Source of the DNA: Candidatus Limnocylindria bacterium | GTDB taxonomy: Bacteria; Chloroflexota; Limnocylindria; QHBO01 | DNA length: 64,000 nt | Direction: 5' to 3' | Assembly (NCBI GenBank): GCA_046715765.1 | Contig: JBKJYH010000143.1 | Location: forward strand, 4,584-68,583 | Shown here: positions 1 through 64,000 of the stretch, in pieces | Layout: each line of letters starts with the position of its first letter | Numbering within the stretch: position 1 is the first letter of the stretch | The notes under the pieces: generated by a model | Database searches by the model: none | What the model saw: the letters and a program-made list of their open reading frames with translations, nothing else | What the model was told of the DNA's origin: nothing | Position numbers and translations under genes: made by a program

Positions 1-1
1 C

Positions 2-295
2 GGGGCAAGCCAGGCCTACCTGCTCACGCGCGATGCCGACGCGCCCCGGATCATCGGGCGCGATGACGCCGCGCAGTTAGGCCGCCACGGATTGCTGGTC
101 GCACCGGCGGAGCTGGCGGCCGCGTTCAACCTGCCCACCAGCCGTCCCCCCGTTCGAGCTGCTGAGGCAATCGGCCGGTTGGCGGCGAAGCGGCTGATGG
201 CCGAGCCAACGGGCGACGACCTGGCGCGCCTGGAGCCGATCTACCTGATGGCGCCACGTGGACTCGCCGCCGACCCGCGCGGAGGCGCCCGGTGA
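2..295 (+). CDS. tsaB: tRNA threonylcarbamoyladenosine biosynthesis protein TsaB (inactive Kae1 paralog), 5' partial
   Basis: Frame-2 reading frame is open from the window edge to TGA at 293-295. It sits immediately upstream of rimI and tsaD, the classic tsaB-rimI-tsaD order. The C-terminal residues are consistent with a TsaB/YeaZ C-terminus. Confidence 0.55.
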   Translation, partial: GASQAYLLTRDADAPRIIGRDDAAQLGRHGLLVAPAELAAAFNLPTSRPPVRAAEAIGRLAAKRLMAEPTGDDLARLEPIYLMAPRGLAADPRGGAR

Positions 296-813
296 CGGTC
301 CGGTCGGCGTTGCTCATCGAGCCGATGCGGCTTGCCGACGTGGCAGCTGTGCACGAGGTCGAACGCCTCAGCTTCAGGACCCCGTGGCCGGTCTTCGCCT
401 TCGAACAGGAGCTGACCGGCAACCGATTGGCACGCTACCTGGTGGCCCGCAGCGGTGATCGGCTGGTCGGGTTCGGCGGGATCTGGCTTATCGTGGACGA
501 GGCCCACATCACTACCTTCGGGGTGCATCCCGACTGGAGGCGGCGGGGGATCGGGCGGCGCCTGCTGCTTGCCCTGCTCGAGTTGTCGATCGAGCTCGAC
601 GCGACGCGGATGACCCTCGAGGTGCGCGCCTCGAACAGGCCGGCGCAGGCCCTGTATCGGTCCTTTGGTTTTCGCGCCGCCGGCCGACGGCTGGCCTACT
701 ACGCCGATGACGGGGAGGACGCCCTGGTGATGACCACGCCGAGCCTGCGCAGCGCCTCCATGACAACGCTCCTCCACGCCGAACCCACATTCGCCGCGAG
801 GGGCGAGGGCTGA
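292..813 (+). CDS. rimI: ribosomal-protein-alanine N-acetyltransferase (GNAT)
   Basis: 173 aa with a GNAT acetyl-CoA motif (RRRGIGRRLL) and RimI-like N-terminus. The GTG start overlaps the tsaB stop (GTGA), and the stop overlaps the tsaD start (TGATG). Confidence 0.8.
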   Translation: MTVRSALLIEPMRLADVAAVHEVERLSFRTPWPVFAFEQELTGNRLARYLVARSGDRLVGFGGIWLIVDEAHITTFGVHPDWRRRGIGRRLLLALLELSIELDATRMTLEVRASNRPAQALYRSFGFRAAGRRLAYYADDGEDALVMTTPSLRSASMTTLLHAEPTFAARGEG

Positions 814-1856
814 TGTCCGGACCACGGATCCTGGCCATCGAGACCAGCTGCGATGAGACCGGGGTCGCCATCGTGCAGGGCGGACGCCGGATCCTGGCCA
901 ACCAGCTGGCCACCCAGATCGCGATCCACGCGGGGACCGGCGGGATCGTGCCCGAAGTAGCGGCGCGCGAGCAGTTGCGCTGGATCGTGCCGGTGATCGA
1001 GGCGGCCATGCGCGAGGCGACGCTCGGCTGGAGCGACCTCGACGCAGTCGCCGTCACCCACGGCCCAGGGCTGGTCGGCTCGCTGTTGGTCGGGGTGAGC
1101 GTGGCCAAGGCGCTGGCCGCGACCCTCGATCTGCCCCTGGTCGGGGTCAACCACATCGAGGGGCACATCTACGCCAACTGGCTGGCCGAGGTTCCAGCGG
1201 ACATGCCGCTTCCAGCGGAGCCGCCCTTCCCGCTACTCTGCCTGGTCGTCAGCGGGGGACACACCCAACTCGTGCTGATGGAGGACCACGGCCGCTATCG
1301 CCTGTTGGGACAGACGGTCGATGATGCTGCGGGCGAAGCATTCGACAAGGTGGGACGGCTCCTGGGCCTGCCGTATCCGGGCGGCCCGGCGATTGCCGCC
1401 GCCGCGGCCGGCGCGCGGCCGGCGACTCGCTTCCCGAGGGCCCGACTGGCCGGGGCGTACGACTTCTCGTTTTCCGGATTGAAGACCGCCGTCTTGCGCG
1501 AGGTCTCCGGCTATCGCGAGCGGGGCGAGCCGATCCCGGTGGATGGCCTGGCGGCCGCGTTCGAGGAGGCGGTCGTGGACGCCCTCGCCAGCAAGACCGT
1601 GGCGGCGGCCGAGGAATTCGACGTGGCGGCGGTCGCGATCGGCGGGGGTGTGGCCGCCAACCGGTCGCTGCGCGTAGCGCTCGGCGACCGGCTCGCCGGA
1701 GTGGGGCGCCGCCAGCTGGTGCCGCCTGTCGCGTGGTGCACCGACAACGGGGCGATGATCGGCGCCGCCGCCGGATATCGATTCGGCGCGGGCGCGCGCG
1801 CCGACCTGGGCCTCGAGGCGATCCCCAACCTGGCCCTGGACTGGCAGGCCGGATGA
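813..1856 (+). CDS. tsaD: tRNA N6-adenosine threonylcarbamoyltransferase TsaD (Kae1/Gcp)
   Basis: 347 aa. N-terminus ILAIETSCDETGVAIV, plus HIEGH and GGVAAN motifs typical of the Gcp/Kae1 family. Confidence 0.9.
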   Translation: MSGPRILAIETSCDETGVAIVQGGRRILANQLATQIAIHAGTGGIVPEVAAREQLRWIVPVIEAAMREATLGWSDLDAVAVTHGPGLVGSLLVGVSVAKALAATLDLPLVGVNHIEGHIYANWLAEVPADMPLPAEPPFPLLCLVVSGGHTQLVLMEDHGRYRLLGQTVDDAAGEAFDKVGRLLGLPYPGGPAIAAAAAGARPATRFPRARLAGAYDFSFSGLKTAVLREVSGYRERGEPIPVDGLAAAFEEAVVDALASKTVAAAEEFDVAAVAIGGGVAANRSLRVALGDRLAGVGRRQLVPPVAWCTDNGAMIGAAAGYRFGAGARADLGLEAIPNLALDWQAG

Positions 1857-2725
1857 CCGATCCGCCCGGTGCTGAACAACTCGCCCCGCTCACTCCGGGG
1901 CGCCTCCGGCGCCTCCTTGCGACCGAGCACCTGTACCCGCGCAAGTCGCTCAGCCAGAACTTCCTGACCGATGCGGGAGTCCTCGACGACATCCTCGCCG
2001 CCGCGGACCTGCACCCGGGCGAGGCCGTGGTCGAGATCGGACCGGGGCTGGGTGTCCTGACCCGCCGCCTGCTTGCGGCCGGCGCCCGGGTCCTGGCGGT
2101 GGAGCTCGATCCCCGGCTGGCGGCCTACCTGCGCGGGGAACTGGTCGGGATCCCAGCCTTCGAATTGCGCGAGGCGGACGCGCTGACGGTGGACCCCGAT
2201 GCCTGCTTCCCGGGCGAATCGTTCAAGCTGGTGGCCAACATCCCGTACCACATCACCAGTCCCTTGCTGCACCGGTTCCTGGGGGCGGCGCGACCGCCGA
2301 CCCGGTCGGTCCTGCTGGTCCAACTCGAGGTCGCACAACGCGTTGCCGCCGCGCCCGGCCAGATGAGCTACCTGTCCGTCTTCGTCCAGAACATCGCCGA
2401 CGCCGCGCTCCAACGCCGCGTTTCGGCGGAAGCCTTCGAGCCCACACCCGCGGTGGACTCTGCCGTGCTGCGACTCGACCTGAGGGAATCGCCGGCGGTC
2501 GCGCCGGGGCCACGCCGCGAGGCCTTTCATCGCTTGGTCCAGGCCGGGTTCCGGCAGCGCCGCAAGCAGCTCCACAACGCACTCGGTCGGGAGCTCCCCC
2601 TCAGCGCAGCCGAGGTCGGTGAGGCGTTGGGCGGCTGCGCCATCGATCCCGAGCGCCGCGCACAGACTCTCAGCCTGGGTGAGTGGGCGTGCCTCGCCGA
2701 GCGGCTGCACGACCGACTCGAATGA
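1853..2725 (+). CDS. rsmA: 16S rRNA (adenine1518/1519-N6)-dimethyltransferase
   Basis: ATG at 1853 overlaps the tsaD stop (ATGA). SAM-binding motif VVEIGPGLGVLT and KsgA motifs NIPYHITSP and LSQNFL are present. The longer ORF-track call from 1733 is an upstream read-through. Confidence 0.9.
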   Translation: MTDPPGAEQLAPLTPGRLRRLLATEHLYPRKSLSQNFLTDAGVLDDILAAADLHPGEAVVEIGPGLGVLTRRLLAAGARVLAVELDPRLAAYLRGELVGIPAFELREADALTVDPDACFPGESFKLVANIPYHITSPLLHRFLGAARPPTRSVLLVQLEVAQRVAAAPGQMSYLSVFVQNIADAALQRRVSAEAFEPTPAVDSAVLRLDLRESPAVAPGPRREAFHRLVQAGFRQRRKQLHNALGRELPLSAAEVGEALGGCAIDPERRAQTLSLGEWACLAERLHDRLE

Positions 2726-3597
2726 CTCCGCTGCTCCTCGACGCTCAGGCCAAGCTCAACCTGTCGCTGGCGGTGGTCGGCCGCCGGGCCGATGGATTCC
2801 ATCTGCTCGACAGCATCCTGGTCCTGCTCGACCTGGCGGATCGGCTGCTGCTCGCGCCTGGCAGTCCCGGGCTGCGGGTGGAGACCGCATCGACAATCGA
2901 CTCCGGCGACGTCCCGCCCCAGCCCGAGCGCAACCTGGCCTGGCGCGGGCTGCTGGCCGGGCTGGGGGGACAGCCCGCCACGGCGTTCCTCAGCCTGCAC
3001 AAGCAGATTCCATCGGGGGCCGGGCTGGGTGGGGGATCCTCCGATGCGGCCGCCGGCTACCGGCTGGGGCGTTCCTGGTCGGGGACTGCCACCGACCCGA
3101 CCGGCGCGGAGTGCGCGGCGCTGTCGGTGATCGGGGCGGATGTGCCGTTCTTCGCCTCGCTGCTGCTGGCGGCGCGGGTCCGCGGGATCGGTGAACGGGT
3201 AGAGGCCGTTCCGCAGCCTTCGCCAAGCTCCGCGGTGCTTGTCGTGCCTCCGTTCCGCCTAGCCACTGGGGCGGTTTACGCCGAATTGCGACCGGGCGAC
3301 TGGAGCGCGGATCCGCACGAGTCAGCCGGGGCGGGGCGGAACGACCTCCTGGCGCCGGCGCGCAGGCTGCGCCCCGAACTCGACGACCTGTTTCGCGCGG
3401 TTCGTGGCGCGGGCGGCGAGCCACGACTGACCGGTAGCGGGCCTACCGTCTTCAGCCTCGTCGACGACCCGGCACGGGCCGACGCGCTCGCCGCACGTCT
3501 CGCCGCGGACGGGCTCATGGTGATCCACACCCGCCTCGCCACGCAAGCGGCTAGGATTGCGACTCTGGTGGAGGAGCAGGAGGGTCTGAACGGATGA
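2722..3597 (+). CDS. ispE: 4-diphosphocytidyl-2-C-methyl-D-erythritol kinase
   Basis: ATG at 2722 overlaps the rsmA stop (ATGA). N-terminal AKLNLSL and the GHMP-kinase glycine-rich loop PSGAGLGGGSSDAAA are present. Confidence 0.8.
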   Translation: MTPLLLDAQAKLNLSLAVVGRRADGFHLLDSILVLLDLADRLLLAPGSPGLRVETASTIDSGDVPPQPERNLAWRGLLAGLGGQPATAFLSLHKQIPSGAGLGGGSSDAAAGYRLGRSWSGTATDPTGAECAALSVIGADVPFFASLLLAARVRGIGERVEAVPQPSPSSAVLVVPPFRLATGAVYAELRPGDWSADPHESAGAGRNDLLAPARRLRPELDDLFRAVRGAGGEPRLTGSGPTVFSLVDDPARADALAARLAADGLMVIHTRLATQAARIATLVEEQEGLNG

Positions 3598-3992
3598 CCG
3601 AACGTCAGCCGATCCGGATCGAAGGCGGTCCGCGCAGCGTGGCCCCGTACTCGATCGGCATGCGGTTCGGGTCGCTCCTCTTCACCGCGGGGCAGATCGG
3701 CCTCGATCCGCAGGATGGGCGACTGGTGCCGGGTGGCGCGGCGGCGGAGGCGGAGATGGCGCTCAGCAACCTGCAGGCCATCCTGGAAGCCGGCGGATCC
3801 GGATTCGACCGGGTCCTGCGCACCGGGATCTTCCTCATCTCGATGGACGATTTCGCCGCGGTCAACGAGGTCTATGCCAGGCGCATGCCTGAGCCGTTTC
3901 CGGCCCGCACCACGGTCGCGGTGAGCGCTTTGCCGCTGGGTGCCCGAGTGGAGATCGAGATGACGGCCGCGGTCGAGCCAAAGGACGCATGA
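3594..3992 (+). CDS. RidA/YjgF family reactive-intermediate deaminase
   Basis: 132 aa. YjgF/chorismate-mutase-like family signature (APYSIG, RTTVAVSALPLGARVEIE). The start overlaps the ispE stop. Confidence 0.8.
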   Translation: MTERQPIRIEGGPRSVAPYSIGMRFGSLLFTAGQIGLDPQDGRLVPGGAAAEAEMALSNLQAILEAGGSGFDRVLRTGIFLISMDDFAAVNEVYARRMPEPFPARTTVAVSALPLGARVEIEMTAAVEPKDA

Positions 3993-5356
3993 CCGATCTG
4001 GCCGCCATTGTGCTGGCCGCAGGCGGCGGCACCCGGATGCACTCGAACCTGCCCAAGGTCCTCCACCCGCTGGCGGGACGACCGATGATCGACCACGTGA
4101 TCGCCACCCTGGAGCAGTTGGGCGTCACCGACCTGGTGGTCGTGACTGGCTCCGGCGCAGACCAGGTCGAGGCCGCGCTCGACGGTCGCGTGGCAACCGT
4201 CCGACAGGAGCCCCAGCGCGGCACCGCCGACGCGGTCCGAGTTGGGCTCGCGGCGATCGCAGCTGGTGCGCGTCGAGTGCTGGTCACCATGGGCGACGTC
4301 CCGCTTGTTTCGTCGTCGTTGCTCGGGTCGCTGGCAGCCGCCACCGCGCAGGACGCGGTCGTCTCACTGCTCAGCGCCCGGATGCCCGATCCGACCGGCT
4401 ACGGCAGGATCGAGCGCGACGCGGACGGATCGCTGCGAGCCATCGTCGAGGAGGCCGACGCCGATGCGGCCACCCGGGCGATCGACGAGGTGAACGCGGG
4501 GACGTACTGCTTCGACGCGGCCTGGCTTCGCGACAACCTGGGCCGCGTCCCAGTCTCGGCGTCGGGCGAGCTGTACCTCACCGACATGGTGGAAATCGCC
4601 ATTGCGGACGGGCTTCGGGTGGCGGTGGTACAGGCCACGCAGCCCGAACTTGCGCTGGGGATCAATGACCGGGTCGGGTTGGCCGCGGCGGAGCGGTGGC
4701 TGCGCCGGCAGGTCGCGGAGCGCCACATGCGTGCCGGCGTCACGATCGTGGACCCCGACAGCACCTTCATCGATCTCGCCGTTGAGATCGGGCGTGACGC
4801 CCGGATCGAGCCTTGGACGATCCTTGCCGGTTCGACCGTCATCGGGCCCGGTGCCGTGATCGGACCGCATTCCCAGGTGAACGGGAGCCGGATCGGCGCG
4901 CGCAGCCGGGTCTGGTCGAGCGTCGTGGAGGAGTCGAGCGTGGACGAGGAGGTCGAGATCGGGCCCTTCGCCCACCTGCGGCCGGGCTGCCAGATCGGAG
5001 CCAGATCCCGGATCGGCAATTTCGCGGAGCTCAAGCGCACCAGCCTGGGCGCCGATACCCAGGTGCACCATTTCAGTTACCTGGGCGACGCCGCGGTCGG
5101 GGAGCGAGTCAACATCGGGGCCGGCGCGGTGACCGCGAACTTCGACGGGTCCGCCAAGCACCGCACCACCATCGGCGATGGCGCCTTCATCGGCGTCGAC
5201 ACCATGCTCCGCGCCCCGATCACGGTGGGTCCGGGGGCACGCACCGGCGCCGGCGCGGTGGTCACCCGTGACGTGGCGCCGGGGAGCACGGTGGTGGGCA
5301 TGCCGGCCCGTCCGATCGACCTGCGCAAGCACCGGGCATCGGCCGACGGAGCGTGA
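3989..5356 (+). CDS. glmU: bifunctional UDP-GlcNAc pyrophosphorylase / GlcN-1-P N-acetyltransferase
   Basis: 455 aa. N-terminal nucleotidyltransferase motif LAAGGGTRM, and C-terminal left-handed beta-helix hexapeptide repeats. Confidence 0.9.
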   Translation: MTDLAAIVLAAGGGTRMHSNLPKVLHPLAGRPMIDHVIATLEQLGVTDLVVVTGSGADQVEAALDGRVATVRQEPQRGTADAVRVGLAAIAAGARRVLVTMGDVPLVSSSLLGSLAAATAQDAVVSLLSARMPDPTGYGRIERDADGSLRAIVEEADADAATRAIDEVNAGTYCFDAAWLRDNLGRVPVSASGELYLTDMVEIAIADGLRVAVVQATQPELALGINDRVGLAAAERWLRRQVAERHMRAGVTIVDPDSTFIDLAVEIGRDARIEPWTILAGSTVIGPGAVIGPHSQVNGSRIGARSRVWSSVVEESSVDEEVEIGPFAHLRPGCQIGARSRIGNFAELKRTSLGADTQVHHFSYLGDAAVGERVNIGAGAVTANFDGSAKHRTTIGDGAFIGVDTMLRAPITVGPGARTGAGAVVTRDVAPGSTVVGMPARPIDLRKHRASADGA

Positions 5357-5376
5357 GCTGACCTGGTGATCCCCTG

Positions 5377-6729
5377 ATGGAACTGTTACTGGTTGCGGTC
5401 CTGATCCTGATCGGCGGCTTCTTCGCCGCGGCAGAGATCGCGCTGATCACGGTCAAGCGTCACCGCCTGACCCAACTTATCGGCGAGGGACGCCAATCGG
5501 CACGCATTGCCCAGCGCCTGACCGAGGATCCCGGCCGCTTCCTCGCCACCATCCAGGTCGCGATCACCTTCCTCGGGTTCCTGGCTTCGGCGATCGGTGC
5601 GGTGTCGCTGTCAGGGTCGCTCGCGACGCTGGTGCGCGGCATCCCGCTGGAGGCGGTCCAGGGAGCGGCCAACGAGATCGCCTTCGTGCTGGTCACCCTG
5701 GTGATCGCGCTGGTCTCGATCACGGTCGGCGAGCTGGTGCCCAAGACGCTGGCCCTCACCTTCGCGGAACGCTTCGCCCTGGCGGTGGCGCGCCCGATCA
5801 GCTGGCTCTCCGGCCTGTTGCGCCCGGTGGTCTGGCTCGTGTCGTCGATCTCCAACGTGCTCGTGCGCGCGCTCGGCGGTCGCGAGCGGCCGCAGGGCGG
5901 CTACCTCTCCACGGAGGAGTTGAAGATCCTGGTCGAGACCGGCAGCGAGGCCGGCTCGATCGAGGAGGGCGAGAAGGAAATGATCCACGGCGTCATCGAA
6001 CTCTCCGAGCTCCGCGTCCACGAGGTGATGGTGCCGCGCATCGGGATCCGCGCGGTGGAGGTCAATGACCCGATCGACGACGTCCTCGACGTGGTGGTCC
6101 GAGCCGGCCATTCGCGGGTGCCCGTCTTCGACGGGACGATCGACAACATCGTGGGGATCCTGTATGCCAAGGACCTGCTGCCGTACCTGAAGCGTGCCGA
6201 GGGCACTCCCGCGATTGACGTTCGGGCGATGGCTCGACCGGCGATCTACGTCCCCGAGAGCAAGGCGGTCGACGAGTTGTTGCGCGAGATGCAGGCCGCC
6301 AAGCGCCACATGGCGATCGTGGTGGACGAATACGGCGGCACCGCCGGCCTGGTCACGCTCGAAGACGTGGTCGAGGAGATCGTGGGCGAGATCCAGGACG
6401 AGTACGACGTCGAGCAGCCGCTGGTCGAGCCGGCAGTCATCGAGGAGCAGCTGGCCTTCCGAGTCGACGGCCGGGTGAGCATCGACGACCTGCGCGACCT
6501 GTTCGACCTCTCCGACAACGAAGAGGAGGACGAGGAGGCCTACGACACGGTCGGTGGCCTGATCGTGCACCGCTTCGGGCGGATTCCACTTCCCGGTGCC
6601 GAGGTCGTCTTCCGAGGGGTCACCCTGCTGGTCGAGGCGGCCGATCCGCGGCGGGTGGCCAAGGTGCTGGCCAGTCGCCCGCTGCACGCGCCGGCCGATC
6701 CCGACAAAGAGGACGACGGCGAAGGCTGA
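5377..6729 (+). CDS. CNNM/CorC-HlyC family transporter (DUF21 + tandem CBS + CorC_HlyC domain)
   Basis: 450 aa with four N-terminal TM helices (DUF21), CBS pair region, and a transporter-associated C-terminal domain. It has an acidic tail. Confidence 0.85.
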   Translation: MELLLVAVLILIGGFFAAAEIALITVKRHRLTQLIGEGRQSARIAQRLTEDPGRFLATIQVAITFLGFLASAIGAVSLSGSLATLVRGIPLEAVQGAANEIAFVLVTLVIALVSITVGELVPKTLALTFAERFALAVARPISWLSGLLRPVVWLVSSISNVLVRALGGRERPQGGYLSTEELKILVETGSEAGSIEEGEKEMIHGVIELSELRVHEVMVPRIGIRAVEVNDPIDDVLDVVVRAGHSRVPVFDGTIDNIVGILYAKDLLPYLKRAEGTPAIDVRAMARPAIYVPESKAVDELLREMQAAKRHMAIVVDEYGGTAGLVTLEDVVEEIVGEIQDEYDVEQPLVEPAVIEEQLAFRVDGRVSIDDLRDLFDLSDNEEEDEEAYDTVGGLIVHRFGRIPLPGAEVVFRGVTLLVEAADPRRVAKVLASRPLHAPADPDKEDDGEG

Positions 6730-6749
6730 CCGTCCGATCTCTCTTCTTC

Positions 6750-7805
6750 TCAGACCGCGATGACCGTCTCCACAAAGGCCCGCAGCACGCCGCGCCGATC
6801 GTCCTCGACTGGCAGGCCATCCACGTCTGCAAGCGCGGCGTCGCGCAGCCGTCGAGCCTCCCCCAGGCAATGGTCCCGCGCTCCGCAGCGCTCGAAGATG
6901 GCGAGGACTTCGCGAACCTCATCGGGTGCCACCAGGCGATCGACGTCGGGCGGCAGGCTCCCGTCGGTGGCGAGAATGGCGGGCTGGTAGATCTCGGCCA
7001 GGCGCGCCCGGTCGCCAGCCCCGGCGTTGGCCAGCGCCCAGATGACCGGCAGCGTCTTCTTCCGGTGCCGAATATCGCCAGCCTCGCCCTTACCCAGTTC
7101 CTCGCTGCTCCAGAACGAGCCCTTCACGTCATCGGCCACCTGGAAGGCCATTCCGAGGTGGTCGCCGAAGCGGCGGAAGGCCGCGACCAGTTCCAGGTCA
7201 TCGGTGCCCATGGTCGCGCCGGCCTCGAGCGAGCCGCCGATCAGGCTGGCCGTCTTGCGCCCGATCATGTCCATGTATTCGTCGACCGTTACGTCCAGCC
7301 GGCGCTCGAAGCTGATGTCCAGGTACTGGCCCTCGCACAGGTCCAGGCAGGTCTGGTCATAGACCCGCATCATGCGCAGCACCTTTGCCGGATCGGTGTC
7401 GGCGTCGACGAGCCGATACAGCGCCAGGCGCGACAGGGCGAACAACGCATCCCCGGCGTTGATGGCCAGCGGCACGCCCCAGATCGCCCACAGCGTGGGA
7501 CGGTGGTGCCGCTCCAGATCGTTGTCCTCGATGTCGTCGTGGACCAGGCTGAAGTTATGCCCGAGTTCGACTGCAGCCGCCCCGGGGAGCGCCTTGCGCC
7601 AGTCCTGGCCCAGGGCCTGCACCGCGAGGAGTCCGAGCAGTGGCCGGATCCGCTTGCCGCGCGGCCCTTCGCGGTCATCCAGGCCGAGGTGGTAGGCGAG
7701 CATTTCGTAGAGCGGCCGGACCGCCCCGTCGTGGGTGCCGAGCACTGACAGCATCTCGTCCTCGATCTCGGTGAGCAGGTCGGTAAACTCGGTCCTGATG
7801 TCCAC
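6750..7805 (-). CDS. polyprenyl diphosphate synthase (trans-isoprenyl diphosphate synthase, GGPP/long-chain type)
   Basis: 351 aa with both aspartate-rich motifs ([10 protein letters not shown] and FQVADDVKG). Confidence 0.85.
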
Positions 7806-7844
7806 TGCCGAAGGGTACCCGACGCGTCATCGGTCGTTCCGCGA

Positions 7845-8630
7845 GTGAGTCGATCGCGCCTGTACAAGACCGAGGCGATCGTCCTGCGCAGCATGGACCT
7901 GGGCGAGGCCGACCGGGTCCTCACCGTGCTGACCCCGCGCCACGGGAAACTGCGGGTCATCGCCAAGGGGATCCGTCGCCAGCGCTCGCGTATCGGCGGG
8001 GCGCTGGAGCCGTTCAGCGACGTGCAACTCGTCCTCGCCGTGGGACGCACCTTCGACGTCGTGACCCAGTCATCGCTCGAGGACCCGCACCTTGGCCTGC
8101 GCGACGACCTGGGCTCCACCGCGGCCGCCTGGTACCTCGTCGAACTCGCGGACCGATTCTGCGAGGGCAGCGCGGATTCCCACGCCGCCTTCGTTCTGCT
8201 CGCGCAGGCGCTCTCCGCGCTGGATGCCAACCCGGCCGAGGTCTCGCGTGCGGTCGTGGCGCGCTGGTACGAGCTGGCACTCCTGGAGGCGATGGGCTTC
8301 CGTCCCGAGTTGGGGCGCTGCCTGGTCTGCGGTGCCGCGATCGAGCCTGAAGGAAACGGGTTTGCAGCGGTCGCCGGAGGGGTGGTGGGTCACGAATGCC
8401 TGTGGGGTGAGATCCAGGCTCGACCGATCAGTGCAGACGCTCTCAAGGTGTTGCGCCATCTGCAGCGCTCGGCGCTGACCGAGGTGCTTCGGCTGCAATT
8501 GGCTCCGGGGGTCGCCAGCGAGACGGAACGACACCTCCACGACGCCATCTCCTCGGTCCTGGAGCGCGAGTTGCGCAGTCGAGACTTCCTCGACGAGGTC
8601 GCAGGCCGCGAGGCGGCACGCCTGCGCTAG
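7845..8630 (+). CDS. recO: DNA repair protein RecO
   Basis: 261 aa. N-terminal OB fold ([23 protein letters not shown]) and a C4 zinc motif (CLVCG...GHEC). Confidence 0.8.
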
Positions 8631-8656
8631 ACTCGGACCCCGTGCCAGCGCCGAAC

Positions 8657-10006
8657 ATGGACGTCATCGTCAGCCTCGCCAAGCGGCGGGGCTTCATCTT
8701 CCCGTCGAGCGAGATCTACGGCGGGATCGGCGGCTTCTGGGACTACGGGCCGCTTGGCGTCGAGCTGAAGAACAACGTCAAGGCGGCGTGGTGGCGCGCG
8801 ATGGTCCAGCTCCGCGACGACATCGTCGGACTCGACGCCGCGATCGTCATGAATCCGCGGGTCTGGGAGGCATCCGGCCACGTGGCCGGCTTCAGCGACC
8901 CGATGGTCGACTGTCGCAGTTGCAAGCACCGATTCCGCGCCGACGACCTGAAGGGGCCCCCATCTGAGATCGCGTGCCCCGACTGTGGCCAGCGCGGCAC
9001 GCTCACCGAGGCGCGCCAGTTCAACCTGATGTTCCGCACCTACGTCGGCCCGGTCGAGGAGACGGCATCGGTCGCCTATCTGCGCCCCGAAACGGCCCAG
9101 GGCATCTTCGTCAACTTCGACAACGTCGCGACCAGCCAGCGACGCCGGCTCCCGTTCGGGATCGCCCAGATCGGGAAGAGCTTCCGCAACGAGATCACCC
9201 CGGGCAATTTCATCTTCCGCCTGCGTGAGTTCGAGCAGATGGAGATGGAGTACTTCGTCCCGCCCGCCGACGAGGACCGCTGGTTCGGCTACTGGGTCGA
9301 CGAACGGATGCGCTGGTGGACCGATGCAATGGGGATCGCCGCGGATCGCCTTCGGCTGCGCCCGCACGACGCAGATGAGTTGAGCCACTACAGCCGCCAG
9401 ACCACCGACATCGAATACCAGTTCCCGATGGGCTGGTCCGAGCTCGAGGGCGTCGCCGACCGGACCGATTTCGACTTGCAGGCGCACGCCGCCGCGTCGG
9501 GCAAATCGTTGAGCGTGTTCGACGAGGCAACCGTGGAGCACGTGGTGCCCTACGTGATCGAGCCGGCGATGGGGGTGGATCGCGCAGTCCTGGCCGCGCT
9601 GCTGGACGGCTACTCCGAGGAACAGGTCGCCGGCGAGAAGCGGGTCGTACTCCGTCTGCGGCCCTCGCTGGCCCCGATCAAGGTCGCAGTCCTCCCGCTC
9701 CTGCGAAACCGCCCCGAGCTGGTGGAACGGGCGCGGGCTCTGACCGCGGACCTCAAGTCCCGCATGACGGCGACCTACGACGACACGGCCTCGATCGGCA
9801 AGCTCTACCGGCGCCAGGACGAGATCGGGACGCCCTACTGCGTGACCGTCGATGTGGAATCCCTGACCGATGGCGCGGCCACCATCCGGGAGCGCGACAG
9901 CATGACCCAGGAGCGAGTGGCGCTGGATGCGGTCGTCGAGCGGCTCTCCGCACTCCTGGCGGGGAAGGCTGCCTGGGCCGGCGTTCCCCGCGATTCGAAC
10001 GATTAG
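8657..10006 (+). CDS. glyQS: glycine--tRNA ligase (homodimeric class II type)
   Basis: N-terminus MDVIVSLAKRRGFIFPSSEIYGG is typical of GlyRS, with class II motifs. The ATG at 8657 is preferred over the upstream GTG at 8642. Confidence 0.9.
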   Translation: MDVIVSLAKRRGFIFPSSEIYGGIGGFWDYGPLGVELKNNVKAAWWRAMVQLRDDIVGLDAAIVMNPRVWEASGHVAGFSDPMVDCRSCKHRFRADDLKGPPSEIACPDCGQRGTLTEARQFNLMFRTYVGPVEETASVAYLRPETAQGIFVNFDNVATSQRRRLPFGIAQIGKSFRNEITPGNFIFRLREFEQMEMEYFVPPADEDRWFGYWVDERMRWWTDAMGIAADRLRLRPHDADELSHYSRQTTDIEYQFPMGWSELEGVADRTDFDLQAHAAASGKSLSVFDEATVEHVVPYVIEPAMGVDRAVLAALLDGYSEEQVAGEKRVVLRLRPSLAPIKVAVLPLLRNRPELVERARALTADLKSRMTATYDDTASIGKLYRRQDEIGTPYCVTVDVESLTDGAATIRERDSMTQERVALDAVVERLSALLAGKAAWAGVPRDSND

Positions 10007-10033
10007 AGCGCGCGAGCCGTCCGCGGTGGACCC

Positions 10034-10756
10034 GTGACCAACCTTGCCGGAGGCGATGTCCATGATGCAGTCGCGTCAGCGACGGCCCGACTCGCGGAGC
10101 GGCCAGGTGACGACGCCGCGCACGAGGAGCGAGCTCGCGCCTACGTTGCGCTCGGTCGTCTCGGCGAAGCCGAGGCCGATGCCGATGCCGCGGTTCGCCT
10201 GGACCCCGACGAGGTTCGATACCGAGAGCTCCTCGCCGAAATCCTGTCGGCGCGTGGCTTGCATCGGGACTCAGCGGTGGAGTACGGCCGCCTGGCTGAC
10301 CGCGATCCGCGGCAACCGGCCTGGATTCGCGCCGCGGCCGTGGAGCGCTTGGCCGCCGGGGAACCCGAGGAGGCGGTCGAATCTGCCCGGCAAGCCCTCC
10401 GCCTTCACTCGGCTGATCCCGCGGCCCAACTGACGCTTACTCGCGGCCTCGTCGCTCTCAGGAACGCCCGCCAGGCGCTGGTCGCCGCCGGGCAGCTTGC
10501 CGAGTTGCTTCCGGGGGATCCGGACGCTCGCGAGGCGTGGGCCGACGCCCACGCCCTGGCCGGCCTGGCCAGCCCGGCGTTCGCCGAGTACGCGGCACTT
10601 GCGCATGACCTGCCTCCATCGGACCCGAGGCGTGCGTCGGTCGAGACCAAGGCCCGGGCCCTGTATCGGGCCGACCCGAGTCGCCGCCGTTGGCTGGCCG
10701 CGCTCCCCTGGCTCTTCGGGGCGCTCTTCCGGGCGGGGCGGTTGCGCCTGTCGTAG
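10034..10756 (+). CDS. tetratricopeptide-repeat protein
   Basis: 240 aa, Ala/Leu-rich TPR-like repeats. The frame is supported by high GC3, but the start is uncertain. Confidence 0.5.
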   Translation: MTNLAGGDVHDAVASATARLAERPGDDAAHEERARAYVALGRLGEAEADADAAVRLDPDEVRYRELLAEILSARGLHRDSAVEYGRLADRDPRQPAWIRAAAVERLAAGEPEEAVESARQALRLHSADPAAQLTLTRGLVALRNARQALVAAGQLAELLPGDPDAREAWADAHALAGLASPAFAEYAALAHDLPPSDPRRASVETKARALYRADPSRRRWLAALPWLFGALFRAGRLRLS

Positions 10757-10793
10757 CGGGTACAATCGGCGCTCCCGTCGCACGATCGTGAGC

Positions 10794-13577
10794 ATGCCGA
10801 GCAGCGCCGCCCCGAAGTACATCTACGCCTTCGCCGAGGGCAACGCCCAGATGCGTGCCCTGCTCGGCGGCAAGGGCGCCGGGCTGGCGGAAATGACCAA
10901 CGCCGGCCTGCCGGTACCGCCCGGATTTACCATCACCACCGAGGCGTGCAACGCCTACTACGCTGCAGGCAAGGAACTCCCGGCTGGCCTCTGGGACGAC
11001 GTGCTGCGCCACCTGCACGACCTCGAGAACGCGACCGGCAAGGGCTTCGGCCGGCGGGAGAACCCACTCCTGGTGAGCGTCCGTTCGGGAGCCGCGTTCA
11101 GCATGCCCGGGATGATGGACACCGTTCTGAACCTCGGGCTCAACCCCGATACGGTCGAGGGGCTGATCGCGCTCACCGGCAATCCTCGGTTCGGGTACGA
11201 CGCCTGGCGGCGCTTCGTGGCCATGTTCGGGCGGATCGTGCTGGGCATCCCGGCGACCGCCTTCGACGAACCATTCGAGGCGCTCAAGGAGCGCCGTGGC
11301 GCCCACCTCGACACCGACCTGTCTGCCGATGACCTGCGCGACGCGGCTGACCAGTTCCTGGCCATTGTCCGCGAGCACACCGGCGCCGAGTTCGCCATCG
11401 ACCCCCAGCGTCAACTTGAACTGGCGACTCGCGCCGTCTTCGACTCGTGGTTCGGCAAGCGCGCCCACGACTACCGAGAGTTCAACAAGATCCCCCACGA
11501 CCTGGGGACCGCGGTGAACGTGGTGGCCATGGTCTTCGGCAACATGGGCGCAGATTCGGGGACCGGCGTGGCCTTCACCCGCGACCCGAATACGGGGGAG
11601 CGGGTGCTGTATGGCGAGTACCTGACCAACGCCCAGGGCGAGGACGTGGTCGCCGGCGTGCGGACCCCCGCCCCGATCAGCCAGATGCGCGACGAGCTGC
11701 CCGAGGCCTACGCACAATTCCAGGCCATCGCCGAACGCCTGGAGCGCCACTACCGCGACGTTCAGGACATCGAGTTCACCGTCGAGCGCGGCACGCTGTA
11801 CCTGCTCCAGACCCGCTCCGCCAAGCGCACCGCGCCGGCCGCGGTGCGGATCGCGGTCGAGATGGCCGGCGACGGACTGATCAGCCGCGAAGAGGCCGTG
11901 CAGCGGGTGGAGCCGGGCCAGATCGTGCAGCTGCTGCTGCCACGCTTCGACGAGGCCGCCAAGGCCGCCGCGCGCGACCGATACCTTGCCCGCGGGCTGA
12001 ACGCCTCGCCGGGGGCTGCCACCGGGATCGCGGTCTTCGACCCGGATCGGGCCGAAGAGGCGAAAGCAGCCGGGCAGCCGGTGATCCTGGTCCGGATCGA
12101 GACCAGCCCCGATGACGTGCACGGCATGCTCGCCGCGCGTGGCGTCTTGACCGCCCGCGGAGGTGCCACCAGCCATGCTGCGGTCGTGGCTCGCAGCATG
12201 GGGCTGCCCTGCGTGGCTGGCGCCGAGTCGTTGCGGATCGACTACGACGCACGCCGGATGGAGGCCGGTGGCGTGATTGTGGTCGAGGGCGACATGATCA
12301 GCATCGACGGCACCACCGGCGAGATCTTTGCCGGTGAGCTGGCCACCATCGAGGCCCGCTTCGAGGACGAGAAGGACCTCGCCACGCTGCTGGGCTGGGC
12401 CGATGGATTGCGCCGCCTCCAGGTCTGGGCCAACGCCGACTATCCGCGCGATGCCGAGCGGGCACGCGCCTTTGGCGCGCAGGGAATCGGGCTATGCCGC
12501 ACCGAGCACATGTTCTTCGAGGAGGAGCGTCTGCCGACCGTCCGCCGCATGATCCTCAACGCCACCCGGGCGACCGCTGCCAAGGCTCGCCGGGACGAAG
12601 GCGACCAACTCACCGATGATGACGGCGAGTCGGTGCGGACCTTCGATGACGCGCTGGCCGAGCTCGAGCAGCTCCAGGCGACCGATTTCGCCGGCATCTT
12701 CCGGGTGATGGACGGCCTGCCGGTGGTGATCCGCCTGATCGATCCGCCGCTGCACGAGTTCCTGCCCAGCCACGACGAGCTCCTGGTGGACGTCACCCGG
12801 CTGCGCACCCTGCTCGCCGACAACCCCGCCCGAACCGATGCCGCCGCGCTTGCAGCCGACCTCGGTGAGCGCGAGGAGACGCTGGCCGCGGTCGAGGCCA
12901 TGCGTGAGCAGAACCCGATGCTCGGGATGCGCGGCTGCCGGCTGGGCCTACTGATCCCTGACATCGTGCGGATGCAGGTGCGCGCCATTCTCGAGGCGGC
13001 GACCACCGTGGCGGGGGAGGGATTGACACCGCTGCCGGAGATCATGATCCCGCTGGTCGGGCACGTGAACGAGCTGGCCGAGACGCGGCGGATCCTCGAG
13101 GCCGAGGTCGCGCGGGTGCTGACCGAGACCGGGCGTCCGGTGACCTACAAGTTCGGGACGATGATCGAGGTGCCGCGCGGCGCGTTGACCGCGGATCGGA
13201 TCGCCGAGCACGCCGAGTTCTTCAGTTTCGGGACCAACGACCTGACCCAGATGACCTACGGTTTCTCACGCGACGATGCCGAGGGCAAGTTCCTGCTCGC
13301 CTACGTCGAGCGCAAGATCCTGCCGGAGAACCCGTTCCAGGTGCTCGATCGCGAGGGCGTCGGGCAGCTGGTCCAGATGGCCACCGAGCGCGGGCGCGCG
13401 GCCCGGCCGGGATTGAAGGTGGGGATCTGCGGGGAGCACGGTGGCGACCCGGCAAGCATCGCGTTCTGCCACGAGATCGGGCTTGACTATGTCTCGTGCT
13501 CGCCGTTCCGCGTCCCGGTGGCCCGCCTGGCGGCGGCCCAGGCGGCGCTGGCCTCGACCGAGGTCCGCGACCGCTAG
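10794..13577 (+). CDS. ppdK: pyruvate, phosphate dikinase
   Basis: The N-terminus from the ATG at 10794 is MPSSAAPKYIYAFAEG...GGKGAGLAEM (PPDK N-terminal ATP-grasp), followed by the GGATSHAAVVAR phospho-His domain and a C-terminal PEP-utilizing TIM barrel. The ORF-track start at 10497 is an upstream extension. Confidence 0.9.
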   Translation: MPSSAAPKYIYAFAEGNAQMRALLGGKGAGLAEMTNAGLPVPPGFTITTEACNAYYAAGKELPAGLWDDVLRHLHDLENATGKGFGRRENPLLVSVRSGAAFSMPGMMDTVLNLGLNPDTVEGLIALTGNPRFGYDAWRRFVAMFGRIVLGIPATAFDEPFEALKERRGAHLDTDLSADDLRDAADQFLAIVREHTGAEFAIDPQRQLELATRAVFDSWFGKRAHDYREFNKIPHDLGTAVNVVAMVFGNMGADSGTGVAFTRDPNTGERVLYGEYLTNAQGEDVVAGVRTPAPISQMRDELPEAYAQFQAIAERLERHYRDVQDIEFTVERGTLYLLQTRSAKRTAPAAVRIAVEMAGDGLISREEAVQRVEPGQIVQLLLPRFDEAAKAAARDRYLARGLNASPGAATGIAVFDPDRAEEAKAAGQPVILVRIETSPDDVHGMLAARGVLTARGGATSHAAVVARSMGLPCVAGAESLRIDYDARRMEAGGVIVVEGDMISIDGTTGEIFAGELATIEARFEDEKDLATLLGWADGLRRLQVWANADYPRDAERARAFGAQGIGLCRTEHMFFEEERLPTVRRMILNATRATAAKARRDEGDQLTDDDGESVRTFDDALAELEQLQATDFAGIFRVMDGLPVVIRLIDPPLHEFLPSHDELLVDVTRLRTLLADNPARTDAAALAADLGEREETLAAVEAMREQNPMLGMRGCRLGLLIPDIVRMQVRAILEAATTVAGEGLTPLPEIMIPLVGHVNELAETRRILEAEVARVLTETGRPVTYKFGTMIEVPRGALTADRIAEHAEFFSFGTNDLTQMTYGFSRDDAEGKFLLAYVERKILPENPFQVLDREGVGQLVQMATERGRAARPGLKVGICGEHGGDPASIAFCHEIGLDYVSCSPFRVPVARLAAAQAALASTEVRDR

Positions 13578-13586
13578 GCCACCCGA

Positions 13587-14411
13587 CTAGGGGGTGAAGT
13601 TCACCTCGTTGGACCAGGCGCTCTCGCCAACGATGTTCACCGCGGTCACGACATAGAAGGACTGAACTCCTGGGTCGGCGAAGTCGTCGAAGAACGAGGT
13701 AGCGGTCGTCCCGGTGAACGAAAGGTACGCTCCTGAAACAGTGCTCCGATACACCCGATACCCGGTGATCTCGCTACCGCCGTTCGCCGGTACGCTCCAC
13801 GACAGTTGCGCCTGCCCGCCATCGCCGGCGATGACCGACAGGACTGGAGGGGCAGGGGTCGTCGGGACAGGGGTCGGTACCGGGGTCGGTACGCTGGTCG
13901 GCCGGGGTGTCGGCCGGGGCGTGGGGCGAGGCGTCACCGGCGGGCTCCACGGGGCACTCGTCGGCTGGATGGTGGGTGAGTCTCCGGCTTCGCTCGGTGA
14001 TGGGCTCGGCGTCCCCGGATCCGGCGAAGCCGTCGGCTGAAGCGTGGCAGTGGCACCCGGCGTGGCGGTCTCGCCCAGCACCCCAGACTCTGGAGATGCG
14101 CCGAACAGGCTCCCCAGCCACGGCCCGGCGCCCCCGCCGACCACCACCAGGACGAGCACCGCGCCGACGGTTGCGCCGCCCAACCGAGCGACGCGCATGC
14201 CCGCGCCCAGCGCCGCGCGCCAGCGGCTGCCCGCCGGCAGCGGGCCGGGCAGCCCGGCTCGCTCGAGATCGATGCTCGCCAGCAGGTCGATGCTGGCAAC
14301 CGACCGGACGCAGTCCGGACAGACCGATGCGTGCAGCGCGAGGTCGCGCGTCAACTCATCCTGCGCACCGGCGAGCAGCCAATCGGTGAACCTGCGGTGG
14401 GCGTCGCTCAT
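13587..14411 (-). CDS. membrane-anchored ZAS-type anti-sigma factor with Pro/Thr linker and C-terminal fibronectin type III domain
   Basis: N-terminal HASVCPDCV matches the HxxxCxxC zinc anti-sigma motif. There is one TM helix (VGAVLVLVVVGGG), a PT-rich linker, and an FN3-like C-terminus (LSWSVPANGGSEITGYRVYR...YVVTAVN). Its start overlaps the sigma gene stop (ATGA). Confidence 0.65.
   Translation of the reverse strand: MSDAHRRFTDWLLAGAQDELTRDLALHASVCPDCVRSVASIDLLASIDLERAGLPGPLPAGSRWRAALGAGMRVARLGGATVGAVLVLVVVGGGAGPWLGSLFGASPESGVLGETATPGATATLQPTASPDPGTPSPSPSEAGDSPTIQPTSAPWSPPVTPRPTPRPTPRPTSVPTPVPTPVPTTPAPPVLSVIAGDGGQAQLSWSVPANGGSEITGYRVYRSTVSGAYLSFTGTTATSFFDDFADPGVQSFYVVTAVNIVGESAWSNEVNFTP
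13858..13935. repeat. imperfect 12-bp tandem repeats encoding the PT-rich linker of the anti-sigma factor
   Basis: ggggtcggtacc and gtcggccgggg(t/c)g units repeat. On the minus strand they translate to PRPTPRPTPRPTSVPTPVPTPVP. Confidence 0.5.
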
Positions 14412-14926
14412 GGCTCCGCACTCCCGTGCACGCCCATTACGAGGTCGGCAGCCGCACGGACCTGGCCCGCCACTGGTCCGCCGGATGGGAGCTCGGCCGG
14501 CATGCCCGGGGCAAGTGCGGCGAGGAAGCGCCGAAGGCCCTCGGCCGCCAGCTGTCGGCTCCGATCGGGGGAAACGCCCAGGATTGTCTCGAGGTCGATC
14601 GGGCCGAACCCTTCAATCGCCGACGCGACCACCGCGGCCCGATGTGCGACCGAGAGCCCGGCAAGCGCGCGGTACGCCCCATTCTCGACCCCCAGCGCAG
14701 CCACCGCGGCTTGCCGCGCCGCATCGGAAAGTCCTCTGCCGAGGCGCTCTCGACGCAGGTTGAGGAGGGCGCGCCGACGTAGCCACGCCCCGGCGCGTTC
14801 GGGGTGACGCAGGGTTGCGGCGTGGGCGGCTCCCGCTTCAAGGGCCTCCGCTGCGGCGAGCCGCGCGCGACCCGCATCACCGGCGGCCACCAGCAAGGCG
14901 AAGCCATGCAGGCGCGACCCGTGCAC
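14408..14926 (-). CDS. ECF-family RNA polymerase sigma factor
   Basis: 172 aa. Region-2-like AWLRRRALLNLRRER, region-4 HTH (LSVAHRAAVVASAIEGFGPIDLETILGVSPDRSRQ). It is translationally coupled to the downstream anti-sigma gene. Confidence 0.65.
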   Translation of the reverse strand: MHGSRLHGFALLVAAGDAGRARLAAAEALEAGAAHAATLRHPERAGAWLRRRALLNLRRERLGRGLSDAARQAAVAALGVENGAYRALAGLSVAHRAAVVASAIEGFGPIDLETILGVSPDRSRQLAAEGLRRFLAALAPGMPAELPSGGPVAGQVRAAADLVMGVHGSAEP

Positions 14927-15095
14927 GTCGCGAAACGCGGCGGGCAGCGAGGCTGCGATATCGGGATGAGGCGATCCGGTCGTGTGGCGGGATCCTCGCG
15001 GCGGGAAGGTCCGATGCAGTGTGTGGTGGTTAGGAGTGTAGCGGTGGCGTGCAAGGGTGTCCCCGCACCGGCCACGATGATCAGCGCGACCGCCA

Positions 15096-15143
15096 TTGAC
15101 ATCGTGCTAGAATCCCCGGAGCACCCTTGACAACCACTTGACA
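15096..15143 (+). promoter_or_regulatory. promoter-like cluster upstream of dnaG: TTGACA, extended -10 TGcTAGAAT, then two direct CTTGACAA repeats
   Basis: TTGACA at 15096-15101. TGCTAGAAT at 15105-15113. CTTGACAA at 15126-15133 and 15137-15144 with 11-bp spacing. The first -35/-10 pair is only 6 bp apart, so TGnTAGAAT may act as an extended -10 and the downstream repeats as an operator. Confidence 0.3.
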
Positions 15144-15175
15144 AGCCACCTCGTGGCGCGGAGCAGTTCGCCCGC

Positions 15176-17011
15176 ATGACATCAGGCATCGCCGCCGAGA
15201 TCAAGTCCAAGCTCCCCATCGTCGAAGTGATCGGCGAGAGCGTGCCGCTGCGGCGTGCCGGGACCGCTTACAAGGGTCTGTGCCCATTCCACAACGAGAA
15301 GACGCCCTCGTTCGTGGTCAGCCCTGATCGCGAGACATGGCATTGCTTCGGCTGCGGCGAGGGGGGCGACATCTTCACCTTCCTGATGCGTCGCGACGGG
15401 ATCGACTTCCGCGAGGCCCTGAGCCGGCTGGCCGAGAAGGCAGGGGTGGTGCTCTCGGAGCGGACTGCGACCGAGGATCGTCGCCGCAAGCGCCTGCGCG
15501 ATGCCCTGGAGGCTGCCATCGCGTGGTATCGCGAGGTCCTGCTCCAGGCACGCCTCGCCGAACCTGCGCGGGGCTATCTGACCGAACGCGGCCTGACCGC
15601 TGAGACGCTCGACTCCTTTAGCATCGGCTATGCGCCGGCAACCTACGACGCGCTGACCAGGCGGCTCATCGCCCGTGGCTTCAGCAACGACGACCTGGTC
15701 GGGGCGGGCCTCGCCTCGCCGTCCAACCGGGGGGGGGTGGTCGATCGCTTCCGTGGCCGGATCATCGTTCCGATTCGGGATGCCTCCGGGCGTGCCACCG
15801 GCCTCGGTGGCCGGATCATGCCCGGAGCCGACGGTCCGAAGTACCTCAACTCGCCGGCAGGGCCGCTCTTTGACAAGTCGCGCACCCTGTTCGGGATCGA
15901 CAAGGCCAAGAACGCCATTCGCAAGGAGAAGGTGGCGGTCATCGTCGAGGGTTACACCGATGTGATGGCCGCTCACCAGGCCGGCTTCGGCAACGTCGTC
16001 GCCAGCCTTGGCACCGCTCTGACCGCGGGACAGGTCGAGCTCGCCAACCGCTACGCCGACGCCGTGGCCCTTGCGTACGACGTTGATCTGGCCGGGGAGG
16101 CCGCCACCCAGCGTGGGCTGCTCGAGGAGCTCGGGCCCGATACGAGCGTCAGCAAGATCCGGGTGGTGCGGATCCCCGGCGCCAAGGACCCCGACGAGCT
16201 GATCCGCAGCGATCCGGAGGCATGGCGACGGGCTGTCGCCGATGCCAAGCCGGTGATCGAGTACTTCATTGACCGCGCTGTCGAAGATGTCGGCACCTCT
16301 TCGCTGGCCGCCAAGCGCGAACTGACCGGACGGGTGCTGGCGGTGATCAAGCGGGTGGGCGATCCGGTGGAGCGGGCGCTGTACATCCAGCGCCTCGCCC
16401 GGCTGGTGAGCGTCGAGGAGCGGGTGCTCAACGAGGCGCTCGGTCGTGAAACGCTGCGCCGGCCGGCCGCCTCGTTGCCGCCGCGACCCAATGCCGTGGG
16501 TGCGAGCAGTGCGGCGGTCGACCCGGTCGAGGGCGAGGCGCTGGGCCTGCTCCTGCGCTATCCGCGCCTGGTGAGTGAACTGCCGGATGAAAGTCTCCCG
16601 TTCGGGGACGCGACTGCCACCGCGCTGGTCGGCGAGTGGCGCCTCGCGGTGCAGGCAGCCGGCGAATCGTCCCTGCCGGACCTTGAGCGGTTTGTGGCCG
16701 GCCTCGATCCGGCGACCGCCGAGATGGCGCGCACGGTTCTGCACCGGCTGGCCGGGGCAGCTGACGCGCCGCGCCTAGAGGCCGAGCAGGCGACCAATGA
16801 ACTGCGGACCTGCCTGCTCCGGCTGCGAATAGCCCGGATCGACGAATCATTGCGAGACGGCCGCCTGCTGCTCGAGGAAGCACAGCGCGACCAGGATCAC
16901 GGCCGATTGCAGGCCCTCGAAACACAGATCACCGCGCTCGGCCGACGCAAGGCCGAGGCGACCCGCAAGTTGCGTGAGCCGGCCGAAGTGGCCGGTCCCG
17001 GAAGGAGTTGA
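15176..17011 (+). CDS. dnaG: DNA primase
   Basis: 611 aa with a zinc ribbon ([11 protein letters not shown]...HCFGCG), TOPRIM domain and a C-terminal helicase-binding region. Confidence 0.9.
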
Positions 17012-17013
17012 AC

Positions 17014-18795
<1,782 letters not shown>

Positions 18796-18845
18796 AACTC
18801 GCGGCTTGACCCGCCGAGGCGGCGGCCCATGATAGAGTTCCACCG

Positions 18846-20528
18846 GTGAGCGGACCGCGGGTCCTGAGAGTCGCCCTCGGAATGGCGACGTTCCTCGCTG
18901 CATGCGGAGGGAGCAACAGCAGCGCGCCCGCGGGCGCGCCTTCGATGGCGCCAGCGTACAACGAAGCATTTGTTGCGGAGTTGGTCGCCAACGGCGTGCC
19001 ACGGGACGACGCGGTCTTTCTGGCTTTGGCAAGCATCGCGGTGACGTCTGGCGGGGCCAAGAGCGTGCGGATCGTCGAGACCTTCCCGACCGGCAATACG
19101 GTGGACATGACGATCACGCTCGATCCGAATCGGCATCCCGAACCCGACACTCTCGAGGTCTCTTACTCGGAAACGGACGACGCCCTGGCGTTCACGCTGT
19201 CGTACTTCGTCCCCTTCACTGGCATGCCGGACGACGTCCGGCAGGAGATCGAAACTCTGGCTGCGTCGGGGGGTGCCATCCTCGCATTTAACGGGACCCG
19301 AATTCCTGGTCCGATGACGGCGGCGGTCGATGGGATCGGGGTCCTGGTCGACGGGATTGTCGGAAAGGCCCAATCGGACACAGTTGGGGCCGCGCTGGAC
19401 GCGCTCAAGGAGCGATTCGGCATCAACACGACGAAGCTGGGGCTAGCCGTAACGGCGGGGGAGGCCATTCAGGACAGCCTGGCGCTCAACGAGGAGTGGG
19501 CCGCTCTGGAGCGCCAGCTCGATGAACTGAAGCAGTGCGCAGAGAACCCGACCAACCCGCTCACCCAGAAGGCGTACGAGGAAAACCCGGGCATGAAGGA
19601 CAGGCTCGTCCAGGAGATCGAGAGCGCGAGGGCTGAGATCGCCAGGAACATGGTCGTGTCGCATATCGGCATCCTCAACGAGCTCGCCGCGGACGGAGGT
19701 CCCAAGTGGCTCGGCTGGGTCATCGCGCCTGGCACGAAATGGGCCAAGGAAACCCTGAACGATATCAACAGGGAGCGCCTCGAACAGCTGCGCAGGGGGA
19801 TACCAAAGTGTGGTGAACCCTGTCCGTACGGCTCGTCGGCCGGTTCAGGGGGGCAACCGGGCTCCGGCGAATCGTCGGGCGGCGGGGGCACGGGAGGCGG
19901 CGGATCAACGGAGGGGGTATGCGCCGTGCCGATTAGGCTGGTTGGCTCTGCCGACGCGGTCATCGTCAGCTTCGGCACCGTCATGGCGACCCTTCATGCG
20001 CGCGACGTGGTCTGGCAGGAGGACCCGGCGGCTCCGGGCTCGGGCACCTATCACGTCGTCAGCGGCACTCTGGACTGGTCGCTGCCGGGAACCTGGATGA
20101 CCACTTCGGGAGGAGGGGTCATTCCGGAGCAGACTTGCTCGTACGTGCCCAATTCCGGCAGCGAGTCCCTCGTTGCCGACGACCCGTATGGCAGCGGCGG
20201 AGTAGAGTCGGATGTCCCGTTCATGCCAGGTGAGAGCACCCTCCTGCACATCGCTTGGCGCGACCAGCCGGTCACCTATCTCGCCCAAAGTGTCATAGCC
20301 ATCCACACCCTGGTAAGAGAGGTATGCGGGGGGGTGCCCCGGGGGGCGGAGGTCAATCTGAACTTCTTGGGAAACCCGCGTTCGATGAGCACCTGGATTG
20401 CAACAGACGGGGCTAGCCGAGCACAGGTCTCCGTGTCGGGCGGGCTCTTGGTCGTCGAGGGCAAGTATTCGGAAACGCGCAGTAACGGCTCGGTCGAGTG
20501 GAGCTGGAACTTCACCGCTTCTCCGTGA
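18846..20528 (+). CDS. hypothetical lipoprotein, two domains joined by a Gly/Ser-rich linker
   Basis: 560 aa. Signal peptide with lipobox ([20 protein letters not shown]). Linker [30 protein letters not shown] recognise no family. GC content and codon usage are atypical for the window (uses ata, agg, aaa, ttt). Confidence 0.6.
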
Positions 20529-20556
20529 GTGCACCGGCACATGCCCTCTACTGGTC

Positions 20557-20571
20557 CTCCGCGGGAGGAGA
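20557..20571 (+). terminator. short perfect hairpin after the lipoprotein gene (TCCTCC-gcg-GGAGGA)
   Basis: 6-bp stem and 3-nt loop, 29 nt after the stop. There is no U-tract. Confidence 0.3.
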
Positions 20572-20937
20572 TGTAGCTCCGGCTAGATCTCAGCCATGCG
20601 ACGGGCGCCTACGGTGGACGGCGGCGATGATCCCTTGATCGGCGTTCTCCGCCATTATGAGGAACCGTGGAAGCTGTTCCGGGCATCCGCCGGCCCCGAA
20701 CGATGGGCCCCTGCCGCAGCCCACTCTCGCTTTGGTTTGGAACGCAATCATCTCTTTCTCTGGTCGCGAATCGTTCGGACCCTGCGTCCGTCGTACTCCG
20801 AGGCAGCGACCGTTGACTGATAACAGGCCCACCTGCTTTACTGCAGACAAAGGCAGTGGCCGGGGCGCCTGCCGTCGGTGGTCTTCACGCCACCGCTTCC
20901 TCGGATGCCTTTACAGCAAGAGGAGAGCCCCGTCGCC

Positions 20938-21351
20938 ATGATCGAGCAGTCTGAGCAAACCGAGCAGACGGTCGTCACATCGGAGCCCGTCGCCAGCGGG
21001 ATGCCCGCGGCATCCTCCACAGTCACCCGCCGGAGTACCACCCTGCGTCCGGGGGGCGCCGAACTCTGGCGCCGGATCGTGGTCCTGATCTTCGGGCTGG
21101 TCCAGGTCCTCATTGTCCTGCGCGTGGTGCTGTTGGTCCTGGATGCCCGCGAGGGGAACGCGCTGGTCTCCGGGATCCTCAACCTGAGCCAGATCTTCGT
21201 GGGACCCTTCGACGGCATCCTCCGTACCAACGCGCTCCAGTCCGGCGGGTCGATTCTTGACCTTGCGGCGATCGTGGCCCTGATCGGCTGGACCGTCCTG
21301 GAAATGGTGGTCCTGTGGTCCGTCGGCGTCTTCCGGCGCGAGCCCGCCTAG
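20938..21351 (+). CDS. YggT-family membrane protein with N-terminal extension
   Basis: ATG at 20938 is preceded by GAGGAGAG. The core RIVVLIFGLVQVLIVLRVVLLVL...NLSQIFVGPFDGIL resembles the YGGT repeat, and there are 2-3 TM helices. Confidence 0.55.
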   Translation: MIEQSEQTEQTVVTSEPVASGMPAASSTVTRRSTTLRPGGAELWRRIVVLIFGLVQVLIVLRVVLLVLDAREGNALVSGILNLSQIFVGPFDGILRTNALQSGGSILDLAAIVALIGWTVLEMVVLWSVGVFRREPA

Positions 21352-21454
21352 GTCTCGTTCCCACCCGGGCAGGGAGCCTTCCGCGGACGGGCTCGCAGTC
21401 CGCACCAACGCCGCGACCGATCGTCGGTCGACACCTTGAAAGGTACGAGTTGAC

Positions 21455-21721
21455 ATGGGTTTCATTTCGTGGATCGTGGTCGGCGCGATTGCCGGCTTCC
21501 TGGCCGGCAAGCTTGTCGGGAGCCGGGAAGGGCTGCTCATGATGATCGTGTACGGCATCGTCGGCGGGCTGGTCGGCGGCTACGTCGCCAGCAGTTTGCT
21601 GCACATCGGGTCCGTTGATGGGATCAACGTGGAGAGCATCCTGATCGCCACCCTGGGTGCCGCCGGCGTGCTGCTGGTGATGTCCAAGGTCAGAGGCTCG
21701 CGCGGCCCACTGGGAGGCTGA
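21455..21721 (+). CDS. GlsB/YeaQ/YmgE family stress-response membrane protein
   Basis: 88 aa. MGFISWIVVGAIAGFLAGKLV...IVYGIVGGLVGGYVAS is the transglycosylase-associated (GlsB) family signature. Confidence 0.75.
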   Translation: MGFISWIVVGAIAGFLAGKLVGSREGLLMMIVYGIVGGLVGGYVASSLLHIGSVDGINVESILIATLGAAGVLLVMSKVRGSRGPLGG

Positions 21722-21781
21722 CCCCGCGTCTGGATGAACCCTGAGCCACCCCGCACCTCGGGCTGAACCCGGTCCCGGGTC

Positions 21782-21787
21782 TATAAT
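21782..21787 (+). promoter_or_regulatory. TATAAT -10 hexamer about 42 nt upstream of tRNA-Asn
   Basis: A perfect TATAAT in about 70% GC DNA. The -35 (ctgaac) is weak. Confidence 0.35.
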
Positions 21788-21828
21788 CCGCGCCGTTCCC
21801 CGGCCGCCTCTCGCGGCCGGGCCGACGT

Positions 21829-21903
21829 TCCGGCGTAGCTCAGTGGTAGAGCGGGCGGCTGTTAACCGCTTGGTCGTAGGTTCGAGTCCTACCGCCGGAG
21901 CCA
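21829..21903 (+). tRNA. tRNA-Asn (anticodon GTT)
   Basis: Cloverleaf folded by hand: acceptor tccggcg/cgccgga, D arm gctc-agtggtaga-gagc, anticodon stem ggcgg/ccgct with loop cTGTTAa, T arm gtagg-ttcgagt-cctac, discriminator g, encoded CCA. Confidence 0.9.
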
Positions 21904-21969
21904 CCTTCGCTGCGCTCGGTGTCGTCAGGGCGCCGGGAACCGTGAGCGCCTCGGCCGCGTCGAGCGGGC

Positions 21970-22326
21970 ATGAGCATCACGCGGGCCTGCCTAGTTCTCC
22001 TGATCGCCGCCAGCCTGACCCTCGCCGGCTGTGCGCCTCCCGCGGCGTCCACTGAGGTGATCAGCGCCGATCAGGCGGTCCGACTGGTTCTCGCCCAGCG
22101 AGCCGACTTCGCCGGGATTGGGCCGCTTGATCCCAACCTCATCGGTCAGGCGGCCTGGTACGAGGTGGCGGAAGCCGGGGACGGATGGCAGGTGCTGGTC
22201 CGAATCGGCTGGGGCGACTGCCCGGCCGGCTGCATCAGTCAGCATCGCTGGACATACGGGGTGGAGCGCGATGGTTCGGTGGAGCTGCTTGCCGAGGACG
22301 GGGACGAACTGGTCACCGAACTGTAG
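21970..22326 (+). CDS. small hypothetical lipoprotein
   Basis: 118 aa. Signal peptide with lipobox LTLAGC. Confidence 0.5.
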   Translation: MSITRACLVLLIAASLTLAGCAPPAASTEVISADQAVRLVLAQRADFAGIGPLDPNLIGQAAWYEVAEAGDGWQVLVRIGWGDCPAGCISQHRWTYGVERDGSVELLAEDGDELVTEL

Positions 22327-22347
22327 GCGCCGGACTCGGCCGGCCGG

Positions 22348-22548
22348 TTAGAGCTCGAAGTCGGGGTCGACCGGGGCGGTAGGACCCGCGTTGTCGGCGG
22401 TGGGGAGCAGGGTCCAGGCCATGACTCCCATGGCGCCGCCGAAGATCATGAGCATGACCGCCCCCGCCGTTTCCCCGCTGAGCAGGAGGTAGATCAGGCC
22501 GAGCCCGATGATGATCAGCGGGGTGACTACGTAGCGCAGCACGGACAT
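22348..22548 (-). CDS. small two-TM membrane protein (hypothetical)
   Basis: 66 aa. Very high GC3 in this frame, with two hydrophobic helices. Confidence 0.5.
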   Translation of the reverse strand: MSVLRYVVTPLIIIGLGLIYLLLSGETAGAVMLMIFGGAMGVMAWTLLPTADNAGPTAPVDPDFEL

Positions 22549-22586
22549 GGCCGGGATGATAGCGATCTGAGCGGCTTCGGGGACGC

Positions 22587-23189
22587 CTACGCGATCCAGC
22601 CGCAGTCCGAGCGAGCTGCTCGCCGCTCGGTGCCGGGCCGCAAGCCGGAGATCGGGTCATTGCCCGCTACCAGCGGTTGCTTCGCGAGGCGCTCCGCGCT
22701 GTCGAGCAGCGTTCCACGGCGGACGGAGGCATCGGTCACGGGTGCGCCCGCCTCGCCCAGATCGGGCGATGGGGCGAGCACCGCGGTTCCGGCTCCGGCC
22801 AGCCGCGCGGTCACCACGCTGCCGTCGGGGTAGGGGAGCCACAGCCCCCGCAGCCGCGCGATGAAGTGCTCGGCCATACCAGGGACCAGCATCTCGACCG
22901 CGCCCTGCCGGCTGCGTCGGTAGCCGCGTGGGCGCTCGTCGGCTCGAACGCGGTCGACAAAGGCCCGATCGAGGAGTTCGCGGACCGCAATCGCGATCTC
23001 CTCGGGCGCCTCGACCTCCGAGCGACCGCCCTCGAAGGCGGCTCGCCCCGCAACGGATGGCTCACTACCCGGCGTCCCACGCAGCAGTTCGTACACGATG
23101 CTGTCGCCGGTGCGCGGGTCGCCGGACCTGTCGATCACGGGCCGCAGGATAGCCCATGCCGGGGTCCCGGCAGTCCGCTCCCACGACAC
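22587..23189 (-). CDS. hypothetical protein
   Basis: 200 aa. GC3 about 85% in this frame (counted by hand over most of the ORF). I recognise no family. Confidence 0.45.
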   Translation of the reverse strand: MSWERTAGTPAWAILRPVIDRSGDPRTGDSIVYELLRGTPGSEPSVAGRAAFEGGRSEVEAPEEIAIAVRELLDRAFVDRVRADERPRGYRRSRQGAVEMLVPGMAEHFIARLRGLWLPYPDGSVVTARLAGAGTAVLAPSPDLGEAGAPVTDASVRRGTLLDSAERLAKQPLVAGNDPISGLRPGTERRAARSDCGWIA

Positions 23190-23246
23190 GCGGGCAGCTT
23201 CGGCTGGCTAGAATCGGGCCACCCAGCCAGCGAGCGGAGGTACCCG

Positions 23247-23603
23247 GTGAGCGCCAGCGACGAGCGCGACTATCGCAAGATGGTCGAGGAACAGGCCGAT
23301 CCCCAGCTTGACCGATGGGCGGGCGACCTCTTCATCGACTTCGCCAAGCGCCGCGGGGTTGGCACCGCGATCGCCGCCTTCTGCCGGATCGCCGGGCTCG
23401 ATGAGCGAGGCTTCCAGCGCGTCTTCCTGGTTGGCGGCGGCCCGGACCACGTCGTTGGGATCGACACCGCCGGTAGCCTGGCAGCCCCAATCTTCGAACT
23501 GCCGCGAGCGGTGACCGGCCTGCGCCGAGTGGATCCGGGAGCTCGTGCCAAGCTGGTCGAGTTCCTGGTCGCCCAGCGCGAGGTGATGAACTACACGCCC
23601 TGA
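23247..23603 (+). CDS. hypothetical protein
   Basis: 118 aa from the GTG at 23247. GGAGG at 23236-23240 gives a good Shine-Dalgarno sequence. It is divergent from the 22587-23189 gene. Confidence 0.5.
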   Translation: MSASDERDYRKMVEEQADPQLDRWAGDLFIDFAKRRGVGTAIAAFCRIAGLDERGFQRVFLVGGGPDHVVGIDTAGSLAAPIFELPRAVTGLRRVDPGARAKLVEFLVAQREVMNYTP

Positions 23604-23611
23604 CCCCGCGG

Positions 23612-24577
23612 TCAGGCCTCGCGCGTGACCCGCAGGATGGCGATCGCGTTCTCGAGTCGCAGCTTCGTGACGGTCAGGGTCCTCGCAAGGTTGTCCCGGT
23701 TCGTCTCCGGGATCTCGTCGATCAGGTCGCGCTGACTGATCAGCTCGACCAGTTCGTCCACCGCCTCGCTCAGCCGGGCCCGGGTGTTCACCAGCCGATC
23801 GTCGGCGACCTTGGCCGCCGCCACGATCCCGGCGCGGGTCCGGGCGCGACGCGGCGTCTTGGCGCCCCGGGCTTTCGGGGTGGCCGAGCCGGTGATCACG
23901 CGCAACTTGGCGAGGGTTAACTCCCCATCGGCTACCTTGCGTGCGAGGCGGCGGCGGGTCTTCTCATCGGTGATCCGCATCAGTTCGTACGCATGGCTCA
24001 GGGTGTCCTTGCGCACGGACACCAGGTCGCGGATCTCGGGCGGCGCATCGGCCAGGCGCAGCCGGTTCTCCACGTAGCCCTTGTCCTTGCCGATCTTGGT
24101 TGCGAGTTGGCGGACTGAGAACCCGAGTTCCGTCATCTTGCGGAACATGGCGGCCTCTTCGAGCGGGGTCACGTCCTCGCGCTGGAGATTCTCGATGATC
24201 GAAACCTCGAGCGCCGTCTCCTCGTCGAACTCGACGACGATGGCGGGGATCGACTCGCGCTCCGCCAGCCGTGATGCCCGCCAGCGACGCTCGCCTGCAA
24301 TCAACTCGTAGCTGTTGCCCACGGGGCGGACCAGGACAGGCTGGAGGACCCCGTGCTGCCGGATCGAATCGGCCAGTTCGGCGAGCGACTCCTCCTCGTA
24401 CGAGAGGCGAGGCTGGGCAGGGTTGGGCAGGATCCGATCGACCGGAACTTCTTTGATCTGGGCGTGGGTCGCACGCGACTCGATCAGCGACACCACGCCC
24501 GGTGCGAGGTCGACGTTCTTCGCCTCGTCAAAGAGTCGGTGGATGTTCTCCCGAAATGCGGGACGCTTGCTAGCCAA
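23612..24577 (-). CDS. parB: chromosome partitioning protein ParB/Spo0J
   Basis: 321 aa. ParB box GERRWRA, HTH, and a C-terminal dimerisation region. Confidence 0.9.
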   Translation of the reverse strand: MASKRPAFRENIHRLFDEAKNVDLAPGVVSLIESRATHAQIKEVPVDRILPNPAQPRLSYEEESLAELADSIRQHGVLQPVLVRPVGNSYELIAGERRWRASRLAERESIPAIVVEFDEETALEVSIIENLQREDVTPLEEAAMFRKMTELGFSVRQLATKIGKDKGYVENRLRLADAPPEIRDLVSVRKDTLSHAYELMRITDEKTRRRLARKVADGELTLAKLRVITGSATPKARGAKTPRRARTRAGIVAAAKVADDRLVNTRARLSEAVDELVELISQRDLIDEIPETNRDNLARTLTVTKLRLENAIAILRVTREA

Positions 24578-25337
24578 GGTCGATCACCTCTCTGGCCAAG
24601 TCGCGGAACGCGCGCGCCGCCGCGGAATTGGTCGCGTAATCGGTGATGGGTTTGCCGGTGAGTGGCGCCTCACCGAACTTCACCGTGTTCTTGATCATGG
24701 TCGAGAAAACCCGATGGTCACCCAGCTCCCGAAGGTTCTGCAACATCTCGCGCGCCAGCACGGTTCGCCCGTCATAGAAGGTCGCCAGCAGGCCGAGGAT
24801 CTCGAGGTCGTGGTTGAGCTTGAGCCGAATCGTGTTTATCACCTTGATCAACGCGGTCAGGCCCTTGATGGCGTAGTACTGGGTCTGGACCGGGATGATC
24901 ACCCGCGAGGAGGCCACCAGGCCGTTGATCGTGAGCAGCCCGAGGGTCGGGGGGCAGTCGATGATTATCACGTCGAACTGGCGATCCGCCCAGCCAGAGA
25001 GCGCGTCACGCAACACCATCTCGCGACCGATGGCGCTGAACAGCTCCACCTCGGTCGAGGCCAGCTCCAGGGTCGCCGGTGCCACTGACAGGCCGGCGGT
25101 CTGCGTCGGCCGGACGATCTCCTCCACTGGAAGCCGATCGTCGCCGATCACGTCCGCCATCGATTGATTCACGTCCGACAGCGAAACGCCGAGGCCGACG
25201 GTGAGGTTGGCCTGTGGATCGATGTCCACGCACAGCACGCGGTAGCCGAGTTCGGCCAATGCGCCGCCGAGGTTGATGGCCGTGGTCGTCTTCCCGACGC
25301 CGCCCTTCTGATTTGCGATGGCAATGACCTTGCTCAC
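24570..25337 (-). CDS. parA: chromosome partitioning ATPase ParA/Soj
   Basis: Deviant Walker A KGGVGKTT. The GTG at 25337 gives MSKVIAIANQKGG. The ORF-track start at 25451 is an upstream extension. Confidence 0.9.
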   Translation of the reverse strand: MSKVIAIANQKGGVGKTTTAINLGGALAELGYRVLCVDIDPQANLTVGLGVSLSDVNQSMADVIGDDRLPVEEIVRPTQTAGLSVAPATLELASTEVELFSAIGREMVLRDALSGWADRQFDVIIIDCPPTLGLLTINGLVASSRVIIPVQTQYYAIKGLTALIKVINTIRLKLNHDLEILGLLATFYDGRTVLAREMLQNLRELGDHRVFSTMIKNTVKFGEAPLTGKPITDYATNSAAARAFRDLAREVIDLG

Positions 25338-25429
25338 GGACGAACCCTTTGCGCTGGGCGGGATTGGGGGAGTGCGCGGATGCGCTCCAGCTGATGATAC
25401 CGGCGCGCGAGGTCGGCCGATGCCCAGAG

Positions 25430-25438
25430 TTATCCACA
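25430..25438 (+). promoter_or_regulatory. perfect DnaA box TTATCCACA in the parA / tRNA-Met divergent spacer
   Basis: Exact 9/9 match to the consensus DnaA box. It is a single copy. Confidence 0.4.
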
Positions 25439-25505
25439 AGGTCGTCGGCACGACGCGTCTGTGTGCAAAGACGAGGCCCTATACTCGGACTTGTCCACCA
25501 TCATC

Positions 25506-25581
25506 TGGGCCCATAGCTCAGTGGTAAGAGCATCCGGCTCATAACCGGCGGGACGCAGGTTCGATCCCTGCTGGGCCCACC
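25506..25581 (+). tRNA. tRNA-Met (anticodon CAT), elongator type; could be tRNA-Ile2 if lysidine-modified
   Basis: Acceptor gggccca/tgggccc with 1-72 paired. Anticodon loop cTCATAa, T loop ttcgatc, encoded CCA. There is one mismatch at 27-43. Confidence 0.85.
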
Positions 25582-25600
25582 AGCACGAAGGACCGCACCG

Positions 25601-27151
25601 ATGTCGACTGCCGACCGACTCGCTCGACTCCGACGCATGCGCGAGGACGCGCGCCAGGGCGGCGGCGAGCAGCGTGTCGCACAGCAGCGCGCGCGAGGCA
25701 AGCTCACCGCGCGGGACCGGCTCGAACTGCTCCTCGACGACGAGAGCTTCGTCGAGTTCGATGCGTTCGTTACCCACCGAGGTACCGACTTCGGCATCGA
25801 CCAGGAGCTGTACCTCGGCGACGGTGTGGTTACCGGACATGGCACGATCGACGGCCGCCGCGTGTTCGTGTACGCGCAGGACTTCACGGTCTTCGGCGGG
25901 TCACTCTCGGAGGCACATGCCGAGAAGATCTGCAAGGTCATGGACCTAGCCGCACAGACCGGCGCGCCGATCATCGGTCTGTCCGACTCGGGGGGAGCGC
26001 GGATCCAGGAGGGAGTCGTCTCCCTCGGCGGATACGCCGAAATCTTTCTGCGCAACACCATGATGTCCGGTGTCGTCCCGCAGATCTCGGTCGTCCTGGG
26101 GCCCTGCGCGGGGGGTGCGGTCTACTCCCCGGCGATCACCGACTTCACGATCATGGCCGACGGCACCAGTTTCATGTTCGTGACCGGACCGAACGTGGTG
26201 AAGGCGGTAACCCACCAGGAGATCGACCTCGAGGGACTGGGCGGTGCGCGGGTCCACAACGAACTGAGCGGCGTCGCGCACTTCCTGGCCGGCGGTGAGG
26301 CGGCGGCGCTCTCGATTGCACGCCGAGTCCTGGGGTATCTGCCCCAGAACAATGTTGACGCGCCGCTCATCGGCGCCGAGTGGCACGCACCGTCGGTGAC
26401 CGGCGCCGAGTTGGACGAGGTGATCCCCGATTCGGCTCGGCAGTCCTACGACATGCATCGGGTGATCGGTGGCATCGTCGACGCCGAGTCATTCACCGAG
26501 GTGCACGAACACTTCGCGCGAAACGTGATCTGCGGGTTCGCGCGAATCGAGGGCCGGCCGGTTGGGATCGTGGCCCAGCAGCCTGAAGTGCTGGCGGGGG
26601 TGCTGGACATCGACGCGTCCGACAAGGCCGCGCGCTTCGTCCGCACCTGCGACTGCTTCAACGTGCCGTTGGTTACCCTGGTCGATGTCCCCGGATTCCT
26701 GCCTGGTGTCGAACAGGAACACCACGGCATCATCCGGCACGGCGCGAAGTTGCTGTACGCGTATGCGGAGGCAACCGTTCCCAAGGTGACGGTCATCACC
26801 CGCAAGGCGTATGGCGGCGCCTACGACGTCATGAGCAGTCGGCACATCCGAGGCGATCTGAACTTCGCGTGGCCCACTGCGGAGATCGCGGTGATGGGCG
26901 CAGAGGGCGCCGTCAACATCATCTTCCGGGAGGCGATCGAGTCGGCCGCCGACCCGGAGGCGGAACGTGGTCGCCTGGTGGCGGACTACGAGGAACGCTT
27001 CAACAACCCATACGTGGCCGCCGCGCGCGGCTACATCGACGAGGTGATCCTTCCGTCGGAGACGCGCGGTCGCGTCGCCGGCGCGTTGTCGCTGCTTGAC
27101 GGGAAGCGCCAGCCGGGCCCTGCCCGCAAGCACGGCAACATCCCGCTCTGA
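25601..27151 (+). CDS. pccB: propionyl-CoA carboxylase beta chain / acyl-CoA carboxyltransferase
   Basis: 516 aa carboxyltransferase of the PccB/AccD5 family (GGARIQEG; [18 protein letters not shown]). Confidence 0.9.
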
Positions 27152-27180
27152 CTGTCCGTGCACAAAGACAGCGACCCGCG

Positions 27181-28695
27181 TTGAGCCCACCCTTCCGCCG
27201 CCTGCTGATTGCGAACCGGGGCGAGATCGCCATCCGGATCCTGCGCGCCTGTCGCGAACTCGGGATCGAAACCGTCGCGGTCTACTCCGACGCGGATGCC
27301 GAGGCGCCGCACGTTCGGGCGTCGGACCATTCCCAGCGGATCGGTCCCGCATCGCCGGCGCACTCGTATCTCGACATCGGAGCAGTGCTCGACGCGGCGC
27401 GTCGTTCCGGCGCCGACGCGATTCATCCGGGCTACGGATTCCTGGCCGAGAACGCGCAGTTCGCCGCCGCGGTGGAGGACGCCGGCCTGGCTTTCGTGGG
27501 ACCCCCGTCGGCGACCCTGGCTCAGCTCGGCGACAAACTCGCCGCGCGACGAGCGGCAGCCGACGCCGGAGTGCCGGTCGTCCCCGGCACGCGGTTGCCG
27601 CTGACCGATGATCCCGGCGCTGCCGCCGCACAGATCGCCGCCGAGGTTGGATTCCCGGCGCTGCTCAAGGCAGCCGCGGGCGGCGGAGGGCGGGGCATGC
27701 GTCGCGTCGACCGGGTCGAGGAGGTGGCGCTCGCCCTGGCCAATGCGAGTAGTGAGGCGGCCGGGGCGTTCGGCGACGGCACGATCTACGCCGAGCGCCT
27801 GGTGTCGCCGGCGCGCCACGTCGAGGTCCAACTCCTCGGCGATCGGCACGGCGGGCTCGCCGTCCTCGGCGAACGGGACTGTTCCGTCCAGCGGCGTCAC
27901 CAGAAGCTGCTCGAGGAATCTCCCTCTCCTGCGGTCGACGAGACCGTGCGGGCCGCCCTCTTCGACGCGGCGCGCCGGGTCGTTGGCGCCGTCGATTTCC
28001 ACAGTGCGGCGACCGCGGAGTTCCTCCTCGACGGAGATGGGCATCACTACTTCCTCGAGATGAACACCCGGCTCCAGGTCGAACACGGAGTCACCGAACT
28101 GGTCACCGGCCTGGACCTGGTGGCGTGGCAGATCCGGATCGCGGCGGGAGAGCGACTCGGGCCGGAGGTGGTTGCCTGCGAGTCGCGCGGCCACGCGATC
28201 CAGGTGCGTCTCTACGCCGAGGATCCGTACCACGACTTTGCGCCAGCGCCGGGCAGGATCGGCGCCTGGGAGATGCCGGATGGACCCGGGGTCCGGGTTG
28301 ACCCGGGGGTTCGAGCGGGGATGAACCTGCCTGCTGAATACGACCCGCTGTTGGCGAAGTTGCTGGTCGTGGCGACCGACCGGCCGACAGCCATCGCCCG
28401 CCTCCGGCGCGCGCTGGATGAAACCCTGATCGGCGGCGTCCAGACCGGCCTGCCGTTCTTCCGCTGGCTGGTGGACCAACCCGGATTCGCGGCGGGCCGC
28501 TACGACACCGGGCTGATCGGCGAGCTGTGGAGCGGCGGCCCGCCCGTCGGTACCGACGAGCTTGGCCTGGCCGCCAGTGCGGCTCTCGCGGCGCGCGTGG
28601 GGACGCCCACTCGGGTGGCCGGCCCGTCCAGCGCCGTCGACCGCGGATGGGCGAGCCAGGCGCGACGCGACGCGGTGGAGCGCTGGGGCCGATGA
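27181..28695 (+). CDS. accC: biotin carboxylase subunit of acyl-CoA carboxylase (stand-alone BC)
   Basis: RLLIANRGEIAIRI at the N-terminus, ATP-grasp fold, and a biotin carboxylase C-terminal domain. There is no fused BCCP. Confidence 0.9.
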   Translation: MSPPFRRLLIANRGEIAIRILRACRELGIETVAVYSDADAEAPHVRASDHSQRIGPASPAHSYLDIGAVLDAARRSGADAIHPGYGFLAENAQFAAAVEDAGLAFVGPPSATLAQLGDKLAARRAAADAGVPVVPGTRLPLTDDPGAAAAQIAAEVGFPALLKAAAGGGGRGMRRVDRVEEVALALANASSEAAGAFGDGTIYAERLVSPARHVEVQLLGDRHGGLAVLGERDCSVQRRHQKLLEESPSPAVDETVRAALFDAARRVVGAVDFHSAATAEFLLDGDGHHYFLEMNTRLQVEHGVTELVTGLDLVAWQIRIAAGERLGPEVVACESRGHAIQVRLYAEDPYHDFAPAPGRIGAWEMPDGPGVRVDPGVRAGMNLPAEYDPLLAKLLVVATDRPTAIARLRRALDETLIGGVQTGLPFFRWLVDQPGFAAGRYDTGLIGELWSGGPPVGTDELGLAASAALAARVGTPTRVAGPSSAVDRGWASQARRDAVERWGR

Positions 28696-29156
28696 ACGCC
28701 CCCGAGGTCTCCATCGACGGGGCCGTGGTCGAGCCGGCCGAGGGCTGGACCTTCGACTGGATCGACCGTGGGGCAGGCATCGTCCGGATGAGCCGGGACG
28801 GGGCCTCGGTTCGGGCCCTGGCCGAGGGTTCCGGCGAGGACTGGATCATCACCCTGGGTGGACGCCGAATCAGCGTGCGGGTCCGTACCTGGCGCGAGCG
28901 AGCACTCGAAGAGATCGAGGCGGCTGGGGGCAAACACCAGGGCCCGCTCGATGTTCGGGCCACGCTGCCCGGGCTGGTGGTCCGGGTGGCAGCCGCGGTC
29001 GGTGCCGGGGTGGAGGCCGGTGAGCCTCTCGTCACCATCGAAGCCATGAAGATGCAGAACCTGGTCCGTGCCCCGCGTGCCGGTCGCGTCAGCGGAGTGG
29101 CGGTCAAGCCCGGACAGGTTGTTGCCGTCGGCGCCGTGCTGGTCACCCTGGAGTAG
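28692..29156 (+). CDS. biotin carboxyl carrier protein (stand-alone)
   Basis: ATG at 28692 overlaps the accC stop (ATGA). Biotinyl-lysine motif EAMKMQN. Confidence 0.85.
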
Positions 29157-29167
29157 GATCGGGCCCG

Positions 29168-30766
29168 ATGACCGACGCCCAGCCCGCTGCCCGCGCCGCG
29201 CGCCGGACCAGCTCAGGGATTGAAGTGCGGCGCGTCTACCGCACTCCGCAGCCGGGTGCCTTCGATCCGGCTGCCGAGCTGGGCGACCCGGGCACATTCC
29301 CCTTCACCCGGGGCGTGCACCCCGACGGGTACCGCGGCCGACCCTGGACCATGCGCCAGTACGCCGGCTTCGGCTCGGCAGAGGAGACCAACCGACGCTT
29401 CCGATACCTGTTGGAGAGCGGGCAGACCGGGCTGTCGGTCGCGTTCGACCTGCCGACCCAGATGGGCTACGACTCCGACGATCCCCTGGCAGCCGGGGAG
29501 GTGGGACGAGTCGGGGTCCCGATCGACAGCCGGGCCGATATGGAGTTCCTGTTCGACGGGATCGCCCTTGACCAGGTCAGCACCAGCATGACGATCAACG
29601 CCACCGCGGCGATCCTGCTGGTCCTGTACGAGTCCGTGGCGCGCCGGCAGGGGGCAGACCTTCGGGAGCTGCGCGGCACCATCCAAAACGACATCCTCAA
29701 GGAGTACATCGCCCGCGGGACCTACATCTACCCGCCGGGTCCGTCGATGCGCCTGATCACCGATACCTTCGCCTACTGCCGCGCCGAGCTGCCGGCCTGG
29801 AACACGATCAGCGTGAGCGGGTATCACATGCGGGAGGCCGGGGCCACCGCCGCGCAGGAGGTTGCCTTCACCCTCGCCAACGCGGTCGCCTACTCCGAGG
29901 CGGCGCTCAGCGCGGGGATGGCCTTCGATGAGTTCGCGCCACGCCTCTCCTTCTTCTTCGCCGCCCACAACGACCTGTTCGAGGAAGTCGCCAAGTTCCG
30001 GGCGGCGCGTCGCGCCTGGGCGCGGCTGGCTCGCGACCGGTTCGAGGCCCGCAATCCGCGGAGCATGGCGATGCGCTTCCACGTGCAGACCGGCGGGTCG
30101 ACCCTCACCGCGCAGCAGCCACACAACAACGTGGTCCGCACCACGGTCCAGGCGATGGCCGCGGTGCTGGGCGGCGCCCAGTCGCTGCACACCAACGCGT
30201 TCGATGAAGCGCTCGGCCTGCCCACTCCCGCGAGCGCCCGGCTCGCCCTGCGCACCCAGCAGGTCCTGGCATCCGAATCGGGGCTCCTCGCGCCGGTGGA
30301 TCCCCTGGGCGGGTCGTACTACGTGGAGGAGCTCACCGACCGGATCGAGGCCCTCGTCCAAACGGAGTTGGAGGAGATCGCGCGGCGCGGAGGCACGCTG
30401 GAGGCGATCGGCGCGGGATACCAGCAGGCCGCCATCGCCGAGGCCGCCTACGAAGTGCAGCGGGCGATCGAATCGGGTGAGCAGATCGTGGTCGGATTGA
30501 ACGCGTTCTCCGACGACGGGGACGCCCAGGCGCCCGCCGTCCAGGCGATCGACCCTGCGGCCGAGCGCCGCCAGGTGGCTCGCACCCAGGCGCTCCGCGC
30601 GACGCGCGACCAGGTCGCGGCCGACGCCGCCCGCATCGACCTGCTGGGCACCGCCCGCGGCACGGAGAATGTCCTGCCCCGCATCCGGGCAGGCATCGAG
30701 GCCGACCTGACCCTGGGTGAAATCAGCGCCACGCTGCGCGAGGCCTGGGGGGAATACCGCCCATGA
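29168..30766 (+). CDS. methylmalonyl-CoA mutase, catalytic (N-terminal) subunit without B12-binding domain
   Basis: 532 aa matching the MCM TIM-barrel substrate domain ([28 protein letters not shown]). The ORF stops where the B12-binding domain would begin in fused MutB. Confidence 0.9.
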
Positions 30767-31218
30767 GCCTCGGGACGATTCACCACGTGGCGGTGGTGGT
30801 CCGCTCGATCGAGGAGTCGCTGCCGCGCTACCGTGCGCTGTTCGGCTGGGAGCCGGACGGCGCACCACTGGATTTTCCGAGCCAGCGCGTGCGGCTCTGC
30901 TTCCTGTCCACCGGACCGGCGCCCGCCCCCCGCATCGAGTTGGTGGAGCCGACCGATGCCGAGAGCGGGGTAGCGCGCCTGCTGGCGGATCGTGGGGAGG
31001 GGCTGCATCACGTCTGCCTGACCAGTGACGACCTGCCGGCCGACCTGGCCGGACTGGCGGCGGCCGAGGCCGAGCTGATCGATCGCGAGCCGCGCCCAGG
31101 AGCCCACGGAGCGGTCGCGTTTGTCCATCCGCGGACCCTCAACGGCGTGCTGTGGGAGCTGCTGCAGGAGGTGTCAGAGCGGCGACCGACCGAATGGGAG
31201 GCCCGGGACCGGGGCTAG
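30763..31218 (+). CDS. methylmalonyl-CoA epimerase (VOC/glyoxalase family)
   Basis: 151 aa of the VOC family. It overlaps the mutase gene stop. Confidence 0.8.
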
Positions 31219-32093
31219 GCGAGTCCGCCGGCGCGCAGCAGGCCAGGAATCTGCGACGGGGAATCCGCCAGCCTGATCCCCGCGGCCTCGAGCGCCGCGC
31301 GCTTCGACTCGGCAGTGCCCGCGCCGCCCGAGATGATCGCGCCGGCATGGCCCATTCGCCGGCCGGGAGGTGCGGTGCGGCCCGCGACGAAGGCGGCCAT
31401 CGGCTTGCGAACGTTGGCGGTACAGAATGCGGCGGCCCGCTCCTCCTCGTCGCCGCCGATCTCGCCGATCATCACGATCGCCTCGGTCGCCGGGTCGCGG
31501 TTGAGCAAGTCGATCACATCGGTGAAGCTGGTGCCCACGATCGGGTCTCCCCCGATCCCGACGCAGGTCGACTGGCCGAGGCCGGCATCGGTCAGCGCCT
31601 GGACCACCTCGTAGGTCAGCGTGCCGGAACGGCTGACCAGCCCCACCGGACCGGGGCGGTGGATGTGGCCCGGGATGATCCCGACCTTGGCCTGCCCGGG
31701 TGAGGTGGCGCCCGGACAGTTCGGCCCGATCAGTCGCGCGCCGGAGGCATCCAGCACCGGTCGGACCCGGAGCATGTCCAGGGCGGGGATCCCCTCGGTG
31801 ATGCACACGATCAGGGCGATTCCGGCGTCGGCGGCTTCCAGGATCGCGTCAGGCGCGCCGGCCGCCGGGACGAAGATGCAACTGGTGTTGGCGCCGGTCT
31901 GGCGCACAGCGTCGAAGACCGTGTCGAAAACCGGAACCTGGCCGTCGAGGGTGGTCTGGCCACCCTTGCCCGGGGTCACCCCGGCCACCAACCGAGTTCC
32001 GTACTCGAGCATGGCGCGCGAGTGGAAGTCCCCCTCACGACCGGTGATCCCCTGCACCACCAGGCGAGTGTCGGCGTTGACAAGGACGCTCAT
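31215..32093 (-). CDS. sucD: succinate--CoA ligase alpha subunit
   Basis: 292 aa from [18 protein letters not shown], with the CoA-binding and phospho-His region. The start overlaps the sucC stop. Confidence 0.9.
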
Positions 32094-33229
32094 CCCGGTT
32101 CCCTCGCGGCGGCCACCGCCAGCGCGGCGGCTTCGTCCAGGCTGGCGGCGGTGATCAGGTTCGCCTCCCGCAGGATGGCGGCCGCCTCCTCCGCGTTGGT
32201 GCCCTCGATCCGAACCACCATCGGTACCTGACGTCCGAGCCGCTCCCGGGCGTCCACGATCCCCAGTGCGACCTCGTCGCCGCGGGTGATCCCGCCGAAG
32301 ATGTTCACCAGGATGGCTCGCACCTTCGGATCGGCCAGGATGATCTGGAAGGCCGCCGCCACCCGGTCGGCCTTGGCCCCGCCCCCGATGTCCAGGAAGT
32401 TGGCCGGCTCCCCACCGGCCAGCTTGACCAGGTCCATCGTCGCCATCGCCAGCCCGGCGCCGTTGACCATGCACCCGATGCTGCCGTCGAGCTTGATGAA
32501 GTTGATCCCCGCCTCGCGGGCGGCGATCTCCGCCGGATCTTCCTCGTTGAGATCGCGCATGGCCTCGATCTCGGGGTGCCGGGCCAGGGCGGAATCGTCC
32601 ACCACGATCTTGGCGTCGAGCGCCAGCAGGCTCCCCGCCGCGTCGACCACCAGCGGGTTGATCTCGGCGAGGTCGGCATCGACCGCCACGAACGCGCGGT
32701 ACAGGCCCTCGAGGACCGCGGCGAAGTCATGGCGCAGACCTTCGGGGATGCCAAGGAAGAAGCTCACCCGGCGGACGTTGAAGCGCTGCAGCCCGAGGAG
32801 GGGATGGAGGGGAAGGCGCAGCACCGCGTCCGGCCGGAGGCGCGCCGTCTCCTCGATCTCGATCCCACCCTCCGCACTGGCGATGATCGTGATCGCCCTG
32901 GCTGCACGGTCGAGGATCAACCCCAGGTAGGCCTCACTCGCGATCTCGACCGCCGGCTCGATGAGCAGCGTTTTGACCGGCACGCCCTTGATCGTCAGGG
33001 CCAGGATGTCGGCCGCGCGCTGGGCCGCCTCATCGGGGGTCGCCGCCAGCTTGATCCCGCCTGCCTTGCCCCGTCCACCGACCAGGACCTGGGCCTTGAC
33101 CACCACCGGCCCGCCGATCTGCGCGGCCGCGGCTCGTGCCGCGTCGGGGTCGGTCGCCACCAAGCCGGCCTGCACCGGGACGCCGTGGCGGGCCAGGATC
33201 TCCTTGCTTCGATACTCCTGGAGCTTCAA
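32090..33229 (-). CDS. sucC: succinate--CoA ligase beta subunit
   Basis: The TTG at 33229 gives [12 protein letters not shown] (compare MNLHEYQAK), preceded by GGTGGAGG. ATP-grasp fold. The ORF-track start at 33394 is an upstream extension. Confidence 0.9.
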
Positions 33230-33402
33230 CGAGCCTCCACCCTGAGTGTGGTCCGTGCTGCGGCGCGGCGGACGCCCCGGCGGGGGAGCCGGGCGATTGT
33301 AGCCCGATGTCCCTCGGCCGCGACCGGCGCGGGTCGAACCTGAGTAGACTGGCGATCGAGCGTCGGCGCTGTGACCGGCGCCCGAACGGAGCACCGACGG
33401 CC

Positions 33403-34413
33403 ATGAGTTACGCGGTCACCCTGATCCCCGGCGACGGCATCGGTCCAGAGCTTGCCGAAGCAACCGTCGGAGTCCTCGAGTCGAGCGGGATCCGCTTCGA
33501 GTGGGACCTGCAGCAGGCCGGCGAGGCCACCATCGCGGCGGAGGGCACGCCCCTCCCGGAACGGGTGGTCGAGTCGATTCGCCGCACCGGGATCGCGCTC
33601 AAGGGACCGATCACCACCCCGGTGGGGACCGGCTTCCGCTCCGTGAACGTCGGCCTGCGCCAGACGCTGGAGTTGTACGCCAACGTTCGGCCCGCGCGCA
33701 GCATGATCGGGGTCAAATCGCGCTACACCGGGATCGACCTGGTGATCGTCCGCGAGAATACCGAGGACCTGTACGCGGGGATCGAGCATCGGGTCGGACC
33801 CGACGCGGCCGAGAGCATCAAGATCATCACCCGCTCAGCCAGCCAGCGGATCGCGCGCTACGCATTCGAGTACGCGGTCCGCAACGGCCGCAGCAAGGTG
33901 ACCGCGGTCCACAAGGCCAACATCATGAAGCTCTCCGACGGCCTCTTCCTGGAGAGCTGCCAGCAGATCGCGGCCGAGTACGAGGGCCGAGTGGGCTTCG
34001 AGGATCGGATCGTGGACAACATGTGCATGCAACTCGTCCAGAAGCCGGAACAGTACGACGTGCTGGTCCTGCCGAACCTGTACGGCGACATCGTCAGTGA
34101 CCTGGCCGCCGGCCTGGTCGGCGGGTTGGGGGTTGCGCCCGGCGCCAACATCGGGGAGCGGGCCGCGGTCTTCGAGCCGGTTCACGGCTCGGCCCCCAAG
34201 TACGCCGGCCAGGACCGGGCCACCCCGACCGCGCTGATCCTCTCCCGCGCGCTCATGCTGCGCCACATCGGAGAGGTCGGGGCCGCCGAACGGATCGAGA
34301 CGGCGCTGCGCGCGGTGGTCGCCGAGGGGCGGACCGTGACCGCCGACCTGGGCGGCAGCGCCGGCACGCGGGCATTTGCGGCGGCCGTGGCGGAGCGGGT
34401 GCGCGGCGCATGA
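33403..34413 (+). CDS. icd: isocitrate dehydrogenase, NAD-dependent beta-decarboxylating dehydrogenase family (IDH/IPMDH-like)
   Basis: 336 aa. [17 protein letters not shown] and NLYGDIVSD motifs. The TCA-cycle neighbourhood favours IDH over LeuB. Confidence 0.8.
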
Positions 34414-34799
34414 GGTTCCGCTTCCCCTTCGTCGGCTACGGGGTCAGTTGGGCACAGCTGGCCTGGTTCGGCCATCGGGCCTCGGGGATCGGGGTTCTGA
34501 TCTACCTGTTCATGCACATCATCGAGAACGCGACCCTGGCCTTTGGCCCCGAGGTGTACGACTGGACCCAGACGCTCTTCCGCAACCTGCCCGTGCGCCT
34601 GGGGGAGATCGTGCTGATGGCCGCGCTGGTCTATCACTCCCTGAACGGGTTGCGTGTGATCCTGATGGACTTCTGGCCCTCGACCACGTCCTGGTATCGC
34701 CCGCTGACCTGGGGTGTGATCGGCGCCACGGTGCTGACCATGATCCCGCTGGCGATCATCATGCTGACCCCCTACGCGCCGTGGGGACCCGCACGATGA
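34410..34799 (+). CDS. sdhC: succinate dehydrogenase cytochrome b subunit
   Basis: 129 aa, three TM helices with a heme-ligand His. Confidence 0.75.
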
Positions 34800-35236
34800 C
34801 GGGATCGCGCCGCGTCTGGCCGGTGGAGGGCGACCCCCTGCGCCGCAACCCTTCCCGCGCTGCTCACCCGCGTCCGGACCACGCCGGCCGCGAACGGTTC
34901 ATGTGGTACTTCATGCGGATCAGCGGCCTGCTGCTGGTGCTGCTTGCCCTGGGGCACATGCTGATCATGCACGTGTTGGTGCAGCTCACCGGGCAGGAGA
35001 TCAACTTCGCGTTCGTGACCAGCCGCTGGGGCACCCCGTTCTGGCGGATCTACGACCTGCTCCTGCTGGTGCTCGCCCTGGTCCATGGGGTGAACGGTGC
35101 GCGGATCATCGTGGCTGACTATGTCGAGCGCGGCGGGCTGCGATCGGTCCTGACCTGGGTCCTCATCGGCCTGGGCCTGATCTGGCTGCTGCTGGGGATC
35201 CTGGTGGTCGTGACCTTCGATCCGGCGCTCACTTGA
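34796..35236 (+). CDS. sdhD: succinate dehydrogenase hydrophobic membrane anchor subunit
   Basis: ATG at 34796 overlaps the sdhC stop. 146 aa with three TM helices. Confidence 0.7.
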   Translation: MTGSRRVWPVEGDPLRRNPSRAAHPRPDHAGRERFMWYFMRISGLLLVLLALGHMLIMHVLVQLTGQEINFAFVTSRWGTPFWRIYDLLLLVLALVHGVNGARIIVADYVERGGLRSVLTWVLIGLGLIWLLLGILVVVTFDPALT

Positions 35237-35261
35237 GCGATCGGACCGCTCACTTGAGCGA
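35226..35261 (+). repeat. tandem direct repeat CGCTCACTTGAGCGA x2 (21-bp period) at the sdhD stop / sdhA start
   Basis: Identical 15-mers at 35226-35240 and 35247-35261. Each contains a TTG that is a candidate sdhA start. Confidence 0.6.
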
Positions 35262-37056
35262 CCCGGTCGCCACTCTGGCGCTGGCCGGGCGCACACAACG
35301 GCCCCGCATCCACCAACTCGACGCGGTGGTGGTTGGGGCCGGCGGGGCGGGCCTGTACGCGGCGCTCGAACTCAAGAACGTGCTCGGGCCCGAGGCCCGG
35401 ATCGGGGTCATCAGCAAGCTCTATCCGTCACGCTCGCATACCGGTGCGGCGCAGGGTGGGGTATGCGCCGCCCTGGGCAATACCGAAGAGGACCACTGGG
35501 AGTGGCATTGGTTCGACACGGTCAAGGGCGGGGACTACCTGGTCGACCAGGACGCGGCCGAGGTGATGTGTCGCGAGGCGGTCGAGACGATCATCAACCT
35601 CGAGCATCTTGGCCTCCCATTCGACCGCACCCCCGACGGCCGGATCGACCAGCGCCGCTTCGGCGGCCACACCCGCAACTACGGCGACGGGCCGGTGCGT
35701 CGCAGCTGCTTTGCCGCGGATCGGACCGGGCACGCCATCCTCCAGACCCTGTACCAGCAATGCATTGCGCGCGAGGTGCTCTTCTACGACGAGTACCAGG
35801 TCCTCGACCTGCAGATGCCCGATGGGCCGGGCGGTCGCGTCAGCGGGGTGATCGCACTCCAGTTGGCCACCGGCGAGCTGCACAGTTTCGGCGCCCGCGC
35901 CGTCCTTTTCGCCACCGGCGGCTTCGGCAAGATCTTCAAGGTCACCTCCAACGCCCACACCCTGACCGGCGACGGCGTGGCGATCACCCGGCGACGCGGC
36001 CTGCCGCTCGAGGACATGGAGTTCTTCCAGTTCCACCCCACCGGCATGTACAAGCTCGGCTTCCTGCTCTCCGAGGCGATGCGCGGCGAGGGCGGGTTCC
36101 TGGTGAACGGTGAGGGGGAGCGGTTCATGGAGCGGTACGCGCCGACCATGAAGGACCTCGCCAGCCGCGACGTCGTGAGCCGATCAATCTACCAGGAGAT
36201 CGCGGCGGGGCGGGGGATCAACGGCGGGGACTTCGTCCACCTCGACGTCCGGCACCTCGGCGCGGAGGTCCTCAACCAGAAGCTTCCCGACATGAGCGGG
36301 TTCATTCGGACCTACTTCGGCCTCGAGCCGCTGACCGACCTTGTCCCGATCCAGCCGACCGCCCATTACGCGATGGGCGGGATCCCGACCGATGTGGACG
36401 GCAGGGTGCTGGCCGATGAGACCGGACGAGTGGTGCCCGGCTTCTTCGCCGCCGGCGAGTGTGCCTGCGTCAGTGTCCACGGCGCCAACCGGCTCGGCAC
36501 CAACTCGCTGCTCGACATCCTGGTCTTCGGGCGGCGCGCCGGCCTGGCGATGGCCGCCCACCTCGCCGATGCCCCGGCGCCCACACCGGACCGCGACGCC
36601 GAGGCTGCCGCCCGGGCGACGCTTGCCCGGCTCCGGGGTTCGAGCGACGGGGAGCGGCCGGCGGTCATCCGCGCCGAGCTGCAGGAGGCGATGTTCAGCG
36701 GCTGCGGCGTGTATCGCACCGCCGAGCTCCTCGAGCAGACTCTGCGGATCGTCCGTGAGTTGCAGGACCGAGCCCGGTATCTGGCCGTCGACGACCACGG
36801 GCTGCGTTACAACACCGACCTGGTGGACGCGCTCGAACTCGGATATCTGATTGACTGCGCCGAGGCCACGGTGGAGTCGGCAGTAGCGCGCACCGAGAGC
36901 CGTGGCGCTCACGCGCGCGAGGACTTCCCCGAGCGTGATGACGTGACCTGGCTGCGCCACACCTTCGCCTACCGGGACTCGGCCGGAGGGACGTCGCGAC
37001 TGGCCTACAAGCCGGTGAGCGTCACCCGCTTCGAGCCGAAGCCCCGGGTGTACTGA
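35233..37056 (+). CDS. sdhA: succinate dehydrogenase flavoprotein subunit
   Basis: FAD-binding DAVVVGAGGAG, HTGAAQGG (covalent-FAD His) and a C-terminal domain. The start is TTG at 35233 or TTG at 35254. Confidence 0.9.
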   Translation: MSDRTAHLSDPVATLALAGRTQRPRIHQLDAVVVGAGGAGLYAALELKNVLGPEARIGVISKLYPSRSHTGAAQGGVCAALGNTEEDHWEWHWFDTVKGGDYLVDQDAAEVMCREAVETIINLEHLGLPFDRTPDGRIDQRRFGGHTRNYGDGPVRRSCFAADRTGHAILQTLYQQCIAREVLFYDEYQVLDLQMPDGPGGRVSGVIALQLATGELHSFGARAVLFATGGFGKIFKVTSNAHTLTGDGVAITRRRGLPLEDMEFFQFHPTGMYKLGFLLSEAMRGEGGFLVNGEGERFMERYAPTMKDLASRDVVSRSIYQEIAAGRGINGGDFVHLDVRHLGAEVLNQKLPDMSGFIRTYFGLEPLTDLVPIQPTAHYAMGGIPTDVDGRVLADETGRVVPGFFAAGECACVSVHGANRLGTNSLLDILVFGRRAGLAMAAHLADAPAPTPDRDAEAAARATLARLRGSSDGERPAVIRAELQEAMFSGCGVYRTAELLEQTLRIVRELQDRARYLAVDDHGLRYNTDLVDALELGYLIDCAEATVESAVARTESRGAHAREDFPERDDVTWLRHTFAYRDSAGGTSRLAYKPVSVTRFEPKPRVY

Positions 37057-37070
37057 GCCGCGAGGGACCG

Positions 37071-37775
37071 ATGGACGTCCTGCTCCGCATCCGCCGAGCC
37101 AACCCCGAGGCCGGAATCGAGTCGCACTGGGCCGAGTACCGGCTCACAGCCGAACCGTCTGACCGGGTCCTTGATCTGCTGCACCAGGTCAAGTGGTACC
37201 ACGACGGCACTCTCACCTTCCGCCGCTCATGCGCCCACGGGGTGTGCGGCTCGGACGCGATGCTGATCAACGGTCGCAATCGGCTCGCCTGCGAGGCGCT
37301 GGTCAAGGACTCCGGCCCAGAGATCAGCGTCGAACCCTTGCGTGGTCAGCGGGTCCTCAAGGACCTGCTGGTCGATACCGAGCCGTTCTGGGACTCGTAC
37401 CGCTCGATCATGCCATTCCTCATCGGTGGGGAACTTCCCGAAGACGGCCGGGAGCGGCGCCAGTCGCCCGAGGAGCGGGCGCGCTTCGACGACACCAGCA
37501 AGTGCATCCTGTGCGGTGCCTGCACGACCGCCTGCCCGTCGTTCTGGAGCAACCCCGACTACGTCGGACCGGCAGCCATCGTGAACGCCCATCGATTCAT
37601 CTTCGACAGCCGCGACACGGCGCGCGAAGAGCGCCTCCAGATCATGGCCGAGGCCGACGGGGTGTGGCGCTGCCGGACGGTGATGAATTGCGTGGAGGCT
37701 TGTCCGCGCGGGATCCAGATCACCCGCGCGATCATGGAGGTCACGGCCGAGGTCGCGGCCGCCGAGCGTGGTTGA
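37071..37775 (+). CDS. sdhB: succinate dehydrogenase iron-sulfur subunit
   Basis: 2Fe-2S motif CAHGVCGSDAMLINGRNRLAC, 4Fe-4S motif CILCGACTTACP, 3Fe-4S motif CRTVMNCVEACP. Confidence 0.9.
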   Translation: MDVLLRIRRANPEAGIESHWAEYRLTAEPSDRVLDLLHQVKWYHDGTLTFRRSCAHGVCGSDAMLINGRNRLACEALVKDSGPEISVEPLRGQRVLKDLLVDTEPFWDSYRSIMPFLIGGELPEDGRERRQSPEERARFDDTSKCILCGACTTACPSFWSNPDYVGPAAIVNAHRFIFDSRDTAREERLQIMAEADGVWRCRTVMNCVEACPRGIQITRAIMEVTAEVAAAERG

Positions 37776-38205
37776 TCGGCTGCTGATCCATACCGATGGT
37801 GCCGCGCGCGGCAATCCCGGGCCCGCTGGGCTCGGCGCCGTCCTGCGTGATGCGCAGACCGGAGCGCTCGTCGCCGAACTCGCCCGCTTCCTCGGCGTGT
37901 GCAGCAACAACGTTGCCGAGTGGACCGCGGTGGAGGACGCGCTGCGCGAAGCGCGGCGGTTGGGCGCCAGGCGGATTGATCTGCGCACCGATTCCGAGCT
38001 GGTCGCGCGCCAGATCAGCGGGCGTTATCGGGTCAAGCATCCCGACCTCAAGCCGATTCATCTCCGGGTCATGGGCCTGCTGGCGCAGTTCGACGGATAT
38101 ACGGTCGCCCACGTTCCGCGCGAACTGAACCGCGAGGCGGACCGGCTCAGCAACGTGGCAATCGACGAGCTGCGTGGGGCGCAACGCCTCGGGGGAGTAG
38201 AGTAG
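37768..38205 (+). CDS. rnhA: ribonuclease HI
   Basis: 145 aa from the GTG at 37768. It has the IHTDGAARGNPGPAG, NNVAEW and READRL catalytic motifs and overlaps the sdhB end by 8 nt. Confidence 0.85.
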   Translation: MVDRLLIHTDGAARGNPGPAGLGAVLRDAQTGALVAELARFLGVCSNNVAEWTAVEDALREARRLGARRIDLRTDSELVARQISGRYRVKHPDLKPIHLRVMGLLAQFDGYTVAHVPRELNREADRLSNVAIDELRGAQRLGGVE

Positions 38206-38212
38206 GGATCCC

Positions 38213-38526
38213 TGGAGGCGGCCGGACGGCCGCGGACGCGATCGCCGAAAGGCGGCGTTCGAGGAAAGTCCGGGCTCCACAGAGCAGGCTCGCGGGTAAC
38301 GCCCGTCCGCCGTGAGGCGAGGACCAGCGCCACAGTGACGATGCCCGCGCAAGCGGGAGTGAAACGCGGCAAGCTCGAGCCGGAGCAAGACCGAATAGGA
38401 GGGCGAAACGCGGCGTTCGCGCCGCAGCAGGTGGCTCGCTCAGCCCTCGGGTAGGTCGCTCAGATGGATGGCCGTCGCGGCGCCAGTCGGCGCCGGCACA
38501 GGACCCGGCTTACAGGCCGCTCTCCG
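38213..38526 (+). ncRNA. rnpB: RNase P RNA (bacterial type A)
   Basis: Conserved P4 strand GAGGAAAGTCCGGGCTCC, GGGTAACGCCC, GTGAAACGCGG and 3' ACAGGACCCGGCTTA. P1 pairing between 5' ctggaggcggcc and 3' ggccgctctccgg. Boundaries are within about 5 nt. Confidence 0.85.
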
Positions 38527-38532
38527 GGGAAC

Positions 38533-38769
38533 TCAGTCCTCGTCCACCCGCCAGATGGTGGTGGCCACGCACGCGTTGCAGATCGGGCGCGCCTCTTCGA
38601 GGGTGCCCAGCGGCAGCGGGTGGTCTCGGCCTCCCAGCAGGCAGGTCACGTCCACCGCCCGGCCATCCGGCGCAGGCACGATGCGTACCATCCGGACCCA
38701 GCAGCGTCGGATCTGCCCGCCGCGTTTGATCGGAGCACGCTGCGTTGGTTCGCTCGGCTGAACTGCCAT
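38533..38769 (-). CDS. small Cys-rich (CxxC) hypothetical protein
   Basis: 78 aa from the ATG at 38769, preceded by GGGAGGAG with 9-nt spacing. GC3 about 88% over the C-terminal part. Cysteines are arranged C...C...CNAC (possible zinc ribbon). The longer ORF to 39078 is judged an upstream extension. Confidence 0.5.
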   Translation of the reverse strand: MAVQPSEPTQRAPIKRGGQIRRCWVRMVRIVPAPDGRAVDVTCLLGGRDHPLPLGTLEEARPICNACVATTIWRVDED

Positions 38770-38919
38770 CTGGCTGATCTCCTCCCGGTTGGCCACGGTT
38801 ACGGCCGCGCTCAAGCGTAGTGGGGCGCCGACATGCGGCTCAATGGCCGGTTCGTACCACCCGGTCAGGCCCGTTCCGAGTAGTGCTGGCCCGCAGCCGG
38901 GGCGCGCTAGACTGCCTTC

Positions 38920-39801
38920 GTGTTCGGTCGTCGCAAGGCTTCGCAGCCGGCAGTAGCCGGTGACCCTGACCGGCGCATCCTGTTCGAGGCGCTGGCCCTG
39001 CGGCCCGATACGGTATGTCCCTTCCTCGGACTCGACGGCGCCCGGCCGGAATATCACGATGGCGCTACCCACCAGCACCGTTGCTTCGCGCTCGGCGAGG
39101 CGATGGAGCTCTCCTCTGATCAGCAGCAGCGAGTCTGCCTGCAGCGAGGCTATGGGAACTGCCCGCGCTACCTGCGCGGGGTGCTGGTCATCCCCACCGA
39201 GGAGCTCGAGGCCCTGCGCCGCCCCATTCCTCCAGCGCCGGTCCCAACGACCGCGGCCACCACGCCGTCCTGGCCGAGTCTGGGGCGAGGCGGGCTGCTC
39301 ATCGCCGGTTTGGTGGTGTTGGTTGCCAGCGGCGCAGGCGCGGGCTACCTGTTCCTCGGCGGCCAGCCGGCCAGCCCCACCCCCATCCCGAGCTCGTCGC
39401 CGACACCAACCCAGAGCGTCGCCCCGACGCTCTCTGCTGAGCCGTCGATCGCAGCGACGCCGCGCGAGACACCAATCCCTGATCCGACGCCCCGACCGGG
39501 CGACGTGTTCGTCGGACTCGAGATCACGGTGCTACGTGGCGATTACACCATCTACCTCGTTGATGACGAGGGAGTCATCGTCACCGAAGCCTCGGCGACC
39601 TTCTCGGACTTCAGCCGAGCCCCGGTGGAGGAGATCACCGCGCCCGAACCCAACGGGCGCCACCACTGGCGCACCACGGAAGGCGAATACGCGGGATATT
39701 CGTACATCGCCAGCCTCTCCGGCCCATTCCTGATTCGCGAGGTGTACCAGGGTCAGGACGGGGTCATGACCTACATCATCCTCCCCGCCGACCGCCTCTG
39801 A
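38920..39801 (+). CDS. hypothetical single-pass membrane protein with Cys/His-rich N-terminus, Pro/Thr/Ser linker and about 100-aa C-terminal domain
   Basis: 293 aa. TM helix GLLIAGLVVLVASGAGAGYLFLG, PT-rich linker, and high GC3 in the C-terminal half. The start is uncertain: the GTG at 38920 has no Shine-Dalgarno sequence, and the ATG at 39103 is the alternative. Confidence 0.5.
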   Translation: MFGRRKASQPAVAGDPDRRILFEALALRPDTVCPFLGLDGARPEYHDGATHQHRCFALGEAMELSSDQQQRVCLQRGYGNCPRYLRGVLVIPTEELEALRRPIPPAPVPTTAATTPSWPSLGRGGLLIAGLVVLVASGAGAGYLFLGGQPASPTPIPSSSPTPTQSVAPTLSAEPSIAATPRETPIPDPTPRPGDVFVGLEITVLRGDYTIYLVDDEGVIVTEASATFSDFSRAPVEEITAPEPNGRHHWRTTEGEYAGYSYIASLSGPFLIREVYQGQDGVMTYIILPADRL

Positions 39802-40589
39802 GTCCGTAGAACAGGAGGCCGCCGGCAAGGATCAGGGCCAGGCCGGCCGGCCACGCGTCGGAAGGGACGGTCATGGACGAGCCGCGCGACGCTTCCGGGC
39901 TGGCTCGCAGGGTGGGTACCGGCGAGCCTCTCACCGGCGAGGCGGCCGCGCCCCATCCAGCGGAAGTGCCAGGGCTCATACCTGTAGCAAGTGATCGAGG
40001 GGCTGAACCCGGCGGGGTAGCTCATCACGAAGCCGAACTCCCAGGCGTGGGCGGCCAGCCAGTCGCCCACGGGGGTTGCCGCCCAGTCGGCCACCTCCCA
40101 TGGCGCAGGTCCATCCACGCCGCGGAAATCGATCGCAAGCCCCAACTGGTGCTCGGAGTGACCCGGACGGGCACTCGAGAGCAGGGCCTCCGCCTCGCCG
40201 ACGCGTGCCACCCAGTCCTCGACGGTCAGCACCTGGCCCAGGTGTGATCGATACGCCGACTGGATCGCGATCGGCGTCCCGGCGGCCGCCCCGGCATTGG
40301 CGAGGGCCGTGAGGTCGTCAACCATCAGGGAGCGCACCCAGAACTCGTCGCTCAGCCCGGCCCGGCTGGTCCGGACCAGATCTGGTGGGACCTAGTCGTC
40401 CGCCACCCGGTAGATCGTGTCGAGCAAGGTGCGGTCCCATTCGGCGGGATCGGTGTACTTGGTCTGAAGGTCGTCGAACCGACACTCCGGCAGCGTGCCG
40501 CCGGCCACGGGTCCCGCCGTGATGAGAGCGCAGCACGCCGCCAGCGCCAGCCAGCCCACAAATCCGTGGCCGATGGATGGGGGTCGCAC
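39771..40589 (-). pseudogene. M15-family D-Ala-D-Ala carboxypeptidase (VanY-like) interrupted by an in-frame TAG
   Basis: ORFs 40392-40955(-) and 39771-40337(-) are in one frame, separated only by TAG at 40392-40394. The N-terminal part has a signal peptide with lipobox (FVGWLALAACC). The C-terminal part has SAYRS, HSEHQLGLAIDF and EPWHF motifs. The stop falls at ...RVADD*VPPDLV, where VanY-family proteins have a DYVPxDLV motif. Confidence 0.6.
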
Positions 40590-40631
40590 GCGGGGCAGGG
40601 TAGCCGTGCGCGATCTCCGCGCGGAAATGCC

Positions 40632-40659
40632 TTGACGGGGCGAGCACGCCCTGTAGAAT
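40632..40659 (+). promoter_or_regulatory. Pmra promoter: TTGACG - 16 nt - TAGAAT
   Basis: Near-consensus -35 (40632-40637) and -10 (40654-40659), about 65 nt upstream of the mraZ ATG. Confidence 0.5.
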
Positions 40660-40666
40660 GGCGCCC

Positions 40667-40716
40667 TGTGGCCCAAAATGGGGTCAAGTGGGGAAGAATG
40701 GTAGACAGGCAGGACG
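40667..40716 (+). promoter_or_regulatory. MraZ-operator-like direct repeats (GTGG / TGGGG / GTGGGG / TGG at 10-bp period)
   Basis: ctGTGGcccaaaaTGGGGtcaaGTGGGGaagaaTGGtag lies immediately downstream of the Pmra -10. Confidence 0.5.
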
Positions 40717-40725
40717 GCGGGATCG

Positions 40726-41175
40726 ATGGAGCGCGGCACCTTCCTGACGGGCGAGTTCCGCCACACCCTCGATGATCGAGGGCGGGTGGCGATCCCGGCG
40801 CGCTTCCGTGCCCGCCTCGAACGGGGTGCGACCCTGGCTCGCTGGCTGGACGGCTGCCTGGCGGTCTTCCCATCCGAGGAGTGGGACAGCCTCGCCACGA
40901 AGATCGCCGGGCTGCCCCTGACCAACGCGCGGGCACGCGAGTTCGCGCGGTTCATGTCGTCGGGGGCTACCGAAGTCGACCTCGATCGACAGGGCCGGGT
41001 CCTGGTGCCGGCCTACCTGCGCACCTACGCCCAGGTGGCCGAGGGCGAGGTCGTGGTGGTCGGGGCGCTCAATCGACTTGAAGTCTGGGCACCGGAGGCG
41101 TGGGCGACCTATCGGGCGCGGATCGAGGACCAGCCGGAGGCGCTGGCCGAACACCTCGCCGATCTCGGGATCTGA
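40726..41175 (+). CDS. mraZ: division/cell wall cluster transcriptional repressor MraZ
   Basis: 149 aa, two SpoVT-AbrB-like repeats (DDRGRVAIPARFR; DRQGRVLVPAYLR). Confidence 0.9.
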   Translation: MERGTFLTGEFRHTLDDRGRVAIPARFRARLERGATLARWLDGCLAVFPSEEWDSLATKIAGLPLTNARAREFARFMSSGATEVDLDRQGRVLVPAYLRTYAQVAEGEVVVVGALNRLEVWAPEAWATYRARIEDQPEALAEHLADLGI

Positions 41176-41269
41176 GGGCACGCGACGCCATGACGCACGT
41201 TGCGCTGCCCGATTGGATGCGTCTCCGGGCCGCTCGGCCCGTCGTCCGGCCAGAAAGGTGTGACCGCGA

Positions 41270-42226
41270 ATGGGAGAAGGGCACCTGCCGGTCCTCGTCG
41301 ACGAGGTTGTCGCCTCGCTCGGCCTGGGGCCCGACAGTTCCATTGCGGACTGCACGGTCGGAGGCGGAGGGCACGCCGAGCGACTCTTGGAGGCCGCGGC
41401 CCCGTATGGCCGTCTGCTCGGCCGCGACGCCGATCGGGCGGCCATCCGGGAGGCGCACCGCACGCTTGGGCGCTTCGGCGACCGGGTCGTCCTGCGCCAG
41501 GCGAATTTCGAGGCACTCCACCCGGTCGCTGCCGAGGCGGGATTCCTGCCGCTCGACGCGGTCGTGTTTGACCTGGGCCTCTCCAGCTATCAACTCGCCG
41601 CGCGCGACCGCGGCTTCAGTTTCGCGGCCGATGCGCCGCCGGACATGAGATTCGATGAAGAACGTGGTCTATCGGCCCTCCAGCTCATCGACCGATCGTC
41701 GGCTCGAGACCTCGCCCGCATCCTCTCGTCGTTTGGTGAAGAACGCCGTGCAGGCCGCATCGCGCAGGCGATCGTGGCGGCGCGTGCGGAAGGGCGCCTG
41801 ATGACTGCCGTGGACCTTGCCGCCGTGATTGCCGCCGCGGCTCCGGCGCGGGGCGCCGATGCAGGCCGGATCCACCCGGCAACCCGCACCTTCCAGGCGC
41901 TGCGGATGGCCGTCAACCGCGAGTTGGAGGTGCTGGCGGCGGGCCTGGCCGGGGCACTCGAGGCACTCCGCCCCGGTGGTCGCCTGGCGGTGATCAGCTA
42001 CCACTCCGGCGAGGACCGTGTTGTGAAGCAGTTCCTTGCCCGCGAGAGCCGCGACTGCTCCGAATACCCGTTACCCCCGGTCTGCACCTGCGGACATCGG
42101 GCGCAGTTGCGGGTGGTCCACAAGCGGGGGCTGACCCCGACCGCCGACGAGGTCCGTCGGAACCGCCGCGCTCGCAGCGCCCGACTCCGGGTCGCCGAGC
42201 GGCTGCCAGCTGGAGGATGGTCATGA
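41270..42226 (+). CDS. rsmH: 16S rRNA (cytosine1402-N4)-methyltransferase
   Basis: HLPVLVDEVV, DCTVGGGGH and FDLGLSSYQL motifs. Confidence 0.9.
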   Translation: MGEGHLPVLVDEVVASLGLGPDSSIADCTVGGGGHAERLLEAAAPYGRLLGRDADRAAIREAHRTLGRFGDRVVLRQANFEALHPVAAEAGFLPLDAVVFDLGLSSYQLAARDRGFSFAADAPPDMRFDEERGLSALQLIDRSSARDLARILSSFGEERRAGRIAQAIVAARAEGRLMTAVDLAAVIAAAAPARGADAGRIHPATRTFQALRMAVNRELEVLAAGLAGALEALRPGGRLAVISYHSGEDRVVKQFLARESRDCSEYPLPPVCTCGHRAQLRVVHKRGLTPTADEVRRNRRARSARLRVAERLPAGGWS

Positions 42227-42435
42227 GTCGAGGACGTTCTCATCACCAGGCGAGCCGCAGGCGCGCCTACAGCACGCGTCAGCGCGAAGCGCGCGAGCGC
42301 TCGATGCCGCTCACCGGCGATGGAGCGGCCTGGTCGACGGACGGTTGGACTTCGGTGGAGACCGATGAGCGTGCCGAGCAGCGGGTTCCCGCCGGCTGGG
42401 CGCTCCGCACATCCGGACGAGCCGGCGGCGCCTGA
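42223..42435 (+). CDS. small Arg-rich hypothetical ORF at the position of the ftsL N-terminus
   Basis: ATG at 42223 lies 7 nt after GGAGG. 70 aa. The stop overlaps the next ATG (TGATG). It could be the detached cytoplasmic N-terminus of FtsL, or spurious. Confidence 0.3.
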   Translation: MSRGRSHHQASRRRAYSTRQREARERSMPLTGDGAAWSTDGWTSVETDERAEQRVPAGWALRTSGRAGGA

Positions 42436-42839
42436 TGGCGGTGATCGGCGCACGACCGGTTACCGGCCTCGGCCTTCTGGGCCGACGGCCGCGACATCTC
42501 AGGCGTCCGGTTCATCGGGCCGCCGAGAAGCGCCGCGCGCGCCGACTGCCCGGAGTGCCCGCGGTGCTTGTCGCCATCCTGGCCGCAGCAGGCCTTGGCC
42601 TGTTCTACCTGTCCCAATCGACCCACGTAGCCGCGACTGGCTACGAGATCAACAGTCTCCAACGCCGCATCGACGCGCTGGCGGTGGAGCGCCAGCAGCT
42701 CCTCGTCCAGATCGGACAGGCCCGGTCACCGAGCGTGATCCAAGAGCGAGCCGTCGAGGATCTCGGCCTGGCTCCGATCGACCAGTCACTCGTCGCTTTC
42801 ACCACCCTGCCCCCATCGACTGACCCCCCACCCAGGTAA
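42435..42839 (+). CDS. ftsL: cell division protein FtsL-like (septum formation initiator family)
   Basis: Basic N-terminus, one TM helix (VPAVLVAILAAAGLGLFYL) and a coiled-coil (EINSLQRRIDALAVERQQLLVQIGQ). It occupies the canonical position between rsmH and ftsI. Confidence 0.6.
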   Translation: MAVIGARPVTGLGLLGRRPRHLRRPVHRAAEKRRARRLPGVPAVLVAILAAAGLGLFYLSQSTHVAATGYEINSLQRRIDALAVERQQLLVQIGQARSPSVIQERAVEDLGLAPIDQSLVAFTTLPPSTDPPPR

Positions 42840-42887
42840 CAGCCGCGGCCGCCGCCGCCCGCGACGGCAGCCGAGGGAGAGACTCGT

Positions 42888-44705
42888 ATGCTCGCCAGGA
42901 CTGACAGCCGTGCCCGCGCCCTGTTCCTGCTGATGATGATGGCCATCGTCTCCGGGCTGATCGGCGTTCGCCTGGCGCAGTGGCAGGTCATGGATGCTGG
43001 CTGGCTGGCCGAACAGGCGGCACACCAATGGGCCCAGAATGAGAGCATCCCGGCCGAGCGCGGCGACATCTTCGACTCGGCCGGCGTCCTGCTGGCGACC
43101 ACGATCCAGGTGCAATCGGTCTACGCCACCCCGCCGAAGATCGAAGACCAGCGTCGCGCGGCCCAGCTCCTCTCGGTCGTACTTGATCTGGACGAGGCCG
43201 CGGTCTACGACCGCCTCGCCAGCGACGATCCGTGGACGTGGCTCAAGCGTCGGGTGGATGCGACCACCGCCGAGCGGGTCTCCGCGCTCGGGCTGCGCGG
43301 CGTGGGGATGCTCCCCGAGCCGAAGCGCTACTACCCGATGACGGGCGTGGCCGAGGGGACAACCCTGGCCGCCCAACTGCTCGGCTACGTGAACATCGAC
43401 GGGGTGGGCCAGTACGGTGTCGAGGCCGCGCGCGATCCGCTGCTGGCCGGCGAGCCGGGCTGGGTGAGTGCCCAGGAGGACGTCGCGGGGCGGCAGATCG
43501 CCGACTCGGTCTACGAGCTCGTTCCGCCCCTCAATGGGTCCGACCTGACCCTCACCCTCGACGCCGGGCTGCAGCACCTCCTCGAACAGCAGATGTGGAG
43601 CACCTACCAGCTGAACTACGCCTATGGCGCAACCGGCATCGTGATGGATGTCCAGACCGGGGCGATCCTGGCCCTGGCCTCGTTCCCGAGCTTTGACGCC
43701 AACGCCTACGGCAGCGCCGACCCGGCGCTCTTCTCCCTGCCCGCGGTGAGCCGTCAGTTCGAGCCCGGCTCGACCATGAAGGCGTTCACCATCGCGGCCG
43801 CGCTCGAGGCAGGCGCGATCGAGTTGACCACCACGGTCGAGGACGACAACAACCTGCGGTTAGGCGGCTACCGGATCCAGAACGCGGACCGCTTCCGCTA
43901 CCCGTATGGGCACGGGCCGATGACCGCCGGCGACGTGCTGAACCTCTCGAACAATGTTGGTGCGGCCAAGATCGGTCTGCTGCTCGGCCGGCAGGAGCTG
44001 TACCACGCCTTTCTGCGCTTCGGCTTCGGAGCGCCGACCGGGGTAGACGTCAGCGGCGAGGCGTCCGGCGTGGTCTGGGATCCGGACGGAGCCAATGGCA
44101 GCGGCGACCTGACCACCGCCCAGAATTCATTCGGCCAGGGCCTGTCGGTCACGGCCCTCCAGATGGTGGCCGGCTATGCGGCGATCGCCAACGGCGGCAC
44201 CCTGGTCACGCCCCACCTGGTCGCGGGCTGGACCGATGCGGAGGGCGTCTATCACCCGGTCGCCACGCCTCGGGGCGAGCGGATCATGCGCGCCGATACC
44301 GCCGCGACCGTCCTGCGGCTGCTGATCGATGCGGTGGACAACGGGATCGCCCAGAAGGCGGCAATCCCGGGCTACTCGATCGCCGGCAAGACCGGGACGG
44401 CGCAGATCGCCGGGCCGGTCACCACCCAGCGGCAGGTGGGCACCGGAGCCGACGGCCAGCCGATCTACGAGTCGGTGACCACCACCGAGTACATCTCGGA
44501 CTGGATCGACGCCTCATTCATCTCCATCATGCCCGCCAGCGAGCCGCGGCTGGTGACCCTGATCCTCATTCATCGTCCTGCGGTGTGGGGCCGCTACCAG
44601 ACTGCGCAGTCTCCTGATCGGCTCTTCCGCGAACTTGCTCCGCGGATGCTCGACTACCTGGCCATCCCGCCCGATCGAGAGCTCCCAGCCGTGGCCGCGC
44701 CGTGA
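42888..44705 (+). CDS. ftsI: peptidoglycan D,D-transpeptidase FtsI (class B PBP)
   Basis: N-terminal TM helix and PBP dimerisation domain. Transpeptidase motifs STMKAF, SNN (LSNNVG) and KTGTA. Confidence 0.9.
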   Translation: MLARTDSRARALFLLMMMAIVSGLIGVRLAQWQVMDAGWLAEQAAHQWAQNESIPAERGDIFDSAGVLLATTIQVQSVYATPPKIEDQRRAAQLLSVVLDLDEAAVYDRLASDDPWTWLKRRVDATTAERVSALGLRGVGMLPEPKRYYPMTGVAEGTTLAAQLLGYVNIDGVGQYGVEAARDPLLAGEPGWVSAQEDVAGRQIADSVYELVPPLNGSDLTLTLDAGLQHLLEQQMWSTYQLNYAYGATGIVMDVQTGAILALASFPSFDANAYGSADPALFSLPAVSRQFEPGSTMKAFTIAAALEAGAIELTTTVEDDNNLRLGGYRIQNADRFRYPYGHGPMTAGDVLNLSNNVGAAKIGLLLGRQELYHAFLRFGFGAPTGVDVSGEASGVVWDPDGANGSGDLTTAQNSFGQGLSVTALQMVAGYAAIANGGTLVTPHLVAGWTDAEGVYHPVATPRGERIMRADTAATVLRLLIDAVDNGIAQKAAIPGYSIAGKTGTAQIAGPVTTQRQVGTGADGQPIYESVTTTEYISDWIDASFISIMPASEPRLVTLILIHRPAVWGRYQTAQSPDRLFRELAPRMLDYLAIPPDRELPAVAAP

Positions 44706-46132
44706 GGTTGTTAGACTCAACCCGAACACCCGCAGGGGACCGCGTGCCGCCAACCATCCCGCTGTCCGACCTGCTTGCGGCAACCGGTGGCCGGCTCCTC
44801 CGGCCCACCAGCGTCAGCGAGGTGTCGCTTGCCGCCATCGACTCCCGTCAGGTAACCCCTGGCTGCTGTTTCGTGGCATTGCGTGGCCACACCAGCGACG
44901 GGCATCGCTTCGTCGCGGACGCAATCCGCTCCGGCGCGGCGGCGGCACTCGTCTCCACTCCGGTGAGCCTGCCGCCCGACCTGGACGCGGCGCTGATCCT
45001 GGTGACCGATCCGCTCACCGCGCTGCAGGAGTTGGCCGCCTGGTGGCGGGGCCGCTCCGCCGTGCGAGTGGTGGGGATCACCGGCTCGACCGGCAAGACG
45101 ATCGCCAAGGAGATCGTCGCCGATGTCCTGGCGCGCTCCGTTCGCACCTTGCGCAACGAGGGCAACCTGAACAGCGAGACCGGCCTGCCGCTGACCCTGC
45201 TCCACCTTGACGCCCGGGACGGGGCGGCGGTCCTGGAGATGAGCATGTATACCGAGGGCGAGATTGCGCGGCTGGCCCAGATTGCCCGACCCGAGGTCGG
45301 CGTGGTGCTGAGCGTCCATCCCACGCATCTCGAGCGCGCGGGGAGCATCGATGCGATCGCGCGCGCCAAGGCCGAACTGCCGGCGGCGCTGCCGCCCGAA
45401 GGCATGGCGATCCTCAACTTGGATGATCCGCGCGTCGCCGCCATGCGCGGCGGCACCCGGGCCGCGGTGCGGACCTACGGCTTCTCCCCCGGCGCCGACG
45501 TCCGGGCCATCGATGTGGACTCGCGGGGGATGGCCGGGACGGTGTTCACCCTGGTCGCCGGGTGGGGCGTTCGCCGCCTGCGGAGCGGGACGCCGGGTCG
45601 CCACATGGTGCCGCACGCGTTGGCCGCCGCGGCCGTCGCGGAGCGCTTCGGCGTCCCTCTCGACGAGGTCGCCGACGCTCTCGCAGCGGGCAGCAGCGCC
45701 CCCCATCGGATGGCGCTGCGCGAGGCCCGGGGGGGAGCGACGATCGTCGACGATTCGTACAACGCCTCGCCCGTCTCGGTGACAGCCGCGCTCGACTTCC
45801 TCGCCGAAACGCCGCTGGCGCCCGGCCGCCGCCGGTTCGCGATCCTGGGGGACATGCTGGAACTCGGGCCTGACGAGGAGCGGCTCCACCGCGAAGTCGG
45901 GATCCGTGCCGCCGGGGTGGTGGATGCCCTGATCGGGGTTGGGGAACGAGGCCGCTGGATCGCCGATGCGGCCCGCAGCCGCGGCCTGGCGCGCGTGGCC
46001 GTGGCGCCCGACGCCGACGCTGCGCTGGCGATCGTCGACCGCGAGCTGGCGCCCGGTCCCGGCGACCTGCTGCTGATCAAGGGCAGCCGCGGCATGGCGC
46101 TCGACGCATTGGTCGAGGCCCTGGCCGAATGA
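44702..46132 (+). CDS. murF: UDP-MurNAc-tripeptide--D-Ala-D-Ala ligase
   Basis: IDSRQVTPGCCFVALRG and ITGSTGKTIAKE fit MurF rather than MurE. The start could be the GTG at 44744. Confidence 0.85.
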   Translation: MRLLDSTRTPAGDRVPPTIPLSDLLAATGGRLLRPTSVSEVSLAAIDSRQVTPGCCFVALRGHTSDGHRFVADAIRSGAAAALVSTPVSLPPDLDAALILVTDPLTALQELAAWWRGRSAVRVVGITGSTGKTIAKEIVADVLARSVRTLRNEGNLNSETGLPLTLLHLDARDGAAVLEMSMYTEGEIARLAQIARPEVGVVLSVHPTHLERAGSIDAIARAKAELPAALPPEGMAILNLDDPRVAAMRGGTRAAVRTYGFSPGADVRAIDVDSRGMAGTVFTLVAGWGVRRLRSGTPGRHMVPHALAAAAVAERFGVPLDEVADALAAGSSAPHRMALREARGGATIVDDSYNASPVSVTAALDFLAETPLAPGRRRFAILGDMLELGPDEERLHREVGIRAAGVVDALIGVGERGRWIADAARSRGLARVAVAPDADAALAIVDRELAPGPGDLLLIKGSRGMALDALVEALAE

Positions 46133-47118
46133 CCATGCTCCTGATCCTGGTGGCGCTCCTCTCGGCATTTGCCGGTGTGCTGATCCTCGGCCCGATCTAC
46201 ATCGGCCTGTTGCAGCGTCTCGGCTTCGGTAAGCAGATCCGGGTGGAGGGCCCCCAGGGACACGCCACCAAGGCCGGCACCCCGACCATGGGCGGCATGC
46301 TGCTGGTCGTGGTGGTCATGTTCCTGGCGATGGCGATGCGGATCGAGGACGCCTCGACCCTGACCCCGATGCTGGCCCTGGTAGGGGTATCGGTGCTGGG
46401 CGCGATCGACGATTACGTGAATGTGCGGACCGGGATCGGGATGCGCGGCCGTTACAAGCTGGTGTGGCAGACCGTGGTCGCCCTGCTGGCGGCCTTCTAC
46501 GTCCAGCGCCACTTCGACATCACCGCCGTCAACATCCCGTTCGCCGGCGAGATCGTGATCGGGGGTGCGCTCTTCATCGCCTTCGTCGCCTTCGTGATCG
46601 TGGGGGTCAGCAATGCGGTGAACCTGACCGATGGCCTTGATGGTCTGGCCGGCGGCACGCTCATCTTCAGCTTCGTGGCGTACTTGCTGATCGCCCTGGT
46701 GGAGGTCCCCGGCAGCAAGGTCGCGATGCCCAACCTGGCCATCTTCTGCGCGCTGGTGATCGGCGCCCTGATCGGATTCCTGTGGTTCAACGTGCACCCG
46801 GCTCAGCTGTTCATGGGGGACTCGGGGGCACTCTCGATGGGCGCGACCCTGGCCGTAGTCGCCACCATCACCGGACAGCTTCCCCTGCTGGTGGTGATCG
46901 GCGTGGTCTTCCTGGCCGTCATCCTGAGCGTGGTTCTACAGGTCGCCTCATTCCGTCTCCGCGGTCGGCGGATCTTCCGGATGGCCCCATTGCAGCATCA
47001 CTTCGAACTGGTGGGCTGGGCCGAGGAAAAGATCACCATCCGCTTCTGGATCATCAGCGCCCTCGCCGGGCTGCTCGGGTTCAGCCTCTTCCTGGCCAGC
47101 GTGGATGCCCTCCGATGA
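46129..47118 (+). CDS. mraY: phospho-N-acetylmuramoyl-pentapeptide transferase
   Basis: 329 aa, 10 TM helices, with the NAVNLTDGLDGLA motif. Confidence 0.9.
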   Translation: MTMLLILVALLSAFAGVLILGPIYIGLLQRLGFGKQIRVEGPQGHATKAGTPTMGGMLLVVVVMFLAMAMRIEDASTLTPMLALVGVSVLGAIDDYVNVRTGIGMRGRYKLVWQTVVALLAAFYVQRHFDITAVNIPFAGEIVIGGALFIAFVAFVIVGVSNAVNLTDGLDGLAGGTLIFSFVAYLLIALVEVPGSKVAMPNLAIFCALVIGALIGFLWFNVHPAQLFMGDSGALSMGATLAVVATITGQLPLLVVIGVVFLAVILSVVLQVASFRLRGRRIFRMAPLQHHFELVGWAEEKITIRFWIISALAGLLGFSLFLASVDALR

Positions 47119-48542
47119 CCGCCGCCATTGCCTCGGTGCGAACCCTTGCCGACCTGCGCCATCGGCGAGTTCTGGTGCTCGGCCTGGCACGCTCGGGAAG
47201 TGCCGCGGCGCGCCTCCTGCTGAGCGCCGGCGCCCGGGTGACGGCATATGACCGCCGGCCCATCCACGACCTGCCCGACGCGGGTTCGCTGGCCGAGGCG
47301 GGAGTCGATCTCCGGCTTGGCGCCTCGCCCGACGAGGTTCGCGGCCTGCTCGACACGGCCGACCTGGTTGTGACCAGCCCCAGCATCAGCCTCCGCCTGC
47401 CGATCACCGACCCATGGCTGCGCGAGGCGCTCAGCGACGCCGCCGCCCGCGGGCTCGAGATCGTTAGCGAGGTCGATCTCTTCCTGCGCCTGACCAGGGC
47501 GCAGGTGCTGGGCGTGACCGGGACAAAGGGCAAGACCACCACCACCGTCCTCATCGGCGAGATCCTGACCGCCGCCGGGGTTCCGCACCGGGTGGGCGGC
47601 AATATCGGCCGGCCACTGATCGAGGAGGTGACCCGCCTCAGCGAGACGGACTGGGCCGTCCTCGAACTTTCCGAGTTGCAGTTGCCCACCATCACGCGGG
47701 GCGTGGAGCTCGCCGTGTACACCAACATCGCGGCCGACCACCTGGATCGCCACGGCAGCCAGGAGGCCTACCGTTCGGTGAAGGCACGGCTGGCCGAATT
47801 GAGCGCGGAATCTGGGCGGGTCGTGCTCAATGCCGATGACCCAGGTTGCCGCGATCTCGGCGCTCGCCTGCCGCGGGGCGCGGTGAAGTGGTACGGGCTC
47901 GACCCGGCCGCACCCGGGCTGGCGGGAACGCTGCGCGACGGCTGGCTGGTGATCGGTGGCGAACGCATCATGCCGGTCGCGGAAATGCCACTCGTCGGAG
48001 AACACCTGCTCGCCGACGCGCTGGCCGCGGGCACGGCTGCGAGCCTGCTGGGCGTGCCGGGCGACGCCATCGCAGCGGGGATTCGTGGCTTCGGTGGCGT
48101 GCCTCATCGGATGGAGCTGGTCGCCGAGTGGGCCGGCCTGCGGTGGGTCAACGATTCGCAGGCGACGATCCCGATGGCTGCGATTGCCGGGCTGCGTGCT
48201 TTCGCCCCGGCGCCGGTGGTCGTCATCGCCGGTGGATCGGACAAGGGTCTCGACTACGCCGATCTTGCGCGGATCATCGTCGAGCGCTGCCGCGCCGCGG
48301 TGCTCATCGGCGAGACGGCGCCGACCCTCGCGTCCCTGATCGGGGACCGGGTACCCGTTCGCCTCGCGGCCGGCATGGACGACGCCGTGGCGGCCGCGGC
48401 CGCGGTCGCGCACCCAGGTGACGTGGTGCTGCTCGCGCCCGCGGCCGCCAGTTTCGACATGTTCGCCGACTATGCGGCGCGGGGCGACGCCTTCCGCCGA
48501 GCCGTGCTCGCCATCCGTCCGGATGACGAGTTGCCGAGGTGA
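47115..48542 (+). CDS. murD: UDP-MurNAc-L-Ala--D-Glu ligase
   Basis: ATG at 47115 overlaps the mraY stop. VLVLGLARSG Rossmann fold, and GVTGTKGKTTTT P-loop. Confidence 0.9.
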   Translation: MTAAIASVRTLADLRHRRVLVLGLARSGSAAARLLLSAGARVTAYDRRPIHDLPDAGSLAEAGVDLRLGASPDEVRGLLDTADLVVTSPSISLRLPITDPWLREALSDAAARGLEIVSEVDLFLRLTRAQVLGVTGTKGKTTTTVLIGEILTAAGVPHRVGGNIGRPLIEEVTRLSETDWAVLELSELQLPTITRGVELAVYTNIAADHLDRHGSQEAYRSVKARLAELSAESGRVVLNADDPGCRDLGARLPRGAVKWYGLDPAAPGLAGTLRDGWLVIGGERIMPVAEMPLVGEHLLADALAAGTAASLLGVPGDAIAAGIRGFGGVPHRMELVAEWAGLRWVNDSQATIPMAAIAGLRAFAPAPVVVIAGGSDKGLDYADLARIIVERCRAAVLIGETAPTLASLIGDRVPVRLAAGMDDAVAAAAAVAHPGDVVLLAPAAASFDMFADYAARGDAFRRAVLAIRPDDELPR

Positions 48543-49804
48543 CCGCCGCCGCTGTGGTCACCTCCCGTGCAACTCGCGTGGCACGCCAGGGTGTCCAGCG
48601 CGATCGTGGCCCGATCGCGGTTGGGCTGCTGGTCCCGGTCGTCGCGCTGGTGGCATTGGGCGTGGTGATGGTCTATTCCGCATCGAGCGTGCGATCCTAT
48701 TTCGCGTCCTCGGACGCGAGCGCCCAGGGCGTGCAGCAGGCGATCTGGGCGGTGCTCGGAATCTCGCTGATGCTGATCGTGAGCCGCCTCGACTTCCGGC
48801 TGCTGCGCTACGTGGCGATCCCGGGCCTGGTGCTGAGCCTGGCGCTGCTAGGCGCGGTGCTGATCCCGGGGATCGGGATCGAGGTTTCGGGTTCGCGTCG
48901 CTGGCTGGATCTGCCGGTCATCGGCGCGGTGCAACCGGCCGAAATGGCAAAGCTGGCGATCTGCGTCTACCTTGCCCACTGGCTCGACCGACGCGGCCAC
49001 CAGGCGCGGGGCTTCGCCCACGGATTCGTCCCATTCGCGTTGCTGGTGGGACCCGGCTTCGCGTTGATCGCGCTCGAACCAGACCTGGGCACGGCCGGGG
49101 TGTACGCCACCGCGGCGCTCGCGATCTTCTTCGTGTCTGGGGCCAACCTGTTCTACTTCGCCGCCATGGCTGGCTCGGTGCTTGCCGCGGCGGTCGCGAT
49201 GGTCGTGTCGACCCCGTACCAGCTCCAGCGGGTGCACGCCTTCCTGGACCCGTTCAGCGACCCGCTGCGCAGCGGCTACAACGCGGTCCAGGCCCTAATG
49301 GCGCTGGGCACCGGTGGCCTGCTGGGGCTGGGACTGGGCGCCAGCCGCCAGAAGTTTCTGTACCTGCCCGCCCCATCCACCGACTTCATCTTCGCCATCA
49401 TCGGCGAGGAGTGGGGCCTGATCGGCACCTTGGCCGTGCTCGGCCTCTTCGTGCTGGTCGCCTATCATGGCTACCGGATAGCGATCCACGCCCCCGACAC
49501 CTTCTCGGGCCTGCTGGCGGCCGGGCTGACCACCTGGCTGGTGGCACAGGCCACCATCAACATGATGGTGGTGACGGCCCTTCTGCCGGTGACCGGCATC
49601 CCGCTGCCGTTCATCAGCTACGGTGGCTCGGCACTCATCGTCAACCTCGTGGCGGTCGGCATCCTGCTCTCGATCAGCCGCGAGACCACCCAGACAGGGA
49701 CCTTGCTGCATGCGGTGTTTGGTGTCAGGCGGCGGGACCGGGGGGCACGTGCACCCGGCGCTGGCCGTCGCCCGGGCCCTGCGCCACGCGCAACCCGGGC
49801 TTGA
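48539..49804 (+). CDS. ftsW: peptidoglycan glycosyltransferase FtsW (SEDS family)
   Basis: 10 TM helices, with the SEDS motifs (PxEhhK-like QPAEMAKL; FISYGGSA). The R-rich C-terminal tail overlaps murG by about 95 nt. Confidence 0.85.
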   Translation: MTAAAVVTSRATRVARQGVQRDRGPIAVGLLVPVVALVALGVVMVYSASSVRSYFASSDASAQGVQQAIWAVLGISLMLIVSRLDFRLLRYVAIPGLVLSLALLGAVLIPGIGIEVSGSRRWLDLPVIGAVQPAEMAKLAICVYLAHWLDRRGHQARGFAHGFVPFALLVGPGFALIALEPDLGTAGVYATAALAIFFVSGANLFYFAAMAGSVLAAAVAMVVSTPYQLQRVHAFLDPFSDPLRSGYNAVQALMALGTGGLLGLGLGASRQKFLYLPAPSTDFIFAIIGEEWGLIGTLAVLGLFVLVAYHGYRIAIHAPDTFSGLLAAGLTTWLVAQATINMMVVTALLPVTGIPLPFISYGGSALIVNLVAVGILLSISRETTQTGTLLHAVFGVRRRDRGARAPGAGRRPGPAPRATRA

Positions 49805-50807
49805 GGTTGCCTTCCTCGGCGGCGCGCGCGGCCACGAGCGCCGTTTGCTGGCCGGCGGTGAGTTCGCGTACCACCAGCTGGTGGTGCGTTCGCTACGCTC
49901 CGCCGACCTCGGGCTCAACACCCTGCTTGACCCGATCCGCCTGCTGCTCTCGGTCCCTCAGGCGTGGTGGCTGCTCGGCCGGCTCCGGCCCGCGGTGGTC
50001 TTCAGCAGCGGCGGGTACCTCGCGATTCCGCTGTTGCTGGCCGCTCGCGCACGCGGCATTCCGAGCCTGGTCTGGGAGGGAAACGTGATTCCGGGCCGGG
50101 CGACCAGGGCGGTGGCGAGGTTCGCCAGCCGGGTGGCGGTCAGCTTCCCGCCGACCGCCGAGTCGTTCCCTGGCAAGGCCTTCGTGTCGGGCACGCCGAT
50201 CCGAACCTTCGCGGGAATCGACCGCGCGAGGGCGCGCCGGCGATTCGGGGCTGGAGATGCTGATCGCCTGCTGCTGGTCTTCGGTGGCTCCCAGGCGGTC
50301 GCTCGGATCGACGCCGCGATCGACGGGTCGCTCGAGCGGCTGCTGGCCGACTGGCGGGTTGTCCACCTGACCGGGGATCGTGGACTCGCCGCGGCACAGG
50401 CGCGGCGCGCTCGCCTGGGCGATGCCTGGCGTGACCGATACCAGGTGCTTGCCCAACTCGACGACGGCATGGCCGATGCCCTGGTCGCCGCCGACCTAGT
50501 GCTGGGGCGCGCCGGTTCATCGACCTGCGCGGAGGTCACCGCGGTGGGGGTCGCCTCGATCCTGGTGCCGTACCCCTTCGCCGGTGCTCACCAGCATGCC
50601 AACGCGGCTTGGCTGGCCAACGCGGGCGCCTGCGTGGTGGTGCGCGATGCCGACCTCGATTCCGATCGCCTCCTGGGCGAGGCCTCAACCCTACGCCACG
50701 ATGGCCGGCGGGAAGCCCTGGCCGCAGCCGCGCGAGGCCTTGGCCGCCCCGACGCCGCGGGCGTGATCGCCCGTGAAATGCTTACGCTGGCCGGCCAGCC
50801 GTCATGA
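49710..50807 (+). CDS. murG: UDP-GlcNAc--undecaprenyl-PP-MurNAc-pentapeptide GlcNAc transferase
   Basis: The ATG at 49710 gives MRCLVSGGGTGGHVHPALAVA, a GT28 fold. The ORF-track start at 49623 is an extension. Confidence 0.85.
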   Translation: MRCLVSGGGTGGHVHPALAVARALRHAQPGLEVAFLGGARGHERRLLAGGEFAYHQLVVRSLRSADLGLNTLLDPIRLLLSVPQAWWLLGRLRPAVVFSSGGYLAIPLLLAARARGIPSLVWEGNVIPGRATRAVARFASRVAVSFPPTAESFPGKAFVSGTPIRTFAGIDRARARRRFGAGDADRLLLVFGGSQAVARIDAAIDGSLERLLADWRVVHLTGDRGLAAAQARRARLGDAWRDRYQVLAQLDDGMADALVAADLVLGRAGSSTCAEVTAVGVASILVPYPFAGAHQHANAAWLANAGACVVVRDADLDSDRLLGEASTLRHDGRREALAAAARGLGRPDAAGVIAREMLTLAGQPS

Positions 50808-51757
50808 CCTCGACCGCGCTGCAGCTCCGCTCCCTGGCTGCCCTCGACGCGCTGGCCGCCGAGCGAGGTATACCGCTGCAGGCCAACGCGTCACTGGCGC
50901 CGATGACCAGCCTGCGGGTCGGAGGCAGCGCCGACCGATTGGCCACTCCGAGGACCGCCGAGGAGTTGCTCGCCTGCCTGCGCCTCGCCCACGAGGCGGG
51001 AGCTGCCTGGATGGTGCTCGGCAACGGGAGTGACATCGTCGTCTCCGACGCAGGGGTACGCGGCCTGCTGATCCGCAACCGGGCGCGCGTCGCGCAGGTC
51101 GACGGGACGCTGGTCACCGGCGAGTCGGGAGCCCAACTGGCCGTCCTGGTCAAACGCGCCACGGCTGCCGGGCTGACCGGCCTGGAGTTCGGGATCAGCA
51201 TCCCGGGGACCCTTGGCGGGGCGGTGTGGGCCAATGCCGGCGCACACGGGGGCGAGATCGCAGGAGTCCTGGAATGGGCCGAGGCATGGGATCCGGGCCG
51301 CGACACGGTCGAGTCCCTGGGCGTCGCCGATTGCGCGCTGGCCTATCGCAATTCGCGCTTCAAGCACAGCCGCGAGGTGGTGCTCCGCGCGGCGCTGCGC
51401 CTCGAGCCCGATGATCCGGCGCGGGTTGCGTCGAGGGTGGCCGCCAACCACGCGCAGCGGGTGGCCAGTCAACCGCTGGCCGAGCAGAACGCGGGCAGCG
51501 TCTTCCGCAATCCGCCCCACGACCACGCGGGTCGTCTGATCGACCGAGCCGGCCTCAAGGGGATGCGCGTCGGGAGCGCCTCGGTCAGCCGGATGCATGC
51601 CAACTTCATCGTGGCGGAGCGCGGCGGGCGTGCCGCGGACGTGCGGTCCCTGGCCGAGCAGGTGCGGTCCCTGGTCGAGGAGCGCTTCGGGGTGCGCCTG
51701 GCCTTTGAGATCGAGTTCGTGGGCGAGTGGGACGCGCCGCCGGAGCACGCCAGATGA
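50804..51757 (+). CDS. murB: UDP-N-acetylenolpyruvoylglucosamine reductase
   Basis: FAD-binding domain (GGSADR; VLGNGSD) and the MurB C-terminal domain. Confidence 0.9.
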   Translation: MTSTALQLRSLAALDALAAERGIPLQANASLAPMTSLRVGGSADRLATPRTAEELLACLRLAHEAGAAWMVLGNGSDIVVSDAGVRGLLIRNRARVAQVDGTLVTGESGAQLAVLVKRATAAGLTGLEFGISIPGTLGGAVWANAGAHGGEIAGVLEWAEAWDPGRDTVESLGVADCALAYRNSRFKHSREVVLRAALRLEPDDPARVASRVAANHAQRVASQPLAEQNAGSVFRNPPHDHAGRLIDRAGLKGMRVGSASVSRMHANFIVAERGGRAADVRSLAEQVRSLVEERFGVRLAFEIEFVGEWDAPPEHAR

Positions 51758-52908
51758 CTGCCTCGCGTCGGTTGCGAGTCGGCATCTTCGCGGGCGGCCG
51801 ATCCGTGGAGCACGAGGTCAGCGTCAGCTCGGCGGAAGCCGTGCTGCGGGCAATCGACCGCGATCGCTTCGAGCCGTACCTGGTCTACATCGACCGATTC
51901 GGCCGCTGGCAGCTCCCCGTCGGCCCGGCTCCCCAGCTCGGCAGCCAGCGACTTGCGGGCCTGCTCGGGGTGCAGGCCCCCGACGCGCCCGATGCACGGG
52001 CGCAGGGCCTGGATCCGATCCTCGACCCGGCCGCGGAGATCGCGGACGCACTCGCGCCCCGCGCCGCGGTCCGGTCGCTGGCGGAGATGATCGATGTCGC
52101 CTTCCTGGTGCTGCACGGCCCGTTCGGCGAGGACGGCACGCTCCAGGGCTTCCTGGAGATGGCGGAGATCCCATACACCGGGGCGGGCGTCCTCGCGTCG
52201 GCAGTGGCCATGGACAAGGTGGTCTTCAAGGACGTGATGCGGGGGCACGACTTGCCGGTGGTGGACTATGTCTGGTTCCGGCGCCACGACTGGCAGACCG
52301 ACCCGGGCCGGGTGCGGGATACTGTCCGGGCCTCGGTCGGTGAGCGCTGCATCGTCAAGCCGGCGCGCCTGGGCAGCAGCGTGGGGATGACCGTGGTCCA
52401 CCACGCTGGCGAGCTGGCTGCGGCCCTTGACGAGGCCTTCCGCTACGACGCAAAGGTGATCGTCGAGGCCTACCTGGTCGGTGCGCGCGAACTCGAATGC
52501 GGCGTGCTAGGCAATGACCGACCGATTGTCTTCGAGCCTGGCGAGGTGCGCAGCCATCACGAGTTCTACGACTACGAGGCCAAGTACGTCCCCGGGCTCG
52601 CCGACGTCCTGCCCCGAGCGGAGCTGGATCCGGCCCTCGCCGCCCGCCTCAAGCAGCTGAGCCTGGCCGCGTATCAGGCGATCGATTGTGCTGGCCTTGC
52701 CCGGGTCGACTTTCTGGTGCCCGCCGATGGGGTCTACCTATCAGAGATGAACACGCTGCCGGGCTTCACCGCGACCAGCATGTACCCCAAGCAAGCGCAG
52801 CTGGCCGGCCTCTCCTTCGCGGACCTGATCGCCCGCCTGATCGAACTCGGCCTGGAGGCCGATCGCGAGGGCCGCACCCCGGGCAGTCGGATCGAGGTGC
52901 TGGAGTGA
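51754..52908 (+). CDS. ddl: D-alanine--D-alanine ligase
   Basis: ATG at 51754 overlaps the murB stop. RLRVGIFAGGRSVEHEVS at the N-terminus and an ATP-grasp fold. Confidence 0.9.
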   Translation: MTASRRLRVGIFAGGRSVEHEVSVSSAEAVLRAIDRDRFEPYLVYIDRFGRWQLPVGPAPQLGSQRLAGLLGVQAPDAPDARAQGLDPILDPAAEIADALAPRAAVRSLAEMIDVAFLVLHGPFGEDGTLQGFLEMAEIPYTGAGVLASAVAMDKVVFKDVMRGHDLPVVDYVWFRRHDWQTDPGRVRDTVRASVGERCIVKPARLGSSVGMTVVHHAGELAAALDEAFRYDAKVIVEAYLVGARELECGVLGNDRPIVFEPGEVRSHHEFYDYEAKYVPGLADVLPRAELDPALAARLKQLSLAAYQAIDCAGLARVDFLVPADGVYLSEMNTLPGFTATSMYPKQAQLAGLSFADLIARLIELGLEADREGRTPGSRIEVLE

Positions 52909-53786
52909 CCCGCCGAACGGTGGGCGCCGGCCATCGCGCGGGAGCCCCTCGCGCGCGCACAGCGACCGCAAGGGATCACGCCCGGCGGCCGGCCGCACGA
53001 ACGCCTCGCCGGCTGCGCCTGCCACGGCTTGGGCGAGTGCTCGGGGTGGGGCTGCTGGCGATCGCCTCGGTCGCGCTTTCCGCGCTGATCAACGGACCCT
53101 GGCTGCGCGTGACCGAGGTCGATCTCCAGGGGGAGCGCTACACGTCGGCACGCGTGCTCGAGCGGATGATCGAGCCCATCCACGGTGTCTCGCTGCTGGC
53201 CCTCGACGGCGCCGCGCTGGCGTCGGCGGTGCGCGCCCTGCCCGCGGTCGCCAACGCGGAGGTCAGGATCATCCTGCCACGCCGAGTCGAGGTCGAACTG
53301 ACCGAGAAGCCGGCCGCCTTCGTGTGGCAGACCAGCGCGGTCCGGCTGATCGGGGCGGAGGACGGAACGCTGATCGGCCAACTGGCCCGCAGCGCGGCGC
53401 TGGCGGTCGATCTGCAGGGGCTGCCGTTCGTGGACGACCAGCGCCGGGCGTCGCGCGACATCATCGTGGGTGACATCCTCGATCCGGAGATCCTGGCCAG
53501 CGCGAAGCGACTCTGGCAGATTGACCCGATCGCGCTGGGCTCGGCCGCGACCCGGGTTGAGCTGGCGATTGACGACGAGCACGGGTTCGTGCTGGTATCG
53601 ACCTCGCCCGCCTGGCGAGCCGCACTGGGCTTTTACGGCGTCGCGCCGATCAATGCCCCAGCCGAGGTCGACGCCCAGGTCGACGCCCAGATCGCGGCCA
53701 TTCGGACCCTGTTCGCGGAGCAGCCCGAATCGGGAATCTCGTGGGTCGATGCCCGCAACCCGGGGAGGGTATATTGGACCCCATAA
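52905..53786 (+). CDS. ftsQ: cell division protein FtsQ/DivIB
   Basis: GTG at 52905 overlaps the ddl stop. Basic N-terminus, one TM helix, and POTRA plus beta domains (LRVTEVDLQG). Confidence 0.75.
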   Translation: MTRRTVGAGHRAGAPRARTATARDHARRPAARTPRRLRLPRLGRVLGVGLLAIASVALSALINGPWLRVTEVDLQGERYTSARVLERMIEPIHGVSLLALDGAALASAVRALPAVANAEVRIILPRRVEVELTEKPAAFVWQTSAVRLIGAEDGTLIGQLARSAALAVDLQGLPFVDDQRRASRDIIVGDILDPEILASAKRLWQIDPIALGSAATRVELAIDDEHGFVLVSTSPAWRAALGFYGVAPINAPAEVDAQVDAQIAAIRTLFAEQPESGISWVDARNPGRVYWTP

Positions 53787-53828
53787 CAGATGCGGCCGGG
53801 CCGATGACGGCCGCCGCACTGCGCAGCG

Positions 53829-54164
53829 GTGCTCCCATCGATGTGGCTCCCCGTCGTCGGCCTGGGGCTGGGCATCCTGCTCGGTCTCGTGCTCAATCTG
53901 AATGTCAGTCCGGACCTGGCGCGCTACAGCGCGGTCGGGATTCTGGCTGGCCTCGACTCGATCCTGGGCGCGGTGCGCGCGGAGCTGGATGCGCACTACG
54001 ACAACCGGGTCTTCATCTCCGGCTTCGTGGCCAACGCCGCGGTGGCGGTGCTGCTGACCTTCGTGGGGGATCGGTTGGGGATCGACCTGTACCTGGTTGC
54101 GCTGTTCGCCTTCGGGCTGCGCATCTTCCAAAACGTGGCACTCATCCGGCGCCACTTCCTGTAG
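53829..54164 (+). CDS. sbp: small basic protein Sbp (DUF1290)
   Basis: 111 aa. MWLPVVGLGLGILLG...IDLYLVALFAFGLRIFQNVALIRR resembles Bacillus Sbp, which sits between divIB and ftsA. Confidence 0.7.
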   Translation: MLPSMWLPVVGLGLGILLGLVLNLNVSPDLARYSAVGILAGLDSILGAVRAELDAHYDNRVFISGFVANAAVAVLLTFVGDRLGIDLYLVALFAFGLRIFQNVALIRRHFL

Positions 54165-54215
54165 GCTCGGGCGCGGCTCGGGCGGACAGGATGAGCCGCC
54201 TGATCTGGAGGTAGC

Positions 54216-55454
54216 GTGGAACGAGAGACGGTGCTGGTCGGCATCGACGTCGGGACGACCAAGGTGACGACCCTCATCGGCGAGGTCGGCCGCGACGGTC
54301 AGGTCTCGATCCTGGGCTACGGGATCGAACCCTCGGCCGGCATGAAGAAGGGGATGGTCGCCAACATCGAGCAGACCGTCAGCTCGATCGCGAACTCCCT
54401 GGAGAAGGCCGAGCGCCTGTCCGGCTACAAGATCTCATCGGCCTTCGTGGGCGTCGGCGGCAGCCAGATCAGCAGCCAGAACAGTCGCGGGGTAGTGGCC
54501 GTCTCCGGGCACAAGCGGGAGGTCACCCGCGAGGACGTGGCGCGCGCTACCGAGGCCGCCAAGGCGATCCAGATCCCGTCGAACCGCGAGATGCTGCACG
54601 TGATCCCACGCGGCTACATCCTGGATGGCCAGGAGGGGATAAAGGACCCGCTCGGGATGAGCGCGGTGCGCCTCGAGGTCGAGACCCATTTGGCCTCCGG
54701 GTCGGCCACCGCCATCCAGAACCTGAGCAAGTGCATCGCCAACGCCAATGTCCAGATCGACGAACTGGTGGTCAACTCCCTGGCCGCCGCCGAAGCCACC
54801 CTCAACGACACTGAGAAGGAGCTCGGGGTGCTGGTGGCCGACATCGGGGGCGGCACGACCGACCTCGCGATCTTCACCGATGGCGCCGCGTATCACACGG
54901 CCGTGCTGCCGGTCGGCGCGATCAACGTCACCAACGACGTGGCGATCGGGTTGCGCACCAGCCTCGACCTGGCCGAGGAGATCAAGATCAAGCACGGAAC
55001 GGCCCACATGCCCGACGTGCAACCCGAGGAGCTGCTCAGCGTCGCGGTCCTGGGCGAGCGCGGCGGGCAGACGATCCAGCGCCGCAAGCTGTGCGAGGTG
55101 ATCGAGGCCCGGATGAGCGAGATCTACTGGCTCATCGGCGAGGAGATCAAGCGCTCGGGCCATAGCGGCCTGCTGCCGGCCGGGGTGGTGCTGACCGGCG
55201 GCGGCGCGCGGCTGGCCGGGGCGGCCGACCTCGCCCGTGAAGCCCTGAACATGCCGGTCCGGATCGGTCAACCGCAGGGGGTCGGCGGCCTGATGGACCA
55301 CCTCTCCAACCCCGCCTTCGCGACTCCCATCGGACTGCTGCTGTGGGGCGCCCGCCACATCGGGGGCGAGCCGATCGGGTTCGCCGCCGGAGGGCCGGGG
55401 AATGGTCCGGTGGCACGCGCCTGGGACTGGCTGCGCGGCATGTTCCCGGGCTGA
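54216..55454 (+). CDS. ftsA: cell division protein FtsA
   Basis: GTG start after GGAGG. Actin-like ATPase (VGIDVGTTKV; DIGGGTTD). Confidence 0.9.
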   Translation: MERETVLVGIDVGTTKVTTLIGEVGRDGQVSILGYGIEPSAGMKKGMVANIEQTVSSIANSLEKAERLSGYKISSAFVGVGGSQISSQNSRGVVAVSGHKREVTREDVARATEAAKAIQIPSNREMLHVIPRGYILDGQEGIKDPLGMSAVRLEVETHLASGSATAIQNLSKCIANANVQIDELVVNSLAAAEATLNDTEKELGVLVADIGGGTTDLAIFTDGAAYHTAVLPVGAINVTNDVAIGLRTSLDLAEEIKIKHGTAHMPDVQPEELLSVAVLGERGGQTIQRRKLCEVIEARMSEIYWLIGEEIKRSGHSGLLPAGVVLTGGGARLAGAADLAREALNMPVRIGQPQGVGGLMDHLSNPAFATPIGLLLWGARHIGGEPIGFAAGGPGNGPVARAWDWLRGMFPG

Positions 55455-55495
55455 CCGCCCGATTGGCGCGACCGCGCCCGATGCAGCCGCGCGGC

Positions 55496-55526
55496 TGTGG
55501 ATAAGTCCCGAAAGAGATGTGGATAA
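55496..55526 (+). promoter_or_regulatory. two perfect DnaA boxes (TGTGGATAA, which is TTATCCACA on the complement) in direct orientation, 22 bp apart, in the ftsA-ftsZ spacer
   Basis: Exact 9-mers at 55496-55504 and 55518-55526 in a locally AT-rich stretch. A TAGAAT hexamer follows at 55555-55560. Confidence 0.5.
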
Positions 55527-55624
55527 AAACCCCGACACGGAGCCGCGCGGATCGGTAGAATCGGTCAAACCCGCGTGCCGACGGGTTGCCACGCCCTCCA
55601 TACGAGCAGGAGAGAAGGACCCCC

Positions 55625-56884
55625 ATGCCGCTCCGGTCGGACGCAGAGCATTTCGCATTGATCAAGGTCATCGGCGTGGGCGGTGGCGGCAGCAACGCCG
55701 TGAACCGGATGATCCGCGCCGAGATGATGGGCGTCGAGTTCATCGCGGTGAACACCGACGCGCAGGCGCTGTTGCAGAGCGATGCGCCGCACAAGATCCG
55801 GATCGGTGACAAGTTGACCCGCGGCCTCGGGGCCGGAGCCGACCCCGGCGTCGGGCAGCGCGCCGCCGAGGAGGACAGCGAGAAGATCTACGAGGCGCTC
55901 AAGGACGCCGACATGATCTTCATCACCGCCGGGATGGGTGGGGGGACCGGGTCTGGCGCGGCGCATGTCATCGCCGAGATTGCCAAGGACCTGGGAGCCC
56001 TGACGGTCGGTGTCATCACCAAGCCGTTCAGCTTCGAAGGCGTGCGGCGCAAGTTGGTTGCCGAGCAGTTCAGTGAGTTGCTCAAGGAGAAGTGCGACAC
56101 CCTGATCACCATCCCCAACGACCGCCTGCGCGAAGTCGTGGACAAGAAGACCTCGATCCTGGACGCCTTCCGGGTGGTGGACGACGTGCTGCGCCAGGGC
56201 GTGCAGGGGATCAGCGATCTGATCACCGTCCCGGGCCTGATCAACCTCGACTTCGCCGACGTCAAGACGATCATGCGCGACGCGGGTTCGAGCATGATGG
56301 GGATCGGGGTCGGCACAGGCGACAACCGGGCGGTGGACGCTGCCCGCGCCGCGATCATGAGCCCGTTGCTCGAGGTGAACATCACCGGCGCGCGCGGGAT
56401 CCTGTTCAACGTCACTGGCGGCAGCGACCTGGGCCTGTTCGAGGTCAACGAGGCCGCCGAGGTGATCAAGGAGGCCGCCGACCCGGAGGCCAACATCATC
56501 TTCGGAACGGTGATCGACGACCGGATGCGGGACGAGGTCAAGGTAACCGTCATCGCCACCGGGTTCGATGCCAGCAAGAAGATTCGTCAGCCGGCCCACA
56601 AGGCGGAAGCCGGTGCCAGGGTAGGCAGCGGAGTCGAGGAATCCCTCGACGCTCGCAGCCGCGAGATCCTGGCTGAGATCGAGCGCGAGCGCGCCGAGCG
56701 CCGCGCACTTGAGAGCCAGATGCCGGAGCCCTCGCCGTTCGCGGCCGAGGAGCGGTCAGAGACGCGCACAGAGCGCCAGGAGCGCACCGAGCGCCTGGCG
56801 ATCCCGGTCCGATCGGCCGAGCGGTCGGCCTTCGGCGACACCGACCTCGACATCCCTGCCTTCCTGCGCCGCAAGGACGGGTAG
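55625..56884 (+). CDS. ftsZ: cell division GTPase FtsZ
   Basis: ATG at 55625 after GGAGAGAAGGA. GGGTGSG tubulin signature and a conserved C-terminal peptide (DIPAFLRRK). Confidence 0.95.
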
Positions 56885-56901
56885 GCGACAGGACTCAGGC
56901 G

Positions 56902-56924
56902 CGCCCCGGCCCCCGGCCGGGGCG
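56902..56924 (+). terminator. intrinsic terminator-like hairpin after ftsZ (10-bp GC stem, 3-nt loop, then a T-containing tail)
   Basis: CGCCCCGGCC-ccc-GGCCGGGGCG followed by tcgtcgcgttcgg. Confidence 0.5.
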
Positions 56925-56937
56925 TCGTCGCGTTCGG

Positions 56938-57678
56938 GTGACCCCGATGCTGCCCATCGACGAACCGCCGCTTTCCGCGGAACTGGTAGGGGAGCGACTG
57001 GCGACGCTCTCAGCGCGACTCCGCGCGGCCGCCTCCGCCGCTGACCGCGATCCGGGTGCGTTCCGGATCGTGGCCGTCACCAAGGGGTTCGGGCTGGACG
57101 CGGTCCGAGCAGCCCTCGGCGCCGGTCTGCGGATCCTCGGCGAGAGCCGCGTCCAGGAGGCTCTGCTCAAGATCGATGCCGAGCCGGCTGCCGAATGGCA
57201 CCTGATCGGTCGCCTGCAGGCCAACAAGGTACGCCCGGCGGTGCGCGCCTTCGGGGTGATCCACGCCGTGGACTCGCTCGACCTCTTGACCCGGATCGAC
57301 CGGATCAGTGGAGAGGAGGGTTGCGCTCCACGCGTGTTGCTGGAGGTCAACCTCTCCGGAGAGCCGAACAGGGCTGGCTTCGACCCGGGCTGGTTCGGCA
57401 ACCAGGCGAAGACCAATGCGGAGTTGGCCCGGGCATTGCGCGGTGCGCTCCATGCCCGCCCGGTCGGGCTGATGGGGATCGCTCCTGCCGGTGTTTCGTT
57501 CGACGACGCGCGCACCTGCTTCGCGGCACTGCGCCGCCTGCGGGACGCACTCCAGGAGCGGGTGGGGCCGCTTCCCGAACTGTCGATGGGGATGACCTCA
57601 GACGCTGACGCCGCGGTGGCCGAGGGGGCCACCCTGGTACGGGTCGGCACCGGCCTGTTCGGGCCGCGCCCCGGCTGA
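56938..57678 (+). CDS. YggS/YlmE family PLP-binding homeostasis protein
   Basis: 246 aa with a TIM-barrel alanine-racemase-like N-terminus (VAVTKG, HLIGRLQANK). Confidence 0.85.
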   Translation: MTPMLPIDEPPLSAELVGERLATLSARLRAAASAADRDPGAFRIVAVTKGFGLDAVRAALGAGLRILGESRVQEALLKIDAEPAAEWHLIGRLQANKVRPAVRAFGVIHAVDSLDLLTRIDRISGEEGCAPRVLLEVNLSGEPNRAGFDPGWFGNQAKTNAELARALRGALHARPVGLMGIAPAGVSFDDARTCFAALRRLRDALQERVGPLPELSMGMTSDADAAVAEGATLVRVGTGLFGPRPG

Positions 57679-57704
57679 ACCGGCGCTGCTATCCTCACCC
57701 TCCC

Positions 57705-57959
57705 ATGCCGGCGCTTTTCTCCAACTTCCTGTCGCTGCTGGTGATGGTGCTGTGGGCGCTGGTCCTCGCCCGCGTCCTGGTCAGCTGGGTCGTCCCGCGC
57801 GGGGGCGGCGGGGGACTGGTCGCGTTCATCTACCAGGCCACCGAACCCATCCTCGCCCCCGTCCGTCGACTCCTCCCGCCGACCGCCGGCGTCGATTGGG
57901 CGCCACTCATCGTCATGCTGCTGCTCGGCGCCCTGACCCGGATCGTCGGCCGGCTGTAA
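57705..57959 (+). CDS. YggT family membrane protein (cell-division associated)
   Basis: 84 aa with two TM helices, in the canonical position after ylmE. Confidence 0.75.
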   Translation: MPALFSNFLSLLVMVLWALVLARVLVSWVVPRGGGGGLVAFIYQATEPILAPVRRLLPPTAGVDWAPLIVMLLLGALTRIVGRL

Positions 57960-58048
57960 CCGGCGTGCGAGCCGAGTTGCACCTGCGGCTGACACCCCGG
58001 GCGACCGCGGACCGCGTCGTGGCCCGCGGCTATACTGCCGTCCCCCGT

Positions 58049-58125
<77 letters not shown>

Positions 58126-58155
58126 CCCATCCCGCACCGGCGCAACTGACGACCA

Positions 58156-59439
58156 ATGCCATCCGTCCCGGGGCCCATCCGCAGACGCCTCCGCGGAATC
58201 AAGATCCTCCAGCCGCTGGCCGAGCGCGACTACGCCCTGCTGACCGGCGGTTCGCTCGTCTCCCAGCTCGGCGATGGCTTCTTCTACGTTGCCCTCGCCT
58301 GGCAGGTCTACCAGATCAGCAACGTGCCGACCGCCCTTTCGCTGGTCGGTCTGGCCTGGACCTTGCCACTCCTCTTCTTCGTCCTGATCGGGGGAGTCTT
58401 CAGCGACCGATACGACCGCCGCTGGCTGATGGTCTGGGCGGACGTCGTCCGTGCCCTGGCCATTGGCCTGATGGGATTGCTTTCAGTGACCGGGGTTATC
58501 GAGTTGTGGCACCTGGTGGCCCTCATCGCGTTCGTCGGCCTCGGTGACGCGTTCTTCAATCCGGCCTCCACTGCCATGGTCCCGGACCTGCTGCCGGAGG
58601 AGCAATTGCCCTCCGCCAATGCGCTCCAGGGGCTGATCCGCCCGCTTACGATCCGGCTGATCGGGCCGGCCATCGGCGGCTTCACGGTCGCGGCCATCGG
58701 CTCGGGCACGGCATTCCTGTTCGACGCCGCCAGCTTCCTCGTCTCCGCGGTTGCGATCCTGGCGATTGCCCCGCGTCCGCGCCGGGAGGTGGGGGACCAC
58801 GGGCTGCGCCAGACACTGGTCGAGGTCCGCGAGGGGATGGCCTTTGTTCGAGCCACGCCGTGGCTGTGGGCCACCCTCGTTTCGGCGATGCTCAGCCTCC
58901 TCGTGTTCGTCGGTCCCGAGGAGGTGCTCTTGCCCTTCCTGGTCAAGAACCGGCTCGACCTTGGAGCTGACGCGCTGGGCGCGATCTTCGCGGTCGGCGG
59001 GGTGGGATCGGTGCTGACCGCCATCACGGTTGGCCAGTTCGGACAGCCCCGTCTCAAGGTGACGGCGATGTACCTATCGTGGTCGGTTGGCGTCCTGCTG
59101 ATCGGCGGCTTCGGCCTGATGACGGAGCTGTGGCACGCCCTGATCCTGTCGGCGGTCGGCGCCTCGCTCTTCGAGTTGGGCCAGATCATCTGGACCACGA
59201 TGCTGCAGCAGCTGGTCCCCCGAGAGCTGCTCGGCCGCGTGTCGAGCCTCGACTGGCTGGTCTCCGTCGGACTGGTGCCGGTCTCGTTCGCGCTCACCGG
59301 TCCGGTGGCGGCCAGCATCGGAGCGGAGATGACCCTGGTACTGGCCGGGACCATCGGCGCGGTCCTGATGGGGGCGCTGCTCTTCGCGCCCGGCGTTCGC
59401 GACCCGGAGCGCGCCCCGCGGACAGGTTCGGTCGGATGA
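58156..59439 (+). CDS. MFS transporter
   Basis: 427 aa, 12 TM helices. MFS motif A-like GGVFSDRYDRR. Confidence 0.8.
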   Translation: MPSVPGPIRRRLRGIKILQPLAERDYALLTGGSLVSQLGDGFFYVALAWQVYQISNVPTALSLVGLAWTLPLLFFVLIGGVFSDRYDRRWLMVWADVVRALAIGLMGLLSVTGVIELWHLVALIAFVGLGDAFFNPASTAMVPDLLPEEQLPSANALQGLIRPLTIRLIGPAIGGFTVAAIGSGTAFLFDAASFLVSAVAILAIAPRPRREVGDHGLRQTLVEVREGMAFVRATPWLWATLVSAMLSLLVFVGPEEVLLPFLVKNRLDLGADALGAIFAVGGVGSVLTAITVGQFGQPRLKVTAMYLSWSVGVLLIGGFGLMTELWHALILSAVGASLFELGQIIWTTMLQQLVPRELLGRVSSLDWLVSVGLVPVSFALTGPVAASIGAEMTLVLAGTIGAVLMGALLFAPGVRDPERAPRTGSVG

Positions 59440-60665
59440 CCCCCGACCCGGCGGCGCCGATGCGGATCGCGATCTTCGGCGAGTCGTATCTGCCCTACCT
59501 GTCGGGCGTTACGGTTGCCAGCGAGGCACTCGGTCGCGGGCTGGCAGCGGCCGGCCACGAGGTCCTGATGGTCATGCCTCGACCCGCCGCGGGACACGCC
59601 CCGGGCAGTGCCGGTGCCATCGGTCCGGAGCTGCGCGTCGCCTGGCTGCCGTCGTTCCAGGCCCCGCCGCCCGCGCCGGTCGGCTACCGGGTCCCGTGGC
59701 CGATTCCCTCCGCGGCCCTGCGCCAGGCGATGGCGTTCGGCCCCGAGGTGGTGCACGCCCAATCGCCGTTCAGTTCGGGCCTGATGGCGCGCCGGCTGGC
59801 GCGCCGGGTGGGAGGGCCCCTCGTCTTCACCCACCACACCCGCTTCGACGACTACACGCGCTACTTTGGCCCGCTCGCCGGCTTGGCGACGTCGGCATCC
59901 GGAGCCTGGCTGCGCGCATGGTGGCGCGGCTGCGCAGCGGTCGTAGCCCCCGGCACCCAACTCGCGGAGGAGATCCGCGACCGACTCGCCGGTTCGGGGC
60001 CACCGGTGCATGTGATCCCCACCGGGATCGAGGTCACCGCTATCGCAGGGCTGACCCCGCGCGATCCGCGTCCGGAGTCCGACTGGCCGGCGGACAGCCT
60101 GGTCGTGGCCAGCCTCGGTCGGGTAGCGCTCGAGAAGAGCGTTGACCTGCTGCTGAATGCCTTCGGCCAGGCGGCCCTCGCCGATTCGCGACTCCGCCTG
60201 TTGCTGATCGGGGGCGGACCGGCCGAGGCACTGGTGTCGGCGCGCGCCGTGGCTGCCGGATTGACCGACCGGGTGCGAATCACTGGGATGCTGCCCCGGA
60301 TCGAGGCGCTCCGCCTCGTGCGTGGGGCCGACCTGTTCGCGTTTGCCAGCCGCACCGAGACCCAGGGGCTGGTCCTGGCCGAGGCGCTCGCCGCTGGCGT
60401 GCCGGTCCTGGCCCTGCGCGGCCCCGGGGTGGGCGATGCGGTGCGGCCCGGGGTCGATGGCCTGATCGTCGACGGACCTGACCAACCGGCCCGCGTCGCC
60501 GCGCTGGCGGGCGCGATGACCGCGCTGGCGGCGGATCCCGATCGCCGCGCCGCCATGTCGGCCGCCGCGCTCGCAGGCGCCGTCCGCTTCGACACGGCGA
60601 CCCGGATTGGCGAGATGGCGGCGCTGTATCGCGAGCTGGCGGCCAGGATGCCGCGGGGCGGGTAA
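59436..60665 (+). CDS. glycosyltransferase family 4
   Basis: ATG at 59436 overlaps the MFS stop. GT4 N-terminus (IAIFGESYLPYLSGV) and the C-terminal EX7E region (TETQGLVLAEALAAGVPVLA). Confidence 0.8.
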   Translation: MTPDPAAPMRIAIFGESYLPYLSGVTVASEALGRGLAAAGHEVLMVMPRPAAGHAPGSAGAIGPELRVAWLPSFQAPPPAPVGYRVPWPIPSAALRQAMAFGPEVVHAQSPFSSGLMARRLARRVGGPLVFTHHTRFDDYTRYFGPLAGLATSASGAWLRAWWRGCAAVVAPGTQLAEEIRDRLAGSGPPVHVIPTGIEVTAIAGLTPRDPRPESDWPADSLVVASLGRVALEKSVDLLLNAFGQAALADSRLRLLLIGGGPAEALVSARAVAAGLTDRVRITGMLPRIEALRLVRGADLFAFASRTETQGLVLAEALAAGVPVLALRGPGVGDAVRPGVDGLIVDGPDQPARVAALAGAMTALAADPDRRAAMSAAALAGAVRFDTATRIGEMAALYRELAARMPRGG

Positions 60666-60945
60666 GGGTTGCGGGCGGTCCGGCGGTGGGTACAATGCCG
60701 GCATGCGCGCCAGCCACCCGAACATGACCTTCCACTCCGGCCCGCGGCGTACCGGCCGGGCTCGGCTGGGACTGGCCCGGGCGGCGGTCACCTATCATCA
60801 GCCGCGCACCGAACGGACCGCGCAGATGCGGTCTCCGAGCACTCAGTTCAGCTTCCCGGTGATGGGCCGGCTCGGGCAGGTTGCGGTCCGCCGCTCGGTT
60901 CTGCAGCTCGGGCTCCCGCGCGTTCGTCGCGGATAACGGCGGGGC

Positions 60946-61409
60946 GTGCCGACCCTGCGGACCACCCGGGCGACATCGGCCGGCGGGGTAGTTCATCGCC
61001 TCGGTCCCGATGGGCTCGAAGTCGTGATCGTGCATCGTCGCCAGCCGCGCCTGTGGGCCCTCCCCAAGGGCACACCCAACCCCGGCGAAACGCTGGAGCA
61101 GACGGCGGTGCGCGAGACCCGTGAAGAGACAGGCCTGCATGTTGCGGTGGAAGGGCCGATACGCTCGATCTCGTACTTCTTCGTCCGGGGTGCGGTCCGG
61201 TTCCACAAGACCGTCCACTTCTACCTGATGCGACCGATCGGGGGCGACCTGACGGAGCACGATCACGAGTTCGACGAGGTGCGCTGGGCGCCGGTCGAGG
61301 AGGCGCTCGAACTCCTGACCCACGCCACCGAGCGCAGCGTGGCCGAGCGAGCTGCGGTCATCCTGTCCGCACCCATTCCGGCCATCCCACTTCCCGCCGA
61401 GTTGGCCGG

Positions 61410-61413
<4 letters not shown>
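60946..61413 (+). CDS. NUDIX hydrolase
   Basis: Nudix box GTPNPGETLEQTAVRETREETG. Confidence 0.75.
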
Positions 61414-62552
<1,139 letters not shown>

Positions 62553-62572
62553 TCGACAGGAGCCAGATCGCC

Positions 62573-62950
62573 ATGGTGCCCGACGACCGGCGTTACTCCC
62601 GCGAGCACGAATGGGTGCAGGTCGGAGACGGGAGCGCCACGATCGGCATCACCAGCTTCGCCGCCGCTGAGCTGGGGGACATCGTCTACCTGGAGCTCCC
62701 CGCGGTAGGCAGGCGCCTGGCCCAGTTCGCCAGCTTCGGCGTGGTCGAGAGCGTGAAGGCGGTGAGTGACCTGTTCGCGCCCGTGTCCGGGGAGGTGGTC
62801 GAGACCAACCAGCGCCTGCGCACCGAACCCGAGCTGCTCAACTCCGACCCATTCGGCGAAGGGTGGATCGCGCGCCTGACCCTGGCCGATGAAGCCGAGC
62901 TCGAGAAACTGCTCGATGCGGCTGCCTACCAGGAGTTGACCGCCGGCTGA
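62573..62950 (+). CDS. gcvH: glycine cleavage system H protein
   Basis: 125 aa. Lipoyl-lysine motif ESVKAVSD. Confidence 0.9.
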   Translation: MVPDDRRYSREHEWVQVGDGSATIGITSFAAAELGDIVYLELPAVGRRLAQFASFGVVESVKAVSDLFAPVSGEVVETNQRLRTEPELLNSDPFGEGWIARLTLADEAELEKLLDAAAYQELTAG

Positions 62951-64000
62951 TGGCCTACCTGTCCCACACCGAGGACGATCGCCGCCGCATGCTTGCGGCG
63001 ATCGGGGTCAGCAGCGTTGACGACCTGTTCGCCGATATCCCCGCTGCCGCGCGGGCCACGCGCTTCGACCTTCCGTCGCCGCTCTCCGAGCAGGAGGTTC
63101 GGGCCGAGTTGGCCCGCCTCGCCGGGCGGAACCGCATCCCATCGGCAAGCTTCCTGGGGGCCGGGGCATACCGCCACCACATCCCTGCGGTGGTAGGCGA
63201 GGTGATCGGACGGGCCGAGTTCGCGACCGCTTACACCCCGTACCAGCCCGAGGTGAGCCAGGGCACGCTCCAGAGCATCTACGAGTTCCAGTCGCTCATC
63301 TGCGAGCTCACCGCGATGGAGGTCGCCAGCGCCAGCCACTACGACGGCGCCACCGCGACCGCGGAGGGAGCGCTGATGGCCTGCCGGCTGACTGGCCGAC
63401 ACCGGGTTGCAATCTCCGCGGCCGTCCATCCCCACGTCCGCGAGGTACTGGCCACGTATTGCTCCGGACCGGGGGTCGAGATCGTTGAGATCGGGGCCAA
63501 CCTGGAGCCCGGGCAGGACGGGCTGACCTCGATGGAGGCCCTGGCAGCGGCGCTCGATGGATCGGTCGCGTGCCTGGTGGTCAGCCAGCCCAACGTGTTC
63601 GGCGGACTCGAGCCGCTGCGCGAGTTGGGTGCCCTGGCGCACGCGGTGGGTGCCCAATTCGTGACCCTGGTCGAGCCGACCTCGCTGGCGTTGCTCGAGC
63701 CGCCCGGGCGGCTGGGAGCCGACATCGTCACCGCCGAGGGCCAGCCCCTCGGCATTCCGGTTTCGTTCGGTGGTCCCTACCTGGGCCTGATGGCGGCGCG
63801 GATGGAATCGGTCCGCCAGATGCCCGGCCGGCTGGTGGGTGGCACGCGCGACGCGGAGGGCCGTCGCGGCTACGTCCTCACCCTCCAGGCCCGCGAGCAG
63901 CACATCCGCCGCGAGAAGGCGGCCAGCAATATCTGCACCAACCAGGCGCTGTGCGCGCTGGCCGCGACGGCTTACCTGAGCGCGGTCGGGCCAACCGGCT
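62950..64000 (+). CDS. gcvPA: glycine dehydrogenase (decarboxylating) subunit 1, 3' partial
   Basis: ATG at 62950 overlaps the gcvH stop (TGATG). MAYLSHTEDDRRRMLAAIGV, typical of split P-protein subunit 1. The frame is open to the window end. Confidence 0.85.
   Translation, partial: MAYLSHTEDDRRRMLAAIGVSSVDDLFADIPAAARATRFDLPSPLSEQEVRAELARLAGRNRIPSASFLGAGAYRHHIPAVVGEVIGRAEFATAYTPYQPEVSQGTLQSIYEFQSLICELTAMEVASASHYDGATATAEGALMACRLTGRHRVAISAAVHPHVREVLATYCSGPGVEIVEIGANLEPGQDGLTSMEALAAALDGSVACLVVSQPNVFGGLEPLRELGALAHAVGAQFVTLVEPTSLALLEPPGRLGADIVTAEGQPLGIPVSFGGPYLGLMAARMESVRQMPGRLVGGTRDAEGRRGYVLTLQAREQHIRREKAASNICTNQALCALAATAYLSAVGPTG

What the first reader, a model, noticed from the sequence alone, without database searches (positions are those of the whole stretch)
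18796..20940. Compositionally atypical block: 560-aa orphan lipoprotein and a 410-bp structured spacer directly downstream of rpoD
This 1.7-kb gene is about 62-65% GC, against about 70% for its flanks, from hand counts of several 60-nt blocks. It uses codons that the flanking genes almost never use (ata, agg, aaa, ttt, gga). It encodes a lipobox signal peptide and two domains of roughly 300 and 190 aa, separated by a [29 protein letters not shown] linker, with several conserved-looking Cys residues. I recognise no family. Downstream lie 410 non-coding bp containing at least three perfect hairpins. This looks like a horizontally acquired surface or secreted protein inserted between rpoD and a block of membrane-protein genes.
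Basis: partly seen in the sequence, partly recalled or inferred. Interest (0 to 1): 0.55.

Follow-up and report, generated by a model that had tools for sequence, protein, structure and literature searches.

The report
Acquired mosaic lipoprotein gene after rpoD
The gene after rpoD encodes a membrane-anchored surface protein of an undescribed but widespread family; it looks imported from another lineage and pieced together from two exchangeable parts, and the "structured spacer" behind it is two ordinary flanking regions with an unmatched stretch between them.

Summary
The ORF 18846-20528 is real and encodes a 560-aa lipoprotein precursor. It has a lipobox Cys20, a ~290-aa N-domain, a Gly/Ser linker and a ~200-aa all-beta C-domain.

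It is the clearest compositional outlier in the window. GC is 64.5% against 69.4%, GC3 is 0.79 against 0.87, and the codon-usage z-score is -8.8 where the next gene scores -3.6.

It is not an orphan. The N-domain, with its invariant CAxxPTNxLT motif and a second invariant Cys, occurs in 38 species-level genomes. By record title these span Chloroflexota, Actinomycetota, Acidobacteriota, Luteimonas and Nitrososphaera. No Pfam, NCBIfam or PDB match exists.

The gene is a mosaic. The N part is 71% nt-identical to one metagenomic gene. The C part plus 135 nt of 3' flank is 77-87% identical to a different lipoprotein with a DUF6055-like N part.

Homologues sit at unrelated loci. No mobile-element hallmarks flank the gene.

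The 409-bp spacer is non-coding, and its hairpins are at chance level. It breaks down into the conserved 3' flank of the C-domain cassette, an unmatched middle, and a conserved promoter plus 62-nt leader of the downstream yggT-like gene.

Function is unknown. The most likely role is a non-enzymatic envelope binding or sensing protein.

The parts
18806..18833 (+). Promoter-like site (TTGACC, 16 nt, CATGAT) in the 50-nt gap between the rpoD stop and the gene start
   Evidence: This is the only sigma-70-like match in 18700-21100, where shuffles give 0.3. It is a consensus match only; function is inferred.
18846..20528 (+). Lipoprotein gene, 560 aa, GTG start
   Evidence: ORF. The coding pattern is GC3 0.79 > GC1 0.63 > GC2 0.52. 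Homologues were found. It is the codon outlier of the window.
18846..18905 (+). Signal peptide [20 protein letters not shown] with lipobox L-A-A-C (Cys20 codon 18903-18905)
   Evidence: Read directly from the sequence. It aligns with the signal peptides of P0003 and P0004. The alternative ATG at 18882 leaves too short a signal.
18954..19811 (+). Conserved N-domain (aa 37-322), the family-defining module
19536..19565 (+). Invariant motif [10 protein letters not shown] (Cys231); the second invariant Cys322 is at 19809-19811
   Evidence: These are invariant columns in 28 sequences from five phyla and in 24 sequences. No invariant His, Asp, Glu or Ser is present.
19830..19916 (+). Gly/Ser-rich linker (aa 329-357), bracketed by Cys326 and Cys359
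   Evidence: A comparable linker with flanking Cys residues occurs in P0005, P0006, P0008 and P0009.
19920..20525 (+). C-domain (aa 359-560), all-beta and barrel-like, with conserved Cys431 and Cys494
19941..20663 (+). DNA block shared with L043, the gene for P0007 (DUF6055-like N part plus the same C-domain): the C-domain cassette with its 3' flank
   Evidence: 77.5% identity over 683 nt, running 87 nt past the stop, then 87% over 47 nt after a 43-nt indel. For the C-domain, dN/dS is 0.58 and pS is 0.29.
20529..20663 (+). Conserved 3' flank of the C-domain cassette; it contains an imperfect hairpin at 20548-20576 with no U-tract
   Evidence: 85-87% identical to L043 downstream DNA, which makes it more conserved than synonymous sites of the adjoining coding region. 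Hairpin. Not coding: the 43-nt indel breaks all frames.
20664..20809 (.). Middle of the spacer: no match to anything held, and no coding signal
20813..20842 (+). Promoter-like boxes of the yggT-like gene (-35 TTGACT at 20813-20818, -10 TTTACT at 20837-20842)
   Evidence: These positions align with TTGACA, 17-18 nt, TACAAT in relatives L045, L050, L051, L055 and L057. The role is inferred.
20851..20912 (+). Conserved 62-nt 5' leader motif (core CAGTGGCCGGNGCG) of the yggT-like gene
   Evidence: 78-81% identical in relatives whose proteins are only 50-67% identical. Covariance model R1 scores 71.5 bits here and 48-87 bits in 8 other places. Three pairs show compensatory changes. No Rfam family matches.
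20938..21351 (+). Downstream yggT-like membrane protein gene. It is native context and not part of the atypical block
   Evidence: Pfam YGGT at 25.7 bits, just under the cut-off. GC3 is 0.88 and codon z is -0.5. Relatives were found.

Best explanation
This is a horizontally acquired, recombinationally assembled gene for a membrane-tethered extracytoplasmic protein of an uncharacterised family.

The precursor is exported and lipid-modified at Cys20 (inferred from the lipobox), so the rest of the protein sits on the outer face of the cytoplasmic membrane.

The conserved N-domain is a beta-sheet subdomain plus a long helical bundle. It is probably stapled by the invariant Cys231-Cys322 pair, with the invariant [10 protein letters not shown] loop at one end. 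I read it as the constant module, either a stalk or a partner-binding unit.

A Gly/Ser segment bracketed by Cys326 and Cys359 connects it to an exchangeable all-beta, barrel-like C-domain (Cys431/Cys494). I read that domain as a ligand-binding head.

The protein is most likely a non-enzymatic envelope binding or sensing protein.

The 409-bp spacer is not one element. It consists of the conserved 3' flank that travels with the C-domain cassette, an unmatched middle, and the native promoter plus conserved leader of the yggT-like gene.

Shown here: composition outlier, domain architecture, family distribution, mosaic DNA homology, spacer dissection.

Inferred: lipidation, disulfides, binding role, direction and timing of transfer.
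For: Composition and origin
- Codon z is -8.8 and GC3 z is -6.0. Tetranucleotide distance is in the top 1%.
- It is the only window gene better fitted by codon usage of L042/L043 non-homologous genes: +0.046 per codon, against -0.018 to -0.125 for the 33 others.
- Those contigs have GC of 63.5-64.6%, matching the gene's 64.5%.

Mosaic structure
- The N part matches L042 at 70.8% nt. The C part plus 3' flank matches L043 at 77-87% nt, and the homology starts exactly at the domain boundary.
- The same C-domain occurs on a DUF6055-like lipoprotein (P0007), on a 661-aa lipoprotein with another N part (P0036), and alone on a 272-aa lipoprotein (P0037).
- The N-domain carries at least three unrelated C-domain types.

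Extracytoplasmic location
- Chloroflexota and Actinomycetota members carry a lipobox. Acidobacteriota and Nitrososphaera members carry an N-terminal TM helix.
- The number of conserved Cys residues is even.

Not an enzyme
- The invariant residues are only Cys, Ala, Pro, Asn, Leu and Thr.
- There is no Pfam, NCBIfam, PADLOC, PHROGs or PDB sequence hit.

Folds
-.

Variable loci of homologues
-.

Spacer dissection
-.
Against: - No close relative of the host genome was available. An empty rpoD/yggT junction was therefore never seen, and the transfer is inferred from composition and mosaicism only.
- Low GC3 also tracks low expression in this window: rpoD scores +2.6, and several poorly adapted genes score -3 to -3.6.
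- No integrase, flanking direct repeats or adjacent tRNA are present.
- The AF2 models are of moderate confidence (pLDDT 73 and 77). The C-domain model rests on a 5-sequence alignment.
- The taxa of L042 and L043 are unknown. They could belong to the same lineage as the window.
Confidence: 0.6

Rival explanations
1. The gene is native and vertically inherited. It is simply weakly expressed, so its low GC3 and rare codons reflect relaxed codon selection rather than foreign origin.
For: Codon adaptation in the window follows an expression-like gradient. rpoD and other housekeeping genes score z +2 to +3. Several other genes have GC3 of 0.79-0.81 and z of -3 to -3.6. No mobile-element hallmarks are present.
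Against: The gene is 2.4 times further out than the next gene (-8.8 against -3.6). It is also a strand-symmetric tetranucleotide outlier. Its usage fits the L042/L043 contigs better than its own genome, which is unique among 34 genes. Homologues sit at unrelated loci. The family distribution across phyla is patchy.
Confidence: 0.2
2. It is an envelope component of a kinase-dependent ECF sigma signalling module, either as a target gene or as an extracytoplasmic partner of the kinase's periplasmic TPR domain. That is what the context of family members in Acidobacteriota and Luteimonas suggests.
For: In 11 Acidobacteriota loci and in Luteimonas L024, the family gene lies next to an ECF sigma (PF07638) and a Ser/Thr kinase with TPR repeats. 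L024 carries it as tandem paralogues. Gene order varies between these loci, but the linkage is kept. Kinase-activated ECF sigmas whose kinases have periplasmic TPR domains are an established system: PknS/EcfK (PMC13147305) and the ECF43 and ECF59-62 groups (PMC7826278).
Against: The 64-kb window has no ECF sigma and no Ser/Thr kinase. The Chloroflexota, Actinomycetota and Nitrososphaera loci have none nearby either. The Acidobacteriota loci may share the arrangement by descent. Adjacency to the primary sigma gene rpoD here has no counterpart elsewhere.
Confidence: 0.12
3. It is a polymorphic toxin or effector: a conserved N-terminal delivery domain with a variable C-terminal toxin, and an immunity gene hidden in the 'spacer'.
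For: A conserved N-domain combined with at least three unrelated C-terminal domain types, and cassette-like exchange of the C-domain together with its downstream DNA.
Against: No frame in the spacer looks coding (GC3 0.57-0.69), and the 43-nt indel against L043 breaks every frame. There are no toxin, immunity, PADLOC or PHROGs hits. The C-domain is a Cys-stabilised beta barrel without conserved catalytic residues. The proteins are lipid- or TM-anchored, which does not suit a delivered toxin.
Confidence: 0.04
4. The spacer encodes a structured regulatory RNA (riboswitch or sRNA) that belongs to the lipoprotein gene.
For: Plus-strand fold z is -2.65, against -0.33 for the minus strand. Both ends of the spacer are more conserved than neutral expectation. 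The leader motif shows a few compensatory pairs.
Against: Hairpin count and fold energy lie within the range of shuffles and control windows. There is no Rfam hit at E<=1. The conserved 3'-proximal motif belongs to the yggT-like gene, not to the lipoprotein gene. It recurs upstream of yggT-like operons and of one secreted-protein gene in relatives that lack the lipoprotein. Covariation rests on about 5 distinct sequences.
Confidence: 0.1

Closest known systems
Bacterial lipoproteins with a Gly/Ser tether and a C-terminal beta-barrel head (TbpB, NHBA, fHbp and Slam-dependent surface lipoproteins of Neisseria and Pasteurella)
P0007 (757 aa; weak DUF6055 / HExxH putative metallopeptidase N part), P0036 and P0037: other lipoproteins carrying the same C-domain
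   Same: The C-domain is 69% identical at the amino-acid level and 77% at the nucleotide level, and 135 nt of the 3' flank is 85-87% identical. All have a lipobox.
   Different: The N-terminal parts are unrelated. The DUF6055 hit is below Pfam's threshold (24.4 against 27 bits).
Kinase-activated ECF sigma modules (ECF43-type EcfK/PknS of Xanthomonas citri; EcfP/PknT of Vibrio)
   Same: Family members in Acidobacteriota and Luteimonas lie next to an ECF sigma and a Hanks-type kinase with TPR repeats. This is the architecture described in PMC13147305 and PMC7826278.
   Different: No such genes occur in this window. The ECF group of the acidobacterial sigmas was not determined. No published link to this protein family was found.
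Mosaic or modular surface-protein genes diversified by cassette recombination
   Same: A constant module with interchangeable C-terminal modules, with the homology breakpoint at the domain boundary, and non-coding flank co-transferred.
   Different: There are no repeated silent cassettes, no recombinase, no inverted repeats, and no second copy in the window.

Membership tests
Bacterial lipoprotein (Lgt/LspA substrate) | Signal peptide with a positively charged n-region, a hydrophobic h-region and a lipobox [LVI][ASTVI][GAS]C | tested here: met
   [20 protein letters not shown] has R5 and R8, an 11-residue h-region, and L-A-A-C with Cys20. Lipoboxes are also present in the Chloroflexota and Actinomycetota homologues.
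Bacterial lipoprotein (Lgt/LspA substrate) | Actual diacylglyceryl modification and signal peptidase II cleavage | not testable with these tools
   This needs globomycin sensitivity, lipid labelling or mass spectrometry.
Any curated protein family (Pfam-A, NCBIfam, PADLOC, PHROGs) or solved structure by sequence | A profile match above threshold | tested here: not met
   No hits for the protein, for either half, or for 28 family members.
TbpB/NHBA/Slam-dependent surface lipoprotein class | Eight-stranded barrel with an adjoining handle domain, showing specific structural similarity | tested here: inconclusive
TbpB/NHBA/Slam-dependent surface lipoprotein class | A dedicated Slam outer-membrane translocon encoded nearby | not tested
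   Neighbours are dnaG, rpoD, a yggT-like gene, tRNA-Asn and parAB. No systematic search for Slam was made.
Genomic island or integrated mobile element | Integrase or transposase, flanking direct repeats, or insertion next to a tRNA gene | tested here: not met
   No flanking repeats of 11 nt or more bracket the block. The nearest tRNA (Asn, 21829-21903) is separated from it by two native genes. No recombinase is among the neighbours.
Genomic island or integrated mobile element | Composition deviating from the host | tested here: met
Polymorphic toxin system | A C-terminal toxin domain with conserved catalytic residues, followed by an immunity gene | tested here: not met
   There are no toxin-domain hits. 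The spacer has no coding frame, and its homology with L043 is interrupted by a 43-nt indel.
Kinase-dependent ECF sigma module (ECF43-like) accessory gene | Co-location with an ECF sigma and a Hanks-type kinase | tested here: not met
   Neither gene is in the 64-kb window. The feature is met only for 11 Acidobacteriota loci and Luteimonas L024.
Rfam RNA family or intrinsic terminator in the spacer | A covariance-model match, or a GC-rich hairpin followed by a U-tract | tested here: not met
   No Rfam match at E<=1. No terminator-like site.

The most novel reading that the evidence does not exclude
The N-domain family may be the so-far-unnoticed extracytoplasmic partner or output of kinase-activated ECF sigma modules, spread by transfer across at least five phyla including ammonia-oxidising archaea. 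Its C-terminal barrels, together with a constrained 3' non-coding element, may be exchanged between unrelated lipoproteins as a mobile 'head' cassette. That would amount to a modular system for diversifying what the cell envelope binds.
Probability: 0.1. Interest if true: 0.65.

Novelty: new variant of a known kind. Interest (0 to 1): 0.38.

Why it matters
The finding identifies a protein family with no Pfam or NCBIfam model. The family is anchored on the cell surface in soil bacteria of several phyla and, by record title, in Nitrososphaera. It has an invariant CAxxPTNxLT/Cys signature and a fold without a specific match in the PDB.

It also gives a clean small example of how such genes are built. 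The N- and C-modules have different nearest relatives. The C-module moved together with its downstream non-coding DNA.

If the linkage to kinase-dependent ECF sigma modules seen in Acidobacteriota and Luteimonas is functional, the family could help explain what those kinases sense.

For this window specifically, the result is modest. It is a probable horizontally acquired surface lipoprotein of unknown ligand, and the 'structured spacer' is explained away.

Tried and rejected
- Profile search with the full-length 28-sequence alignment. It returned only 3 proteins. I did not check why; a plausible cause is that linker and signal-peptide words took up the candidate list. It was repeated with the N-domain only.
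- Exact-sequence look-ups of P0001 and the yggT-like protein found nothing, and RpoD was not in the protein-cluster collection. Strain-level comparison was therefore impossible.
- The listing of cluster members gave no organism names, so the host taxon remains unknown.
- The acidobacterial upstream neighbour (617 aa) was tested as a paralogue and rejected. hhalign probability was 0.2% and BLASTP found nothing.
- Neighbours of the Actinomycetota, Chloroflexota and Nitrososphaera members showed no conserved partner.
- A search for a small conserved ORF or immunity gene in the spacer was negative.
- A search for flanking repeats and tRNA-linked integration was negative.
- The first RNAalifold run on the leader used mis-set coordinates and was uninformative.
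Full report
OBSERVATION

The window is 69.4% GC. Pfam identifies dnaG at 15176-17011 and rpoD at 17008-18795, the latter with regions 1.1, 1.2, 2, 3 and 4. Fifty nucleotides after the rpoD stop, an ORF runs from GTG 18846 to 20528 and encodes 560 aa.

Its composition is atypical:
- GC is 0.645 (z = -2.1 against ~41 ORFs).
- GC3 is 0.789, the lowest in the window, although five other ORFs lie at 0.79-0.81.

I then resampled synonymous codons from the usage of the other genes, holding each protein sequence fixed. Under that test the gene stands alone. It scores z = -8.8 on log-likelihood and -6.0 on GC3, and the next gene scores -3.6. A strand-symmetric tetranucleotide distance at least as large as its own is reached only by windows lying on this gene, which puts it in the top 1%.

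Both domains are equally low in GC (0.640 each). The G-rich linker is higher at 0.739.

THE PROTEIN

With the GTG start, the N-terminus is [20 protein letters not shown]. It has two Arg residues, an 11-residue hydrophobic core and the lipobox L-A-A-C (Cys20). It aligns with the signal peptides of the closest homologues.

The deposited 548-aa version (P0001) starts at ATG 18882. That would leave only seven residues before the Cys, so it is probably mis-started.

A promoter-like TTGACC-16-CATGAT lies at 18806-18833. It is the only such match in the region.

The remaining layout is:
- N-domain, about aa 37-322.
- The segment CGEPC, then the linker [29 protein letters not shown] (aa 329-357).
- C-domain, aa 359-560.
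- Six Cys besides the lipobox Cys, at positions 231, 322, 326, 359, 431 and 494.

NOT AN ORPHAN

There is no Pfam, NCBIfam, PADLOC, PHROGs or PDB-sequence hit for the protein, for its halves, or for 28 family members. Homologues nevertheless exist.

The first search gave 10 proteins. An N-domain profile gave 29, all but P0035 (E = 2.5e-16) scoring E <= 7e-36.

A scan of one genome per species found 38 loci. By record title these are:
- 7 Chloroflexota
- 9 Actinomycetota, including the isolate Nocardioides rubriscoriae
- 19 Acidobacteriota
- 1 Luteimonas
- 2 Nitrososphaera

Across 28 aligned sequences the invariant columns are only C-A-x-x-P-(T)-N-x-L-T (Cys231 here) and a second Cys (Cys322) at the domain end. 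There is no invariant His, Asp, Glu or Ser. That argues against a hydrolase-type active site.

Chloroflexota and Actinomycetota members have lipoboxes. Acidobacteriota and Nitrososphaera members have an N-terminal TM helix. The body of the protein is therefore extracytoplasmic throughout the family.

FOLDS

AlphaFold2 on the N-domain used 32 sequences and gave pLDDT 73 and pTM 0.63. It predicts two short helices, a five-to-six-stranded sheet with helices, and then long helices 179-197, 213-248 and 251-282 in model numbering. The invariant motif sits in the turn after the first long helix, and the second Cys sits just after the last helix.

MOSAIC ORIGIN

The N-domain occurs with at least three unrelated C-terminal regions.

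The C-domain is very rare, with five hits among 1.84 billion representatives. It occurs on otherwise different lipoproteins:
- P0007, with a weak DUF6055/HExxH N part.
- P0036, 661 aa, with another N part.
- P0037, 272 aa, with the C-domain alone.

At the DNA level, window 18852-19782 matches L042 (the P0002 gene) at 70.8%. Window 19941-20614 matches L043 (the P0007 gene) at 77.5%. The L043 match starts exactly at the C-domain boundary (VGSAD...) and runs 87 nt beyond the stop codon. After a 43-nt indel, 20617-20663 matches at 87%.

For the C-domain, pS is 0.29, dS is 0.365 and dN/dS is 0.58. The 3' flank is only 13-15% divergent, so it is more conserved than the adjoining synonymous sites.

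The contigs carrying these nearest relatives have 63.5% and 64.6% GC, like the gene at 64.5% and unlike the window. I built a reference from non-homologous coding sequence on those two contigs (GC3 0.782). The target is the only one of 34 window genes whose synonymous usage fits that reference better than the window's own: +0.046 per codon, against -0.018 to -0.125 for the others.

POSITION

Homologues lie at unrelated loci:
- After der-gpsA (P0006 and P0009).
- Between pgi and rpiB (P0005).
- In other contexts (P0002).
- Beside unrelated metabolic genes in Actinomycetota, Chloroflexota and Nitrososphaera.

No flanking direct repeats, integrase or adjacent tRNA mark the block.

I could not obtain close relatives of the host. 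The yggT-like neighbour has metagenomic relatives at 50-67% identity. They keep the convergent downstream gene but have neither rpoD nor the lipoprotein upstream. The insertion therefore cannot be polarised by synteny.

THE SPACER

The spacer 20529-20937 is 409 bp and has no coding frame. Frame GC3 is 0.57-0.69, and the ORFs listed are compositionally non-coding.

Evidence against a single structured element:
- Rfam finds nothing at E <= 1.
- There is no terminator-like site with a U-tract.
- Eight distinct perfect 5-6 bp hairpins are present, against 5.3 +/- 2.75 in shuffles (P = 0.07).
- Fold z is -2.65 with dinucleotide shuffles and -1.9 with mononucleotide shuffles.
- Sub-regions score -0.7 to -1.4, and control windows reach -2.6.

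The spacer resolves into three parts.
(a) 20529-20663 is the conserved 3' flank shared with L043. It includes the imperfect hairpin at 20548-20576.
(b) 20664-20809 has no match to anything held.
(c) 20810-20937 holds -35 and -10-like boxes and a 62-nt leader at 20851-20912.

The leader is 78-81% identical in relatives whose YggT-like proteins are only 50-67% identical. Covariance model R1 finds it at 48-87 bits in these places:
- Upstream of the yggT-like gene in L045, L050, L051, L055 and L057.
- Upstream of a small ORF plus yggT in L044 and L047.
- Upstream of a secreted DUF3494-like protein gene in L051.

RNAalifold proposes three short hairpins. Three pairs show compensatory changes, but only about five distinct sequences are available. 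The element belongs to the yggT-like gene and not to the lipoprotein gene.

CONTEXT OF THE WIDER FAMILY

In 11 Acidobacteriota loci and in Luteimonas L024, the family gene lies beside an ECF sigma (PF07638) and a Ser/Thr kinase with TPR repeats.
- In Acidobacteriota, an unrelated 560-617-aa protein accompanies them.
- In Luteimonas, the family gene is present as tandem paralogues at 34% identity.
- Gene order differs between these loci, but the linkage persists.

Kinase-activated ECF sigmas with periplasmic TPR kinases are established. Examples are EcfK/PknS (PMC13147305) and the group overview in PMC7826278.

The window contains no such genes and no paralogue. This is a lead for the family and not an explanation for this copy. 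Its adjacency to the primary sigma gene rpoD appears coincidental.

INTERPRETATION

The best-supported reading is a horizontally acquired, recombinationally assembled gene for a lipid-anchored extracytoplasmic protein. The constant N-module serves as a stalk or partner-binding unit, and the exchangeable barrel serves as a binding head. Function is inferred from architecture only.

Rivals are:
- A native but poorly expressed gene.
- An ECF/kinase-linked envelope component.
- A polymorphic toxin.
- A spacer RNA element belonging to the lipoprotein gene.

VERDICT

The 'orphan' label and the 'structured spacer' do not. Interest is moderate. The family is undescribed and unusually widely but patchily distributed, and the cassette exchange is clean. 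No function or mechanism is demonstrated.

Noticed in passing
window 20851-20912 (also L044:355-415, L045:589-648, L047:177-240, L050:1102-1163, L051:24-86 and 1461-1522, L055:7902-7964, L057:948-1009): A 62-nt conserved 5' leader motif (core CAGTGGCCGGNGCG ... CGCTTCCCCGGATGCC) sits downstream of a TTGACA/TACAAT-like promoter. It is found before yggT-like genes, before a small-ORF plus yggT operon, and before one secreted DUF3494-like protein gene. It is not in Rfam. A few compensatory pairs are seen, but there are too few sequences for a covariation test.
   Followed up: partly
L009:4480-11425, L010, L012, L015, L017, L018, L031, L035-L038; L024:9776-16663: Members of the N-domain family in Acidobacteriota and in a Luteimonas MAG lie next to an ECF sigma (PF07638) and a Ser/Thr kinase with TPR repeats. 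Gene order varies. In Acidobacteriota a second conserved 560-617-aa protein of unknown family is also present (one copy gives a weak DUF4412 hit).
   Followed up: partly
window 18846 vs 18882: The deposited product (P0001, 548 aa) starts at ATG 18882, only 7 residues before the lipobox Cys. The GTG at 18846 gives a proper signal peptide that aligns with homologues, so the database start is probably 12 codons short.
   Followed up: yes
window 19821-19922: The Gly/Ser linker is bracketed by Cys326 (C-x-x-x-C after the N-domain) and Cys359 (C-x-x-P before the C-domain). P0005, P0006, P0008 and P0009 show the same bracketing. The 'linker' could therefore be a disulfide-closed loop rather than a free tether.
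   Followed up: no
window 21179-21904 (-) and 21829-21903 (+): A convergent gene downstream of the yggT-like gene is conserved in relatives (38-48% identity in L044, L046, L048, L050, L051, L055) and has no Pfam hit. The longest ORF overlaps tRNA-Asn (21829-21903), so its real start must lie further in.
   Followed up: partly
window 23700-25500: The parB/parA region is the only other stretch of the window as low in GC (62-65%) as the lipoprotein gene. parA has codon z of -3.3 and is the window gene closest to the L042/L043-like usage (-0.018).
   Followed up: no
L045, L050, L051, L055, L057, L048: about 20-45 nt upstream of the -35 box: A direct repeat CTACAGTTGA ... CTACAGTTGAC overlaps the -35 box of the yggT promoter in relatives and looks operator-like. 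The window copy has only one diverged unit (CGACCGTTGACT).
   Followed up: no
L043:1-31 and 341-2614: The gene for P0007 (DUF6055-like N part plus the shared C-domain) begins about 310 nt downstream of the 3' end of a tRNA-Val gene. That tRNA end is 93.5% identical to window 58096-58126.
   Followed up: no
L027:5744-7363 and L032:7094-8707: Two contigs titled Nitrososphaera (GC 0.45-0.50) encode family members with the full CANNPTNPLT motif and a TM anchor. They are flanked by very large ORFs (700-1000 aa) without any Pfam hit. The archaeal assignment rests on the record titles only.
   Followed up: partly

Follow-up and report, generated by a model that had tools for sequence, protein, structure and literature searches.

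The M15 (VanY-domain) peptidase gene that occupies positions 39776-40589 on the minus strand of the 64-kb stretch of DNA analysed here, hereafter the window, is very probably an ordinary, young pseudogene, derived from an exported and membrane-tethered zinc peptidoglycan carboxypeptidase of the M15B/VanY-LdcB type, a known enzyme family. Its inactivation would have involved two changes, namely a TAC to TAG substitution at a near-invariant tyrosine and an independent deletion of about 149 nt, which removed the terminal helix of the domain and disconnected the linker and the membrane anchor. The preliminary description of this DNA had offered three explanations side by side, a pseudogene, a sequencing error, and readthrough or recoding of the stop codon; the second lesion, the intact orthologs carrying TAC and the use of TAG as a normal terminator favour the pseudogene, and recoding is not supported. 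We infer that both lesions belong to the organism and are not products of the assembly, and that no product is made from the locus.

The limits of the gene were obtained from a DNA alignment with the syntenic ortholog of an ENA contig (L001, encoding protein P0002) and from tblastn matches in two frames. The ancestral start is likely GTG at 40589-40587, which the DNA alignment shows to be conserved in L001, and the ancestral stop to TGA at 39778-39776, whose context GGAGGATGA is conserved in the same contig. As originally described, two minus-strand ORFs, 40392..40955 and 39771..40337, lie in one frame with a TAG between them; the minus-strand translation of 39771-40655 proceeds from GWLALAACCALITAGPVAGGTLPECRFDDLQTKYTDPAEWDRTLLDTIYRVADD through the stop to VPPDLVRTSRAGL, and then through SAYRS, HSEHQLGLAIDF and EPWHFRWMGRGRLAGERLAGTHPASQ to GRMM and a second stop, with the amber codon immediately flanked by TLLDTIYRVADD and VPPDLVRTSRAGL. 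That the two halves belong to one protein was confirmed by a single ungapped tblastn alignment with P0002, which crosses the stop over 213 aa with 76% identity (E=1e-127), far beyond chance. The reported location beside the dcw cluster also holds, the M15 gene being divergent from the adjoining mraZ-rsmH-ftsI-mur-mraY genes.

The first lesion is the in-frame amber TAG at 40392-40394 (minus strand; CTA on the plus strand), which translation, homologs and orthologs all place at the Tyr of the D-Y-V-P-P-D-L-V segment. In a MAFFT alignment of 119 homologs, this column holds Tyr in 117 sequences, Phe in one and Asp in one, within a motif D-Y-[VA]-P-P-D-L-V, which bears out the claim that the amber codon sits at a conserved Tyr of D-Y-V-P-x-D-L-V. 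The proposed change of a Tyr codon to TAG was likewise corroborated, since three assemblies of the closest syntenic relative (L001, L007 and L008) have TAC here, and Tyr also occupies this position in P0004, a protein encoded by a further locus (L003). With TAC as the ortholog codon, a single C to G transversion on the coding strand (G to C on the plus strand) at 40392 suffices. TAG is codon 66, and translation halts after 65 residues, ahead of the catalytic domain.

The second lesion (39947..39948, minus strand) was located by pairwise DNA alignment and blastn right after EPWHFRWMGR, where about 149 nt of the ortholog are gone and the frame changes. The DNA alignment displays a 149-column gap in the window relative to L001 directly after TGGATGGGGCGC, and the first blastn alignment with L001 ends exactly at 39948; between the two blastn alignments there are 86 nt in the window and 271 nt in L001, which leaves the window 185 nt shorter on balance. 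The Glu codon of EPWH (39977) and the conserved stop are 202 nt apart in the window, which is not a multiple of 3, and 387 nt apart in L001. The deleted segment, beginning RLAARVRVSGLTIREYLWEV, encodes the last helix of the domain (xLAxxVRxSGLTxREYLW) and the start of the linker; four columns conserved in at least 90% of the aligned homologs (A, R, L and W) fall inside it, and it belongs to the crystallised portion of LdcB, because structure 4ox3 aligns to residues 55-234 of P0002. The frame across the conserved domain and the topogenic signals is therefore interrupted twice, by the TAG at codon 66 and by the net -185 nt frameshift. A later frameshift site, after RGRLAGERLAG (which resembles RRLAARVRVSG), was considered and rejected, the bases there fitting the ortholog linker at about 68% and the helix region at about 37% by hand count. 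A MAFFT alignment of the 3' ends of three sequences placed the short window fragment wrongly and was left out.

Downstream of the junction, the frame of the catalytic core runs into an out-of-frame tail (39771..39947, minus strand), from GRLAGERLAGTHPASQ to SAGRMM and a TAG at 39771-39773. This 58-aa Arg/Pro-rich tail is not ancestral protein sequence: it scores -30.7 bits over 58 codons (-0.53 per codon) under the codon model described below, versus +56 over 147 codons (+0.38) for the core, and in the core frame tblastn with P0002 finds no homology to the C-terminus of the ortholog. The suspicion that these residues are non-ancestral and reflect further decay was therefore right, but their cause is the frameshifting deletion of about 149 nt rather than the readthrough first proposed. 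The ancestral frame itself survives in 39779..39946 (minus strand) as a remnant of the Pro/Ser-rich linker and the C-terminal membrane anchor, revealed by the second tblastn alignment and unreachable from the core frame. In this other frame, PSDAWPAGLALILAGGLLFYGLRGGRRGG plus stop at 39779-39865 matches about residues 301-332 of P0002, LLPDAWSAGLALVLAAGLLLYGLRGARRGG plus stop, and the corresponding ORF, 39776..39979 on the minus strand, appears in the mechanical ORF list. The low-complexity linker further differs in length from that of L001 by 36 nt (12 codons, in frame) at 39870..39871 (minus strand; pairwise DNA alignment), which is probably ordinary linker variation and would not alone be inactivating.

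The joined translation matches the Pfam VanY profile (PF02557) with 93.7 bits (gathering score 25; E=1e-26) over profile positions 4-131 of 132. The domain corresponds to residues 85-213 of the joined translation (39951..40337, minus strand), in a frame that is open and lies wholly downstream of the TAG. All of the M15/VanY motifs that had been pointed out were found in frame: SAYRS, with its Arg, at 40245-40259; the H-x6-D zinc ligands, as HSEHQLGLAIDF (HSEHQLGLAID), at 40125-40160; and E-x-x-H, as EPWH, at 39966-39977. The catalytic residues of these motifs are invariant across the 119 aligned homologs. The LAS-type catalytic set of LdcB comprises Arg, H-x6-D, E-x-x-H and a distal His, and the putative roles of the motifs in the window copy are assigned by the same study of LdcB structures (PMC4087270). 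Both the profile score and the LAS-type residues place the protein in Pfam VanY PF02557 / MEROPS M15B. The database search returned more than 5000 homologs, the top match, P0001, being the 184-aa truncated product of the window locus itself, and the next, P0002, a protein of 332 aa with 77% identity; the nearest named homologs come from Limnocylindrales and Trueperaceae metagenome-assembled genomes (53-59% identity), and a scan of genome contigs returned solely a Trueperaceae paralog, 49% identical.

The family named in the preliminary description therefore stands, but the label D,D-carboxypeptidase comes from the Pfam name only, and the closest relatives of solved structure are LdcB LD-carboxypeptidases. 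The LdcB/YodJ/DacB proteins of Bacillus and Streptococcus gave the best structure matches (4ox3, E=8.7e-29 against the intact ortholog, then 4mph, 4jid and 4ox5), and share with the window protein the LAS-type zinc site (H-x6-D ... H), the Arg and the E-x-x-H, as well as a y-x-l-P-x-x-Y-x-P-x-D-L-V segment and a terminal ...LTLEEY helix, both inside the crystallised domain. Features that set the ancestral protein apart from LdcB are a conserved pair of cysteines, a linker that is long and of low complexity, and a membrane anchor at the C-terminus; the window copy, moreover, is inactivated. With the VanY/VanXY resistance enzymes (PF02557, M15B) the protein shares the Pfam domain, well over the gathering score, and the catalytic motifs; in contrast to them, it has no van-operon context and adjoins mraZ instead. 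The NCBIfam LdcB model NF041194 has a cut-off of 275 bits, which neither the reconstructed window protein (64.1) nor the intact P0002 (83.6) reached, and against the VanY-A/B and VanXY models (NF000472, NF000473 and NF000380; cut-offs of 250-425 bits) scores were 42-58 bits (42-63 bits for the VanY/VanXY models overall). Since no NCBIfam equivalog cut-off was reached, LD- or DD-specificity is left unassigned, and a safe name is M15 family (VanY/LdcB-like) peptidoglycan carboxypeptidase; the ancestral protein presumably acted on stem peptides as one or the other.

Two cysteines are invariant in 118-119 of the homologs, the Cys of LPxCRYDD and that of TCYxYEPWH (C36 and C201), and both codons are kept in the pseudogene, at about 40482-40484 and 39987-39989; this pattern suggests a conserved disulfide in an exported M15 subfamily. 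The N-terminal region (40500..40589, minus strand) reads as a putative export signal, VRPPSIGHGFVGWLALAACCALITAGPVAGG, with a lipobox-like L-A-A-C and then the conserved LPxCRYDD segment, an assignment drawn from the translation and from the hydrophobic N-termini of homologs. By pattern match only, the lipobox-like residues are L-A-A-C in the window and L-G-A-C in P0002, and P0004, 67% identical, has no Cys in its signal region, so lipidation is uncertain.

Intact orthologs in the same position were found in related genomes. Contig L001 is syntenic with the window: rsmH and mraZ share a strand, the M15 gene runs divergently from them, and a convergent gene follows downstream. The M15 gene of L001 is complete (332 aa); P0004, the product of L003, is intact, has 330 aa, and its gene adjoins mraZ. 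An exact 24-mer around the TAG had no match in the metagenomes, and relaxing the pattern at variable positions yielded two further intact orthologs, on the JGI metagenome contigs L007 and L008, which share 85.6% identity with the window along 2.35 kb; L008 carries a complete ORF with helix, linker and anchor. More distant homologs (P0013 and P0106, 56-59% identity) do not adjoin mraZ, which limits the syntenic orthologs to the closest two lineages. In the window copy, disabling lesions thus occur where intact syntenic orthologs carry sense sequence.

The remainder of the gene still bears the marks of its functional past. Between the window and L001, dN/dS is 0.21 for the M15 core, 0.15 for mraZ, 0.16 for rsmH and 0.22 for the convergent neighbour. 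Together with the retained catalytic motifs, the value of 0.21 implies a recent inactivation. Among 67 highly conserved columns, six differ from the consensus in the window copy (Y38F, the stop, A100G, Y116H, F123V and Y211W); the homologs have a median of 1 such departure, P0002 has 3, and only 2 of the 119 have as many as 6. Taken together, the dN/dS, the motifs and cysteines kept and the six departures indicate long purifying selection followed by a recent loss of constraint.

A sequencing or assembly artefact, in which the gene is intact in the organism and both the TAG and the deletion arise from consensus error or from collapse in the repetitive, GC-rich linker, is the only serious rival but appears unlikely. 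It is in keeping with the single database contig of 73.8 kb, taken to be a metagenome assembly, with the position of the right deletion end, in Pro/Ser-coding sequence of low complexity that assemblers can join wrongly, and with 640 nt at the 5' side that are still cleanly coding-like, as an assembly error in a live gene would appear. However, it would require two kinds of lesion in one gene of about 0.8 kb, a transversion outside any homopolymer and a deletion whose left end lies in unique catalytic-domain sequence, and the excess of substitutions at conserved columns fits relaxed selection rather than error. Two different lesions confined to one 0.8-kb gene form the decay pattern of a dead gene, not that of random error, and no other interrupted frame was detected in the 64 kb. 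There is no sign in the window of a generally poor assembly: MraZ, RsmH, the FtsI-type PBP, the Mur ligases, MraY and MurG have near full-length Pfam matches, and MraZ (149 aa) and RsmH (318 aa) are identical in length to their L001 orthologs. A heuristic frame-switch scan of limited sensitivity returned 13 sites, all at or near boundaries of consecutive called genes and none intragenic, and since it missed the deletion of the M15 gene itself, the statement that the window has no other lesions is a soft one. Decoding of the TAG, whether by a suppressor tRNA-Tyr, as pyrrolysine or under a reassigned code, with a full-length enzyme as the result, is exceedingly improbable. The TAG does stand exactly at a Tyr sense position, with the downstream frame open through all catalytic motifs, but the orthologs have plain TAC, and TAG ends 19 of the 66 genes called in the window (TGA 42, TAA 5; a crude gene call), being therefore a regular terminator here. 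A codon log-odds model trained on 25 long window ORFs was applied to every stop in six frames, requiring that the 60 codons before and the 60 codons after a stop each give an in-frame coding signal above 15 bits, and the stop at 40392-40394 alone passed in the 64 kb, so that no other TAG has an in-frame coding continuation; an earlier list of same-frame ORF pairs with GC by position was uninformative, antisense 'shadow' ORFs being long at 69% GC. The many in-frame sense TAGs and the avoidance of TAG as terminator expected of a reassigned code are not seen in the window, whose three tRNAs (Asn-GTT, Met-CAT and Val-CAC) include none with a CUA anticodon. Furthermore, given the frameshifting deletion, a readthrough product would still miss the conserved terminal helix and the membrane anchor.

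It is also very improbable that a shortened, cytoplasmic M15 enzyme in the style of the VanX-like dipeptidases is still made from the downstream ORF, with the 184 aa of P0001 or 188 aa from GTG 40337. All catalytic residues do lie within this ORF, and P0001 exists as a database protein; against this, such an enzyme would be without about 30 structured N-terminal residues that align to the LdcB structures, without the C-terminal helix and without the signal peptide needed to reach peptidoglycan. It would also have lost the N-terminal Cys of the invariant pair, its last 58 codons are non-coding in codon usage, and no Shine-Dalgarno-like sequence was seen before GTG 40337 or ATG 40325. There is little chance, too, that partial amber suppression occurs, for example by a tRNA-Tyr-derived suppressor elsewhere in the genome, or that the internal 184-188-aa ORF is translated; were it so, this lineage would still produce, from a gene beside the dcw operon, small amounts of an M15 peptidase with a different tail and no anchor.

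Taking the locus as a pseudogene, the syntenic orthologs depict an ancestral protein of probably 330-332 aa with a signal peptide, a LAS-type catalytic domain, a linker rich in Pro, Ser and Thr and, at the C-terminus, a transmembrane anchor that ends in a basic cytoplasmic tail. Its gene would have been transcribed divergently from the mraZ promoter region of the dcw cluster. The protein was probably exported by its N-terminal signal sequence, and the C-terminal anchor would hold it at the outer face of the membrane, the RGGRRGG tail fitting the positive-inside rule; there, as LdcB does (PMC4087270), the enzyme would use a zinc-activated water to trim the stem peptides of peptidoglycan. In the present copy, none of these steps, export, anchoring or trimming, would be expected to operate.

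The locus resembles ordinary bacterial pseudogenes that decay by nonsense and indel mutations, in its premature stop and frameshifting deletion opposite intact syntenic orthologs, in a mild excess of substitutions at conserved sites, and in a remainder that is still gene-like. It is peculiar only in that other functional elements share the two ends of the gene, and this sharing may help to preserve the sequence there. In annotation, the locus is to be flagged as a pseudogene, and not as the 184-aa protein of the database. A carboxypeptidase kept divergent from mraZ in at least two related lineages has been dispensable in the lineage of the window, which implies redundancy among the many M15 paralogs of the group. 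The locus also provides a clean negative control for screens of stop-codon recoding, in which a lone in-frame TAG at a conserved residue is decay, as shown by a second lesion.

At the 5' side of the pseudogene, a strong sigma-70-like promoter for mraZ (TTGACG-16-TAGAAT, 10 of 12 matches) is located at 40632-40659 on the plus strand, in a stretch almost 100% conserved with L001; with this promoter within it, the 5' flank of the dead M15 gene is under independent constraint. Three direct repeats with a period of 10 nt, TGGGG-N5-TGGGG-N5-TGGTA, follow the promoter at 40679-40703 (plus strand) and resemble the TGGGN operator repeats of MraZ known from E. coli. At the other side, the ancestral M15 stop and a convergent 293-aa gene (38920-39801, plus strand) overlap tail-to-tail by 26 nt (39776-39801), and the overlap in L001 is likewise of 26 nt (genes 1788-2786 and 2761-3135), which may explain the still well conserved 3' end of the pseudogene. 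The product of this neighbour has no Pfam match; it begins with an N-terminus rich in Cys and His (CPFLG...HQHRCF...CLQRGYGNCPRY), continues with a hydrophobic segment and a linker rich in Pro, Thr and Ser, and ends in a globular part, and its 120 C-terminal residues show 79% amino-acid identity with L001.

Further upstream on the plus strand, a class A RNase P RNA (RF00010, 148.7 bits; gathering score 100) at 38214-38529 occupies most of a 714-nt 'gene-free' gap between the gene at 38920 and that of a 145-aa RNase H-like protein (Pfam RVT_3 and RNase_H; 37768-38205, plus strand), which lies directly upstream of the RNA gene. Within the dcw cluster, a single Mur-ligase gene (462 aa) was found between the ftsI-type PBP gene and mraY (44744-47118, plus strand). 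Many dcw clusters have both murE and murF at this place, and a second Mur ligase may lie elsewhere in the genome. Finally, the ftsW ORF (48539-49804, plus strand), which is in a different frame from murG, extends about 90 nt beyond the probable start of that gene (MRCLVSGGGTGGH, about 49710; region 49710-49804); either the two genes overlap to an unusual extent, or the Arg/Pro-rich tail of ftsW has been drawn too long.

Follow-up and report, generated by a model that had tools for sequence, protein, structure and literature searches.

Two sequences matching the DnaA box lie between the cell-division genes ftsA and ftsZ in a 64-kb stretch of bacterial DNA (hereafter the window, meaning the whole of the stretch that was analysed). 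The question that they raise is whether they control the transcription of ftsZ and whether the initiator protein DnaA is what reads them. FtsZ-based retrieval placed the window in the Chloroflexota, class Limnocylindria, the relatives all being uncultured and metagenome-assembled. Limnocylindria are an abundant uncultured class of soil and freshwater Chloroflexota, a phylum for which we know of no cell-cycle regulators. The boxes are surrounded by a complete dcw cluster (mraZ, ftsI, mur genes, ddl, ftsQ, DUF1290, ftsA, ftsZ, yggS and yggT), and the ftsZ product, whose N-terminus reads MPLRS..., matches database FtsZ proteins over 100% of their length. Long minus-strand ORFs overlapping the spacer (54435-55658 and 55147-55812) fail the GC3 filter and were set aside as high-GC artefacts. 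Coordinates of the elements discussed are collected in Table 1.

Table 1. Elements of the ftsZ and parAB regions, in window coordinates.
Feature	Position	Strand	Sequence or description	Basis or remark
parB	23612-24583	minus	parA-parB operon	ParB by Pfam
parA	24570-25338	minus		ParA by Pfam
parA -10	25394-25399	minus	TATCAT	30 nt downstream of third box
Third perfect box	25430-25438	plus (TTATCCACA); minus, toward parA (TGTGGATAA)	exact TTATCCACA on the plus strand	exact match
Degenerate box	25491-25499	minus	GGTGGACAA (TTGTCCACC on the plus strand)	parA box follows 61 bp downstream
ftsA	54216-55454	plus		Pfam FtsA, SHS2_FTSA
Box 1	55496-55504	plus	TGTGGATAA toward ftsZ; consensus TTATCCACA on the minus strand	exact match
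Box 2	55518-55526	plus	TGTGGATAA, orientation as box 1	exact match
-35-like hexamer	55532-55537	plus	CCGACA	promoter scan; weak, 4/6 vs TTGACA
-10 hexamer	55556-55561	plus	TAGAAT	promoter scan; ftsZ-proximal promoter
Leader hairpin	55568-55587	plus	AACCCGCG...CGGGTT	5' end of leader; stem sequence conserved
Ribosome-binding site and ftsZ start codon	55608-55627	plus	AGGAGAGAAGGA; ATG at 55625	read from sequence
ftsZ	55625-56884	plus		homologues named FtsZ; PF00091 (Tubulin) and PF12327 (FtsZ_C) on identical database protein

Both boxes fall within the 170-bp ftsA-ftsZ spacer. They share one orientation and lie 22 bp apart from start to start, leaving a 13-bp gap (TGTCCATAA denotes the box-mutant form of TGTGGATAA). 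The 9-mer TTATCCACA is the near-universal high-affinity DnaA-box consensus (PMC8203912, PMC4285127), and all three boxes of the window match it at nine positions out of nine. Three exact copies in 64 kb compare with 0.07 expected from dinucleotide-preserving shuffles, none of 100 of which contained three; a mononucleotide estimate gives 0.069 per window. Tolerating one mismatch added a single site, TGATCCACA at 3521, within a coding region. A first-pass annotation had reported the two co-oriented perfect boxes, their 22-bp spacing, a match beyond chance and a total of three perfect copies with the third at 25430, and on all these points the counts and positions bear it out. Its description of the surroundings as AT-rich is true in a modest sense, the segment 55490-55532 having 51% GC against 66% for the spacer and 69% for the window.

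A consensus scan of the interval 55300-55750 returned a sole sigma-70-like promoter, CCGACA-18-TAGAAT (55532-55561), and none in 50 shuffled sequences. Its -35-like hexamer begins 5 bp past the end of box 2. From the consensus match, transcription of ftsZ would start near 55568, which would put the centre of box 1 at about -68 and that of box 2 at about -46. The mraZ promoter, TTGACG-17-TAGAAT, has an identical hexamer, which makes TAGAAT a credible -10 here; unlike the ftsZ-proximal promoter, it has a good -35, TTGACG. A terminator scan of the plus strand found no terminator after ftsA, so that the ftsZ-proximal promoter probably adds to read-through from upstream.

The ftsZ region was compared among Limnocylindria: four species-level genomes with FtsZ 84-89% identical to that of the window (L001-L004); eleven more ftsZ loci obtained through exact-protein look-up of database FtsZ sequences (L161-L171; 86-92% identical); and some 30 distant loci (L005-L034; 62-77% identical). 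The arrangement TGTGGAnAA-N13-TGTGGAnAA-N28/29-TAGAAT is present in 14 of the 15 close relatives (FtsZ 84-92% identical; 11 distinct sequences). In a gapless alignment anchored on the boxes and the -10 hexamer, the invariant or near-invariant columns are confined to the two boxes, the bases C.AC at the -35 hexamer, TAGAATCG (invariant in all 11 distinct relatives) and the ACCCG...CGGGT hairpin. Nothing of the -35 hexamer beyond C.AC is conserved, and there is essentially no conservation among these 11 sequences in the 13-nt gap, in the flanks or in the remainder of the leader. Close relatives thus keep the boxes although the spacer around them has diverged, the reverse of what the first-pass annotation had named as grounds for abandoning its proposal. 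The link that it had drawn between the boxes and TAGAAT likewise holds, the distance from box 2 to the -10 being fixed at 28-29 nt in the relatives. An intermediate low-affinity 9-mer within the 13-nt gap, at 11-bp phasing, was looked for in the 11 distinct relatives and showed no conservation.

Variation inside the boxes is narrowly restricted. Among the 11 distinct relatives with the standard layout, box 1 reads TGTGGA[T/C]AA; box 2 reads TGTGGA[T/A/G/C]AA and keeps its invariant 13-nt gap to box 1 in the 14 of 15. All substitutions in the 11, in either box, fall at position 3 of TTNTCCACA, giving TT[A/G/T/C]TCCACA, and each standard-layout relative retains at least one perfect TTATCCACA at ftsZ. 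Position 3 is where perfect DnaA boxes are documented to differ from one organism to another, for example TT(G/C)TCCACA in actinomycetes (PMC4285127). In weaker boxes DnaA also tolerates changes at position 5. The one exception to the layout, L171, has three GTGGA-type boxes with different spacing and distance. The simplest form, with just two perfect boxes starting 11-41 bp past the ftsA stop codon, is found in the window and in L163/L164, its nearest relative (92% FtsZ identity). Most other relatives (L001-L004, L161, L162 and L165-L168, not the window or L163/L164) carry in addition an inverted pair some 25-60 bp upstream of box 1, of the form TGTGGA(G/C), 12-14 nt, (G/C)TCCAC; their ftsZ spacers therefore contain three to four box-like elements.

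The hairpin at the 5' end of the predicted leader reads ACCCG...CGGGT in the window, L001-L004 and L161-L171, with the stem kept and the loop variable. Its folding energy, -9.3 kcal/mol, is unexceptional relative to shuffles (z = -1.0), and single folds were no better than shuffles in three of five sequences. RNAalifold, in whose input the variable loop was mis-aligned, returned no supported structure, and no Rfam family matched the ftsA-ftsZ spacer at E <= 1. The hairpin may stabilise the 5' end of the mRNA.

In the distant Limnocylindria the corresponding position holds a TA[G/T]A[C/A]T hexamer, and the boxes are absent. With up to one mismatch allowed, 7.25 kb of sequence upstream of ftsZ in L005-L034 gave a single match, in L019; with up to two, there was no enrichment (0.55/kb vs 0.50/kb elsewhere). 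This restricts the ftsZ boxes to a single subclade. The promoter itself would be old and the boxes an addition made in that subclade, and box input must be dispensable for ftsZ expression as such.

The third perfect box precedes parA by about 95 bp; the neighbouring tRNA-Met gene is divergent. The box was followed through 80 metagenomic parB loci (L081-L160), and is kept in 46 of the 48 relatives whose contigs include the region upstream of parA. It reads TGTGGATAA in 44 of these loci and TGTGGACAA in two (on the other strand, TTATCCACA and TTGTCCACA, respectively). A -10-like hexamer follows 28-30 nt downstream in 45 of the 46 by the script's pattern; in the remaining locus, L155, the hexamer reads TAGGCT, which falls outside that pattern. 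At the -35 position the relatives have a TGGACC-like hexamer 6 nt past the box. The set that retains the box extends down to about 62-68% ParA identity, absence being limited to the two most distant loci, L158 and L159. The parAB and ftsZ regions thus have an architecture in common: a box, 5-6 nt, a weak -35-like element, 17-18 nt and a -10 hexamer. As judged from this arrangement, the third box marks the predicted parAB promoter with the same geometry as at ftsZ, and it is more widely conserved than the ftsZ pair. L148-L155, which form a more distant parA group, have two additional upstream boxes, of which one is inverted (TTATCCAC, ATGTCCACA, GGTGAACAA).

The degenerate box between parA and the tRNA-Met gene sits directly downstream of the divergent tRNA-Met -10 hexamer (TATACT, 25481-25486), over the likely start site, and is conserved as GGTGGACAA in about 45 metagenomic relatives. 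The protein that reads the perfect boxes might bind there too and repress the tRNA promoter, or might bridge to the parA box 61 bp away.

These two settings account for every occurrence of the motif in the related DNA searched. In 531 kb of Limnocylindria loci, all 52 copies of TGTGGA[T/C]AA were upstream of ftsZ or parA; a base-composition estimate predicts about 1.7 chance occurrences outside both contexts, and none was found. In a further 66 kb of related DNA, all copies of TGTGGANAA were again in ftsZ or parA promoter contexts. The 9-mer is accordingly not one that is common at random positions, which the first-pass annotation had named as one ground for refuting its reading. That the motifs are conserved cis-elements tied to the promoters of two cell-cycle genes is, in our judgement, very likely.

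What binds them is a separate matter. DnaA appears to be the most economical candidate, because of the nine-out-of-nine consensus match together with the DnaA-like pattern of substitution, because single 9-mers in either orientation fit the binding of one monomer per site, and because both ftsZ and parAB have precedent for control by DnaA. The extra boxes of some relatives come in either orientation, as TGTGGAG..N..GTCCAC at ftsZ and as TTATCCAC or ATGTCCACA at the distant parA loci. A tblastn search of the window and the 160 loci L001-L160, in which the query was an approximate B. subtilis DnaA sequence, gave no match to dnaA. We think it on balance probable that the boxes form a DnaA-bound operator controlling the ftsZ promoter. 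Of the coupling of ftsZ to DnaA that had originally been proposed, the conserved boxes and their fixed link to the promoter stand as observations, while DnaA as binder and the direction of the effect we infer. Since the boxes are conserved in relatives and the module recurs at parAB, replication is probably wired here to both division and segregation.

A mechanism consistent with these features would run as follows. DnaA would bind at about -68 (box 1) and at about -46 (box 2) of the sigma-A-type promoter CCGACA-18-TAGAAT, the two sites facing one side of the helix because they are two helical turns apart. The promoter-proximal molecule, directly upstream of a poor -35 element, would contact and stabilise RNA polymerase, and transcription of ftsZ from this promoter would rise with DnaA occupancy, on top of read-through from ftsA. 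At parAB, the module of one perfect box, 28-30 nt and a -10 hexamer would place segregation under the same DnaA input. The effect on the ftsZ promoter is probably activation, given that the boxes lie upstream of a weak -35 element, on one helical face and at strict distance and orientation. Repression, or a switch dependent on DnaA concentration, is the alternative, the sign of regulation being deduced from promoter layout either way. More tentatively, and with rather less confidence than we place in the operator itself, the Limnocylindria may possess a minimal DnaA-centred regulon built from one portable module. This module would consist of an oriented perfect box placed some 46 bp before the transcription start, at a promoter whose -35 element is weak; it would be ancient at parAB, and recruited and doubled at ftsZ only in the subclade of the window.

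The strongest competitor to DnaA is another global cell-cycle regulator, whose specificity coincides with the DnaA box or which competes with DnaA for it. The motif occurs at two promoters only, and never as an origin-like cluster, in about 600 kb, and its strict orientation and distance to the -10 hexamer are typical of a dedicated transcription factor. Such a regulator would nevertheless leave unexplained both the full match to the DnaA box and the confinement of variation to the position that DnaA tolerates, and independent single 9-mers in both orientations do not resemble a dyad or a tight direct-repeat operator. We regard it as unlikely, and the known candidates, MraZ and WhiA, do not fit. 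An MraZ operator would show at least three direct repeats of the GTGGG type, recurring about every 10 bp, where mraZ is transcribed from; the ftsZ boxes differ in sequence, have a 22-bp period and lack a middle repeat. The window's own MraZ-type repeats (GTGGG, 10-bp period) are at 40658-40695, downstream of the mraZ promoter. The WhiA-type GACAC at 55534 is not conserved in relatives. A CcrM-type GANTC in TAGAATC was also considered, and it is lost where the -10 hexamer is TATACT.

The mraZ region was recorded separately. The segment 40633-40700 holds a textbook promoter, TTGACG-17-TAGAAT, and after it the repeats GTGGC, TGGGG and GTGGG, which recur about every 10 bp. This layout is the one to be expected of an MraZ operator heading the dcw cluster.

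Another possibility is that DnaA does bind the boxes, to no effect on ftsZ, and that they serve as a reservoir for titration, like the datA cluster of DnaA boxes, or as a site of chromosome organisation near the partition locus. In E. coli, boxes upstream of ftsZ bind DnaA and do not regulate ftsZ (PMC8203912), and stable DnaA-binding sites of B. subtilis are reported to be intergenic (PMC2533591). Moreover, parAB and parS-like palindromes lie 30 kb away in the window, which may therefore be origin-proximal. Titration, however, gives no reason for a fixed orientation and a distance of 28-30 nt to the -10 hexamer, at two unlinked promoters and in dozens of genomes. There are only two boxes at ftsZ, an AT-rich unwinding element is lacking, and the GC skew does not invert within the window; we hold this explanation to be quite unlikely. 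Nor is the site an origin or a cluster like datA. An oriC would be recognised by at least four to five boxes, by an AT-rich unwinding element and by inversion of the GC skew, and a datA-type site by a dense cluster of boxes. Here the GC content falls locally to no less than 51%, over about 40 bp, and the cumulative GC skew rises overall from 0.02 to 0.35 across the window, with small local dips and no sustained reversal.

The boxes could also be DNA of the UP-element kind, touched by the C-terminal domains of the RNA polymerase alpha subunits. Box 2 and its trailing A-tract (GATAAAAAC) would lie at about -50 to -38, the location of proximal UP subsites, and they are the principal AT-rich stretch of a genome with 69% GC. 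Yet the G-rich TGTGG belongs to the invariant part of the motif, and variation occurs at the A/T position 7, where C and G are also found. The UP region would not reach as far as box 1, at about -68, and the recurrence of the identical 9-mer at parA is not expected of a degenerate A/T-rich element. Taken together, these points make an UP element very improbable. Chance occurrence without function has the small size of the motif in its favour and nothing else, and is scarcely credible, being refuted by the excess over expectation and by the in-place conservation of the boxes amid diverged surroundings.

The operator reading can be set against systems in which DnaA boxes have been studied. The ftsZ promoter of Caulobacter crescentus has two DnaA boxes and is activated by DnaA (Fernandez-Fernandez et al. 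2011, PMC3193534). The locus described here resembles it in the two boxes at the ftsZ promoter and in the proposed logic, by which the initiator would raise transcription of a division gene. It does so also in the presence of a partition-related gene in the regulon, mipZ in Caulobacter and parAB here. The two bacteria belong to unrelated phyla, Caulobacter being an alphaproteobacterium. The Caulobacter high-affinity box is TGATCCACA (PMC4285127) rather than the canonical TTATCCACA found here. Furthermore, control in Caulobacter is embedded in the CtrA/GcrA/CcrM circuit. The present boxes are 22 bp apart and abut the predicted -35 element.

For the box at parA, the closest parallel is the gidAB-parAB operon of P. 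aeruginosa, which is regulated by DnaA boxes in oriCII (PMC13438810). Each has DnaA boxes ahead of its parAB promoter, which ties initiation to segregation in P. aeruginosa and, on the present reading, in the window. The P. aeruginosa boxes, however, are in an origin-associated region upstream of gidA, in contrast to the single perfect box upstream of parA itself in the window. That box has a tRNA-Met gene and a parS-like palindrome beside it, and neither gidAB nor an origin signature.

At the nrdAB promoter of E. coli, high-affinity boxes have been proposed to activate transcription by stabilising RNA polymerase, and the model for nrdAB and dnaA, the classical DnaA-regulated promoters, allows for a switch to repression at high DnaA-ATP (PMC8203912). 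The ftsZ arrangement is like these promoters in having high-affinity boxes just upstream of the core promoter; it differs in the target genes, and in that no third, DnaA-ATP-specific low-affinity box over the core promoter is conserved. A caution comes from E. coli itself, in which three DnaA boxes upstream of ftsZ play no role in ftsZ transcription (PMC8203912, citing Masters 1989 and Smith et al. 1996). Sequence on its own is therefore not proof of ftsZ control. There too, DnaA-box matches precede ftsZ within the dcw cluster, and it was sequence that prompted the hypothesis. The E. coli boxes, however, are inside the ftsQA coding sequence and were not backed by such a footprint, whereas those of the window are intergenic, stand at a fixed distance from a conserved -10 hexamer and form a conserved footprint. 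What sets the present case apart from Caulobacter, P. aeruginosa and nrdAB, besides the phylum and the use of the canonical box, is a compact, repeated module with the box at about -46, recent at ftsZ and widely conserved at parAB.

DnaA has been established as a transcription factor for division and segregation genes in few cultured models, namely Caulobacter (ftsZ and mipZ), B. subtilis (ftsL) and P. aeruginosa (parAB). Binding of DnaA to the B. subtilis ftsL promoter is said to have been shown in vivo, and Hottes et al. reportedly described the Caulobacter ftsZ promoter as activated by DnaA in 2005. The principle of DnaA boxes at ftsZ and parAB promoters is already known from Caulobacter and P. 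aeruginosa, and no new category of mechanism is involved. What the comparative data provide is an unusually clean prediction, one oriented box-promoter module at ftsZ and parAB and nowhere else in the roughly 600 kb examined. If correct, it would mean that cell-cycle transcription driven by the initiator also exists in Terrabacteria other than the Firmicutes, and would offer a simple two-promoter system for studying activation of transcription by DnaA. Were the regulon reading also to hold, it would represent a dated regulon expansion, in which initiation was coupled first to segregation and then to division.

Next to the parAB module lies the parS-like palindrome GTCTTTGCGCAAAGAC. The 16-bp family to which this sequence belongs (GTCTTTGC|GCAAAGAC) has three copies in 3.2 kb, where 0.10 would be expected: inside parB (24005-24020), in the spacer that separates parA from tRNA-Met, flanked by the two DnaA-like boxes (25457-25472), and after a carboxyltransferase gene (27154-27169). 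Their positions are conserved in L081-L155, at about -2600, -900 and +551 from the parB start, and the copies are often perfect. The canonical parS, TGTTTCACGTGAAACA, is absent from the window at up to three mismatches, and the palindrome is a candidate for a non-canonical parS of Limnocylindria. ParB acting through parS was rejected as the reader of the boxes, the canonical site being absent and the local palindrome unrelated to the box. Elsewhere in the window are two ordinary housekeeping genes, a bacterial class A RNase P RNA (38214-38529, 148.7 bits) and a gene for an RpoD-like primary sigma factor of 595 aa (17008-18795), assigned from its translated sequence.
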